Of a stretch of DNA of 64,000 nucleotides, positions 1 through 64,000 are shown piece after piece. This DNA is from Stegostoma tigrinum (lineage: Eukaryota): positions 21,085,410 to 21,149,409 of the forward strand of contig NC_081366.1 of the NCBI RefSeq assembly GCF_030684315.1, read 5' to 3'. The notes below the pieces were generated by a model. That model saw nothing but the letters and a program-made list of their open reading frames with translations. It was not told the origin of the DNA and searched no databases. The position numbers and the translations under genes are program-made. The first letter of the stretch is position 1; every line of letters begins with the position of its first letter.

Positions 1-1240
1 ATGTCTCACAAACTTGATTGAGTTTTTGAGAAAGTTACCAAAAAGATTAACAATGGCAGAACAGTAGATGTTGTTTATTTGGATTTTAGCAAAGTCTTTG
101 ATAAGGTTCTGCATGCTAGACTAATTAGTTAAGTTAAGTCACATGGGATTCAGGGTAAGCAAAGTGAGCCTTGCCAGTTGGATATATAATTGACTTAGTG
201 AAAAACAGAGAGTAAAAGTGGAGAGTTGCTTTTTGGACTGGAGGCCTGTGACCAGCGGTGTTCCACAAGGATCAGTTCTGAGTTCTCTTTAGTTTGTCAT
301 TTATATAAATTATTTGAATGAGAATCTAAAAGGCATGGTTAGTAAGTTTGTGGGTGACACCAAAACTGGTGGCATTGTAGATATGAAGAAGATTTTCTAA
401 GATTACAAAGGGGTATTGATCAAATGGGTCAATGGGTTGAAAAATGACAGAGTTCAATCTGGATAAAAGTGAGGTATTGCATTTTGGTACAACAAACAAG
501 GGTAGGTTTATACAATTAATGTGAAGGCCTTTGGTAGTGTTGTGGAACAGAGGGAGCTAGGAGTTCAAGCACATAAATCTTTAAAGTTTCCATCATGTAT
601 ACACAGGGTGGTTAAAAATGCATTTGGCATGATTGCCTTCATTGCTCAGTCCTTTGAGTATAGGAGTTGGGTGTTATATTGAGGTTGTAAAGGACATTGG
701 TGAGGCCTGTTCTGGAATACTGTGTCCAGTTCTGTTTGCCCAGTTATGGAAAGGATATTATCAAGCTGGAGAGGGTTGCAAGAGATTTACTAGGATGTCG
801 CTGGATATGGAAGGCTTGAGTTATAGGGAAAGGCCTGGATAGCCTGGGACATTTCTTCACTGGAATGTAGGAGGTTCAGTGGTGACCTGATGGATGTTTA
901 TAAAATAATGACAGGTACAGATAGAGTGATCGTAGTTGTCTTTTCCCTAAGATGGGGAATTTGAAGACTCGGGGGCACATTTTTAAGCTGAGAGGAGAGA
1001 GCTTTAAAAAAGATATGAAGCAATTTTTTTACACAGACGGTGGTTTGCGTGTGGAATCACCTTCCTGAGGAAGTGCTGGTTGCGGGTTAAAAGACATTTG
1101 GGTGAATAGATGGAAAGGAAAGGTTTGGAGGGACATGAGCTAAGAGCAGGCAGGTGGGACTAGTTTAGTTTGGGATTATGTTTGGCATGGACTGGTTGGA
1201 CCGAAGGGTCTGTTTCTGTACTGTATGACTTTATGACGCT
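1..1240 (+). mobile_element. CR1-clade LINE, decayed 3' part of ORF2 (RT) plus 3' UTR
   Basis: Frame-shifted RT motifs (CLTNLIEF, VDVVYLDFSKVFDKV, SKFVGDTK as a decayed FADD). Ends in a CR1-type tail 'tgtttctgtactgtatgactttatgac' at ~1211-1237. Confidence 0.9.
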
Positions 1241-1369
1241 ATGCTTCACCCTCAAAGAAAGAGGGAAATTTTATGTTACTGAAAACTGGTATGTGATGCT
1301 GTCTGTGTTCACATACGGAAATGAGAAGACCATGAGGCTGAAATATGACAACAGAGAGTTGCTACTGAG

Positions 1370-3710
1370 AATGGCATGGTGCCACCAACATCACTGCAGA
1401 CCAAGCTGGCTGAATCATAAAGGGCATAAATTTTAGACTAGGCAAGTAGCAAGTGGTGAGGGAACCAAAAAGAAGGAAAAGTATACTTTGTCTCATCCTC
1501 ACTCTTTGTAGTCGCTGCATCTTCCCATGCTATTAACAGTAGGAGTGACAACTATTCAGTGTTAATGGAGAAAACGTCTTACCTTCATATTCAGGATGCC
1601 CTCCACCATTTATGTGGCATTACCACTACGGTGTATAAGATAGATTTTGATCAGATCCGGCCACTCAAGACTGGGCATTCATGAACAGCATGATCGAACT
1701 CAACCCATAAGTGTAACCTCATGGCCTGGCATATTCCTTACTACACCATGACCATCACAGCAGTAAATCAAGCCTGGTTCAATGAAGGTTTCAGAAGAAT
1801 CATGCAAGGACAAGAACCTTTTAAAATGTAATAACAAAATTAATCGCCAATCTGGGGAAGATGCAACATAGGACTGCTTACATGCCAAACGTTCAGTAGG
1901 CAAGCTAATGGATCCCATAAGCAGATCAGACCTAAGCTCTGTTATGTTATCACATCCAATTGTGAATGGCTGTGGACAATTGAACAACTCACTAGAGAAT
2001 AAGACTCCACAAATTACCCTATCCTCATTGATGGCAGAGCCCAGCACCTCTGTCAGAAGTCAAAGCAGAGACCTTTACAAGCATCTTCAGTCAGTTGTTT
2101 CCATCTTTACCTTCGTCAGAGGCTCTCAGCATCATAAATGCTACCCTCCAGCCAATTTGATTCAATATCAAGACATGTGGGGCATTGTATACTGCAAAAG
2201 CTATGGGCCTGAATAATGTTCTGGCAATAGCTCTGAGGACCTGTGCTCCAGAACTTACTAAGCTTTTCCAACACAATGGCACATACCCTGAAATGTGGAA
2301 GGTTACTCAAGTATGTATTGTCCACAAATATCTGGACAAATCCAACCCAGCCAATTACCGCACTATCAGTCTGTCCTCAGAGCATTGAAAAGTGTCATCA
2401 ACAGTGCTATCAAGATTGCTTACTCAAAACTCAGTTTGGGCTTCACCAAGCTCATTCATCTTCCAAACTCATTACAACCTTGGTTTAAATATGGACACAA
2501 GAACTGAACTCAAGAGAAGGGTGAGAGTGACTGCCCTTGCCATGAAGGAAACATTTGTCTGAGTACAGCTTCAATGAGCCCGAGCAAAACTGGAGTCACT
2601 CAGAACCTGGGGGAAGAGGTAGGTACTGGAGGAAAGTGGAGACTGTCTGCTGGTTGGAGTCATGATGAGCACAAAGGAAGATGGTTGTTGAAGGTCAGTA
2701 AACTAAGAAGAATTTCCTCAATGTAGATATTTTTAATCAACCTGTCCAGATATGCCATGATATAATTCTGCAGCAGGTAGAATCTGAACCCAGGGCTTCT
2801 TGTTAAGAGACAGGGGCACTACCACTGTACTACAACAGCCACAGTTTCTCAATTCAGTGTCCTTGTCCTAACCATTTTCAGTTGCTTCATCAATGACTTT
2901 CAATCCATCATAAGATGAGAGGTGGAGATGGTCGCTGATAATTGCACACCATTGAGCAACATTTTCCTCAGATACTGATGCAGTCTGTGTCTAAAAGCAA
3001 CAGGATGTGGACAATGTTCATGTTTGGGCTGATAAGTGGCAAGTAGAATGTGTGCCACACAAGGTTTAGGCATTGATCAAATCAAATAATAGAGAATCTG
3101 ACCATCACTCCCTGGCACTCAATTGCATTACCATCACTGATTCACCCACTACCAAAATCCTGGGTTACCATCCTGCCAGAAATTGAAATGAATCAGCTAC
3201 ATGCATACAGTGGCTAACAACAACAATTTAAAGAGTTGGAATTCTGTGGCTGACTACTTAAAGCCTGTCCACCATCTGCAAAGCAGAAGTCAGCAGTGTG
3301 TTGCAATACTCTTCTCTTGTCTGGATGAGTGTGGCTCCAACAGCACTCAAGAAGCTTGACACCACCCAGAACGAAGCAGCTCAATGAATTGGCAGTGCAT
3401 CTCACCCTACTACATTCATTCACTTTCCAATGATGGACAAAGGCAGTAGTCTGTACTACCTACAAAATGCATTGCAACAGCTCACCGAAGTTCCTTGCAT
3501 GGTTAATTCTAAACCCACAATCTCAAGGGCAACAGATAACTCATAGTACCACCATCTGCCAATTCTCCTTCAGGCCACACATCATCCAGTCGGTGTACTT
3601 TTGCCACATGGATTGCACCAGTTGAAGAGTCAGCTCTGCACCACCTTCTCCATGGGAATGAGGGATGGCTGAGCCAGCAATATCCACACCCCACACAAAT
3701 GAAGTTTTAA
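1370..3710 (+). mobile_element. Second LINE family (CR1/L2 group), decayed ORF2 from the end of the endonuclease through RT and the 3' UTR
   Basis: QVVREP..GKxIL at ~1455-1500. ORF 2185-2388 'AKAMGLNNVLAIALRTCAPEL...WKVTQVCIVHK..DKSNPANYRTISL' is RT domain 0/1. 'gtcgctgataattgcac' (~2931) is a decayed FADD. 3' tail at ~3650-3705. Confidence 0.85.
2728..2840 (-). mobile_element. Short (~115 bp) tRNA-derived SINE nested in the LINE
   Basis: Reverse strand shows an A-box-like 'cagtggtag' and a B-box-like 'gggttcagattc'. Similar copies at ~7765, ~9458 and ~35085. It interrupts the LINE, with degenerate flanking repeats aatttcctcaat/agtttctcaat. Confidence 0.7.
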
Positions 3711-4730
3711 AAATATCATGGAGCATGAAACAAGAGCTTGAGAGAAGGAACAGGGAGTGTGTGAGGTAAAAATCTCCTTGGCTTTGTTTTCTTTGTGCCA
3801 GAATTGATATTGTACAGGAAGTGTTTCCTCAAACAGTAGGTCTAAAGCTGGTTAGGAATTGGATCTGTGCCTCATATCCATCATTTCATTAATATTCACA
3901 TGCTGAGAGCAAATCCAAAAATATATTTTAGAGTTTTGTGCATTTGAGAAATGCTGTGATAAGGAAAAGAAGACAATGGAAATGGGACCAGTTGAAGCTT
4001 GCAACATCAACAAGAAGTGTGATGAGGGCAAGCAAAGACCTGAGAAGTACCCTTGCTCCTGCAGCCCCCATACTACATTGAAAGGGGAATATGTTTCCTT
4101 GGTGCTTGGGTGACAAAGGCAGTGCAGACTACATCCATGCTAGGAAAGTATCAGTGCAAGTTGCCCTGAAGTCTACACCAATCAACATAATCTCTAAGTG
4201 TCCTTTAAATGGGCCCTGGACACCTTGTCAGCATGAGTAAATAGTCTATGTCTGTTTCAGCTTGTGTTAGAGGCACCTGAAAATGACTCAATCCAATTTC
4301 AGGTTGAAAATTTTCAGGCAGGTTTGGAACAGAGGCATTTGTCTCTGAATGGTCATTCTAATATTTTTGCACATAAAAAGAATATAGCAAGCTCTGGTGT
4401 TGCCTGGGACTGAGAGTGAGAGAGATAGAGGTCAGTGATGAATTGTACAACAATAGTCAATAATGAACATGGATGTTGGGCCAAATATGAGGCACATGTT
4501 TCCAGATGACTTGCATCCATGGCAGTAACTTAATTATAATTCAAAAATCCTGCTTTCAGTTCTGAAGCAATGACCCAGATTTTAAGTTTTATACTCAGGG
4601 ATATGCAATACTTAACTTTGAGGAAGGAGCTGAGTAATATGTGTCAGTCTAAAATTTTGTAAGATTTGCGCCAATTGAATTTGGTGATACATTTATTTTA
4701 ATCAATTACTCTGGCATTAAATATAAATTT

Positions 4731-5825
4731 GTTATGATGTGGAGGTGTCAGTGTTGGACTGGTGTGTACAAGGTCAGAAATCACAAGACACCAGGTTACA
4801 GTCCAAAAGGTTTATTTGAAAACGCAAGCTTTCACAGCCTCACTCCTTCTTCAGATGCGAGTGAGAGAGGTAGTATCAGACACAGAATTTATAAGTAAAA
4901 GATCAAAGGATCACACTACCCTTTGTATTAAACAAACCTGAGATGCTGTTAAATCTTTAATCAGTTAGAAGGTTTTAATTGATTAATATGTAAACGTAAA
5001 TCCCCAAATTCCTTTCAAGTCACTGTCCTGAGAGAATGAAAGGTTTTATCAATGTAAAGAAGAGATGACATTTTAGGTCAGACAATGTACGTTAGGTGTG
5101 CAGCCTTGTTTAGAATCTGTTTGTGTTTTAGTTTGGAGTCAGACTGGTTTTATTTCTAAAGTAGGAATTTATAAAACACCGCATTGATTGACTGTCTATA
5201 AATTGTGTGCTTTTTGAACAAAATAAAATGTATCTGCAAATACAAATTCATCCCATAGATTCATGTGTGTGTGTGTGTGTGGGGTGGGGAGTGGGGGTGG
5301 AAGAGAGAGAGAGAAAGAGAGTGTATGTGTCTAGGGGAGAGAATTGTGTGTGTCTGTGGGAGAGAGAGAGAATTGTGTGTGTGCATGTGTGTGTGTTTGT
5401 AGGAGAGAGGGGATGTGTGTGTTTCTGTGAGTGACGTATAGTGTCGTGGGCTTACCTGTCATGTGACATGAATCAAAGATCCCGGTTGAGGCTGTCCTCA
5501 TGGGCGCCAAACTTGGCTATCAGCCTCCACTCGGTGACTCTGCACTGTTGTGTGTCCCAAAGTCTGCCTTGGAGGACAGTTACTTGAAGATCCAAAGCCA
5601 GATGTCCTTGACCACTGAAGTGTTCCCCCACTGGGAGGGAACATCCCTGTCTGGCGATTGTTGCATGGTGCCCGTTCATCCATTGTCAAGGCGTCTGGAA
5701 GGTTTTGCCAATATACTTTGCCTCGGGTCATCCTTGCCTGCAGCATATGAGATAGAAAACATTGGCTGAGTGACATGAGTATCTGCCGTGTATGTGGCGG
5801 GTGGTGTTCCCACGTGTGATGGTAG
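4731..5825 (-). mobile_element. Penelope-like element (PLE) 3' fragment: GIY-YIG endonuclease C-terminus, microsatellite-rich UTR and terminal repeat
   Basis: ORF 5473-5679 'MNGHHATIARQGCSLPVGEHFSGQGH...RLIAKF..HEDSLNRDL' is a typical PLE endonuclease C-terminus. TG/GA microsatellite at 5264-5430. Decayed hammerhead core at 4823-4857 (minus): CAT-CTGAAGA-A-GGAG..CTGT-GAAA-GC-TT-GCG. Confidence 0.85.
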
Positions 5826-6924
5826 TTAGGCAGTGAAATGTTATGGAGTGTCAGAGAAAGGTAGGTGGGGCCAACTTAGTCACCTCTGATATATTTCTAG
5901 AAACAGGAAACAAAACCACCTCATAAATCAGGCAGATAATTGTATTTATGTCTTAATTGTTTCACCAATGGCTGTAACACAAAATAGATAATGGATAGAT
6001 GTGATTAAATGTTCTAATCATAGCAACAATGTCAGTCTTGTTCTGGACCCTGGAATTTTATGTGCAAAATTTAACTGTTCAGGGGTGAATTATGGTAGAT
6101 TCAAGTTCTAAATTATTTTACCCAATTGCTTTTGGATTCAGGATAAAAAAAAATTGACAATTTTCTCTTGATAGTGTTTTCTGTAGCTATTTGTCTCCCG
6201 GAGGAAACAAACTGTGGGGGGAGTCCATGACAGTGAAAATTGTGTATGATTAATTGCACTGAACTTGCTGGTCTAAATTACCTTTTTTTCTCAATAGATT
6301 CTCATGTCTTTGTGTTATTTTAATCACTAATATACATCCCTATCTGACCTACACTGGCGCACCAAGTGATCTATCCTCTATGTAATGCTGCCATCACTGG
6401 AGAGTGACTGGCATCTCAGCAACATAAAAGAAACATAATAATGTTTCAGCTGACTTCAGCTGAACAGTACAGTAAGTGGAAAGCAGCTTGGAGCATTAAT
6501 ATTTACTGAGAGTGAAACTACCCAAACCCCCCTCAAAAATGGTGTTACAGATATTGAAAACAAAGCATTTAAATTTGAAATATTTGCCATACTTTTTCTT
6601 TTAATGGCAATACAGTACTGTTTTTGTACTGGACATTATGGACTGTTCAATCCTGTCATTAACTGGCATGCACATAATGGTACGTATAAACCTGGATTAT
6701 TGTATAGGTGAATCACTGTATGAGAGATCTGTTTGCCCCATGCTTCATAGTTTTCAGGTGCAATCTTGATTTACAAGGATACTTTTAAACTGTTGAGTGT
6801 GATTCTTCTTCTCTCATTTCCATTTCAGTGCTTACTGAGCAATTCCAGTTTAAACTTCTCTAGGGCAGCATTATTTTGCTAATATTTTCATCACAATGGT
6901 CGCTAAGCAGAACAGTTTTGAGAT

Positions 6925-7045
6925 TTACATACAGATGCTGGAAATATGAAATAAAAGCATAAAATTTTGGAAATAATCAGCAGGCCTGGCAGGAAGGAAG
7001 GAACAGTGTTTACATTTCAAAACAATAGCCTTTCTTCAGAACTCT
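6925..7045 (-). mobile_element. Decayed PLE terminal-repeat-derived short element
   Basis: 'cagatgctggaaatatgaaataaaagc...cagcaggcctggcag...ctttcttcagaact' matches the family seen at 16873 and 34905. Confidence 0.65.
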
Positions 7046-7599
7046 ATCTGTTCTTGTTATATTATTGTGGTTTGTTTATGATAGCATGCCAGACCATTCA
7101 AAATTGATTGGCAGAACTGTTTTAATCATATACAGCCATTTTTGGAATCATCCTTTCATCATGCATTATTCTCATCACCATCAAATAAGGCACTGATAAA
7201 ACCTGGTAAAAAAAAAATTTAAAGCCTGGCTCCATTGCTGTAATGTACAATCAGGACAAGCTTGGGTGACATTAAATATTATATTTAAAGTGCCATTGAT
7301 CTTTACAGTACACTCTCTGAAAGAACATTACTTTGGCTTGTTTTGACATCTGAACTCAAATGATAAATTTAGTTGCAAAAGAAATCAGGAATGTATTGAC
7401 ATTATCATAAAACTAAATGCTTTAACAACCTTTCTTTTCATCTGAGTCATGAACCTGTTTAAACAAAAATCTCCATTGTATAAATAATACAAAATTGACT
7501 GCAAACCAGTTACCACAAAGTTGTAAATGTTGATATCTCAATTCTAGTTGGATTGGATCGGGATTGATGTTTTATAGATGAATCCTAAATCCAGTTAGA

Positions 7600-7700
7600 A
7601 GTGTTCTGACAAAGAGTCACTGGACTGAGACTCTGTTCCTCTTTCTGCAGATCTTGCCAGTCCGGCTGAGTTTCTCCAGCAGTTTCTGTTTTGGTTTCAT
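7600..7700 (+). mobile_element. Decayed PLE terminal-repeat-derived short element
   Basis: 'ttctgacaaagagtcactggact...ctgagtttctccagcagtttctgttttggtttca' is the reverse orientation of the 16873 family, with a broken hammerhead core. Confidence 0.65.
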
Positions 7701-7764
7701 ATGTTTTGCCACCCTCCCACTGTTGCCAATTGACGTAGGGATAAATTGTTTAACAGCTCACATT

Positions 7765-7882
7765 AATTATTTTTTTTCTTGCAATCAACTTGTTCCAAGC
7801 GTTCGAACACACTTCTGAAAAAAGTGGGGTTTGAACCAGGGCCTTTGAGCTTACAGGTAGGGACATTGCGCCCCAAGACCCC
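7765..7882 (-). mobile_element. Short tRNA-derived SINE
   Basis: Same family as 2728-2840 ('aatcaacttgttcc...ggtttgaaccagggcc...gtagggaca...ccaagaccc'). Confidence 0.65.
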
Positions 7883-7899
7883 ACAATATCTATCTTGTA

Positions 7900-10320
7900 A
7901 TCAGCAATCCATTGAGAAAAGTAATCTAATTGTGCGCTCTTCAATTCTTTCTCCTGCTCACACCCTCCCGGTGGCTTTTATAGTCAGTGGCTCCGTTTGA
8001 TAATGCTTTAGTGAAACCCCTGCCTTCTGGATCTTAACCCAAATGGTCATTCATCACGTAGTATCTTCGTGAGAGTTAGAAGGTTCCCTGCTTATAGCAA
8101 AGTCAACACAAATTAGGGTTGAATCTGCCATTCTTTCACTGCAAAGCCTTATTCCAATTTGAATACTGTTTACTAGAATGTAAAGACTAAAAGAAAATGC
8201 ATAAAGGTACAAAAATGACGATGTGAATTCTATTTCAGGGCATGTCGTACGGGGATGGAAATCCTCTTCCTTAGTTGCCCCATCGCCTAACCTCAAGCGT
8301 TCTCTTGGCTTTCAGCACTGCTATTCCCCCACAGTGTGTTTCAAAGCGTGTCTTGACTTTTCCGATCGCTGTTATTTTAACATACACGGCAGCCCACTTC
8401 CTTTAAAAATGTTCCCGTCGGCATTACAATAACTGATTAGAAAATCGAGATTCATGGGCTACTTTGGGTTTTTAATTTTTGCGCCTGCCAGTGTCATAGC
8501 AGCGGTTGAAGAAGGCCTGTCCCGGAAAAAAAAATCGGGTTACCTTGCGCACTCAGTTTGCAGCCCTTGGTCATGCATTTGTTGTAGTGTCGCTGCTTTA
8601 TTACAGTGGGTGTCTTTTTTTTGTTATTTGGCTTTGTTTCAGCACTTTTAACAGTACGGATGAGTTTTCGCGCTTCTCGATGATACTCTTAAGTGCTGAG
8701 GGGACTTCAGTACTCAGAGGGCTAATGTGCCTGAAACACTTGGTAATTTTAAACGGATAAAATTTCGCTCTGCTTTTTTTTGACCTGACTAAGGCTGCTG
8801 TCGTTTAAAAAAAAGCCTCTCACATGCCTTGTTAAATTTAAATTGACAAATCTTTGGGGAGCGTAGGCAAGACAGTTTAGTTTCAGTAAATATTCACTGT
8901 AAGAGGTGAAATGTAAGTTTGATGGACCTGTAGACAGAGATGGATGGGTGATGTGAGCAGCACTGAGAAGCTTTCTGAGTTTAATTAAAGGCGACACTGA
9001 TTTTTAAATGGACATAGTTAGCGTATTTCGAGGATTTTCTGGAATGGTTAAATTCCCCGTGCAGTGAGGAATTGAGAGGGTGAAGCTGAAAATCTGTCAT
9101 ACCAGTGGCCAGGACAACGTTGTACAATGATGGGAACAATGGTTAATTTAGTGAGAACTCGTGCAATACATTTTCCCATTACTCTGAATTCAATTTAGAT
9201 TTGTAATAATGGCCACTATGTGGCACAGTAGGTATCAATTATATTCATTTGCCTGTGGAAGCAAGGCGGATCCAACCCAGGCACTTTTCCTCCCACAAAT
9301 GATGAGCGATCTTTGCGAAATTAGTTTCAACATGAAAATGTTCCTCGAGTCTGGAGTCCCACAGAACAAAACTGGCTTCGCCTCAAATTGGCAATCTCCG
9401 CAGATCCCCAGGATAGCGAGTGTATGAAGTGAGACTGGAGTGAGTGTGGAGTGAGATGTATTTCATAATCAGCCTGCTTTGGACATGTAATGACACTCCC
9501 CCACCCCAGGCGGAACTTGAACCCGCTCACGGGTACAGACATCACACTGCAACAAATGACTTACGCTCCGAAAAAAAATGCTCATAATTCAGCTATTTAT
9601 AATTACAGCACAGAGGGGAGTCCTTTAGTCTAATTGTGTCCATTTATTTGGAGAAACAAGTCAAAACTAATGGCATTGCTCTTTCTTCCCAGTCCTGCAT
9701 CTTCTTTACTGTACTTTCCATGTTTGAATTTACTGTTCCCTCAAAAATAATGGTCTGCGCCTCATCTGCTGCCACTCCATGCTCTCGCGTAAAAGACTTC
9801 TTCCTATCCACTCACCTCACCGTTTCACTTCAGTCTAACTCCACGATATGTCGGACTTGAAAACGTTTGATTCAACTAATATTTGTCCCAGTGGCAAAAA
9901 AAATCATTTACCAGCACCTTTATCTTTAGTACCAAGGAGTTGGCCGAGACATAGTGACTGCTGCACGCTCTTCTCTGAGCCCACATGTAAATTGTCTTCA
10001 AGTACTCTTGTACGGGAAATGTTGGTGGGCCAAGTTATCGTATTCCTTCCGCGGAAGCTCAAACTGCCAGCGTTCTGCATCATTGCAGCACCCAACTGTG
10101 ACGTTGTACAGTTTTGTTGCATCTTGCGAATATGCTGTTACAGATTTTGCAGACTAATATTTTCTGCAGTCCATCGCAAATTGTTAACTATTAAAGTGTA
10201 TTAGCCGAGAAATTACACTCCGATTATTACCATATGAATGCTTCTTCATCCAAGTTTATTGTCTGCACTATTGTAACAGAGGCAATGTAATATACATCTC
10301 CCTGTTAGAACAGTCGACTA
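7900..10320. promoter_or_regulatory. CpG-enriched upstream domain (candidate enhancer or divergent promoter region)
   Basis: By eye, CG dinucleotides are much more frequent than in flanking sequence, and long LINEs are absent. CpG obs/exp was not computed. Confidence 0.45.
9458..9560 (-). mobile_element. Short tRNA-derived SINE, decayed
   Basis: 'taatcagcctgctttggacatgtaatgacac...caggcggaacttgaaccc' resembles the 2728 and 7765 copies. Confidence 0.55.
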
Positions 10321-12949
10321 AGAAATGTCTTTAAATTGTTAAATATACAAATATCTCATCATTGCACAGTACAATTCCAATGCTTTTTAGTTATCAGTCT
10401 GAGAATAATAGATAATGAAAATATTAACACATTACCTGGATAAGAACTGTCATTCTGATGAAAAAGTAATTAACATTTAAAGTTAAATAGCTGATGGTTG
10501 GTGCCTGACTTGCCATTGTTTGCAATATTTGTTTCAAATCCACATTTCTTGCTTGGGTGGGCTACACATTTTTGAACATTCCATATTCTCAGGGCATTAA
10601 GGAGGTTCGCAGAATGCTAATTGATTGTGTTATAATGTCTGATTATTAGAGGAATTACCTATAGTTGATTATATTTTTTAAAAAATGCTGCATATGTCAC
10701 GTAAATAAACAACAAAATCAGTTAATAACCTTTAAGCTTGAAATTTTTGAGAGCTTAACATCAGGTTGTAAACACCAACAGCTGAGCTCAAGTGGATTAT
10801 AAACACTTTATTGTCATAATTTTATCAAAACCATATGATATTTATTGCATGTTGAGAATTATTCCCATTTCTCCATTAAAAAGCGTGATGGTTGAGGGCA
10901 TACTTTTGACACCAGGAATCATAACGGACTTCATTGGCCAAGTTGTTTCTTTTATATAAATGGTTCCCACTCTGAAGGATTAGTAATTATATTTGGTAAT
11001 TGTTATAAGTTTGCTGATAACTTGGTTTGGCTATTGTTAAGTTGCACCTTCTATACACGAAAAAATACAGTGAATAATGAAAACCAAGTACTGATTGAAA
11101 GGATATGCTTTTGCTTGGAGGTTCAAGTAAGACTTCAACCTGTGAGAGAAAATGCAGTTATTTGTCAGCTTGGCCCACAAATGAAATGACAACCTTGAAA
11201 GTACTCCAGGGTGTCTCTTATTATTTTCTACTATGATGTTGATAAGATTACTCTATTTTGTTTGGCTGCAGTGAATGTTTTGGCAGATACCAATGGCCTC
11301 TAGGTGATACCTGAAGATGGCCAATGTAACTGTAATATAATTGCTGTAAGATTATCATCCCTCTGTCAAATCCAATTAATTATTTTATGTTTACAATTTT
11401 ATTTTGTGCAAGTGCCACTGAAAAATATAAATTACTCAGGATTCACCTCTCATGGTTTATGGATCATTTGAACCCATGGCTTATATCAATGTTTGTAATC
11501 ACTTCCAAATTTGTCCTATTATTCATTAAAATATGTATATCAAACAGCTATTTTGATTGCAATTAAATGCAGGTAGGTAAACATATGTAAAAAAAAGATG
11601 AATTGGGTATTTAGTCACATCTGTTTTGAAGATGCTTAATGTCTGAGAACAAGGAATGACCTATGCAATGTGTGGTATGTACTGCTGACCTCCAAGCTTT
11701 TATCTTTCTGTCAGCAGGGACTGAGTCAATTTCCCTGAACAAAACATGGATATGTAATGAACAATGATATTTCCACAGAAATGGTTGAATTAGCTCCTTC
11801 CTCGAGTTAAGGGGAATCGGAGGATAGAACAAATGAAATACAATCTATTATTGGTAGGCAAATATCAGAATGGAGAAACAACAATGTAGTAATAAGTTTA
11901 ATTGCTGATAGATTTTACTTCACCTTTCTATATAACAACAGAACAGAAACTAACCTTTTCCGACGGGAAAAAAGTGCAGTGTGGTCTAAACATGCACGTC
12001 TGCTCAAAGCTGTCAGCTCTCATAGCTGAATTTGCAGTTGCTGAGTAAGTGGGAGCTAAAGTTGTCTATTTTAGAACTTTGGTTTGTACATGATTCTCCC
12101 AATTACTGGCCAATTTCTTGCATGCCACATTGTAAGCAATAGGCATCTTCTAAGCACTTCATCACATTGCGGGACGAAAATCAGGCCGTTGATGACAAAT
12201 ATTTTTGTGTACATATTAGTGGCTAACAGATGCAGATCTAGAGCTGGGATTTCAGCCCATTCTGCCACCCAGTGATGCTGATAGTCTATGGAAGGGAGAA
12301 CATCATAAACGTTATCCCAATGGTCTGAAGATATCACTTATTTTGCCCAGAGGACATTGTCACGTACTGTGATGTTACGTGCCCCTTTTTCTCTGTTGCA
12401 CCAGATTGTTGTAATTGTCAACAAATCTTGAAGTTATGTGGCCGGAGAAGATGGAAAACCATGGATACACTGCACTAATCCTGCATTTCTCCAATCTATC
12501 ACATCGGGAAATATTCTCAGATCTTGCATATTTTGGGAAAATATTTTATTTGTTTATAGAATACAATCGTTTGTTCTTTAGGTCAGAGGGTTTGAGAGGA
12601 GCAACTCTTGTGAGGCATTTAAGGGTTTGGGTTTACTGACTGACGCATACCTGGGATTTCATCTCAGACGGTTAACTGTAAAGAAAAGGACCTTTGGGAA
12701 AGGGGATGGGAATGTTGTAAGTACAGTGAAAAGCTCTCCTGTTAACAGTGGAGTGGATCCAGACCGAGCCTCGATATTCCACAAAGATACAAGACAGTGC
12801 TGAAGCTTTAGCTCCCGGCATCTTTCATCACCAAAAAAAATGTTTCTCCTTCAGACGTCAGATGCTAATTAGCAAATATCTAATTAGGAATAGAAGATTA
12901 ATCGCTCCTGGGAGCAGTTGAGCCTTTGAGCTCTGGTGGCTGTACGAGT

Positions 12950-13425
12950 GTCTGTGTGTGTGTATGAGAGAGAGAGAGAAAAGGAGAGATTGACTGGTTC
13001 CCCTCGCCCAGACACTGGAGCATCATTGTCAGGAAAGCGCGCAAACACACACGCACACACACACCTATCCCCTTCTCTGTTGAGCCGGATCGATGTAAAA
13101 TTGTGTTGAGTTTGTGTCAAAATTAAATGCCGGTTTAGACAGATCTATGGTGGTGGTGGTGAGAGCCAGAGTTCAGAGTGTTAAATGTATCGGTGGAAGG
13201 GTGGGTGGTAGGCAGATCAAACATTGTTGCACCTTGCCCAGTGTAAACTGCCGTGTGTCTGTGTGTGTGTGTGTGTGTGTGTGTTTGTGTATGAGAGGGA
13301 GGAAGCCGGGGGTACAAGCTGCCGGCAAGTGACCAGGGGCGATGGTGACAGAGGGAGAGAGGGCAGCTTGCCGTTGATGGAAGAAGGGTTGGGGGGGTGG
13401 ATTAGAGAGAGAGAGAGAGGGGACA
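12950..13425. repeat. (TG)n/(GA)n/(CA)n microsatellite cluster immediately upstream of the promoter
   Basis: Dinucleotide runs at ~12950-12980, 13044-13063, 13253-13290 and 13404-13418. Confidence 0.9.
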
Positions 13426-14720
13426 TCTGCTATTTACACCTGTCTGGCTGACAGCCATCAGTTGTCATGGAGTCACTGGGGTAGACATCAGCGGCTGGAG
13501 CTCAGAGCTTACATCCAGCCGCACTCCTGCGCTCTTATTTAATCTATTTCTCAAGTTCTCCAAACCCTCGGACTTAGTTATTTTTTCTTCCCACAGTGTT
13601 GGTACTTATTCCTGCTCCCAGACCCTCCCTCCTCCTGTTCCGCCAGATAAAAGAGAAACCGAGGCAGTGCGAAGCTGTTCCACTGTTTGGCTCTCTCCAC
13701 TATATATATGTACATTATTTTTTTCTCTTCTCTTTGAAGCTCTGACATTTCGGAGGTTTCTATATTTCTCTCTCTCTCCCGTTTATATATTTTTTTGCCT
13801 GTTTTCTCCGGGCGGCTGGAGAGTTGCAATCTCCCAAAGCCGGCTCCGGTCATGCCCGAGGCTCGCTTCAACTCCAGCACCGCGCTGCCTTCTTCCACAG
13901 CGGGGTCATAGACAGGGAACTGTCCTGCTCACAACCCAGCGCATTACCCACCCCCACCCCCCCCGCACCCCTCCCCACACCTCCTCTTCCCAGCTCTCTG
14001 CACCTTCCCATCCCCTCTTACTGCCTCGCTCGCCCTTTCCTATCGCTTGTTTGTTTATTTCATTCCACCTCTTGCATTTCATCGCTCTCTCTACCCCATC
14101 CATTTCATTCCTTCCACCTTCCTGCTTTCTCTTTCGTTTCATTCCTCCGCCCCCCCCCCTTTTTTTCGCTTCCCTTCCTCTTCTTTTATCCCTCCCTCTT
14201 TCATCCCCCCTCCCTCTCTCTCTGTCGGATCTCCCCGCCCTCCGCCTCTCCTCTCCCTCTCTCTGCCTATCTGCCTCCAGTCCAGAGGAGTCAGCGAGGT
14301 CAAAGACGGGACTTGGCTATTTCTCTCACCCGCTGCAGCCGCTGATACCGGAATCCGGGAGGAACTGGCGAGCGATCTGGCGGTGTGCGGCCGCTCTCCG
14401 GCTCCGTCGGCGTCTTCGTCTCCTTGCAGTCGGAGGGCGAGGCGAGCCCAGGGGGCAGTCCAGCGCCAAGCCCCGGACATGTTGCTTGCCAACGCGGCCA
14501 AACCCAAGAACTTCCCGGCGGAGACAGGTAGGTGCTCAGCTCTCGCATCGTTCAGTCAATCCATCAACCCTGCTGACTGGCTCGGGCTGAGCGACAAACT
14601 GTAGCCTCTTGGAATATTCTCGGAGAGAGAGAGAGAGAAGAAAGATTTTAGTTCTGGTAGCCATCCCGAATTCATGTTCTCGTTGTACCCATGCAGTGCG
14701 TTCGAGACGGGTTGTAAAAG
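13300..14720 (+). promoter_or_regulatory. CpG-island promoter and long first exon (candidate TSS ~13460; exon ends at 14527)
   Basis: GC- and CpG-rich segment peaking at 14280-14600. TATA-like 'ctatttac' at 13430 lies ~29 nt before an Inr-like TCAGTT at 13458. Pyrimidine-rich UTR-like stretch. Strong donor CAG|GTAGGT at 14527/14528. Confidence 0.7.
14479..14527 (+). CDS. Candidate first coding segment (MLLANAAKPKNFPAET + 1 nt) of an unidentified gene; could be an in-frame upstream extension
   Basis: ATG at 14479 (G at -3), 49 nt before the donor (phase 1). Joins in frame to the 51329-51360 exon. No homolog recognised. Confidence 0.45.
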
Positions 14721-15756
14721 AGGCAATTGCCTTCCCCTTCCATCAAAAAAGTTAAATGAGAAACTGGAACTGTTTTTGTTGCCACTTGTATTCTGCTGAA
14801 TTGAGCGCTTTTTTCTTAACATTGAATGTTTCTCCGGATTCCAGTTCCGGACTATCGGGGGTTGGTAAGGCTGTGGGAGAGCTTTTCCTGACTCTGCAGC
14901 TTGCCAACACAATTAGACAAGCATCATTTCACTCTTCCACCTTTAACATGTCTTCTCAAAGCCAATTTCAGCAATTCATTTTTATTTATATATGAAATAG
15001 GATTTTACTATTAAGATTTAATGGCTGTCCTTCTCCAGAAGGTGATCTTTTGCTGATGTTAGGTGGTGTCGTTGTCCGGAGGATTCTCCGCAAACTGCGA
15101 GCACTGTTTACAATTTGTGGTTCGCGCTGTTGATGTCCTTGCTTTGTCATCTCAACGTGGGGACAAGTGATGTTCGGTGTCTCGTTACTATAATGCGGGA
15201 TTTCATTTTCCAAATTGCGTAGCAAGTTATGGAGTAAGAATATGGCAATGAACTGCCGCTTGTAAGCAGTTCTACCACCTCTTGCATGATCCTTAACGAT
15301 AAAGAAAACCCAGACCAAGCAGATGTTTAAGCGAACATTTAGGCTAAATTCTCCTTCTTTCATAAGGAGGTAATAAGTCGAAACGGTTAAAAATTATGAA
15401 CTTCCCAAATGACAACCTATTCCTTTTAAATTCTTCAATTAGTTTAATTGGTTTAGAGAACGGTGTCCCATTGGATTCACTGCCTTCTCTGGTAGGAGTC
15501 TGTTAAATGCCTGTCATGTCATGTTACAAGTCCCTGTTTCAACAAACTTGTTACAATTAAATTATTCATTTATATTCAATTTTAAGAGAAGAAATCTAAC
15601 GAACAAGAGGGAATAAATTGGAGAAAGTTTATATTTCTCCATTTAACTCTCAAACCACTGCATGTTAAAGCTTCTTGAAACTTTTTTTTAAAAAGTGCAG
15701 TTTGCACCTCCACGCTATGAACGATGGGGTTTATTATGTCAAATACCAAATATTTT

Positions 15757-15896
15757 GAAAACCAAAACAACTGTGGATGCTGTAAATCAGGAACAAAAAC
15801 AAAGTTGCTGGAAAAGCTCAGCAGATCTGGCAATATCTGTGAAGAAAAAAAATCAGAGTTAACGTTTTCGAGCTGAGGAAGGGTCAACGAACCTTA
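15757..15896 (-). mobile_element. PLE terminal-repeat-derived insertion with an inversion inside the hammerhead core
   Basis: 12-bp direct repeat accaaatatttt at 15745-15756 and 15897-15908. The minus-strand half ('agagttaacgttttcg') is followed by the + strand 5' half of the core ('ctgaggaagggtc'). Confidence 0.85.
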
Positions 15897-16872
15897 ACCA
15901 AATATTTTAAGGTAGAATTGAGGGAACAAAGTGTTTTCTGTGAATCTAACTTATAACATTCCCCTTCCTTTTGAAACTTAAAAAGGAACTTTTTCTTGAT
16001 GTTTTGTTTATGACAATTCTGACCAAGCTTTGAGTGTCCTGTGCACAAAAGTGTAAGTAATTCAACTTAACAGTGGTGGTGTGGTGAAATCTTGTATTTT
16101 TCTTTGATAACTGAAATTACGGTGATCATAGTGTTTTAGGTGATTGTCAAAACTGATGGTGTGTTTTATTCTGAGAAGGGGGCAAGGGAATGTCAGTATT
16201 GACAGCAATGTAGAGCGAGGAAAATCTTTTATATCGAGCCTAAAAATATAGAATTTTGACCTGTTCTTTAAAAGCAGTGCTGTCTGAACAGAAATGTTCT
16301 GAAAACACTGTAATAAATTTAATAATTTTATATCTCCTTATAATGGGCATTGAAATTAGCTTTTCACATTTAAGGAATGCAGGCAGCTTCAACATAAATT
16401 AATCTAACGAGTAGCACCACACTCTAATTACAATAGTGACAGTAATACAACATTTTTTAAATATAAAGGGTGACACTGTTTTGAATGTAGATAGATACAT
16501 CATGGATCAAAATCTCCATTTAGCCCTTAACAAATTCAGGATGGAAACATCCATTTATCCGGGGTGGAATGCTTGGATAACCAACATTTACCTAAAAGTT
16601 CATTTATATATTCATCTTTTGGCAGTGCAGAAATTAAGTTGCCGTTTTAATGAAGGATGTGGCTGACAAATCAGGAAATGTTAGGAATTATTGCTTATTT
16701 GGAATGCGGTTATAGGTTCTACTAATGAATAGTTGCTGATAAAAACACAAAAGGTTCTTCTAACCATTCTCCTCAAAACAACAATAGTGTGAAAGTGACT
16801 TGATGCAATGTCGATTTTCATTTATTACACTCATTCATAGAAAAGTTTGGTCTTCACTCTTAGCCATTTGAT

Positions 16873-16979
16873 ACAAAAACAGAAATTGCTGGAAAAGCTC
16901 AACAGGTCTGGCAGCATCTGCAGAGAGAAATCAGAGTTAACATTTCGGGTCAAGTGACCCTTCCTCAGAATCAAGGAGA
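16873..16979 (-). mobile_element. 107-bp PLE terminal-repeat-derived insertion carrying a hammerhead core
   Basis: Perfect 13-bp TSD ttagccatttgat at 16860-16872 and 16980-16992. Confidence 0.9.
16935..16971 (-). ncRNA. Minimal type-I hammerhead ribozyme motif (near-intact core)
   Basis: Minus strand reads ATT-CTGAGGA-A-GGGTC-ACTT-GACCC-GAAA-TG-TT-AACT. Stem II is a perfect 5 bp, the stem III palindrome is CpG-decayed (ACGT>ATGT), and stem I is only 2 bp in this copy. Confidence 0.65.
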
Positions 16980-17244
16980 TTAGCCATTTGATGTTGCCTG
17001 CACCGGCAGCAACATTCATTTTATGATCCATTGACTTCTACCCCTGCCTTCAGCAATCCTATATTCTTGGTCACTGGTTCTAAGGGGTTATTGATGGATA
17101 TAAAATTCTTATAATAATTTGAGTTTTGTTTTCAATAGCACCTTTCCAACCTTGCATTCCTTTTCATCGATTAATTAGATACGTAGCACTTAAATGCTTA
17201 AAACAGTTTTGTCAAATTTACGCACCATTTTAATAATGGTGTTA

Positions 17245-17420
17245 TTTTTTCTCAAAATTCACTTAGTGGATATAATTGTTATTGCCTGCCAGCATTTACT
17301 GCCCAGTTGTAGTTTTGCTTGAGAAAGTGGTGGTGAATTCCTTTCTTGAACTGGTGCCGTCCATATTCTGTTGGTAGATCCACCATGCCATTCGGGTGGG
17401 AATTCTCAGATTTTGACCCA
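17245..17420 (-). mobile_element. 3' tail of the 1370-3710 LINE family
   Basis: 'gccagcatttactgccc...ttgagaaagtggtggtg...ttcttgaact' is the reverse complement of that family's 3' end. Confidence 0.6.
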
Positions 17421-17744
17421 ATTGTGTTCAAATAACTGTTTTAAAAACTTAATGTACTTCAATGCCAATTTTCAAAATTGCATGGTGGCATATTCCTCAA
17501 TATGTTTCAACTGTCTCACATCCATGAAGTATTTGTTTTCACTCTTTTGTGCTTTGTTTCTGGTTTAACTATTTGTTTATCTGTCTGCTGTCTCCACATT
17601 CACCATACAATTTCCATATCCAATCCTGCATTGCAAATCTGTTACTACAGTTATGTACCATTACCATTCTTACGATCCAAGAATCTGATGCACAATGTGC
17701 AGCTCTGAACTCTGCTCCCAAATAGTTAGCTAAAATACGGGAAT

Positions 17745-17935
17745 AAGTACAAAACAAACTGATAAAATTCAGAAGATCAGGCAGTTTCTGTGGACAGAAA
17801 CAGAATTAGCTTTTCATGTCAACAAGACTTGAATGAAATGGTCATCAACCTGAAACATTCCTCTCCTCAGATGCTTCTGGCCTGCTAAGACTTTTTTGTT
17901 CTTGTTTCAGATTTTTGACATGTGCAATATTTATA
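17745..17935. mobile_element. Old fold-back PLE terminal-repeat element
   Basis: Two decayed inverted copies of the 16873-type repeat joined at the core ('gaaatggtcatcaacctgaaacatt'). Confidence 0.55.
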
Positions 17936-18454
17936 TTTGAGATAAAATGTAGACTTACGCACGTGCGTTTAATATTTAGTTTTGGAGTGTAAATGAAGGT
18001 AGAACATCTTAAAAGAGTAAAACATTGAGAAATAATTTGTTATAAACCTTCCAAAAACTCAAAAGATTTCTTGGATGCTTTGTCTTGTGGATATGCACTG
18101 ATATATCAGCTGAGGGTGAGACAACACATCTGAGATATTGCCTCTTGCTGGTGCACTTGAACGGTATTGCTAACTTTGCTGTTGAGTTATACAACCACTT
18201 TTGCATCAATGCACATCCAAAACCACTTTGAATTGATATGAAATTGGTATTTTATCTGCCAAACCCAACCTGACATACTTAAGATGTTAATATTCTCAAT
18301 GCATAAAATATTGCTTGTGAACACTTGGTGCGTGAAGTTATTTTGCTTTCCACATGCATTAACACAACTCACAGGGTTTGCTTACCACAGCTCGTTCTGG
18401 GGACTACAGTTACACCACATTGATTTCTGAGAGTAAAGTACAAATAATGTACAA

Positions 18455-18817
18455 ACATCATGCAATTATCTAGATGCAATAGGCCATCTGGTCCTTGAAG
18501 CCTGTTCTGACATTCAATATGATCACAGCCAACCATCAAAATCCTGTTCCCATTTCCCCCCATACCCTTTGATCCCTTTAGCTGTAGAAACTATATTTAA
18601 CACCTGATAATTATTTAATGTTCTGGTTTCAACCGCTTTCTCTGGCAGAGAATTCCACATGCTTAGCGTAAGACCAAAAAATCATGATATGTAGAAACAG
18701 AATTAGACCATTTGGCCTTTCAGGTCTGCTCAACCATTCAATCATGTCTGGTATGTTTCTCAACCCCATTCTCCTACCTTCTCTCTGTAACCCTTGATCC
18801 CCTTGCCAATCATGAAC

Positions 18818-18852
<35 letters not shown>

Positions 18853-19480
18853 CCTCCCTCTCTCTCTCTCTCACAAATACATTGAATGACCAGGCCTGTA
18901 CAACCCTCTACAACAACATGTTCCACAATTTCACCATCCTCTGGCTGAAGAAATTCCTCCTCATCACAGTTCTAAAGGGTTATCTTTTTACTCTGAGGAT
19001 GTGCCTCAGGACACAGCCTCTCCTGTTAGAGGAAGCATCTTCTCCAATGGTCATTTATCCAGGCCTCTCAGTAATTCTGTGAGTTTCAATTAGATCCCCC
19101 ATCTTTCCTTCCAAGCTCCATTGAGATCCATAGTGCTCAGCAGCTCTTCATACCAACAAGCCCTTCATCGCTGGGATCATTCATGTGCACTTCCACTGGA
19201 CCCCCTCCAATGCCAGTACATCCTTCCTTCGATATGGTCCCCAAAATTGCTCACAGTATTCTAAATGCGGTCTGACGAGAACCTTATACAGTCTCTGCAG
19301 AACATCTCTGGCTTTGCTTTCTCACTCTCTTGAAATTAATGCTTACATTACATATGCCTTCCAAACTGCCAACTGAATCTGCAAGTTAACCTTAAGATAA
19401 TCCTGAACCAGGACTCCCAGATTTCTGTAGCCTTTCCCCAAAAATAATCCTATTGAAGTGCATTACCTCACACTTTGCCA
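18455..19480 (-). mobile_element. Two adjacent or nested CR1 LINE 3' fragments with an internal (TC)n run
   Basis: Two CR1 3' ends starting at ~18455 and ~18670. Reverse-strand ORF2 C-terminal remnants such as 'ccccaaaattgctcacagtattctaaatgcggtctgac' (RPHLEYCEQFW). (TC)n at 18820-18872. Confidence 0.85.
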
Positions 19481-20864
19481 ATTTGCACTGCATCTATTAC
19501 CTGGAATTTAGAAAAATCATCATCACCTTCATACTAGTAGTCCTCGCATAAAAGTTTGCTTGCTGATGTCAAAAATGCCGATAGCTTCAGCAGATGTGTT
19601 TACTTCTACCAGTGTGAATTTTAACATCTAATAATTCACAGTTGCTTTTCTGACGACACATTGTCATTCTCCATTGTTAAGCTGCCTGTGTTATTCAGAA
19701 GAAAACTAGTTCATTGTCATTTCAAAATTGTCTTCCACCCAATCTGGAACAAGTGTGTACAAATGGTACGACAATTGCAGAAAAACTGATTTTGTGTACC
19801 CAGGGAGAAATAGGAAGTACAGAATGCAATCCCATGAAAGCCTGTGCAAATTTTTGAATCCCACATACGTAATGTAGAATTTGATTTATTGTATCATCAT
19901 AACACAGTAGCCCTGAAGATCTAACCTAATAGAAGTCTTTCTAGAAGCTCTTTGGGTGAATGCACCCAATAATATGTTGCATTAAAGTGTTACCCCATGA
20001 TAAAGTGCTACCTTGAAAGAGCAAGCTGGCTTGGATGATTGGTGTTTTTTTTGGTTTTATTGAATCAAAAGAAAGATTTATCTAAGACCTGCCTAATAGC
20101 CTCTTCAATGAGGTACTGGAGATATGCAGATGCCTGCAAAACTACACTCCAGTAAAAACAGTGAGATGGGGAACTGGAGAGAGGAAGAAAATTACTTAAT
20201 CATTTTTCCTGAAGATGTTTCACTTTCATCATACTACATGCTGGGATGGAGGAGGAGTAAACGTCATACAGGGAGCAGGGATTCTCCAGTGATTCCTTGA
20301 ATTTGCTGCAATAAATGATGCAAAATAAAGATAGGATGCAATGATGAGGAAGTGTCTCGTAGGAAAAGGAAATAATGGAATAGGAAGGAAAGTAAGAATG
20401 ACTGGAGGAAGGAAGGGTGATGGCAAAGAAAATTGAGAAGCCTTGCTTAGTTTGCACAATGAAAGTAAGCAAGCACAGGTTGCAATGGAAATACAACACA
20501 TGGGACTTGATATTACAGGTTTGCATACATCTCTTCAAATGACTGGCTGTTTGATGAAACCATAACAATAGGGGCAGGCCTTCATTTTTCAAGTAGATTG
20601 ATATGACAACTGCACAGTGAAAAATTATTTCACATGGTGAGCACAGTTATTTTAACTTTAGAGAGTTAGATGTAAATAACACTTCAGTTTAGCTTTGGGG
20701 TTCTGCATTGTGTCTTTCCAATAGCTGTTTGACAGATATTCTAATGGGCGTAGTTCACGAGCAGAAATGAACATCAGAACTGACCCTTCCAAAGTTGCTC
20801 CTGTATTATTGTCAGTCTGGTGAAATCACCTTCCAACACCAGCAGCTCCAGCAGAGTGCAGAAC

Positions 20865-21125
20865 TGCATTCACTCAACTTACGTTTGGGTAGCACCTTTG
20901 GCACAGCACATCACCCGAAGGCAGCGTCTCAGATGTTACAAAACAAAAGTTGGCACCAAGCTGCATGAGGCAGTGTTTAAGCAGACGACAAAATACTTGG
21001 TTAAAAAAGTGAGCACAGGGAGCATGTTAAGGAGACAAGAAAGGTATCAAGTGCTTCAGGGAGGTAATTCCAAAGCTTTGGGCCGAGGCTGCTGAAATTG
21101 TGACTCCCAATGGTGTAGTGATGAA
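20865..21125 (-). mobile_element. L2-type LINE 3' fragment
   Basis: 'gtagcacctt...cccgaagg...acttggttaaaaaagt...ggaggtaattccaaagctttgggcc' is an L2-like 3' end; related copies at ~34445 (+) and ~35640 (-). Confidence 0.55.
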
Positions 21126-21434
21126 TTTCCACTTCAGTTGAAGATTATCCATGTTGTCATCCAGAAAGCAGTTCTAAAAACATGTACAAACTATAGAGTG
21201 TAGTAATAATTGCATTGATGAAAACAGTTGTGGTAGAATTTTAGCTGATTCAGAGGAAATTGTATTGTACGACTAATAAATTATTAAATATTTTCAGTAC
21301 TCTTTCAGCAAGTTTGTAAAGTGTGTTTCTTGCATTGAGTTCCTGTGAAAATGTAATGAATATATGTTATCAACTCCACCCAAGCAAAATAACATCAAGT
21401 AAGTGGTGTTTTGCTATCAGAAACATTTTAATTT

Positions 21435-21690
21435 TTTGTTTAATTCTCATGGGATGTTGGTATTGTCAGCATTTATTGGCTATTCCTTGCTGTCCTTGAG
21501 GAAAATAGTGATGCGCTGCTTTCTTGAACTGCTGCAGTCTCTGTGCTATAGGTTAGAATAATTTGGGGGAGCTAGTAGCAGAGTGGTAGCATCATCACCC
21601 GTAATCTGGACACCCAGACAAATGCTCTGTGGTTATGAGTTCAAATCCCACCATAGCAGCAAATGGAATTTAAAACTAATAAAAAAACTT
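21435..21690. mobile_element. LINE 3' tail (minus, 21435-21560) followed by a truncated tRNA-SINE head (plus, 21565-21690)
   Basis: The tail resembles 17245 and 49100. The head 'gagtggtag...ccagacaaatgctctg...tgagttcaaatcccaccatagcagcaaatggaatttaaa' resembles the SINE at 39021. Confidence 0.6.
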
Positions 21691-23039
21691 TTAATTTGCC
21701 ATTATTTAATTCAGTTCTGCTCATGATAACCTTTTAACTGTTTACATCAGTCAAATCATTTCTTTCATCAAAGTACACAATGAATTGCAAAGTTCACTAG
21801 TATCTTTAACTGTCAGTGCTACATAATAATAAATTCCTGTACTGAGATGAGGCTCTGAATTGGGGTGAGATGAAAATTAAAACTGAAACCAGTGCATAAA
21901 TGAATCCCGTTCATATTGAACTTCCTATCCGAGTCAGCATTGCACAGTGTAATCTTTATGGACTTTCTAATTGAGGAAATAACTTCAGGTGTCGAGCTAT
22001 GGAAGTTAGGCTATGGATTCACATCCACTGTAAAATAGGATTACTGAATGTAACCTAAGTTTAATTTTGGAATTTTGAATTGACCCTGATCCTGGAAGTG
22101 AGAGGAGAAGAGTCCCAATTGGTTATGGAGCTCATTCCCCCTTGAGGGTATGAATTTAATGAGGCTGAGCAGTACAAGTCCAATGCGTTGTTAACTTAAT
22201 TGCAGTTTGATTATTTATCAGTCACATATTTTGCAGAGTAGTTTAGAATAATCATTTGAGAGATATTTGATTATCCAAATGTCGCTAGGGTGGTTGAATG
22301 TCTTCCCTTTTTTCCACTCCTTGTTCAACAACAATTGGGTTTTGGAGGAGGTTATCACTCACCAATTCACTGTGTATGTATTGCGATCATATAACAAAAA
22401 AACATGAACAGACAGATTTTCTTGAGTTTTAAAATGAAAAAAGGAAAGCTTATTGTATTTATTGCAGCCTAAGTAAACTGTAAAAATTTCTGATTAACAC
22501 AATGCAAGTTCATTGTCACATATGTATTATAGAGTTGGAGGATAGACGAAGCAATTTAAAGTGTAGTAAATTTAAAGGTGCGAACAGCGTTTAAAGGTTG
22601 ATGGCTTGGTTGCTTTCTGACAAAATGTGGTGGTCTTTCTGTTTTTGACGTACGGGTGGTTTAAAGATGTAACCTTATGTATTCTTCTGGAGATGGGAGC
22701 TGCTGTGTTGCGTTCTTTTTTTGTAATACAATAGCAGTTAAAGTCAGCAGGTGGAGTTCCAAACTTTCAAGTTGGCTAGAAAGAGGAGAAATACACACTT
22801 TTTATTCTTCAAATTCTCATTTCGTTGTCCTAGCTTAAATGTACCAAAGGCTAAGTAGCTTATTACATAACCTTACCCCTCCAGCTGACCCGTATTCTAA
22901 ATATGGTCATGGTGTGTATATTCCAATTGTGCGCTTTACATGAAATTCTGGCCGGGACAAATTCCTTTCATAGCCAAAGTTCCATTCTATAAAGTAACAT
23001 GGATAATGATTTTATAAATCCAATTGATTAGTCAGGTTT

Positions 23040-23217
23040 GAAAAAACACAGTTCAGTGCTGAAAGAACCCAGCATGTTTGGCAACGTCTCTAGAAAGAGA
23101 AACAGAGTTAGTATTTACGTACAAAATTACTCTTCTTTAGTTCAAAATGTTTACCTGTTTCTGTGTCCACAGCTGCTGCCAGACCTGCTGAGTTTCTCTG
23201 TCACTTTGCTTTTATTT
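23040..23217. mobile_element. Old fold-back PLE terminal-repeat element
   Basis: Inverted arms 'cagcatgtttggcaac...agaaacagagtta' and 'tttacctgtttct...gctgccagacctgctgagtttctc'. Confidence 0.6.
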
Positions 23218-26149
23218 GAGCAGTCAAATGATTGCGCTGATACTTTGCTAATGGTATTGGAAGTAGTCCGCATTCATATTTTTGCAACACAGTTGGTCTT
23301 GGTATGGCTTTGCAGACAAGTTGTTTGTCTCCATTTCAGTGGGATTGGAACATAGAAGATACAGTGATGCAAATATGCAGCCATGTTTAAATGTGATCTC
23401 AAGTTATTGGAATATAAGTTTAGCTGTTAAAAAATGGCTTCAAACACTAAGTTTTAAACAGCACTTTTTGAAAAGCATAACTTCGTAACAACACCATTGG
23501 TCGGGGTGATTGTTAAATGGAAATAATGCTGAGCAACTTAGCATTTTTATACTGAATGAAATGAACACTGAGCATCTGTTAATTTAAGAACTGTTTACTG
23601 TGCTGTTTAATGTGAATCAGAAGAATATTGTCATAGCAACCACAAGTAAATTGATTGCCAAAGATTCTGGAGTCTGTCTCACGAGTGAACAATTCTAACT
23701 AGCAAGATCACTTCTTGTTAGACGATGCATTACATATCTTAGTAATCCAGCACAGTTTTCTTTCTTCATTTTGTCCTCCTGATTATTCAGTTGTGATAGC
23801 TGGATTAAAGAGACATTTTGTTTCTGACATTTTCATCTCATAACAAAGACTTACGATCTGTTAAAAGGTAGAGAAAGTTAAATATGGGCATGAACGCTGA
23901 TCCTTCAATCACCTTTTCCTGATCTGACCCTCCTGAGTGTTATTCTCCTTAAACAATAGCATCACCACTACATAGTCAGGCAGTTTTGCTGATGAGGCCA
24001 GGTGGCCTTAACAGCACAATACCACATTGATGTCTAAAGCTTTATTATTAATCCAAAATACCATTATTGAAACCTATATTTAAACATGAAAATGATTCAG
24101 AAGAAGAATAAAATATAGCAACTCCACAGATAAAGCTTTTTTTTTCACAGTGTGAACGTAAAGCTGCAGCCAAATTGAAATGCACATGGAATTTTCCGAC
24201 CAGTTTCACTTATCATCCAAAACTACCTTATATGGTATCGCTGCCCTTTTAGTTTCTGATAAGCAAGCCATAACATTGTTTGCCCATCGGCAAGACTAAA
24301 AAGTAATTACTCTTTTTTTTTACACCTATTCATTGAGAAATGGTGCAGAATTTGAATGGCAATGTGCTTGTTACATTTCACAGCAAATTTATGTGAAGAA
24401 CATTAATTGCCGGGGAGTATTGTCAGCAAAACTCAACTTACTTTGATAATAAATTGGCAGCCTCTCTGCATTTAGTTTCACTTTATCTCTTTCTTCCAGA
24501 AGTAAAAGTGCATCTTAGCTCAAATTTTTTTATCAGTTTTCCTGTCCAATGAATTGTTCATCACAGGCATGCTATTTATCCTCATATAGCTCCAGTGTTC
24601 ATTTAACCTGCAATAAAAAATCTCCATTCATTCCTCTGCGTGTGCAAAATCACTTGTTTTCAGCAATTTGTATAATTCTTGACTTTGATTTGGGACTTAA
24701 ATTTAGGCTTTTTTTCTGATAATGACATCCTCATGGTCCTGTGTCCTGTTCCATCTCTGTCGATCCTCTTCTCTATTTCCTGAGAAGAAGCAAATTCTGT
24801 AACTGATTAAATTGGAGGTAACCTTCTGAATGGGATCTTGGTGATTTTCTTCAACTCTCCACTAGGAGGAGCCAAGAGAATGGCTCAATGATTACTGCCC
24901 AATTTTTCTTTTCTGACACCACAAATGTAGCAGAGCAGATGATGGAGATTACATTCTAACTGCGGTCATTGTCTTTATGTTGATGTTTTGTCATGCTTTA
25001 CTGTCAATATTTTATTTGACTAATTGATTTTAAAGTGCCATTTAAGGAAGAAATAATACTGGAACAACTAAGCATTATGTAATAATAATTTGGCAGGTGG
25101 TTATTTTGTTAACTTATTTTCCTCTGGCTTTTGACAAGTAATTCTTTACATTACGCAATGTAAAGAGGAGGCTAGTGAAATAGTTACTTTATCATTTATA
25201 ATCGAGGAGAAATCAGATGTCATAAAACTGAAAACTGAAGAACTGAAGAATATCAAAAAGTATCAACAAATCTTTTGACGTTAGCCATTGAGCAAAACCC
25301 TGACTCCATTTATACAGCTGTGTACAATATATGGATATACAAAAGCAAAACAAAAACTCATTTAATGCTGAGATTGAAATCATTCTCTAAAGAAACCAGA
25401 GTGTGAATATGCTATCCAGATTACTATCACAAAAAAATCATTTTTTCTCTCACCTTGGTCAGTTAAATCAACCAGAGATGTATTATGTTATATCATGCAG
25501 CACACCATTAGCCTATCCCTGAGACGTAATCTATTGTTGTCACTGCTCCTACACACATATAATCAATGCTAATGAACTCCAGGTTTCCATCCCTGACCAG
25601 TACCTGTTTGGCCATGTCTCCTGGCAACATTTTTTATTAACATGTTGTCAACTTCCACTTATATGCAAATGGCGCCCAGCTTTAGCTGTCTATCAGACTC
25701 AGTTGCAACACTGTAATGTTCTCAATGTATCTCACTGATGAGCAAAAATGTCTGTCGAACATCAAGTGTGATCCTTGTATACGATATAAGATCCTTACAT
25801 GTTATATGTTAATGAATTTGTTTGACTTCTCATTCAGTGAAGGTGAAATATTTTTGTGGTGCTGTTCCCTTTTTGGGGAGGATGGACTGAATTGCATTTG
25901 TTGTGTCAGCTCATCGACATCAACATGCAACTATCTGAACTTCCGTCTGTTTACTGAGCTGTACTGCCTGCCTTCCCCTTTGCATATTTTCACAAAGTTT
26001 GTTTATATCCTTGACAGAACCCTCTGTTTTACTGACTCCAATCTACCACAAGTGTCTCCATTTTATTTGGTATACAGAATTTCATTCAACACTCCAAAAT
26101 TATTTTTTCTAAAGCCTTCTGTCTCCGTTCCGTGACTTTAATAAGTAAT

Positions 26150-26530
26150 AAGTAACAATAAAGCAAAAATTCAAATAGCCATGATCACAATGTCCCAAAG
26201 CTCTTTGCAGTCAATGAAATACCCTTACTGTCACAATACAGGAAGTAATGCAGCCGATTTATGGACAGCAGGGCCTGACAGCAATGTGATGACCAATATT
26301 GGTCATTTTGATTGAGCATAAAAATTGGTGAGGATTCTTGTGATAGCTCAGCTTATTTTTTACATAGCCTGATGGAATATTATGTGCCCAGTTGAAAGAG
26401 TGGACACACCTTCATTTTAATGCTTCATCTGAAAAAATGGCATCTTTGACAATGACCACTGGAATTTTGAATTTGGCCTTGAACCCCTAGCTATTTGACC
26501 TAGAAGCAAGAGTGCTACCAACTGCGCTAA
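26150..26530 (-). mobile_element. Deu-domain SINE (SacSINE1/AmnSINE1-like), decayed
   Basis: Recognised from memory of the Deu core and L2-like tail ('gtcccaaagctctttgcagtcaatgaa', 'cagcaatgtgatgacca'). tRNA-like head at 26475-26530. Confidence 0.65.
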
Positions 26531-26554
26531 AGATGTTTGTACAGGTTTAACCCA

Positions 26555-26652
26555 CTTTTGTGCTCCTAAGATGCTGCTTGGCCTGCTGTGCTCATCCAGT
26601 TCCACACTTTATTATCTTGGATTCTCCAGGATCTGCAGTTCCCATTATCTCT
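26555..26652 (+). mobile_element. PLE terminal-repeat fragment beginning at the predicted ribozyme cleavage site
   Basis: 'cttttgtgctcctaagatgctgcttggcc...ctgcagttcccattatctct' is nearly identical to the arm of the 31589 element but has no hammerhead core. Confidence 0.85.
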
Positions 26653-26659
26653 GATTAAA

Positions 26660-27345
26660 AATCTGATCATTTCCTCCCTAAATTCACTCAGTGTACTGGC
26701 ACCTACAGCACCCTAATGAATTCCACAGATCGATGACTCTTTGATAGAAGTAATTTTTCCTTATCTCTGTTTTAAATCTGTCACCCCTCAGCCTAAAACT
26801 ATGACCTCTCATTCCATACTGCCATAAACGGAAGAATCCGGACTGTGGCAATTTTGAGAATCCCCTTGAGCATCTTATATACCTCAATTAGATCTCCTCC
26901 CAATCTGCTAAACTCTCGCAAAGGAAGGTCTAAACTGCTCAATCTCTCCTCATGAGACAAGACTTTCACCTCTGGAATTAATCTCATGAATCTCCTCTGC
27001 CGTGCCTGTAGTATGAACACCAAACCTGAACTCAGTACAACATCCAGTCTCGCAAATACCTTGCACAGTTGCAACGATATTTCTATACTTTTAATTTTCA
27101 TTCCTTTAGCAATAAATGTCAAAATTCCATTTGCCCTCCTTATTACCAGCTGTACCTGCATTGTAGCTTTCTGTAACTCACACACAAGGACACCCAGATC
27201 CCTCTGCAGCAAAGCATTTTGAAGTTCCTCTCCATTATGATTTTTATCCATTTTGGTCAGAATAATAAACTCAGACTTGTTTACGTTAAACTCTATCTGT
27301 CATTTTAATCCGTCCACCTAGCCCGTACATATTCATTTGTAAATT
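26660..27345 (-). mobile_element. CR1 LINE fragment (ORF2 C-terminus)
   Basis: ORFs 26799-27251 (QRDLGVLV...RANGILTFIAKG...RGDLIEVYKML-like) and 26684-26887 (RGHSFRL...QRVIDLWNSL). Confidence 0.9.
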
Positions 27346-30300
27346 TCTGTTTTTCGTTGCAATGTATTTTCCACTAATTTTATTGCAGTCATTACAAGAA
27401 CAATACAGTTGCAAGCCACACTTTTAAGACGGCCATGCCCAGAAGCTTTTGTCTTTCATTTATAAACGTTCAATTTTCTGATTTTAAAATGCAGTCTGTT
27501 ATTCTCCTTTTAAACCTATATTTCGCATCCTGGGAGGAACAAGTCTGTTGTTAGAAAACAACAAGTGCCACAGAATTGTAGAAGTAAAACAAATGTTAAA
27601 TATTTTAAAAAGGAGGCATAGAGCTACCAGGGGTTCGATGTGAATTTGTACATTTTATTTTCATTTTAACTTAAGGTCAGTGTATAACCTCCCTGCCTCC
27701 ACCACAGAAATGGAGGGGAGTAATCTGGGAGCTATTCACTACATGCCAAGAGTAAGTCATTTCCCTGACATTTCCACAGATAACACTGGGAACCTGTGGG
27801 AAGTGATCAGATGATTATAGAAACCCAAAGAAATAAATGTGAAAATCAAATGACAGCTGCTCTGTTTGATGTGAAAATGGATCATTTCACTTGGTATTAA
27901 CGGTTAGCTTTTTATGGAGTATTTTATTTTCTCTTTCTACAATGCTTAATTATTTTAGAGAAAAGCACTTGGTTGTCTATCACACAGCACAGTGAAAAAA
28001 TTTGACATACCTGTCCCTAAATTGATAGAATGCTTATTCTAAAATGGAAAATAAAAAGGACTGTAGTCTCTTTAAAGATGTTTTAAATTTGTGAAGGAAA
28101 TATTATCACTATCCTCAGGACAAGTTGTATTTTAATTTCAAATAAATTGTGCAGAGACTAAGATTTTCAAAATATTGGCATGGGGATTTCCTACTTTTCA
28201 TTTTAAGTTTCAAAAATCAATCAATACAATTTGACAATTTAAAAAAAATTATCACCACTGCACTGGTCTCTCAACTGGCGTTTATGACAAGGGTAATCTT
28301 TGGCAATGATGAGAGGATGTTAGAGCGATGAGATACTGCTCAATTGCAAGGCGGACATTAAAGCAGATATTTAAGTACCAACAAACACTCTGTAAATGCC
28401 TGCAGGAATTAAAGACTTTTATCTAAGAGGGCAGCCTCGTTTTGTATATATTACGTTTTCTTTATAAAGGACAGCGCAGGATAGAATGCCTGTTTTTAAA
28501 ATATATCATGTTGTCTGAAATAAATCAATGGATGACAGTTCTGTTTCAGTAGAAATATACTAAAATATGTAAAACTAAAAATTAAAGATTGAGGATGTAA
28601 AAATTTCTATGGCAATTATTGGTTTCAAATATGTGTATAAATGCCACTTAGTTGAGATATTTAGCACTTCTCACTTCTTTTTTTTCTGTCATAGAAATAG
28701 AGCAGCTAACCTTGAAAACAAAGCTTAGGTCTGTGAGGTTTTCGACCTAATTCTGCAAATGATCTGTTTTTACTACAGTATTGCTCTTTGTATTTTTTAC
28801 AAGAGGCAGAAACTAGAGAGAGGGAGGGAAGAGAAAGTGGGGCAAGCAAATTAGCTGCTAACGTAGTCGGCTCCAGGAGAAAGCCATTTGGGTCTGCCTT
28901 GCCTCACAGTAAATGACCTTGGCTGAGGATGATGACAAAGTATCATCTTACTGATCCTTGACAGGATGCCATTCCTTGGAAGTTGACAAATAGTTTGCAT
29001 TAAAACCGGGGCATTTTAGGAATCATCCCCCATCGCAATTCATCAGTTCTGATTACAACACAAATGCCAAAACTAGCTCGAAGCATATTTCTCAAACAGT
29101 GTAAAAGCTGTGGTTAGCAAAAAAAAAACAGTGGCTGTCACAGAAATGTTGTACCACACATTGCCATGAGCCTTTGCAAGCATCCATGGAAATATCATTT
29201 ACAGTTACAAGAGCATAACCCGGGTGAACACAAAATAATTCAGTCACAGAATAAACCTGGTGCGCTGGACCATTCCATTCATCCCCATTAAAGTTAAGAT
29301 TATGGTCAAAACATAATCATCTTGGCAAATTAATTCGGCATGCATCAAGATTTAAGCTAAATTTGCTTTCATCTCCATGCAGAAATAAAGGAGATTAAGG
29401 CTACTGAGCTTTCTCTTAAAGATCCCACAGTCATTCCTGGTGCTTTGAACACGCACTGATATGCAGGATCAGGAGCTGCCTTTGTAATATAACTTGCACA
29501 ATCTTTGCTTTGATTTTCTGTCATAATAGGAATGTTTCAAGAAGAATTCTGTCATGGAGGATCTGTGTGTGTAAGAGCTGTATTGTACTTGTTGCCATAG
29601 CTGTTGGATAGGAGGATACATCAGCAGCTGTGTTTCAAGTCTTAAGTTATGTGGGTGGTGCTATGTGTTGAAAAAGTGTATTTTTCCCCTCTGCAACCAA
29701 GGTTTAAATTCAACCCAGGCAGATGGGATGAAAGCAGCCTTTCTCTAACAGCTGTTATGGGACATTAAGTAAAATGACTGGGTCAACTTGATTTCACTTG
29801 CGTAAGTCAGAAGGCTTTACAGACCAGCATAAGGCTTGAGTTCAGCAAACTCATGTCAAGTGTATAAATCTCTCACGGGAGACTCAAATGCTCCTCCACA
29901 GACAAAATTGTTACCTGAAATAACAGGAGGTGGTCCACAACCTGTCACAAGAAGGTCTGGATAAATTTAATCGTGTTTTTTGAAAATAATAGCAATATTT
30001 GTTGAAAATTGAAGTACTTGTGAACCATGGTTGAAAAGAAACAGGAAAAGCTCTTTGATGTTGAGATTCTGCGATTGAGCACAGACTTCCATCTGTTTTG
30101 TGCCATATATTTAATCTAGATGTGCTCAGTAATGCCCCTGGGTACAACATAGAACATCTTCCCTGACATCATTGTTATCTCCAGGCAGCACCACATCTAC
30201 CATAACAAAATAAAACCCATTTTCAGAGAGTTAAACTGACATATTAGTGAAAATGCTGATGTTTGTTGCACACTGAATAGCTGAGCATTGTCATTATCTG

Positions 30301-30451
30301 AAATACCCGTTGTGGTTTGTGTTGTGGGATTGTTTTTTTTTCCCCTCGAGCTCCCCAAAATGTAATGATTTTTGTTGGGTTGCAACTCCATGACGCCTCT
30401 CCAATGTTGTATCCAAATTAATATTCTTCAGGTAGAAATTGAGATTAAAGG

Positions 30452-30910
30452 AAAACATGTATTTATGTAGCACATTTTTCAGCCTCAGAATATCCTCACA
30501 TGCTGTGCCATCAATGGGCTATCATTGAAATGTAGTCACTGCTGTAATGCAGAAAACACAGCTGCTAATTTGCACACCACAAGATCCTCAGATCACAATG
30601 CATTGGCAAGGTAGTCTCTGTTAATAATATTGATTGATGGATAAAAATTGGATGGGATACTCGTCAGAACTATCCCCTTGCTCTTATTCAAAATAGTACC
30701 GGGAGATCTCTTCTATCTTCCAACAAGGGCAAAGAGGACCTCTGCTTCACATCCCATGTGAAAGGCAGCACATCTGACAGAGTAACACAGCCTTCATGCT
30801 GTGCTCAAGCACTAGCCTACACTTCACTTTCATTTCCTAGAGTGAAGTTTGAACCTACAAACTTTGAATTCCAAGATGACAGTCCCCGCACAGGGCCACA
30901 GCCAACACCA
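30452..30910 (-). mobile_element. Deu-domain SINE (SacSINE1-like), near full length
   Basis: 'gaaatgtagtcactgctgtaatgcagaaaacacagctgctaatttgcacac', 'ccccttgctcttattcaaatagtacc', and a tRNA-like head 'tttgaacctaca' at ~30850. Confidence 0.7.
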
Positions 30911-31588
30911 AATGATGAGAATTGGCAGAACTATTCAAGAACCTTTCTTCACCTGAGAATCAGGGTGAATAAGTTTGGAAATAGACCATTTGGGTGATAC
31001 TACATCAAACTCATAGAAGCACCCCAATTTTGATCTCTAGACCATGTTAAATATACAAACAAAGAGATGGGTTTCAACAAGCTGTATTTTGAACATTTTT
31101 TTCAGTTGATCATGACAATGATTTTGAAAAAGTTAGAGGCTACTCCTTACATATTAAATAACAATGTTTGGAACTTAAACAAACAAAATCAACAGTTACA
31201 CAAGTTATTTATCCTTGTGTGACATTGCTGAAAACAGAGCCTATCTAAACAGCAGTGCCTCTCAGAACTTTAACAGATATGCACAAAGATTTTAAAATAA
31301 CACACAGATGGACGATATGAGTTACCAGCTGTAATCTAATTGAAGATGTTCAAAGTTATTTATGTAAAGTTTTCTATTAACAACTTCAAATAGTATCACA
31401 ATCCACAAGCATCAGGCTTGTATAATTAATAATAAATCAAGGAGTTTCAGCAAAACTCAGTCCTCTGGAGCCCAACCCTTTTACGGGGTTGGATTTTAAA
31501 TCAGTTGAATTTTAAATACCTCCAGTTAGTTTGCACTTATTTCTCTTTCTGCCATCTCTCTAAACAGATATCATTTTTTCAAGGGTAA

Positions 31589-31803
31589 GAGATAATGGGA
31601 ACTGCGGATGCTGGAGAATCCAAGATAACAAAGTGTAGAGTTGGATGAACACAGCAGGCCAAGCAGCATCTTAGGAGCACAAAAGCTGATGTTTTGTGCC
31701 GAGACCCTTCATCAGAAAAGGGTCTAGGCCCGAAACATCAGCTTTTGTGCTCCTAAGATGCTGCTTGGCCTGCTGTGTTCATCCAGCCCCACACTTTGTT
31801 ATC
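31589..31803. mobile_element. Young fold-back (palindromic) PLE terminal-repeat element
   Basis: ~85-bp near-perfect inverted arms (~31624-31709 and ~31718-31803). Flanking direct repeats atcattttttcaagggta (31570) and atcactttttcaaggtta (31801) match 16/18. Confidence 0.9.
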
Positions 31804-34444
31804 ACTTTTTCAAGGTTAGCTTCATCCCAACACCATTTTTTATTTGGTTGTCAGTAATTTAAATTTGACTCTGGACTGTCCTGCTGGTTAAGTTTGAAGT
31901 AATGAGGTTTTATTTATTCAGCACCTTTTATTGTACATCACTGCGGTTCCCCTGACGGTATGTTAATTCTTGATTTTACTGTTTACATTTAAGGAGAATG
32001 AGAATAGGTCCTTCGTAAGCCTTTTCCCTGACTAGTCTACAGCCCATTATTTTCCCTTTGATATTCCTGCACTATGTTCTCCAGTTGCTTTTAGGTTTTT
32101 TCCATAGAAAAAATCATGGACAGGGAATATTTAATGTCCTGGTGATCAATCCTGGCATCCAGCATTACATTCTGTAGTCGAAACAGAAATGTGCCTTTCA
32201 TAGCAATACAGCAAATTTGTTAATAGTCTTCAATAAACATAAATCCCCATAAGGAAATAAAACAATCACATGAAATATTTGGAAGTTAATAGTTTGTGAA
32301 GATTATTTTTGAAAAATTAAACCCTAGAATTGATCCTTGAGAGATTAATCAGATTTCCAGTGGTAAAGATGTGAATATAAAAATAAATTGATCTGTGATA
32401 AACAATCTCTTTTGAATTTCAAGAAAGTAATTCTGATTATGAGTTTCTGAATCACAAGTGTTGCTGATCACAGTAAGGTCTCTGTATGAGCAATTCCCAA
32501 TAGAACAGATGTTGGTTAAAAGCAAGTATTTGACTTAAGTCTCTTGCACTCACCTGGCGTGAAATTAAAAAATTAAGCGGAAGTGGAAGTAGGTGAGAGA
32601 TTCAAGCTGAAAAGGTAGGGCAAGTATGTGCTATATATGGAGGCAGCTTGAAAGGTTTTGCTCAGTTGTCAATTCCTTATATCTGTTATCAGGAAGGGAG
32701 TGGGCAAGGGTCTGAGAGCATTGCTTGAGCGGAGTGGGGGTGAGGTGAGATGATTCCATGTCAATATTGTTTTCTGACTTGCACAGAGCTATTACTAAAT
32801 TCAAAAGGTCAAATACAAGACCATGTTTTTGGAGAAATTCAAATTAGCATTTTATAAAGGTATTGAAGGGTACAAAAGACAGTGAAATAAACAATTATTT
32901 TATTGTGAAACATATCTAATTGCTCACCTGCTCCCTTGGAAAGAAAGAGATATTTTTGCATGATAAGTGGATGATTGCAAGTTCTTCTTAAAACAATTTA
33001 TGAGAACCTAGTGGCAAAATCATGTATTCATCTGATAAGTTTCTATACAAGCTTGCCTGGTCCACAAAAACCATCAGCATGTCTCTCCATTAAGAGAGAA
33101 AATTAGTTGGCTATGTAGCTTGAGGACCACCACTGCCCATGAAGTGTAGAACAAATAAGGAGACAGGCCTCCATGAATTACAACAGTTTTCAAAGGCAAA
33201 ACATGTAATACATGTCAGCATGTGAGTAATTGCTGGAAGGAATAGGTTGAATTGTGAGAATAACTTGTCATCAGGAAGCCAAGTTAGAGAGTTGTGAAAT
33301 GATGCTCAGATGTTTATTATTTTTAATAATATGCAGATCCGATTATATTAGAGTTTTGTTTACAGTGATAATCTGTGGTTGATGTGCCAAAGGTATGGTG
33401 TTTCTTGCAACTGGTATCATAGTGACACTAAGGAGTAATTCCATTCAACCATTGTACGGTGACATCCGCAGTGAAAAATGTGATCCACAATCACCAGAGG
33501 ATTTTTGGAATTTAAAGAACCATTATCTTCAAAAGTTCTTTAGCAAATATTTGCTCAATGTTTACCAAATACTGCTGCACCTAGAAGAAATGGTATTGAG
33601 ACGTGTCACTGCATTACAAATATATCATTACAGTGAGAATGACAACTATGTTTTCCTATTGTTCTTCTAACCTGCAACTAAGCTGTCACTTTTCCAATCA
33701 TCAACAGATTACTGGAAAATATGAGTTCCCTTCGTATATATTATGGATACATGGTAGTTATTCCAATGCTATAATCTAATGAAGCGGGTTTGCTTGTGCA
33801 GGGAATAGCTAGGATCATGTTACAATCTGTAATCTGATTGAGGGGTTCAGGTGCAATCATATCCTTGTTAAGTTTTGAGATGGGATTCAATCCCTGAAAT
33901 TGCTTTAGGGTGCCTGCTATTTGTTTTCGAGCTTGCAGGCACATACGTACTGCAAATTCTGTGCACCTATGTCCTGATCAGACCTTTGATCTTTACAGCA
34001 TTTATTTATTATTTTGTTTCTTTTGTATGTACAAATATGAATACCTAAGGTGCCACTCTCACTTGTGACGATTTTGATTTTAAATCAGTAACTTTTGTCA
34101 GTTTGCTTGACAAGAATGTTGAAGGAAATTCCAGAATCTTCCATAATGCCTAAAATATTTGTAATGATAAGAATGGTGAGGATAATTTTTGGTTGTAATG
34201 GACTGTTTCAAGCAAATAGTATCAGATTAAAATGGCATTAGCAATAGCCAGTTACATTTAGTATGGACAATTTCAATATAATACATATTGGCAAGAAGAA
34301 TGAGCATCAAACACATAATGTCGATAGTATAGCATATGTGAAAGTGAAAGAGCCTTTGGAAACAATGATAATTGTACTATTTAACATGTAAGATTGTTGG
34401 CATATATCAACAACAAAATATATAGCTTGCTAAATTATATTGCC

Positions 34445-34760
34445 AGATTCTCATGCTTGTTTTCAAATCTTTCCTTTGCTTCACCCTTCATTATTTCTGT
34501 AACCTTTATCAGCCTGACAGATGTGTGAGATTTCTATGCTGCTCGAATTCTGGCTTCCTTTTTCATTGCTCCACCATTAGCTCAGATGCCTGGGTGCTGA
34601 CCTCAAGAATTCCTTCTCTGTATGTTTTCGCTTATGCATTTCTGTCTTCTTTAAACCTGTATCTATGACCAAGCTTTTGCTTACATAGCTGTGTAAAATT
34701 TTGTGTAATAATGATCCCAAGCCTGAAGCATTTTAAAATGTTAAATATACCAAATATGCT
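34445..34760 (+). mobile_element. L2-type LINE 3' fragment
   Basis: 'atgcttgttttcaaatc...ctgtaacctttatcagcc...ccaccatt...gaattccttctc...tgaccaagcttttg'. Confidence 0.55.
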
Positions 34761-34904
34761 CAAGTTTTTTTTTGATGGTGAGACAAAACGGAGAGCATCG
34801 GAATAAACCTGCACAATGATGAGTTCTATAATATGTCCAGATTTTGTCACCAAGAAGTCTGGAAGTAAGTCACAGGGATAGAGCAGAGGAAAGGCAGTCA
34901 AACA

Positions 34905-35035
34905 TAAACAAACTTCTGAGGATGCTGGAAATCTGAAACAAAAACAGAGAATGCTGGAGAAAAGCTCCACAGGCCTGGCAGCATCAGTGGACCGAGAATC
35001 AGAGTTAACTCCAATATGAGTCTTCTTTGGAAGGG
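34905..35035 (-). mobile_element. PLE terminal-repeat-derived short element, decayed core
   Basis: 'ggatgctggaaatctgaaacaaaaacagagaatgctggagaaaagctc...ggcagcatcagtgg...cagagttaac'. Confidence 0.75.
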
Positions 35036-35084
35036 ATAGTGAAATGCGTGTTTGTGACCAGGACTAGCTCAGTGGGCTGAAGGG

Positions 35085-35220
35085 TGTTTTCTTGTGCTGC
35101 AGGCCTCAATGACTCTATGACTTGATGATTCTGACCCAGGTGGCCTGATTTCAAGTCCCACCTGCTCCAGAAGTGTATAATAACATTTCTGAACAGGCTC
35201 GTTAGAAGATATCTACAAGT
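35085..35220 (+). mobile_element. Short tRNA-derived SINE
   Basis: 'ttcaagtcccacctgctccagaagtgtataataacatttctgaacagg' is the reverse complement of the 2728 and 7765 copies. Confidence 0.65.
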
Positions 35221-35639
35221 TGCCTTCAAAACAGATAACTTCTCTCCAACAGTAAGGATAAGCTTGTCTATGTCACCTGTAGGACAGTGATAGTGTCCCC
35301 ACCTTTGAATGAGGAGGCCTATTTCTTTCATCAGAGGAATAATGACATTTCCTGAATGTAGAATTACTACTAGATTCATGCTGTGGCTCACTGGTATTCA
35401 ACAGAGTCTCAGCAATTGCAACGTTCAGACTCTCTCCATCACACAATAGACTCATTATACGGTATTACATTAGCTTAAACATCATTAAAAAGAGACACCA
35501 AGTTGGAAATTTTCATCATTTTATATGTTTGATCAGTGCTTGTCAAATGCCTTATGGTGATTAACTATGTTAAATGCACAATGTAAATACAATAGTGAAA
35601 GTTACAGATTCAATGGTTACTACCTAAACTAACAATACA

Positions 35640-36680
35640 GTAATTTATATTGTATTGTTAATGTCATAAATTTTCACAAGATGTATCTCAGGAACAATGT
35701 CATACAAAACTTCACTTGGAACTGTCTAAGATAATATTAAGTCAGATGGCCAAAAGCTTCGGCCAAGTAAGTTCATTTTTAAGCTGTCTTAAAAGAGTAA
35801 AGAGATATCAGGATGTGGAGAAGCATAGAAATTCAGGATGGAGTTTCAGGTTTTAGGATCTCAACAGCTGATGGTGAGACTGCCAATGGTGGAACAATGG
35901 AAAGCGCTGGAGTACCAAAGAGGCCAAAATTTGATGATCGCAGCTATCTCCAATTTGCAGGACTGGAGGAGGTTCGGGAGAAAGAGAGGTATGAAGTCAG
36001 GGTTGGGGATTGAAGGCAAGGTTGAGAATTTTTATTTTGAGGTCTCACTTAGCGAGGAGTTTGTACAGGTCGGTCAGTGCAGGAGTGGCTGTCAGGGCTT
36101 GATTTGAGTTTGGATATAGCAGTGTTTTAAGCTGATGGTTGGTGAAAATGTGAGGCAAACCTGGAGTGGATTTAAATAGCCAACTCGAGAAGTATCATGT
36201 GCTTTGTGACATCCTCTTCGCCCACATTACCATGCCTCACTGTAAATAACGCAACATACCTCTAAGGGGCATGATGATTATATCAACAATGTACCATGGC
36301 ATGTGACCTAATAGTATAAAGCATGTTTGTTGTGGGACATAACATAAAAGCAAAGGTATGGTTGAAGGTGTCATGCTAGGACTGACTGAGACAGGGCAGA
36401 CTCAGGCAATGTTACAGAGATAGAAACATTTGGCCCTCATGATGGTATAAAGGTACGATACCACGTACTGACAGAGGTGGCAGATACAACAAGCAGTGAC
36501 AATCAGGACAGTGCCATTCTGCTTGATCTTCATTCAGTTCCTCTTGACAACGATGAACTTGGTGATTAGGGAACAGAACGTCTGGTGGAGACTAAAGATA
36601 ATAGCTATGAAAGGTATTTCTTTGAACCGCTCTCCTGAACTTCTTACTTCCCATTTTAAATTGAAGATCACTCTCGTTGT
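35640..36680 (-). mobile_element. Interrupted, decayed L2-type LINE
   Basis: 'agatggccaaaagcttggcc', 'cagctgatggtgagactgccaatggtgga', 'ttgaaggcaaggttgagaattttt'. Confidence 0.5.
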
Positions 36681-38149
36681 TACCTCCACAATTTGAAGAA
36701 ATAGTCTGTCCCTATTTCTTCTATTAAAATCTTTGCAGAATTTAAAACATACCCCTCATCTTCTAGCCACAGTTTCCCATGTTTGTTATTATCCTGGTGA
36801 TTTTATGCTGGGTGCTTTTATGACTCTAATATTGTTCCCTTGTAGCAGTCCCCACTCCAATACCCAGCAATGTAAATGGTGTAACTAACCAAATATTGGT
36901 GTAACTAACCAAATACTGATCTTCCTAATCTTATATTGGCACTTAACATAACCAGTGTGTGGAAAAAGGAGCACTCTAGAGAATACCATGTTTTGTTTTT
37001 CAATCAAAATCCTAACTTTTTAAACATCCTCCTCAAGACATTATACAAATTCATTTCTACATTGTTAGTACCAAGATAGACAATGATTTTTATTGTTCTA
37101 CCTCTTTCCTTGGAGGGCCTGCCACATGTGGTAGGCGTTCTTCACCCAGGCATCAGTGTGGCAGTGTAACATGTAGAACTCCCAGCAAATCTGCTATCTT
37201 TTCCATTGACTAAAGCATCTACCACTATTTCTTTTTTCTTAAATATTGATCACTGATCCTCAGTAGTACATTGTTCCATGTTGCCCATGACTATTTAAGT
37301 GTCAATATTGCAAATTATATTTTCCAACTAAAGCTAACTGTTGAATAGCGATGGTTCCTTTCTTTCTCTCATGTTTTCTCTCTGTCTCTCTCTGTCTCTC
37401 TCTCTCCCTGTTGCTCTATTCCTTTTTCTCTCTATATTTTCTTTCTCCCACTTTTGCAAATTCCCCTAACTTTTCTACACTGTTCCTTTAGTGCACAGGG
37501 ATCCAGTGGTCCAAGGATTCAAATTTCTGACACTTAGTTTAACTGGGACAGCACACTTGTACTGAAGATCCTCAATGACTGATTTATCACATTCCACATA
37601 GAATCACACTTTATCTATTGACTATGCATTACTAATTATTTCAACTTCACCTCTATCCTGAAGATCCTTTCAACCTTTTCTCCAGCAGAGGCTAACTGCT
37701 ACATTCTTCTGACCTCTTCCAGTTTCTGCCATAGGCAACTTTTATTTTATCTACAGTAACTGAATAACTGCAGCTGAATGTGGTTAACAGCAGTGAGTTC
37801 TAACAACTGGCACAGTAATAATAGCATGATTGAAGGTGCATTCTTACATTTCCCCAGCAGATTTAATGTAACTGATCCACCGGACAATTCTGTTTTCAAA
37901 TCCTTTTGGGAAAAAAAAGGCAGTCCTGTTTATGTGGAGTGTCTGTAGAACTGTTTTGTCAAACTCTGTGGCTTGAATTTGCTGGATATATAACAGTTTT
38001 TCCCCTCAGAGCTATTTCCAGGTCCATTGCTTTGCAGTGAGAGCAGCTTGCCTTTCAGGTCAATAGTCCAGAAGGTGATAAGCAGTTTGCCTCTGGGTTT
38101 AACATCCAACTAGGGAGAGTGGCTGGTTGACAAGAAGGGAGAACCAATC

Positions 38150-38255
38150 ATGCACCTGCAACAAAAACAGACATTGCTGGAAATACTCATCAAGTTGTTT
38201 GGCAGCATCTGCAGGGAGAGGATCAGACTTAACATTTCAGGCCCAGGAACCTCCT
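38150..38255 (-). mobile_element. PLE terminal-repeat-derived short element, decayed
   Basis: 'aacaaaaacagacattgctggaaatactca...ggcagcatctgcagggagag...ttaacatttcagg'. Confidence 0.7.
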
Positions 38256-38844
38256 TCCATTCACAAGCTGCCTTCACAGTGGTTGGACTGTCAGTTTTCT
38301 GTTGAGATGAAAGCCTCAAGGGAGTGCAGAATGAAATGGCTGTGAGGATAGACTCCAAGAAACAGAAGCTACCTCTGTATTCCAAGCATTGTCGCCGAGA
38401 GCTGCTGTTGCAATGGCAAGCCTCCACTCCCAGAGGGCCTTTAGTTTTCTTTTTGCACCATTGCACAATGTGGTTGCATTTTAATTTTGTCATACTTTGT
38501 AGACCACCTTCTCTGAGTAGCCAAGTTTCTGACACAGTGTGATGCCCTTATGATGTATTAAACATGCCCTTGGGCTAGCTACATTGGCTTATTGGACAGA
38601 AGTCACCTCAAGGAAAAGTGGGAGGAGGACGGAATGTGTCGGGGAAACAGCACAATCAGGTAGCATATTGCAGAGTCACTGAGAATCTGGGCCCTTCCAA
38701 AACTGGCAGACGTGATTCTCAGCCCCCTTCCTGGTGTGCCCAATTTTCACCGACATAAGAGAAAGGTTTGAGTGCTGCAGGCCAAAAGCTCATGTTCTTC
38801 ATTCCTGACCTAGTTAGCTCTAAAGCCATCTCAAAGATACAGAG

Positions 38845-39745
38845 TGTCAGAGGCATAAAGCATTGAAATAGACCCTTCGGCCCATCACGTCAATGCTGGC
38901 CAGCAAACACCAAACTACACTAATCCCATTTACTTGCTCTTGATCCATAAACCTATGTTATGGCATTTTAAGTATTCATCCAGATGCTTCTTAAATGTTG
39001 CAAGAGTATTTGCCTCCACAAGGGGGAGGCTATGACCTAGTGGTATTATCACTGGACTGTTAATCCAGAGACCCAGATAATGTGCTGGGGACCTGGGTTT
39101 GAATCCTGCCGCAGCAGATGGTGGAATTTGAATTCAATTTAAAATATCTGGAATTAAGAATCTAATGATGATCATGAATCCATTGTCAATTGTTGGAAAA
39201 TCCCATCTGGTTCACTAATGTCTTTTAGGGAAGGAAACTGCCGCCCTTACCCGGTCTGGCCTACGTGTGACTCCAGACCCACAGCAATGTTGTTGACTCT
39301 GAACTGCCCTCTGGGTAATAAATGCTGCCTGGTCAGTGACACCATCATCCCATGAATGAATAAAGGAAAAACCATGTTCCACTTATTTCTCACCCTCTGG
39401 TTAAAAAAAATCTTGTGTATCCTTTAAATCACTTGCTCCTCACCTTAAACTTGTGCTCTCTAAAGTTAGTCACATCTACCATGGGAAGAGATTTTCATAA
39501 TCTACACTGTCTGTACCTTTCAATTTTTTTTAACCTGGTCTTCTCTGCTCCAAGAAAAACAAACCCAGCCCATCCAGTCCCTCCACATAACTGAGACTTT
39601 TTGTCCCAGGCAACATCCTGGTGAACCTCCTTTGCACCTTCTCCAGCTCAATCACATCTTTCCAAAACTGTAGCCATCAGAACTGTCCTCAGTATTCCAG
39701 CTGAGGCCTGACCAGTGTTTTATAACCAATGTTTTGCAGTTCCCT
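38845..39745 (-). mobile_element. CR1 LINE 3' fragment interrupted by a SINE
   Basis: CR1 3' end 'agagtgtcagag...gacccttcggccca' and 'cccaggcaacatcctggtgaacctcctttgcacc' (QRRFTRMLPG in reverse). Confidence 0.85.
39021..39365 (+). mobile_element. ~345-bp tRNA-derived SINE, full length
   Basis: A box 'tgacctagtgg', B box 'ggtttgaatcc', central 'ctggttcactaatgtcttttagggaaggaaa', tail 'cccatgaatgaataaa'. Second copy at 40926. Confidence 0.85.
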
Positions 39746-40719
39746 GCAATTTTTATGGAGTTGGACTTTTCAAGGAGTCATGTTCAAAGGCTCTCAAAGT
39801 TGTTGTGAACATGCCCATACCCCATGTCAACCTCCACTGCTCTGCTTACTCTCCATGGCCCTTCATAGCACCATGCCTAACAGCGCCCACACCGTAGCTG
39901 CTCATACCCTTCATGTCAATCCATGGCACTTCAATACCCAATCACAGGTCATAATGCAGATGGGAGCAGAGAGCTGTAAATGGATATTAACAGCAAAATA
40001 TGGGGAGGTGGTGGCCTAGTGGTATTATCACTGGACTGTTATTCCAGTGTGTGAGCTTTTTAAGAAATGAATCTTACCCAACTTCAGTGACTTGTTCCCA
40101 AATTAACTAATGCCAAATCACCAGTACAATACTGTAAGTGACATAATGAAATACCCCCCCCGTATACGAGTTCAATTCAACTTGCTATTGAGAACCAACT
40201 CAGATACTCAGTTTGGGTTCTACCAGATCTACTCAGATGATACCTCATAATAACTGGATTCCAGATATTGGCACAAGAATCGAAAGGCAGAGGACAATTA
40301 AAAATGATTGCCTAGGGGGATCAAGGCTGCATTGCACTAAGAATGCAGAAGATGGACCTTAATTAAACTAAAATTGATAAGAGGTAATGACCATTTTCAA
40401 CCTTTCCTTCATCTTCCATCACATTGTCATTTGAGCCCCTAGGTGCTAACGTTCTGTTGGTTGTGGAAGCTTAACTGTGTCATGAATTAAAAAAAAGGTC
40501 TGCTTGAACAGCACATCTGCCACTGAACTTGATATCCACCCCTTCATTGCAGTTATAAAGCAGTTGCACGAGGTGCTTATCTGCAAGGATACACTGCAGA
40601 AAATGATCAAGCTTACTTTTGTACCTCCTATGGCTCAGGCAGCTGCTGGCGCTGAGAAGGTGAAAGTGCAGTAACTCCTTTCATCTCTAAATTCCCCCCG
40701 GATCAGAAATGATGAGTAT

Positions 40720-41620
40720 ATGCTCAAATTGTCAAGGTGTGACTAATCGTATTTCCCCCATAGATCAGTACTGGGGTTGGAGTGCTTCATTACATTTATT
40801 TGTGACTTGGGTAACACAGTAATCAGATGTCTATCTTTACTGGTAACACATACACAAAGTTAAGAAGCACAGTACATAAGATGGATGGGAGCAGAAAGAT
40901 GTAAATGGATATTAACAGCAGAACATGGGGAAGTGATAGCCTAGTGGTATTATCACTAGACTGATATTCCAGAGACCCAGGTAATGTTCTGGGGACCTGG
41001 ATTCAAATGCTGCTATGGCAGACGGTGGAAATTCAATTCAAACCGGGAATTCAGAGTCTAATGATGACCATGAATCCATTGTCGATGGTTGGGAAAAATG
41101 TATCTGGTTCACTAATGTCTTTTAGGGAAGGAAACTACCATCCTTACCTGATCTGGCCGACAGGTGAATCCAGACCCACCACAATGTGGTTGACTTTTAA
41201 CTACCCTCTGGGCAATTAGGAATGGGCAATAAATACTGCCTAGCCAGTGACATCCTCATCCTGTGAATGAATAAAGAACGTGGGATAGTGCAAAACCAGT
41301 TTAGATCTATGAATGGTAGATCAGAGTATTTTGTAAATGGTGAGAATGCAGAGACTACAGATGAGCAGAGAAAGCTCAGGATCCAAAAAGAAAAAATACT
41401 GAAGCTCATGGACAAAAGCTGAAGAAATATTGACCAGATCTAACTTGACTTGGATTACAAAGAGTTGTATGTTTTATCCCAGCTGTGAAAAAATCTGGTT
41501 TGCTATATGTGCAGCTGAATTACATTCACAAATTCCCTCCATCCAGAGGAAAAGCTATTGTGGGAGGACTCTACCAAGAGAACCATTGGCTGAGCTGTAG
41601 CTATTTAACAGCTGATTCAT
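40720..41620 (+). mobile_element. Highly decayed CR1 fragment interrupted by a SINE
   Basis: 'ccccatagatcagtactgggg' (PQGSVLG-like) and 'gagtattttgtaaatggtgag...gagcagagaaagctcagg' (YFLNG..EQRDLG-like). Confidence 0.6.
40926..41274 (+). mobile_element. ~345-bp tRNA-derived SINE with TSD
   Basis: Same family as 39021. TSD agaacatggg (40920-40929) and agaacgtggg (41275-41284). Confidence 0.9.
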
Positions 41621-41679
41621 CATCGACGGACTGGAAACATGATTTCCAGACCAAGGTGTTGTGGGAGGCCTTCAGAATA

Positions 41680-42630
41680 TAAGAACGTAAGAACCAGAGC
41701 AGGGATAGGCCACCTGGTCATTCAATAAGATCATGGCTGATCTTTTTGTGGCCTCAGCTCCACTTGACCGCCCTCTCACCATAACCCTTAACTCCTTTAC
41801 TGTTCAAACAATTATCTATCTCAGCTTTAAAAACATACAGTGATGAAGCCTCAACTACTTCACTGGGCAGGGAATCCCACAGATTCACAACCCTTTGGGT
41901 GAAGAAGTTCCTCCTCAATACAGTCCTAAATCTGGTGCTCTTAATTTGAGGCTATGCCCTCCTCTTCCAGTTTCACCCACCAGTGGAAACAACCTCCCTG
42001 CTTCTATCTTGTCTATTCCCTTCATAATTTTACACATTTCTGTAAGGCCCCTCTCATTCTTCTAAATTCCAATGAATATAATCCTTGTCTACTCAGTCTT
42101 TCGTCATAAGCCAACCCTCTCAACTCCTGAGTCAACCTGGTGAATCTCCTCTGCACCTGCTCCACTGCCAGCACATCCTTTCTCAGGTAAGGAGACCAAA
42201 ACTGCATGCAGTATTCCAGTTGTGGCCTCATGAGCACCTTATACAGCTGCAACATAACCTCCCTGCTTTTAAACTCAATCCCTCTAGCAATAAAGGGCAA
42301 CTTTCCCTTTGCCTTCTTAATTACCTGTTGTACCTGCAAACTAACCTCCTGTGATTCATGCTCAGGGACATTCAGATCCCACTGCACAGCAGCACACTGC
42401 AATTTTTTACTATTCAAATAATAGTCCATTTTACTGTTATTCCTACTAAAATGGATGACCTCACATTTATCAACTTTGTACTCCATCTGCCATTTGCTCA
42501 CTCACTTAAAATATCCATATTCCTCTGCAAACTTCCAGAGTCCTCTGCACACTTTGCTGTACCAAACTTTGACACATGACGTGGTCCCCAACTCCAAATC
42601 ATCTGTGTAAACTGTAAACAATTGCAGCCC
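41680..42630 (-). mobile_element. CR1 LINE 3' fragment
   Basis: ORF 42022-42501 (WQMEYKVDKCEVIHF...LYKVLMRPQLEYCMQFWSPYLRKD...VQRRFTR). 3' tail 'taagaacgtaagaac'. Confidence 0.92.
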
Positions 42631-44363
42631 CGGCAGAAGGGTGGTGGGGTAAGTGGGGCGTGTGGAGCAGACGAGGGAGTCACAGAGACAGCAGTCCCTC
42701 CAGAAGGCAGATAAAGGTGTGGAGGAAAAATGTCCTTGGTAGTGGGGTCAGATTGAAGGTAGCAGAAGTGGTGGAGGATGATGCGTTGGATCCAGAGGTT
42801 GGTGGGGTGGTACATGAGGATGAGGGGCATTCTGTTTTTGTTGTTTTTGCAGGTAGTCATTGTGAGGGATGAGTTGTGGGAAACGCAAGAGACGCGGCCA
42901 AAGGCAGTTCCAACCAATGTGGAGGGGAAATCGCGGCCCTTGACAAACAAGGGCATCTGAGATGCCCAGGAATGGAATGCCTCATCTTGGGAGCAGATGT
43001 GGCAGAGGTGAAGCAATTGGGAATAGGGGATGGCATTCTTACAGGAAGGTGGGTGAGAGGAAGTGTATTTTTGGTAACTGTGGGACTCGGTAGGCTTGGA
43101 ATAGATATCAGTTTCCAGATGGTTGACAGAGATGGAAACAGAGAGGTCAAGGAAGGAGACAGAGTTATTAGAGATGGTCCAGGTGAACTTAAGATTGGGG
43201 TAGAAGGTGTTTATAAAGTGAATGAACTGTTCAAGCTCCTAGTGAGAGCACAAGGCAGCGCCAGTACAGTCATCGATATAACAGAGGAAGAAGCGGAGGA
43301 TGGGGCCAATGTAGCTGTGAAAGAGGAACTGTTTGACATATCCTACAAAGAGGCACCCATAGCTTGGGCCCATGTGGGTAACCATGGCCACACCCTTTGT
43401 CTGTCGGAATAGGTCCACACTCATCTGCTCCACACTCCGCACTACCCCCACCATCCCGGCACTTTTCCCTGCAACTGCAGAAAGTGCTACACCTGTCCCT
43501 GCCCCTCCCTTCTCACCCCATCCCAGGCCCCAAGAAAACCTTCCACATTAAACAGATGTCCACTTGTACACTTGCTAATGTGGGAAATTGTATCCGCTGT
43601 TCCTGATGTGGCCTCCTCTACACTGGGGAAACCAAGCGGAGGCTTGGAGACTGCTTGGTGGAACACCTACACTCGGTTCGCAACGACTATACCTCCCAGT
43701 CGCGAACCACTTCAACTCACCCTCCCACTCCTTGGATAACATGTCCATCCTCAGCCTCCTCCAGTGCCACAATTATGACGCCCGAAGGTTGGAGAATCTG
43801 AGATAACAAGGTGCAGAGCTGGATGAACACAGCAGAATAAGCAGCGTCAAAAGAGCAGAAAAGCTGACGTTTCGGGTCTGGGCCCTTCTTCAGAAATGGG
43901 GGAGGGGAAGGGAACTCTGGACCTCATAATTCATTTGGAAACCCTGCAGCCTAATGGTATCAATGAGGATTTCACAAGCTTCAAAATCTTCCCTCCCCCC
44001 AACCTCATCCCAAGACCAGCCCAGCTCGTACCTGCCTCCTTGACCTGTACACCTTTTCTCCCACCTATTCTCTCCTCCCACCTCACTCACAACCCCGATC
44101 CCTACTTCCTGTCTACTAGCCTCATCCCCACCTCCTTGACCTGTCCGTCTTCTCTCCACCTATCTGCTCCTCTCTCCACCTTCCATCATTGCCCTGTCTC
44201 TATTTATTTCAGAGTTCCCTTCCCCTCCCCCATTTCTGAAGAAGGGGCCATACCCGAAACATTAGCTTTCCTACTCCTCTGATGCTGCTCGGCTTGCTGC
44301 ATTCATCCAGCTCTACACCTTGTTCTCTCAGATTCTCCAGCATCGACAGCTCCTACTATCTCT
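42631..44363. mobile_element. Rearranged Penelope-like element (RT on minus, GIY-YIG on plus, inverted terminal repeats)
   Basis: Minus ORF 43239-43454 'QTKGVAMVTHMGPSYGCLFVGY...CYIDD' (PLE RT). Plus strand 'FHIKQMSTCTLANV..CIRCS*CGLLYTGETKRRLG' (GIY-YIG). Inverted ~130-bp repeats at 43790-43918 and 44210-44340. Confidence 0.9.
43862..43896 (-). ncRNA. Minimal hammerhead ribozyme motif in the PLE terminal repeat
   Basis: Minus strand reads TTT-CTGAAGA-A-GGG-CCCAGA-CCC-GAAA-CG-TC-AGCT, with the core and a GUC site intact and a weak stem I. The sister copy on + at ~44233-44268 reads GAAA-CA-TT. Confidence 0.6.
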
Positions 44364-44504
44364 AAGTCAGAGCCTGGTCTGTCTGTGTTACTTTGAAGTC
44401 CCAAACCTCAAGGTTGCGCTTGACTTTGCTTTTATTCCTGACCATTCTGTCTCAAACCCAAAAACCACAGGATGGTATCAAATTATATGATAAAAGACTC
44501 AGAA

Positions 44505-44695
44505 AGAGGAATCAAAAACACAAATGACTGGAACAGTTCAACAGGCCTGGTAGTATCTGGTGGAGAGAAAGCCGAGTTAATGGTTTGGGTCCAGTAACCC
44601 TTCCTCACAGTCGTTCTGAGGCTTCCAGACTTGCTGAGCTTTTACAGCCATTTCTGTTTCTGATTTCCAGCATGCACTTTTCTTTCGGATTTTGT
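44505..44695. mobile_element. Decayed fold-back PLE terminal-repeat element
   Basis: 'gagttaatggtttgggtccagtaacccttcctca' followed by the opposite arm 'gttctgagg...ccagacttgctgagcttttacagcc'. Confidence 0.65.
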
Positions 44696-45319
44696 TCAGA
44701 GAGAAGAAATCCTGCCTGTGAGAGCAGCCAGCCGCTCAGAGGCTGGGAGCTGTCCAGCACTTCAGAACCAAGATATGGCCTGCTGGATCCATAATTTCGG
44801 TAACTGTTTGAGGGTTTCACCAGGTGGCAAGCTGGCAGACATCGCTGAAGAAAGTGAGGGGCTGGGCTTCAAAGGGCAATGTGAGAATAACAATCTGGTG
44901 GGCTGGAGTAGAATCTTGGAGGTGCCTGAGATGTCCCTGCCTGTCACCGCTGTGTAGAGGAAAACATACTGGGCTGGCTACGTGCCATGGGCTTCTTGCA
45001 CCATCTGTTAAATCTCAGTGGTGGAATTAATTGCCCACTTAAGAGTCTCATTATGCCTACTGGCAAGCAGGTTGCAATGTGTCACCCCTGTTTCTGCTAC
45101 AATTCTGGTTAGGGCAGCAATAAGCTGCAGGCAGACTATCCTCTGTATTTAACAAATCTATCAACCTTCAAACCCATTGCCAGGAAGTTAAAACCTTACC
45201 TTTCATATTCAGCCCTCAGCATTACATCTCAGAAAAGATATACTGTCTTTGGGAAGGTGCAGCGTAGATTTATTGGAGTGATTCTGGAGATAAAAGTGTT
45301 AAATTCTAAAGATACAGAA

Positions 45320-45770
45320 AGAAGAAGAATGATTTTCCTTCAGGTCCAAAGAATAAGCTGTTCTGTCCTTTCAGACAATTCTGCCACCATTCAGTCACTT
45401 CATGTCTGATCTGCATCTCAACTGTATTTATCTACCTTTTTGCCATGTCTTTTAGTACCCTTTCCTAATAAAAATCCATTGATCTCAATTTTGGAAATGT
45501 CATTGCATTCACACCCTGAGCTTTTTTTCGAGAAGAGGTTTCTAAATTTCATTATTCTTCACATGAAAATTACTTTTTTTCATTCTTAAAAGAGCCCACT
45601 CCAATTTTTTTTGTGACTCCTTGTTCTGGATTGCCCACCCGAAGACATAATTGATCCTGTAGCTGCCTTATCGAATCCCTTAATCACTTTTAATAATTTA
45701 GTACAATCATTAGCCCTTTTTAACTCGTAAGTGCAAACTGTTCATACCCTTTTTACTCATCATTTGACCC
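45320..45770 (-). mobile_element. Old CR1 3' fragment
   Basis: 'ctgccaccattcagtcac...tgatctgcatctcaact', 'ccttatcgaatcccttaatca'. Confidence 0.55.
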
Positions 45771-46514
45771 ATTTAGCACATTTTGGCCCAACAATGAGCG
45801 AAGTGCACAACTCAAACATCAGCTTTTCCCTAGAGTATTGTAGTCCTGCTTGATGAGTGTCAATTATCAAGCCTGTCACAAAGGACTGATTCTGTCCAAT
45901 TGGCAGCACCAGATTCTGTTATTCTGAAGCCAGTGCTGACCCTTCTTATGTTACTACTTCTCAGGATTGCACTTTCACTGTGACAGAGTATTTTGCTATG
46001 TCCAGATTTTTTTTTCTTGTTTTCTGTTGCAAATTTTTATGGGCTATCAGGACTTTGGTATGGACTCAGGATGTGAAAGGCAAATTAATGCAAGTTATTT
46101 TCTTTCAAGCATTCTCTTCCAGCATATCAGGCTCTTTAGCCCGAATTCGCTTTTACATTTTTTGTGAGGGAGCAGTGTTTTTTTAAACATCATTTGGATC
46201 TGTTTTAATATTGCATCAGTAGGTCCAGTCTTTTGCACTGATAGAACTGTACCTAGCTTCTTTAAGCTATACAGGAAAACCAATGGAAAAGTGCCAATTT
46301 CAGCCAACAGTCCTCTGTCATAGTACTCACCTCTCCCATGTAAACCAGTGGGTGACCTACTCTCTAATGTTTTGCACATGCCAAAGAATGACACTGTCCA
46401 ATCTTTATACAACCAGCTTGCATTTTATTCTGTTGTTTCTTCTCAAACAATATTGGGCGTTGCATGGAGACAATCTTTTGAAATTTAGGATCTGAATTTG
46501 TTTGGATCAGATCT

Positions 46515-48190
46515 ACATAGAACGTAGAACATAGAACATTGCAGCGCAGCACAGACCCTTCAGCCCTCGATGTTGCGCGAAGCTGTGAAACCAACCTGAA
46601 GCCCATCTAACCTACACTATTCTATTAACATCCATATGTTTATCCAATGACCATTTAAATGCCCTTAAAGTTGGTGAGTCTACTACTGTTGCAGGCAGGG
46701 CATTCCACGCCCTTACTACTCTCTGACTAAAGAATCTACCTCTGACTTCTGTCCTATATCACCCCTCAATTTAAAGCTATGTCCCCTTGTGCTAGCCATC
46801 AACACCCAAGGAGAAAGGCTCTCACTGTCCACCCTATCTAATCCTCTGATCATTTTGTATGTCACTTCTAAGTCACCTCTTAACCTTCTTCTCTATAACA
46901 AAAACAGCCTCAGGTCCCTCAGCCTTTCCTCATAAGACCTTCCCTCCATACCAGGCAACATCCTGGTAAATTTCCTGTGCACCCTTTCCAATGCTTCCAC
47001 ATCATTCCTACAATGCGGCGACCAGAACCATATGCAATACTCCAAGTGCCGCTGCACCAGAGTTTTGTACAGCTGCAACATGACTTCATGGCTCCGAAAC
47101 TCAATCCCTCTACCAATAAAACATAACACACCGTAGACCTTCCTAACAACCCTATCAACCTGGGTGGCAACTTGCAGGGATCTATGCACCGAGATCTCTC
47201 TGGTCATCCACACTATCAAGAATCTTACCATTAGCCCAGTACTCTGTATTCCTGTTACTCCTTCCAAAGTGAAGCACCTCACACTTTTCTGCATTAAACT
47301 CCATTTGCCACCTCTCAGCCCAGCTCTGCAGCTTATCTATGTCCCTCAGTAACCTACAACATCCTTCCGCTCTATCCACAACTCCACCGACTTTAGTGTC
47401 ATCCGCAAATTTACTAACCCATCCATCTATGCCCTGATCCAGGCCATTTATAAAAATGACAAACAGCAGTGGCCCCAAAACAGATCCTTGCGGTTCATCA
47501 CTAGAAATGGAACTCCAAGATGAACATTTTCCATCAACTACCACCCTCAGTCTTCTTACAACTAACCAATTTCTGATCCAAACCGCTACATCACCCTCAA
47601 TCCCGTGTCCCCTTATTTTCTTCAATAGCCTATCATGGGGAACCTTATTAAATGCTTTACTGAAATCCATATACACCACATCAACCACTTTACCCTTATC
47701 CACCTGTTTGGTCACCTTCTCAAAGAACTCAGTAAGGTTTGTAAGGCACAACCTACCCTTCACAAAACCGTGTTGACTATCCCCAATCAAATTATTCTTT
47801 TCTAGATAATTATAAATTCTATCTCTTATAATCCTTTCCAACGCTTTACCCACAACCGAAATAAGGCTTACCGATCTATAATTATCAGGGTTGCCTCTAC
47901 TCCCCTTCTTGAACAAGAGGACAACATTTTCTATCCTCCAGTCTTCTGGCACTAGTCCTGTAGACAATGATGACATAAAGATTAAAGCCAAAGGCTCTGC
48001 AATCTCATTCCTAGTTTTCCAGAGAATCCTAGGATAAATCCCATCCAGCCCAGGGGACTGATCTATTTTCACACTTTCCAGAATTGCTAACACCTCCTCC
48101 TTATGAGCCTCAATCCCATTTAGTCCTATAGCCTGCATCTCAGTATTCTCCACGACAACATTGTCTTTTTTATTTGTGAATACTGACAAA
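46515..48190 (-). mobile_element. Best-preserved CR1 LINE (5'-truncated, ~1.7 kb) with RT domain
   Basis: ORF 47182-48264 with NYRSVSL, QHGFVKGR, YMDFSKAFNKV, PQGSVLGPLLF and FADD, continuing after a frameshift into ORF 46893-47294. 3' (TGTTCTA)n-type tail at 46516-46538. Confidence 0.95.
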
Positions 48191-48862
48191 GAAGGAATGG
48201 TAAGAGAGCACATCTTCTGGAACCTTCCAGACTTGGATTCCAGTTCCGTGTGGTTTGATATCATGACTTAGTTCCTTATGAACTTTTACTGTTTGTGATT
48301 CTTACAATAAAGGTATAGTTAACCTTTCTACTTCACATAAATATCCCAGAGTGGGAGTCACATGTACACTGTGCTTGTAGACAGGCTTGTTCTAATATGT
48401 TGTTTAAAACCTCTTTTGTAACCAACTATGGAAGAAAATAAACTCCTGGTATTAGTGTTCAGTTCACCTTCAGTCAATTCATAACAGCATTCCCAACTGG
48501 GGAAAACTTTGAGCTCAGAACAAAAGTACAATTTTTAGTGAATTTGGCTACATCCAAGGTTAGTTAAAACAGCAAATGTTGAGCTAAAGATAAATTTAGC
48601 ATTGTTTAATGACACTTATAATTACATCATATGAACGGGGTGTTGATAGCTTCAACATTAAACTATTAACACCTCCAGCTAAGCATTAGCCACACAATAG
48701 ATATTCACTTCGTTTTGTTAACAGACCTGAAGTGTTAGACTTGATCTACATGCATGAAAATTCTATTCACAGAAATTTCAGTCAGCACTTTTTTCTGTTT
48801 TGGGAACTAGGGCAAGAAAACGTGATCATTTGGTTTCCAGTCCAAAAGTATGTACAATATTC

Positions 48863-49086
48863 AGAGATAACAAGAATTGCGGATGGTGGAGTCAGAGATA
48901 ACACAGTGTGGAGCTGGAGGAACACAGCAGGCCAGAAAGCATCAGAGGAGCAGGAAAGTTGACACTTCAGGTCAGAATCATTCTTCAGAAAAGTTGAAGT
49001 AGGGTCCTGACCCAAAATGTCAATTCTCCTGCTCCTCTGATGCTGTCTGGCCTGCTGTGTTCCTCCAGCTCCACACTGTGTTATCT
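48863..49086. mobile_element. Fold-back (palindromic) PLE terminal-repeat element
   Basis: Inverted arms 'agataacacagtgtggagctggaggaacacagcaggccaga...' and '...tctggcctgctgtgttcctccagctccacactgtgttatct'. 9-bp repeat tattcagag at 48858-48866 and 49091-49099. Both hammerhead cores are decayed. Confidence 0.9.
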
Positions 49087-49099
49087 ACCGTATTCAGAG

Positions 49100-49790
49100 T
49101 TTCTTTTATTCGTTTGTGCAATGCATTACTAGCAAGGTAGGCAATTATTGTCCATCCCTAATTGCCCTTAAGAAGGTGATGGTGCCATGTAACTTTGAAG
49201 TGCTGCTGGCCATCTGGTGTAGGTAAACACACAATGTGTTAGGGAGGATGTCCCAGGATTTTAACCTTGTGTCAGGGGAGAAGAGGTGATATAGTTTCAA
49301 GTCAGGATGGAGGGGAAGTTATAGATGGTGTAGTTCCCATTGACTAGACTTGATTTTTTCCAGATGATAAAGGCCACAGGTATAGGTGATGATATCAAAA
49401 GAGCTTTGGAAAATTGCTGGAGTGCATCTGACATATGGCACATATTGCCACTATCATGCATCGGTGATGGAGAAAGGAAATGTTTAAGGAGGTGGATGGG
49501 AAATCAATTGGTTGGCTTGCTGTGCGTAGTGTTGAGTTCCTTGAATGTAATTGGAATTTGCATCATTCTAGAAAGCGGGAAGTATCCATTGCTTTACAGG
49601 CTTCTGCTTTGTAAATCATAGACAGACTTTGGGATGCAGGGAGCAAGTTATTCACTATAGGATTCTGAGACTCTGATCTTCCCTGGTAGTCATAAAATTT
49701 AATAGCTGGTACATATCTGATGGTTGGCATCCAGAATGTTGGTGGCTGGGAATTCAACATGTTAATATCATTAAATAACAAGAGTCAAAT
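49100..49790 (-). mobile_element. 3' fragment of the 1370-3710 LINE family
   Basis: Reverse complement reads 'caccatcaccttcttaagggcaattagggatggacaataa...aacgaataaaagaa', with body similarity to 3100-3650. Confidence 0.7.
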
Positions 49791-51328
49791 CAAATGGGAA
49801 TAAAGGGCCTCAAATTACTGAGTGAAAAGAATGGGAAGGGGCCACAGATGCAATGAAATGAAGGGGAGACAGACAATCGGGGAGGGAGGGGGAATACAAC
49901 GCAGTATGGGGGTAATGAGGAAATGACGGGCCATATGTGGAAATGGGCCACTAGGAAAGTAGAATGGTGGAGAGAGAAGGGAAAAACCCAGACTGAGGAG
50001 CCACTGGTGGGTATTTGGAGGATTGGTACTAGAAAGAGCAATAGTTTCCCAGTGATAAGAGATCATTTCCCTATTCTCCAGAAGTTAGGGTCAAAGGGAC
50101 TTGGTTCAAATATTTGCTCACACCAAGGGAATGAGAGCGAAATACTACTATTTAGGATGGAAAAGTAAAACAAAAAACTGGTTAGTATTCTCTGATCCTG
50201 TTTAGTCGAAGGGAGGGTCGGTCTGAAATGTTTCTCAGCAAGTAATGAAAGTCAGAGATGATGGTGATCAGGCATCTGATCTGTGATTTGGAGGGGGTTT
50301 TCATTCATAAGGGCAATGATTGGAGATTCTGCAAACTACAGAACATAGGTTAAATGAAGGGCTGGCATGCCAGACATGTTTACCAAGTCAGTGAGTATAA
50401 GTTTGAAATTTAAAATAAAACTGGATACTCATTTGTACCTGTGACTCAGTACTATGTCATCTGCTGCACCTACACATTGACCACCAGGATAGGTCCTCAA
50501 ACCTGTTAATTAACTTAATGTACATTACTACATCATTCCAAATTTAGTGCTCATTAGAAGCACTGGTCAGTTGTGAGTTTAAATCTGTTTTTAACATTTT
50601 GTTATTGACATTTATTTCAGTCTCCTTAATATGGAATAGTTTGAAAACTTGATTTTGACTGTCAGGCTTTTTTCAGAAATATCTACTGTGTAATGTGATA
50701 CAATTTCTGCACTGAATCATGTTGCTGTGTAGTTATATTTTGAGGAAAGGTGGGGATTCATATATCCGTTCATTCCAAGTTATTATTCTGTACCTTTTTT
50801 TGGCTGCAACTTATTGGTAAATATGTAAGGGATGGGATGGAGAACAAATTGCATTTCAAAGCTTCAGCGTAGTTGTCTCAAACTAGGGTTACTACTGCAG
50901 TTATAACAGGATGATATTTAGGAACTGAAAAGAGATCATCATCAATTTAGAAAAGCATTGCAGTGTCATAGTATGCATTTTTATACACCACACGAGTTCA
51001 AGATTTTCTTTCATCCTACTGTATTATCAATTGGACTTTGTTTGCCTTGTCTGCCCTGCAATATCTTTATTCAATTTAAATTGTAAAGTGTCTCCCACTT
51101 CTTCATTCTAGATTAATGCTGATCCCTCACATATTCACCGTGTTCATTAATGTGGGTCTCTGTTCAGTATTTTCAAAGATGTGAATAAAATTGCAATGAG
51201 CATGTACAAGTGAAAGTAATTTTTTTTCAGTCCCATGACTTTTTTTATTATGCGATTATGCATTAATGCTTCAATTAAATTCACTTACCATGCTTGGAAG
51301 TAAAACATTTATGACCACATTTTTGCAG

Positions 51329-51360
51329 TGTCGAAAAGACACCATCAACCCCGAAGAATG
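51329..51360 (+). CDS. Candidate 32-nt internal exon ending in ATG (encodes [V]SKRHHQPRRM after exon 1)
   Basis: Acceptor 'catttttgcag|', donor 'ATG|GTGAGT', two retained CpGs and a repeat-free neighbourhood. Phase 1 in and phase 0 out, with no stop when joined to 14479-14527. Confidence 0.6.
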
Positions 51361-53699
51361 GTGAGTAGGTGAGAAGTCTTACCCTTTTTATGAAAGGATC
51401 CAATTTTTGCCATGGGAAAATAGGGTTGATTCTGAATCACATCAATGAGAAACTTGACTTTGTGCTGAGTTCATAAAGACTGTATCATAAGATCCTAAAC
51501 CTGCAAAGTGGGAGTTGTAACTGATTGAAGTAGATATATTCATTCTAGAGGGTGGATACGATCTTGTTAACTTTCAGGATTTGAAGATTTTTAAATCCCC
51601 AATGTTTTAAAATGTTCTAAAAATGGACTGCATCTGTCAGTAATCTCTGCTGGACTGCATAGATTGCTGATTACAATTTCTTTAGAATTGTTTGTTGATG
51701 TTAATAATTGCTGCACACCATTAATGCTTGGCTGAGTTTCAAAAGCTACAATTATTTGAACTGGAGAATCTGAGTTCATGATTTTATTGACAGTTTGAAG
51801 GCACAGTTGAAAAATTAGAGGTATGAGCAAGAGTTTTTCTTTTCAAGGCTTTCTGCATTCATGAATAGGGGACTTTTAGCCATTCAGTCTGTACCATGAG
51901 TGCTGTAGTTACTTTTCAGATGTTTATATTTTCCATCTTCACTCTGCTGTGGATTGAATTGACATGAAACTGCCATGGTATTTGAGGCTTCAAGGAGTTT
52001 TGATGGGGCTGGGCATGATTTCGGCTGAGGGCATATGCGTCGCCATAGGGGTGAGGGTGTTGGGGGGGGGGCTCGGTGAGTGAACAAGTATATGGGCTGG
52101 GGGCTAGAGTGCCCAAGGTTATACATCCCAAAGAACCGAGATAGACCTTTTAACCAGCCTGTCCCAGTGCTTAGCTACTCTGTGTTCTCGTAATCTTCGC
52201 TTCTTGGGTGATCAGAACTGGACATCATTCCACACTGAGAGTGAATAGCATGTGACTTGGGATACTTTTGGAACTTCTTGGTTTGGTGTCTCAGGAAATT
52301 TCCTGAGTTGAGTTATCCACCTCCATTGAGAAAATCTTGCCTTTAGATCTATTTTCTTGGTTAGTCAGTGTGTGGTGGGAGAGGCGGTGTTTGTTGTTAC
52401 CGCAATGGACAGGATAAAGAGATCTTATTTCCATTACATAATTATACAATGCTACTGTTTATTTTAATAATTTTGATTGCAGTTTCAAAACATTGATCTG
52501 TTGAAAACTCAGACTGAAATGTGTAAATGCCCTGCTTGTTGACTTTTTTTTAAATAAAACCAGAATCTGATTGCTTTTAGGAATGCCAGTTTATAAAAAT
52601 AAATCATGGAAGTATGTTGAGTGTGACTTCCAGTTTTATTTTGGTTACATTTTCAAGCTAGCAACCACCACCCTCCCCATCACCCTTGTCATGTAAAAAG
52701 AGTGTTTCATTAGGTTCCATAAGGCATGGTTGCCTGTGATGACAGGAGGGCTATTTCTCTGCATCAACAGCTGTTTCCATGTCAACTGTTGCCAAGCTAT
52801 ATTTAATTGTGAAAGATTTCTTTTTAATTATGATTGAACTCCCTCCAGTTTTAGTGAGGCATCTGGGAATTTTTGATTCGCCTCTTCAGGAACCACTTGG
52901 AGAGATAAAGGGCAGTTTGAGCTGCAAGTACAGCTGCCCGACCATTTCCCCGTGCGTCCTCCTGCTGTTGATGAACACCACATTGAAATGCTAAATTTCT
53001 CTGAAGTGCTTAATGGCAAAGAGGAGGTGGTACAATGATAGAGTACTTGCTACTGTTTCGCTAACTTTCCTCATGATGATACGATCATAATACCGTCATA
53101 ATCTATGATAACATCAAACGGTCAGCTATTTTCAGAATCTGCCCTTGCTGCAAATGGGTGTCAGCCAGTGAACTGGTCCTTATGCTGTCACAAGGTGGAG
53201 TCTGGGCAAAGCTTGAGGATTTGTAAATGCAATGCAGGCGCTGTTGATCAGAATGCGCTGTGATTTATGTGCAAATGTTTACCAGTTTGCAGAACGGAAC
53301 AACACAACAGAGGAAATGTCTTGCAAATGAGTTAAAAGAATCTCAGGCTACATTTCAAAGTGTTGTATGTAATTAAGAAACCTGATCAGCCACCATTTTT
53401 TGTAGAGTTGTTTTCCAGTGGTTTGTGAAGACAGTGACTCAGTAAATGAGAATGTCATGGTGTGAATGGAATCATCGTAGGGAAGCATCAAGCAAGTATT
53501 TTATCTTTGGGTGGGATCACAGTAAATGACTGACAGATCGGGCAGGCTGATTAGCAATTTTGTATAGTTGAAGGGCCAGCCCTTGTTTAAAAAGAAGTGG
53601 CAAGCTGCCCTCTTGCATCGTGCAACCTATTTACAACTTATCACATTTAGGCTGGCAGAATATTAGGCCCAGACAATCAGAAGGTATGTTCTGGTTTAC

Positions 53700-54420
53700 A
53701 GGAGTTCACAATCATGGTTTTTCTGTCGGGTTTGTGCAGTAGTTTTTCTCTTCCTGACACCACAAATGTCATTTCGTCATCTTTTTTGAGCTCTTTTACT
53801 TCTCGGCTTAGTTATTCTACTCAGCGGTATATCCACTCCATGAATCCTCCAGAAGTGGTTGATAACATGTTCTTACCATCTGCCACATGATGTCCTGGAG
53901 ACAATTAAGAACATGGCATTGGCACCAGCTGGATCTGATCATCACCAGATGTGACTCTCTGAACAGCCTTCTCAACACATGCAGTTACCTTATGCTGACT
54001 GTGATACAGATCACTTCCTGGTGTGCACCAGGGCTAGGAAGAAAGCCTTGAAGTTTATTCATTCAGGGCAGAAAAGCTGTCCTGATATCAGTGTCAGCCA
54101 AATTGCCCACTGAGTTAAAAATGCATAGTCCCTTCACTCAATAATCTAGTGCTGTTGCATCAAGTGCAGATTAAAATGGGTCATTGAGACACTATCTTCA
54201 ACATATGGTAAGCATGAATGCAACTGCACTGGGATATGTATGTGAAGTCGTACTAATTACAGCAAAGATCTGAGCAAAAAGCTTCTAAATGCACAAAGAG
54301 CCACTCAAAGTCCAATAGTCTACTAGACAATACACTTGCAGTTACTGTTTACTCCTTTGCTAGAACATTCAGATGTCCTTTGACACAGTGAATGCTTATG
54401 TTATGTATGAAAGGATCAAA
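53700..54420 (+). mobile_element. RTE-clade LINE fragment (AP endonuclease C-terminus)
   Basis: Translates at ~53890-54040 as SWRQLRTWHWHQLDLIITRCDSLNSLLNTCSY/ADCDTDHFLVCTR, matching the RTE-type W..P....HQLD.I...D..TDH..V motif. Confidence 0.75.
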
Positions 54421-56251
54421 CAAGGATCAAAGTTTTTCATCTTGCACAAATCAGGACAACTTGCAAGAATGTCAGTGTAAAGTGGAACAATAAGCCCAAG
54501 AGACAGTAAATCTCATAACTGCTGATTGACTCATAGGTAGACTCTGGGATTGCTAAAAAGATTGCAGTGGCAAATATACTGGCTAGATGATGACTGACAA
54601 TTAACTGCTAAGTTTTGTTTCAATTTAAACCAGACAAGTTGACACATATTGATTAAGGCATTTCCCTAACAATAGAATCAGAGAATGGATGCTGCTTAAT
54701 TTGTTCAATTGAAATCGAAAAGAAGAGGCCCATGTATTAACATATATATTTTACCATACATGCACGTGTGCCCAACTAAAATTCTTAAATTAGATGTCAA
54801 ATTTTCAGCATAATTTTGGCACATTGAAGATTATTCAGCAAATGACTAATTATGGAATCATATCCAATGTTGGACATCTTTGAGTTTCACAAGCATGGTT
54901 AGTGGAGTATGTACATCTATCTGTCTTTGGGTGTACGGCTTACATATTTGTCATTACAGTACCTCTGAAATGTTTAAAACACATTGCTCATTTGTGCTTT
55001 TGGCTTTTTTAACTTTGAGTGGCAGAGGAGTTGCATTAACTCACTGTGAGTTGACAATTTAAACCAAGTAGGTTGACTCTGATTAACTAAGGCATTGAAA
55101 GAACAGTACATTCAAACATTCCCTCACCACCTGTTAAACCATCAGTAGTATAATAATATTAATCTGGTCAAATAGTGAATTATGTCCATCCCACCTTTTC
55201 TTCTCAAAACACCCTTCCCTCCATACTGAAAATATTGGTGGATAGTGAATTGGAGTAACTCTAACTCTAGATGACAAAAGCACCTCTCTTAAAATAAGTC
55301 CCTTTTCAGCTATTTTCACCTCTTCCTCTTGATAAATCCCATCATGCCATGAGTGAAGGCTCTAATTAAGGGGAATGGTGTTCCAATCCAAAACCTCTGC
55401 TGTTGTTGATGTGTAAACAGCTGCGGGAAATTGGTATAAACCAGAAGGGAATGATTTACCCTTCAAGTTTCTGTAACTCCTTGTAGAAAAGAACATTGGT
55501 TTGCTTGACAACACTCCTCAAATCAAGATCTCAAACTGTCAGGCAATGCAAGTTTTTGTGTTTTATATCTGTTGTAATGACTTCCATCTAGAAATAATGC
55601 AAATTATATTGTCACCCATATTTATGACACACTTATATCAAGTTTTTCTTGGAACCATTTTGAAAAGATTTTAGACCATTTAAAATGAAGAAGGTTTGGC
55701 ACCTCGGTTAGTTTGCTCCAGAAAGCACACCATGTGATTGCATTATGGATTTGAGTAAAATTCTTCACAGTCATTTTCAACATCGAATTTACTCTTGAAG
55801 TTTGTCTTCCTTGAGATATGAATTGTTAGTAGTAGGGAATGGAATGGTTTTCATTTGAACAATAAGTGTTCTGATCAAGCATTTGGCAGGTTAGTCATAG
55901 CATGCTTCAGCATAAAATGAAGCTTGGAAAATCACAGATGCCTGGAAAAATAGCACAAATGTGGAGTTAGATTTAAAACAAGTATCACAGCTTCAAAAAC
56001 ATATTAACTGGAAGTCAGTTGAGAACATAATACCTTTACATGTTACTACATTTGGAGTACAATGGGCATAGGTTGTCCAGATTTAAGCTGGAGACAAGGC
56101 TGACCTTGTGTCACTTACATAACGGAAAATTGTGACAAAATTTACAAGGCTTTACTCTTATTTCTTCTGGAGGAATTATAAGCTATTGTGGATAAGTGTT
56201 GGCACTGTCTGCTGTATTAGGTAAATGTGTTTCAGATTGTCTACATTGTTT

Positions 56252-56609
56252 AAGGTTTTGGAGTAGATCTGTAGCTCGGGTTGTGGGTGCTGAGGTTGGT
56301 TGGCTCGCCGAGCTGGTTTGTTGTTCCACAAACGTTTCGTTACCGTGCTTGGTAACATCTTCAGTGCAGTCTCTGATGAAGCGTTGGTGTGTTTTCCCAC
56401 CTGGTTTTTAAACTCTGGGTCAGTTGCGATGGATTGCCTCACTTCCGTGTTTCCTCCATATTGGAATGTATGTGGGGTCGAGTTCAATGTGTTTATTAAT
56501 AGCCTGCTTTTTGGAGTGCCATGCTTCCAGGAATTCTCGTCCTTGTCTCTGCCTAGCCTGTCCCAAGATCTTGGTGTTGTCCCAGTCGCAGTCACGGTTC
56601 TCCTTCTCC
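56252..56609 (-). mobile_element. Penelope-like element (separate family), 5'-truncated, with TSD
   Basis: ORF 56420-56611 'DWDNTKILGQARQRQGREFLEAWHS...INKHIELDP' (GIY-YIG C-terminus). Flanking repeats attgtctacattgttt (56236-56251) and attgtctacttagttt (56610-56625). Confidence 0.9.
56327..56368 (-). ncRNA. Minimal type-I hammerhead ribozyme motif, best copy in the window
   Basis: Minus strand reads TGCA-CTGAAGA-T-GTTACC-AAGCAC-GGTAAC-GAAA-CG-TT-TGTG: perfect 6-bp stem II, 4-bp stem I (two G-U pairs), palindromic ACGU stem III and a GUU cleavage triplet. Confidence 0.75.
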
Positions 56610-57894
56610 ATTGTCTACTTAGTTTCATAGGCATTGTCACCTTTTTTGCTGCCCTCCAGCCCAAACAAGCATTACAAACATATGTAAGCCATTCAGCCCC
56701 AAACGTGTGCTACCATTCTAGCTATGTTAGGATTCACCTGAACCTCTACTAAAGTCTGCCTCACTTAACTCCCTAGTTCTCACTGGAACTCTCCTGTTCC
56801 ATCAATTCATTCAGTTCAGGATGACAATCTTCTATCCTCCCTTTTCAGTTCATTTATTTCCCCTGACGTCACTGCCCAATCCCTCAGCTCTGCTTATGGC
56901 TTCTCTCTGATGCTATTACTGGAAGATTGAGCTCTGCCACACATGGTGCGTGAGAAATCCTGCTCTCACAAAACAACCATGAGAATTCTTGCCAACAGCA
57001 TGCATGACTTTGATCACTACTAGAACTATAGCAGCATCAGTTAGGGACTGAGAAAGGTGCTGATGAAACCAAGCTGAAACTGGTGCAGGTGATTTTCTGC
57101 AAAAGCTCACATTTGGTTTGAAATGCTGATGTGTGTGTAAAATATATTTCCGTGCAAGATTGGGGTAATTGTATCAATATATGCTCTGGCAGGGTTTCTA
57201 ATGTCATCTGGCAATAAATGACCTGCCACATTTACGTTTATAAACATGCACAATCACTTGCTGAAGGTGCAAGCTGACAATGTTGCAGTAGAGGAGGCTA
57301 AGCAAATCCACAGTTAAACACAAATAAAGCGAAAGTTGCTGCCTGAATTTTACTGCTGTGATACAAGTAATTTTATGCAAACGCTCTATAGGCCTCACTT
57401 TTGAATGATGTGAAGTTGCTGTAATTCCACAGTATTTATGAATTATATTCAACACTGATGGCTATTTCTGTTTATCCAGGAAATGAATGAACAGGGCAAT
57501 CAGTTGTACCTCCTTATGGGTATCGTAAAATTGATCGTGCAAAGACTGAGAATGAAGTATAAATTTAAGTTGTCATACTCTGTGTCAAATCAAGTATAGA
57601 AAGAAGAGAGGAAAGGTTAGACTGAGATGAAAAATGACACAGAAAGGAAAAGTAGGAGAAAAAATATTTTTTCACTCACCCAACCACAACTAAAATGTGA
57701 AAGAATAAAAATCCATTCCTGAAAAAAGTGTTTCCCAACCACCACCAGAGAGACGTACTGTAATGAGTGGGTTTTATCAGGTTGTGAAAAGTGTACAAAT
57801 TGTGAAATGAACAAGAATGAACAGAAAAGCCCTCATTGGTGAACTTAGTTCATATATACTGTGGAAATACAGCAACTTCACATCATTCATCAGA

Positions 57895-58678
57895 TTCATA
57901 GTTTCATAAAGTCATAAAGCAAGATAACAGACCCTTTGGTCCAACCAGCCCATGCCTTACATGATCCCGAACTAAACTAGTCCCACCTGCCTGCACTCGG
58001 TCATTATGCATCCAAACATTTCTTATTCATGTACTTATCCAAATGCCTTTTAAACGTTGTGACTGTACCTGCATCCTCCACTTCTTATGGAAGTTCATAC
58101 CACATACAAACTACTCTGTTTAAAAAAAAAAGACCCTTCTGTCTTTTTTAAATTGTTCTCTTTTCACCTTCAAAATATGTCCCCTAGTCATTACCTACCC
58201 TGGGGAAAATATACCTGTCATTCACTTTATCTATGTTCCTCATGATTTTATAAACCTCTTTAAGGCCACCCCTCCACCTCCTAAGCTCCAGTCAAAAGAG
58301 TACCAGCCTATCTAGCCTCTCTTTATTACTTGAATCCTCCATTCCTGGAAAAAATCCAAGTAAATTTCTTCTGAACCCTCTCCAAAATAACATTATCCTT
58401 CCAATAACACGGTGGCCAGAACTGAACACAGTACTCTAGAAGATGCCTCACCAATGTCCTGTGCAATCTCAACATAATGCCCCAACTCCCATCCTCAAAG
58501 GCCTGAGCAATGAAGGTAAGCATGCTAAACACCTTCTTAACTACCCTATCTATATGTGACCTGAACTTCAAGAATTATGTACCTGAATCCCTAGGTCGCT
58601 ATGTTCTACAACACTAGCCAAGGCCCTACTTTTAATTGTATAATTTCTATCCTTGTTTGTTTTACCAAAATGCAATAG
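57895..58678 (-). mobile_element. CR1 LINE 3' fragment
   Basis: ORF 58326-58571 (IDRVVKKVFSMLTFI...LVRHLLEYCVQFWPP...LERVQKKFT). Tail 'tcatagtttcataaagtcata'. Confidence 0.9.
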
Positions 58679-60309
58679 GGAGGCAGATAGTGAGATATGT
58701 TTAAAGAAAACTGTATCACAGCAGCACAATTCAGGCAGCAACCTTGTTGATACTTGAATTTAACTGTGGATTTGCCTCTCATCTGAAGTTGCTGAACCAT
58801 TTTTGGGTAAACAACAATGTTGTTAAACTCTCTGTTATTTTAACAGCAAATTATGGCCCATTGTGTCTTTGGCTTTTTACAAACCCAGTAGAATGACTTA
58901 CAAGCTATTTTATCACGACAGCATACCTTTAGCAGCCAGTTGCATTTGCCACGAAAAGAAAAACACTTATCTCTATTTCTACTGTTGCTGGCTGATCACA
59001 AAACTGATCCATGTGGATAAATTGCTTCCAACCCAGAAGCATTTATGTGGAGAAACCTATAAAGCTCAGTTCAGTGACTTTTTAAAAGCTACAGCAAAAT
59101 CTATCAGACATTGAGAATTAGACAGCTCAGTCAGGCATTTCTACTTTCTTACCACTAATGTGTACACTGAAATCACAGAGTAAGCTCACTTATAAGAGGG
59201 AGAGTTTACTCTTATCAGTCCTTGACCGCTAAAATGTACTGGAGAGAATCCAGCCATTGAGTGAGGAGGTTGGCTGTATTTCCTCGGTTCTGAAAAGGAC
59301 ATTATCTTCAGGAGAAATTGTGAGGAGTTTTTTTTTGGGAGCAGAAACACACATTGATTTTTAAGATGACTTTACTGCTGATGAATGATTAATGTGTTTC
59401 AACAGGATGGGCATCATATAGCATGCATTAAAAACATAAATGAAGGTGTTTTGCCAAACACTAATAGTGAGAGTCCATCTTTAAATGAAGTGAATGGTGC
59501 AATTGCTGATATTGGCATCTATACGGTTATTAGAAACCCAGAGAACATTTGCAATTAAATTCATTTTTTTAGTCACAACAATACTTCCTTATGTTGCAGC
59601 TCACATTTTCTGCCTATGCCATCCCCATCTTCCCGTCCATCTCTCCAGTGCATTCCCCTTCCTCTCCACATTGCTCCTTCTCACCTTTTAGAAAGTGCTT
59701 TTGTGAAATTGTTCTGAATTTCTGTGTCACTCTGCACCAGTAGGATGGCAGTTGGCTAATTAGATATTCTAAAACTCTGTTGTAGTCTTGGGCACTGAGT
59801 ACAGCCAGACACCATTCACCAAGTAAATCCACCAGCAGACAAATGAAACAAATTGCGCAAACAAAAATTTTGTTGTTGTTATAGATTTTCTGATGTTGTT
59901 TAATTGCTGAAAAGCTCTTGATGGTAGTAGTAATTCTGCAAGAAATGAATATTAATCATCTCGACCAGGTTCATTGTGTGGTAAGCATACATCACAAAAG
60001 GGCTCAAGGCGAAGGACCATAGTTTATAGCGTAGAAAGAAAACCAAAAGTTGGAAAGAATGAAAGGCAAGTTAGAGATTAATTTTGGTGCAACCACATTC
60101 AGTTTTGAAACCTTGAAATTAGGAAGAAGGGAAGACTGAGCATGAGAAGATGTTTCACAGCTGGAAATGAATAATTAAGAACAGGGTCTATGCAAAGCCT
60201 TGATTTATCGCAGTGGAGAAGCGCGGTGGAGGAGCACCAGAAAGCGTATTCAATTGGCCATTCAAAAAGAATGAGTAGAAAGGGTATTCACTCTTTAGTT
60301 ATAGCTATT

Positions 60310-60392
60310 GTATTGATACACAGATAATAGATGTAATAGATAATAGATAAAATAGATAAAAGATAATAGATAAAAGACAAAAATAATAGATT
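60310..60392. repeat. Degenerate (ATAGATA)n-like simple repeat
   Basis: 'gataatagatgtaatagataatagataaaatagataaaagataatagataaaag'. Confidence 0.8.
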
Positions 60393-61001
60393 CAAGAAAA
60401 ATTGTGATAAATAGCTATGAAATCTAAGGATGAAAGCGATCTCACTTTGTACACTGAAACTGAATATGTAATCAATCTAGATAAGATTCATAAATGGGGA
60501 CAGTTTTGTAATTCTTGATAAATGTGACTTTATACAGAACCAGCAGTTGTGGGAGGAAATGATAGGGTTTGTTTGGCTAGAGTAAGAATAATGAGCTTGA
60601 GATGGACTAGTAAGTGATTATTTCTTCTTCTGATCCTACTAAATCTAACCTGTACATCTTTGGTGCTTATATTGGCTAACTAGTAAAATGGTTATTTTTC
60701 AGCTCTCTCACTTTGATCAGAATACATCAAAATCTTTTATTCAGTCAATGTCCTGTGCCTCATATCTCATTTATCATGCAGCATGTACCTATATGCTCAA
60801 GTGTAATGTATAATTGTATCGAATCAATATATTATGTGTATAGGAATTGGAATTTTTTTACGGTAAGCAAAACAAAATAGCTGATTGACCTAGTTAACAG
60901 GGCAGTACTAGTTGACAGCCCTTGAAATTGAATATTATGTTGATCACTGGTGATTAACATACAATGTAGTCTTTTCAGTATTTGTAAAATTGTTAATTTC
61001 A

Positions 61002-61450
61002 AAGGTTCTTGAGTAGATTTGTAGCTCGGGTTATGCATACTGTGGTTGGTTGCCTCGCTGATCTGGTTTGTTAGTTCGCAGTTGTTGCATTACCCTGCTG
61101 GGTAACATCATCTGTGCAGCCTCCGATGAGGTGCTGTTGTGTTTATCCGCTTGGTATTTAAACTCTGGGGTCCATTGGAATTGGTTACCTCATTTCCGTT
61201 TTTTCTTCGCACCAGTGCATATATAGGGTCTAATTCTGCGTGTAAATTGAAGGCCTTCTTGGTGGAGAACCAAGGCTCTAGGAATTCTTGTGCTTGTCTC
61301 TGTTTGGCCTGTCGTAGGATCCTGGTGTTATACCAATCAACCTGGTGGTTCTCCTTATCCATATGAATGGAGATGAGTAAGGACTAGTCATGTCTTTTTG
61401 TTATATTGTTATAATTGTTCATGTATTTTTGCGGCAGTTTTCTTCCTGTC
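61002..61450 (-). mobile_element. Older copy of the 56252 PLE family
   Basis: ORF 61108-61362 (DWYNTRILRQAKQRQAQEFLE...LDPIY) and TGRKL..IHE remnants. 9-bp repeat ttaatttca at 60993-61001 and 61451-61459. The hammerhead core is decayed but stem II GTTACCC/GGGTAAT is retained. Confidence 0.85.
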
Positions 61451-62661
61451 TTAATTTCAGTGGACTTAACTCCCAAAAAAGAGTTCTGGGAGTGAAAAAG
61501 TTCAATTTCAGTTCCAGTAAGAGTGGAGTGAAGGGTTAATGACCATTGACGCTAAGAATGGCTGTGGAACATGTTCATAAAGAACTATATTACAATGACA
61601 TTACATCATGTGCAGTTGGTATCCAGGTCTGTAGGGCACCAGAGATATATTCTCTTACCATCCCATTAGAGGTCATTGACTTGACTACTCTGTACAGTAG
61701 GTCCCCTGCACTGAGTTCCATTTTAAAACTAGTGAAAATATGAAATCAGTGATAAAGCAGTGCTGTCTGCCCAGCAACTGCTTTATTCTGTGTTAATTGA
61801 AATGCAGTTTTTCAGCTAACCACATGGAGCAGCAGTGCTGACGGAGCTCTGGGCTGGTTTTGCTCATGTCAGGGATGCATCACTAAACACCAACCTCAAA
61901 TTTGTAAGATTTCATAGGCAAGAGCCCACACCGTTTTACAGCACTCTGGGGAGTTTGGTTCGACAGTTGGGGAGCACGCGACTTAGCAGTGTGGGTTTGG
62001 TTAAGCGTAAATTACTCTAAATTATATGCAAAGTAAAAATGGCTCCTGTTTTCCTTGAGTCTTGGTCTCCTAAAAAATAAAAAAGAATTTCCTTACAGAT
62101 ATACTCACCCTGAGGTTCACTCAAAATTTAGGTGGGAGCAGAAATTTGAAAGTACTAGGCATAATCATTTCTCACTTTATTTTATCCCAACCTCACCCAC
62201 AATTCCTGTTCTCTTTGCAATCTTAGGCTGCAAAGTTTCATTTCCGGAGCATATCTCCTATTGTGCCAAGTTTCCTAGTTTACTGGAAGAATAGATGCTA
62301 GTAAATATAGATAGACTTTGTCTTCCTTCATCATGATGGTCGCTTTGGGACAATTTTCAAAAACTAGAAACATTCATCTTCATCTTATACCCGGTAATGA
62401 TTTGCAAAGTTGCTGGAAAACATCCTGAACTGTTTCATTGTCATTGAGGATGGGAATTGCCATGGGAATATAATATATTATAATATGGGATCTAATCACA
62501 ACCACAGATCCAGTCGGAGTTTTGTGGGTCAAGTTTTTGACATAGTTCTGCTGCTGATTTTCATTGAACCATTGTGAACAATTAACAATTTGTGAGGATC
62601 TGCCATTCTAACAAAGTGTTGCAATTTTTCAGCATGCTGACATTCAATAATAGTAGTTATG

Positions 62662-63395
62662 GATTCATAGAGATCTACAGCACGGAAGTAGACCCTTCTG
62701 TCCAACTGGTCCTTGCTGACCAGATGTCCTAAATAATTCTAGCCCCTTTTACCAGCATTTGGCCTTATCTCTCTCAACCCTTCGTATTCATGTACCCATC
62801 CAGATGCCTTTTAAATGTTGTAATTATACCAGCCTCCACCACTTCCTCTGGCAGCTCATTCCAGACATGCATCACCCTCTGTCTTAAAAAGTTGCCCCTT
62901 TGGCCCATTTTAGATCTTTTCCTTTTCACCTTAAACCTATGCCTTCTAGTTTTAGACTCCCCCACCTTGGGGAAAAGAACTTGTCTATTTACCCGATCCA
63001 TGCCCCTTGTGATTTTATAAACCTCTATAAGGTCTCCACTCAGCCTGAGGCACTCCAGGGAAAATAGCCCCGGTTTATTAAGTCTCTCCTTATAGCTCAA
63101 ATCCTCCAACTCTGGCAACATCCTTATGAATCTTTTCTGGACCCTTTCAAGTTTCACAACATCCTTCCTAAAGCAGGGAGACCAGAATTGCTTGCAGTAT
63201 TGCATTAGTGGCCTAACCAGTGTCCTGTACAGACTCATCATGATATCCCAACTCCTATATTTAATGCATTGATCAATAAAGCAAAGCAAACCAAACACCT
63301 TCTTTATTATCCTATTTACCTGCGACTCTACTTTCAAGAACTATGAACCTGCACTCTAAGGTCTATTTTTCAGCAACACTCACGGGACATTACCC
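62662..63395 (-). mobile_element. CR1 LINE 3' fragment
   Basis: ORF 62774-63337 (LYRTLVRPLMQYCKQFWSP...GDLIEVYKI...RVMHVWNELPEEVV...FKRHLD). Confidence 0.92.
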
Positions 63396-63504
63396 AGTTC
63401 ACACTACCTTTAGCCTGTGACATTTTTCATGAGCCATAAAATCATACAGTACAGAAAAGGTCCTTCAAACCCCCAAGCCTGTACCACCAAAATGAAAGAA
63501 ATAG

Positions 63505-63603
63505 AAGCTCCTGATGAAAAAGCATCAGACGTGAAACGTTGACTCTGCTTTCTTCCCACATTCTTCCAGGCCTCCTGAGTTTCGCCAGCAACGTCTGTTT
63601 TTA
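63505..63603 (+). mobile_element. PLE terminal-repeat-derived short element, followed by a small CR1 3' end (63605-63710, minus)
   Basis: CTGATGA-aaaagcatcagacgt-GAAA-CG-TT-gact (core retained, stem II broken), then 'ctgagtttcgccagcaacgtctgttttta'. Confidence 0.65.
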
Positions 63604-64000
63604 CAATAGAAGCAGAAGTAGGCCAAAAGACCCCTTTCAGCCAGCTCCACCCTTCAATCCAATCATGACTGATCATTGACTTCCATTCCACTTTTCCTGC
63701 CTTATCTCCAGTGTGGTCAGTTGTGAAATTATGGATAAACAATTCCTCATGAAAGGGAAGAAGCATTTGACTGATAACCACATTAAATCCTTTTCTGCTA
63801 ATGTCGCCCTTCACTTGCTGAATAGAAACTCTGCCTTCTATTAGCGTTTTCTATCCTCCTTATTGTGAATAAGTCGTGAAGGAAAGTGACTTAAAGTAGT
63901 TATTAGCCCTGCTGGGGTGATTAGTATTGGATTTTCTTTTACGAAGTATTACTGGTAAATTAACATCACAAGGCTAATTCCTATTCAAGAATGCTGAGGG

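Follow-up and report, generated by a model that had tools for sequence, protein, structure and literature searches.

A near-intact minimal hammerhead motif in a decayed Penelope-like element of Stegostoma tigrinum is probably a fossil

Minimal hammerheads (min-HHRs) are known from the pLTRs of metazoan Penelope-like elements (PLEs), including Xena, Poseidon and Neptune of fish (Cervera and De la Pena 2014, PMC4209133). As described there, they resemble the motif of the family analyzed here, D1, in the core, the extra base after A9, the G10.1-C11.1 pair, the palindromic 15.2-16.2 positions, the absence of stem III, the 4-5-bp helix I, the long helix II and the location in a terminal repeat; single truncated copies, inverted pairs and several families per genome are also common to that account and to this genome. 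The D1 motif is of this already described kind. The main text of PMC4209133 makes no mention of sharks or other cartilaginous fish, and it gives about 4,000 motifs in coelacanth and 9,000 in Xenopus, compared with 79,031 copies of a single family B word here, although the methods differ. The Poseidon element PAc of Anolis carolinensis has the same start-codon layout as D1, and the proposed kinship rests on that layout. PAc is active and has been assayed, whereas all long D1 copies that were read are broken; the PAc ribozyme cut only with its own protein present, cleavage depended on C3 and G8 and was restored by the double change, and insertion in vitro did not require it (PMC11167929). The same source reports no RNA-seq ends at the PAc cut site, whereas genomic 5' junctions of D1 and of its sister family D2 are enriched there. 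Naiad and most Chlamys PLEs are described as lacking hammerheads, and the role of PLE hammerheads has been called unclear (PMC8557442). Animal non-LTR retrozymes, whose type I hammerheads are tied to PLE pLTRs as here, have been reported in one chondrichthyan genome (bioRxiv 10.64898/2026.07.22.740005). In those retrozymes every unit of a tandem array has its own complete hammerhead, whereas the copy analyzed here is one truncated end of a PLE that retains coding remnants, and its nearest same-strand relative lies 4.7 kb away with a broken core; we rejected a retrozyme identity on the lack of tandem units.

The motif lies on the minus strand of a window of 64,000 nucleotides, which is the whole stretch of DNA that we analyzed (Table 1). 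We consider the window copy to be an inert fossil in a dead, 5'-truncated Penelope/Poseidon-type copy, with a probability of about 0.8, and neutral decay has probably left it near-intact by luck. By itself the single copy is of minor importance; the family bears on the role of PLE hammerheads. What is added at the family level is neutral decay, a core that holds the stop codon and the likely start codon of the ORF, and a footprint at the cut site that is weak but was seen in two families.

Table 1. Features of the hammerhead motif, the surrounding insertion and related units in the window
Feature	Position	Strand	Details
Minimal type I hammerhead motif	56326..56369	-	Sequence, fold, structural table
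Stem I	56369-56365 with 56330-56326	-	5 pairs: A-U, C-G, G-U, U-G, C-G
Hammerhead core	56364-56358 + 56338-56335	-	
Extra U between A9 and 10.1	56357	-	
Stem II	56356-56351 with 56344-56339	-	6 pairs; opening pair G10.1-C11.1 = G56356-C56339
Palindrome ACGU, no stem III	56335-56332	-	
N17 = U	56331	-	Predicted cut 56331/56330
UGA = U4-G5-A6	56361..56363	-	Stop codon of the element ORF in D1 copies
AUG = A9, extra U, G10.1	56356..56358	-	Likely start codon in the upstream repeat
3' end of Penelope/Poseidon-type element, family D1	56251..56611	-	361 bp, 5'-truncated; match to other loci
C-terminal piece of endonuclease region	56424..56611	-	80% identity over 61 aa to copy L171
'Tail' of ~40 bp between two D1 3' ends	56251..56290	-	Copies end near 56251 or 56288-56293
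Probable target-site duplication, upstream copy	56610..56624	-	15 bp; read by eye; 13/15 alike
Probable target-site duplication, downstream copy	56236..56250	-	Read by eye
Older related Penelope fragment	61002..61362	-	73% alike; core broken at several bases; nearest same-strand relative
Family B unit (Neptune-type)	43802..43896	-	Core intact; 2-bp stem I, 3-bp stem II
Inverted partner of family B unit 43802..43896	44232-44326	+	
Family A/E unit	16875..16971	-	Core intact; palindrome lost
Family C unit	4761..4857	-	AGCU palindrome; stem II broken

Re-reading the window from 56368 to 56327 on the minus strand gave the same letters as the original prediction, TGCA CTGAAGA T GTTACC AAGCAC GGTAAC GAAA CG TT TGTG, with N17 at 56331. 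Every core part is present (C3-A9, the extra U, G12-A15.1, ACGU, U16.1 and U17), matching the min-HHR pattern CUGANGA plus GAAA-N-N-U-H with GUU as the triplet. A one-base spacer separates A9 from the G10.1-C11.1 pair, ACGU provides the palindromic 15.1-16.1 segment in place of stem III, and a short helix I of five pairs, two of them G-U, stands against a longer helix II of six. The copy had been called apparently intact, which holds for the core bases and stem pairs but not for U17, a G-U in stem I, N7 and 56370, where it departs from the D1 majority. The stem I G-U is a former G-C altered by a CpG change, and the triplet GUC has become GUU, with C17 present in 26 of 26 comparison copies; U17 also sets the window copy apart from the min-HHRs of PMC4209133. 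Overall, the divergence from the D1 majority is 5-6%, like that of other copies. Contigs from four DNA runs, which come from one study with at most two samples and are possibly the source of the assembly, carried 56312-56358 without any other letter at about flank depth and spanned both insertion edges. Because these contigs show no alternative letter, U17 is not an assembly error.

All 29 other loci alike to 56251-56611 matched at 89-92.5%, and 56251 was the end of most of them. D1 loci have a common 3' end, differing 5' truncation points and, frequently, an inverted partner. The endonuclease piece in the window reads into a premature stop near 56412, and a Pfam scan of 56424..56611 by itself gave no match. 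In longer D1 copies, the reverse transcriptase (RT) was recovered as Pfam RVT_1 (E 9.3e-9 in L171 and 3.2e-4 in L161) within a single ORF, though this ORF is broken in the copies read. The GIY-YIG endonuclease (EN) motif is visible by eye in D1, without a Pfam match in L171, and a sister-family copy (L394) gave GIY-YIG at E 0.0035, under the cut-off. On inspection, D1 translations lack the CxxC zinc-finger linker between RT and EN, an absence used to delimit Penelope/Poseidon (PMC8557442); the endonuclease-like region without this linker in the long copies, as judged from their translations, points to that clade. The repeat occurs at both ends in the same direction in 5 of 30 loci found by their RT stretch, and the full-length copies L171 and L174 carry the same repeat at each end. 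Partial tandem repeats, inverted 5'-truncated partners and a 30-40-bp tail are all present in D1. Together with the RT and endonuclease motifs, these features support the assignment of the motif as a minimal type I hammerhead in a Penelope terminal repeat. Every long D1 copy that was read, comprising four longer copies and five with the repeat at both ends, contains stops and frameshifts. Ten near-identical copies of one D1 deletion variant (L253 among them) lie within 3 Mb of contig C56, likely as a result of segmental or tandem amplification.

The core of the D1 hammerhead also punctuates the ORF. The endonuclease frame ends ...HQRLH* at the core UGA in five copies (L055, L056, L057, L058 and L180), and the frame that opens at the core AUG, five bases away from the stop, extends in L174, L180, L161 and L156 across the rest of the repeat and beyond it into the ORF body, with copy-specific breaks. 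The core AUG is thus likely the start codon of the ORF in full-length copies. Overlap of a start codon with the hammerhead has been reported for PAc (PMC11167929). No stop-codon overlap was found in passages of that paper, and the main text of PMC4209133 mentions neither codon; the supplements and figures of both may show such an overlap. The predicted cut falls 25 nt after the core AUG, and cutting of the upstream repeat would therefore remove the start codon. The presence of both codons in the core suggests a testable role in translation control.

A pile-up of 5' ends at the predicted cut would be in vivo evidence of cleavage. We collected D1 copies that carry a 16-base anchor immediately after the cut, among which 1,516 keep the three upstream stem II bases and 80 differ at all three, many of these by indels; 71 of the 80 rows were used, leaving out nine near-identical rows from C56. 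The script called 37 junctions over 15 positions, with 6 at N1.1 and 8 at N1.2 (chi-square p=0.004), compared to an upstream control window (40 rows, selected by eye among the first 100 of 115) in which 36 junctions were flat (p=0.58). The N1.1-N1.2 interval was chosen after seeing D1 and fixed before D2, in which 6,361 copies keep the stem; 12 of 38 D2 junctions fell in this interval (p=0.003), from 59 of 188 rows, namely the first 30 and another 29 chosen by eye among rows 31-100. Hand cleaning dropped two deletions from D1 and, from D2, five junctions with other LINE tails, one duplicate and one indel, and two D2 rows were moved. The cleaned counts at N1.1-N1.2 were 13/35 in D1, 11/31 in D2 and 24/66 pooled over the 15 positions (p=2e-6 under a uniform null, which ignores chance matches). 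By position, the pooled junctions numbered 11 at N1.1 (p=0.004), 13 at N1.2, 2 at U16.1 and 0 at N17; at the exact base N1.1, D1 had 5/35 (p=0.08). We rejected the idea that the D1 cut-site junctions are full-length 5' ends, as all 12 that were checked are short stubs of 43-85 bp. We estimate the excess at the cut, with a detection rate of 0.42, at about 0.5-1.5% of copies. The footprint is modest, albeit replicated in D1 and D2, and its simplest explanation would be reverse transcription running off cut RNA.

The pile-up could instead mean that reverse transcription stalls at stem I or that transcription starts at N1.2, with no visible cutting in vivo, a reading that we consider rather improbable. 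A G after the U at N1.2 fits the pyrimidine-purine pattern of a transcription start, junctions at N1.2 match or exceed those at N1.1, and counts are also raised at +2 and +3. The lack of RNA-seq ends at the site in Anolis (PMC11167929) agrees with such an origin. However, the pile-up is at the 5' edge of the helix, whereas reverse transcription should stall at the 3' edge, a start at N1.2 would fall downstream of the AUG, and an extra G before the junction was read by eye in only 4 of 24 cases. The sharp drop just upstream, at U16.1 and N17, also argues against both.

If the footprint does come from cut RNA, the job of the ribozyme would have belonged to the parent element and not to the window copy. 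The parent transcript would be a tandem of repeat, ORF and repeat, with the stop codon observed in the core and the start codon probably there as well. Reverse transcription, if it initiates as in PAc, would begin either about 70 or about 108 nt downstream of the AUG, in keeping with the two 3' ends of the family. Normally it would cross the uncut ribozyme, which would explain why nearly all insertions, the window copy among them, keep the whole motif; the 1,516 D1 copies that retain the stem II bases, against 80 that do not, fit such a dominance of uncut template. In a small share of transcripts the ribozyme may fold, likely helped by the element protein and by a second copy pairing via ACGU. 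The folded ribozyme would cut 25 nt after the AUG, and the 3' piece would be copied into short stubs that start at the cut. Since a cut in the upstream repeat would remove the start codon, the ribozyme would most likely have served to inactivate or shorten some of the messages that the element makes, and not to produce the template for insertion. More tentatively, as a rather improbable speculation, the genome may preserve a fossil record of Poseidon hammerheads cutting in living germ cells, with insertions that start at the cut making up about 1%. The ribozyme might then act as a built-in switch, in which folding competes with stop-restart translation of the tandem message and protein-assisted cutting removes the start codon as a feedback brake set by the element's own protein. 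Core-complete motifs number in the hundreds of thousands, and a few of them might even now cleave host transcripts.

For the window copy itself, stems I and II form the predicted minimum-energy fold of a 51-nt piece, with a stability of z = -0.97 that 33 of 200 shuffles equalled. This predicted fold, together with the retention of all core bases and stem pairs, counts against a fossil. Stem I was lost from the predicted fold with 101 nt of context, and the hammerhead dimer lay 4.8 kcal/mol above the best dimer fold for a 56-nt piece and 35.7 kcal/mol above it with 105 nt of context. No D1-type copy was found in the 10 kb on either side of the window. Among the triplets of trans-acting hammerheads, GUU belongs to the tier just above the lowest (PMC8879150), low-ranked yet cleavable (PMC8879150, PMC3138052). 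U17 need not kill cleavage because it is the majority state in families A/E (38/43) and C (7/8). The majority triplets of these two families, GUU and CUU, occupy the two lowest tiers of the PMC8879150 ranking, as if weak cleavage were tolerated or favoured there. A min-HHR monomer is reported not to have cleaved, and dimers to cleave weakly in vitro (PMC4209133). The dimer model on which the original prediction drew is incomplete, given that the tested Poseidon ribozyme needed added protein (PMC11167929).

These results make it improbable that the window copy, once transcribed, retains a low level of cleavage, either in trans with another D1 transcript or helped by PLE protein, and could so nick host or antisense RNA. 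The complete core and stems, the small dimer gap of the 56-nt piece, the native U17 of other families and the weak in vitro activity of min-HHR dimers would allow it. Set against this are the large gap and the loss of stem I in context, a D1 helper protein that is likely gone because the ORFs are broken in all long D1 copies read, and the lack of an intact neighbour copy. A further point is the hint of a plus-strand host gene, to which the motif would be antisense, from a CpG island and the donor at 14527. The CpG island accompanies a long pyrimidine-rich, UTR-like stretch at 13300-16000 of the window with a strong plus-strand splice donor at 14527/14528, and a host gene whose first intron is long probably begins in this region; of 10 candidate host exons in the window, the five that were scanned gave no convincing Pfam match.

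The reading of the window copy as a fossil draws also on the decay of its family. To avoid choosing on the ribozyme, 29 D1 loci were picked by their endonuclease part alone; 26 of these cover the repeat, and 25 remained after one near-duplicate was dropped. Outside CpG sites, about 27% of which have decayed in D1 copies, the core of the 25 copies differs from the majority at 11/247 bases (4.5%) and the flank at 98/1912 (5.1%; Fisher p=0.76), and we thus found no purifying selection on the core after insertion at the level of the D1 family. By these sequence comparisons D1 copies drift neutrally after insertion, and the window copy, which passes an intact filter passed by only 1 of the 25 comparison copies, would be a lucky draw among the 22 units of the window. 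There may be weak selection on the core: C17 is unchanged in the 25 copies, and the 3' core is somewhat less diverged than the flank in families B and A/E (p=0.09 and 0.13). U17 was read by eye in 5 of 100 among the matches listed from the 1,516 D1 copies.

The stems did not covary among D1 genomic copies but did so between families. Within D1, 270 pair-cells comprised 224 unchanged, 22 with a one-sided change that kept the pair, 23 broken and only 1 with a two-sided change that kept it. Across five family majorities in the structural table, in contrast, pair 2.1-1.1 appears as A-U, U-A and C-G, pair 2.2-1.2 as C-G, U-A, A-U and U-G, pair 10.3-11.3 as U-A, U-G, G-C and A-U, and pair 15.2-16.2 as C-G and G-C. 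This covariation in stem I, stem II and the palindrome indicates that selection for the fold acted on the master elements. The view of the window copy as a good candidate for live cleavage is not supported; the copy has a private C17U, it is isolated within a dead fragment, and D1 shows neither selection on the core after insertion nor covariation among its genomic copies.

It is likewise improbable that the motif was kept mainly by coding constraint on the stop codon, the start codon and the N-terminal peptide, together with protein binding, and not by catalysis. The stop and likely start codons do lie within the core, insertion of PAc proceeds in vitro without cleavage (PMC11167929), and Naiad and most Chlamys PLEs do without hammerheads (PMC8557442). 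However, families B, A/E and C, in which the extra base after A9 is A and no AUG arises at A9, keep the same 11 core bases and compensatory stems, and the C3 and G8 dependence of PAc cutting with its double-change rescue (PMC11167929) also points to catalysis. Exaptation of the window copy by the host as a regulatory ribozyme is very improbable, as the copy is as diverged as others, carries weakening changes and owes its selection to hindsight, being the best of the 22 units in the window, even though it passes the intact filter that 24 of the 25 comparison copies fail.

The original prediction of several ribozyme families at very high density, with 15 or more related units in 64 kb, was confirmed. 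An Rfam scan of the window returned no hammerhead among 14 matches up to E=10, as we would expect for a motif without stem III, but a strict descriptor (core, stem II of at least 3 pairs and GAAA-N-N-U-H, with stem I optional) gave 5 matches, compared to a mean of 0.16 and a maximum of 2 in 100 dinucleotide shuffles. In 620 kb of the genome, sampled as 62 stretches of 10 kb, the descriptor gave 46 matches, 10 of them with a stem I of at least 3 pairs, versus 0-4 in 12 shuffles. Family profiles counted 22 units in the window and 193 in the sampled 620 kb, which by extrapolation suggests about one million units in 3.2 Gb. The 32-base core word of family B has 79,031 exact genome copies (a control word has 0), and family B is therefore much younger than D1, whose 34-base majority word is exact at only 24 genome places. 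This copy number makes the genome a large natural mutagenesis set for minimal hammerheads.

Three other units, at 16935, 43862 and 4823, had been presented as parallel copies that keep the structure across unrelated sequences. The structure is indeed kept across different sequences, but all three are more decayed than described: the 16935 copy has AUGU in place of the palindrome and two contiguous stem I pairs, and in the 4823 copy, which the strict descriptor does not recover, the base of stem II consists of G-U followed by G-G. Nor are 16935 and 43862 unrelated, as the family profiles of the two recover largely the same matches. Family B has a stem I of 2 pairs and a near-palindromic stem II, which could for that reason also pair between molecules. 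A CxxC linker and a GIY-YIG-like stretch lie upstream of the family B unit at 43300-43800, and such a stretch was found no more than 1.2 kb upstream in 22 of 91 family B units. Family B units of the window lie at 26554-26616, 31624-31803, 43802-44326 and 48897-49085, and inverted pairs are common. The insertion at 42498-44340 is a fold-back of Neptune type: its minus strand has remnants of the RT, its plus strand those of the linker and the endonuclease, and hammerheads lie at 43893 (minus) and 44236 (plus).

We also evaluated the possibility that a ribozyme-dead Penelope subfamily had spread, as a core-broken word has 179 exact copies. This was rejected because 29 of 30 loci continue into a LINE ORF1 with ZCCHC3-type RNA-binding domains and zinc knuckles. 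The front end of this LINE, which has a Tx1-like ORF1 (L366-L395), carries a core-broken copy of the 3' half of the ribozyme, and the poly(A) tail of the LINE abuts loop II of the D2 hammerhead; such tails occur in L297, L301, L309, L317, L339, L355, L370, L379 and L383. Elsewhere in the window, the stretches at 47182-48267 (minus strand), 42022-42501, 46893-47336 and 62774-63340 are what we take to be CR1/L2-like LINE remnants, and the one at 47182-48267 contains a 361-aa open stretch that matches RVT_1 with E 1.7e-31.
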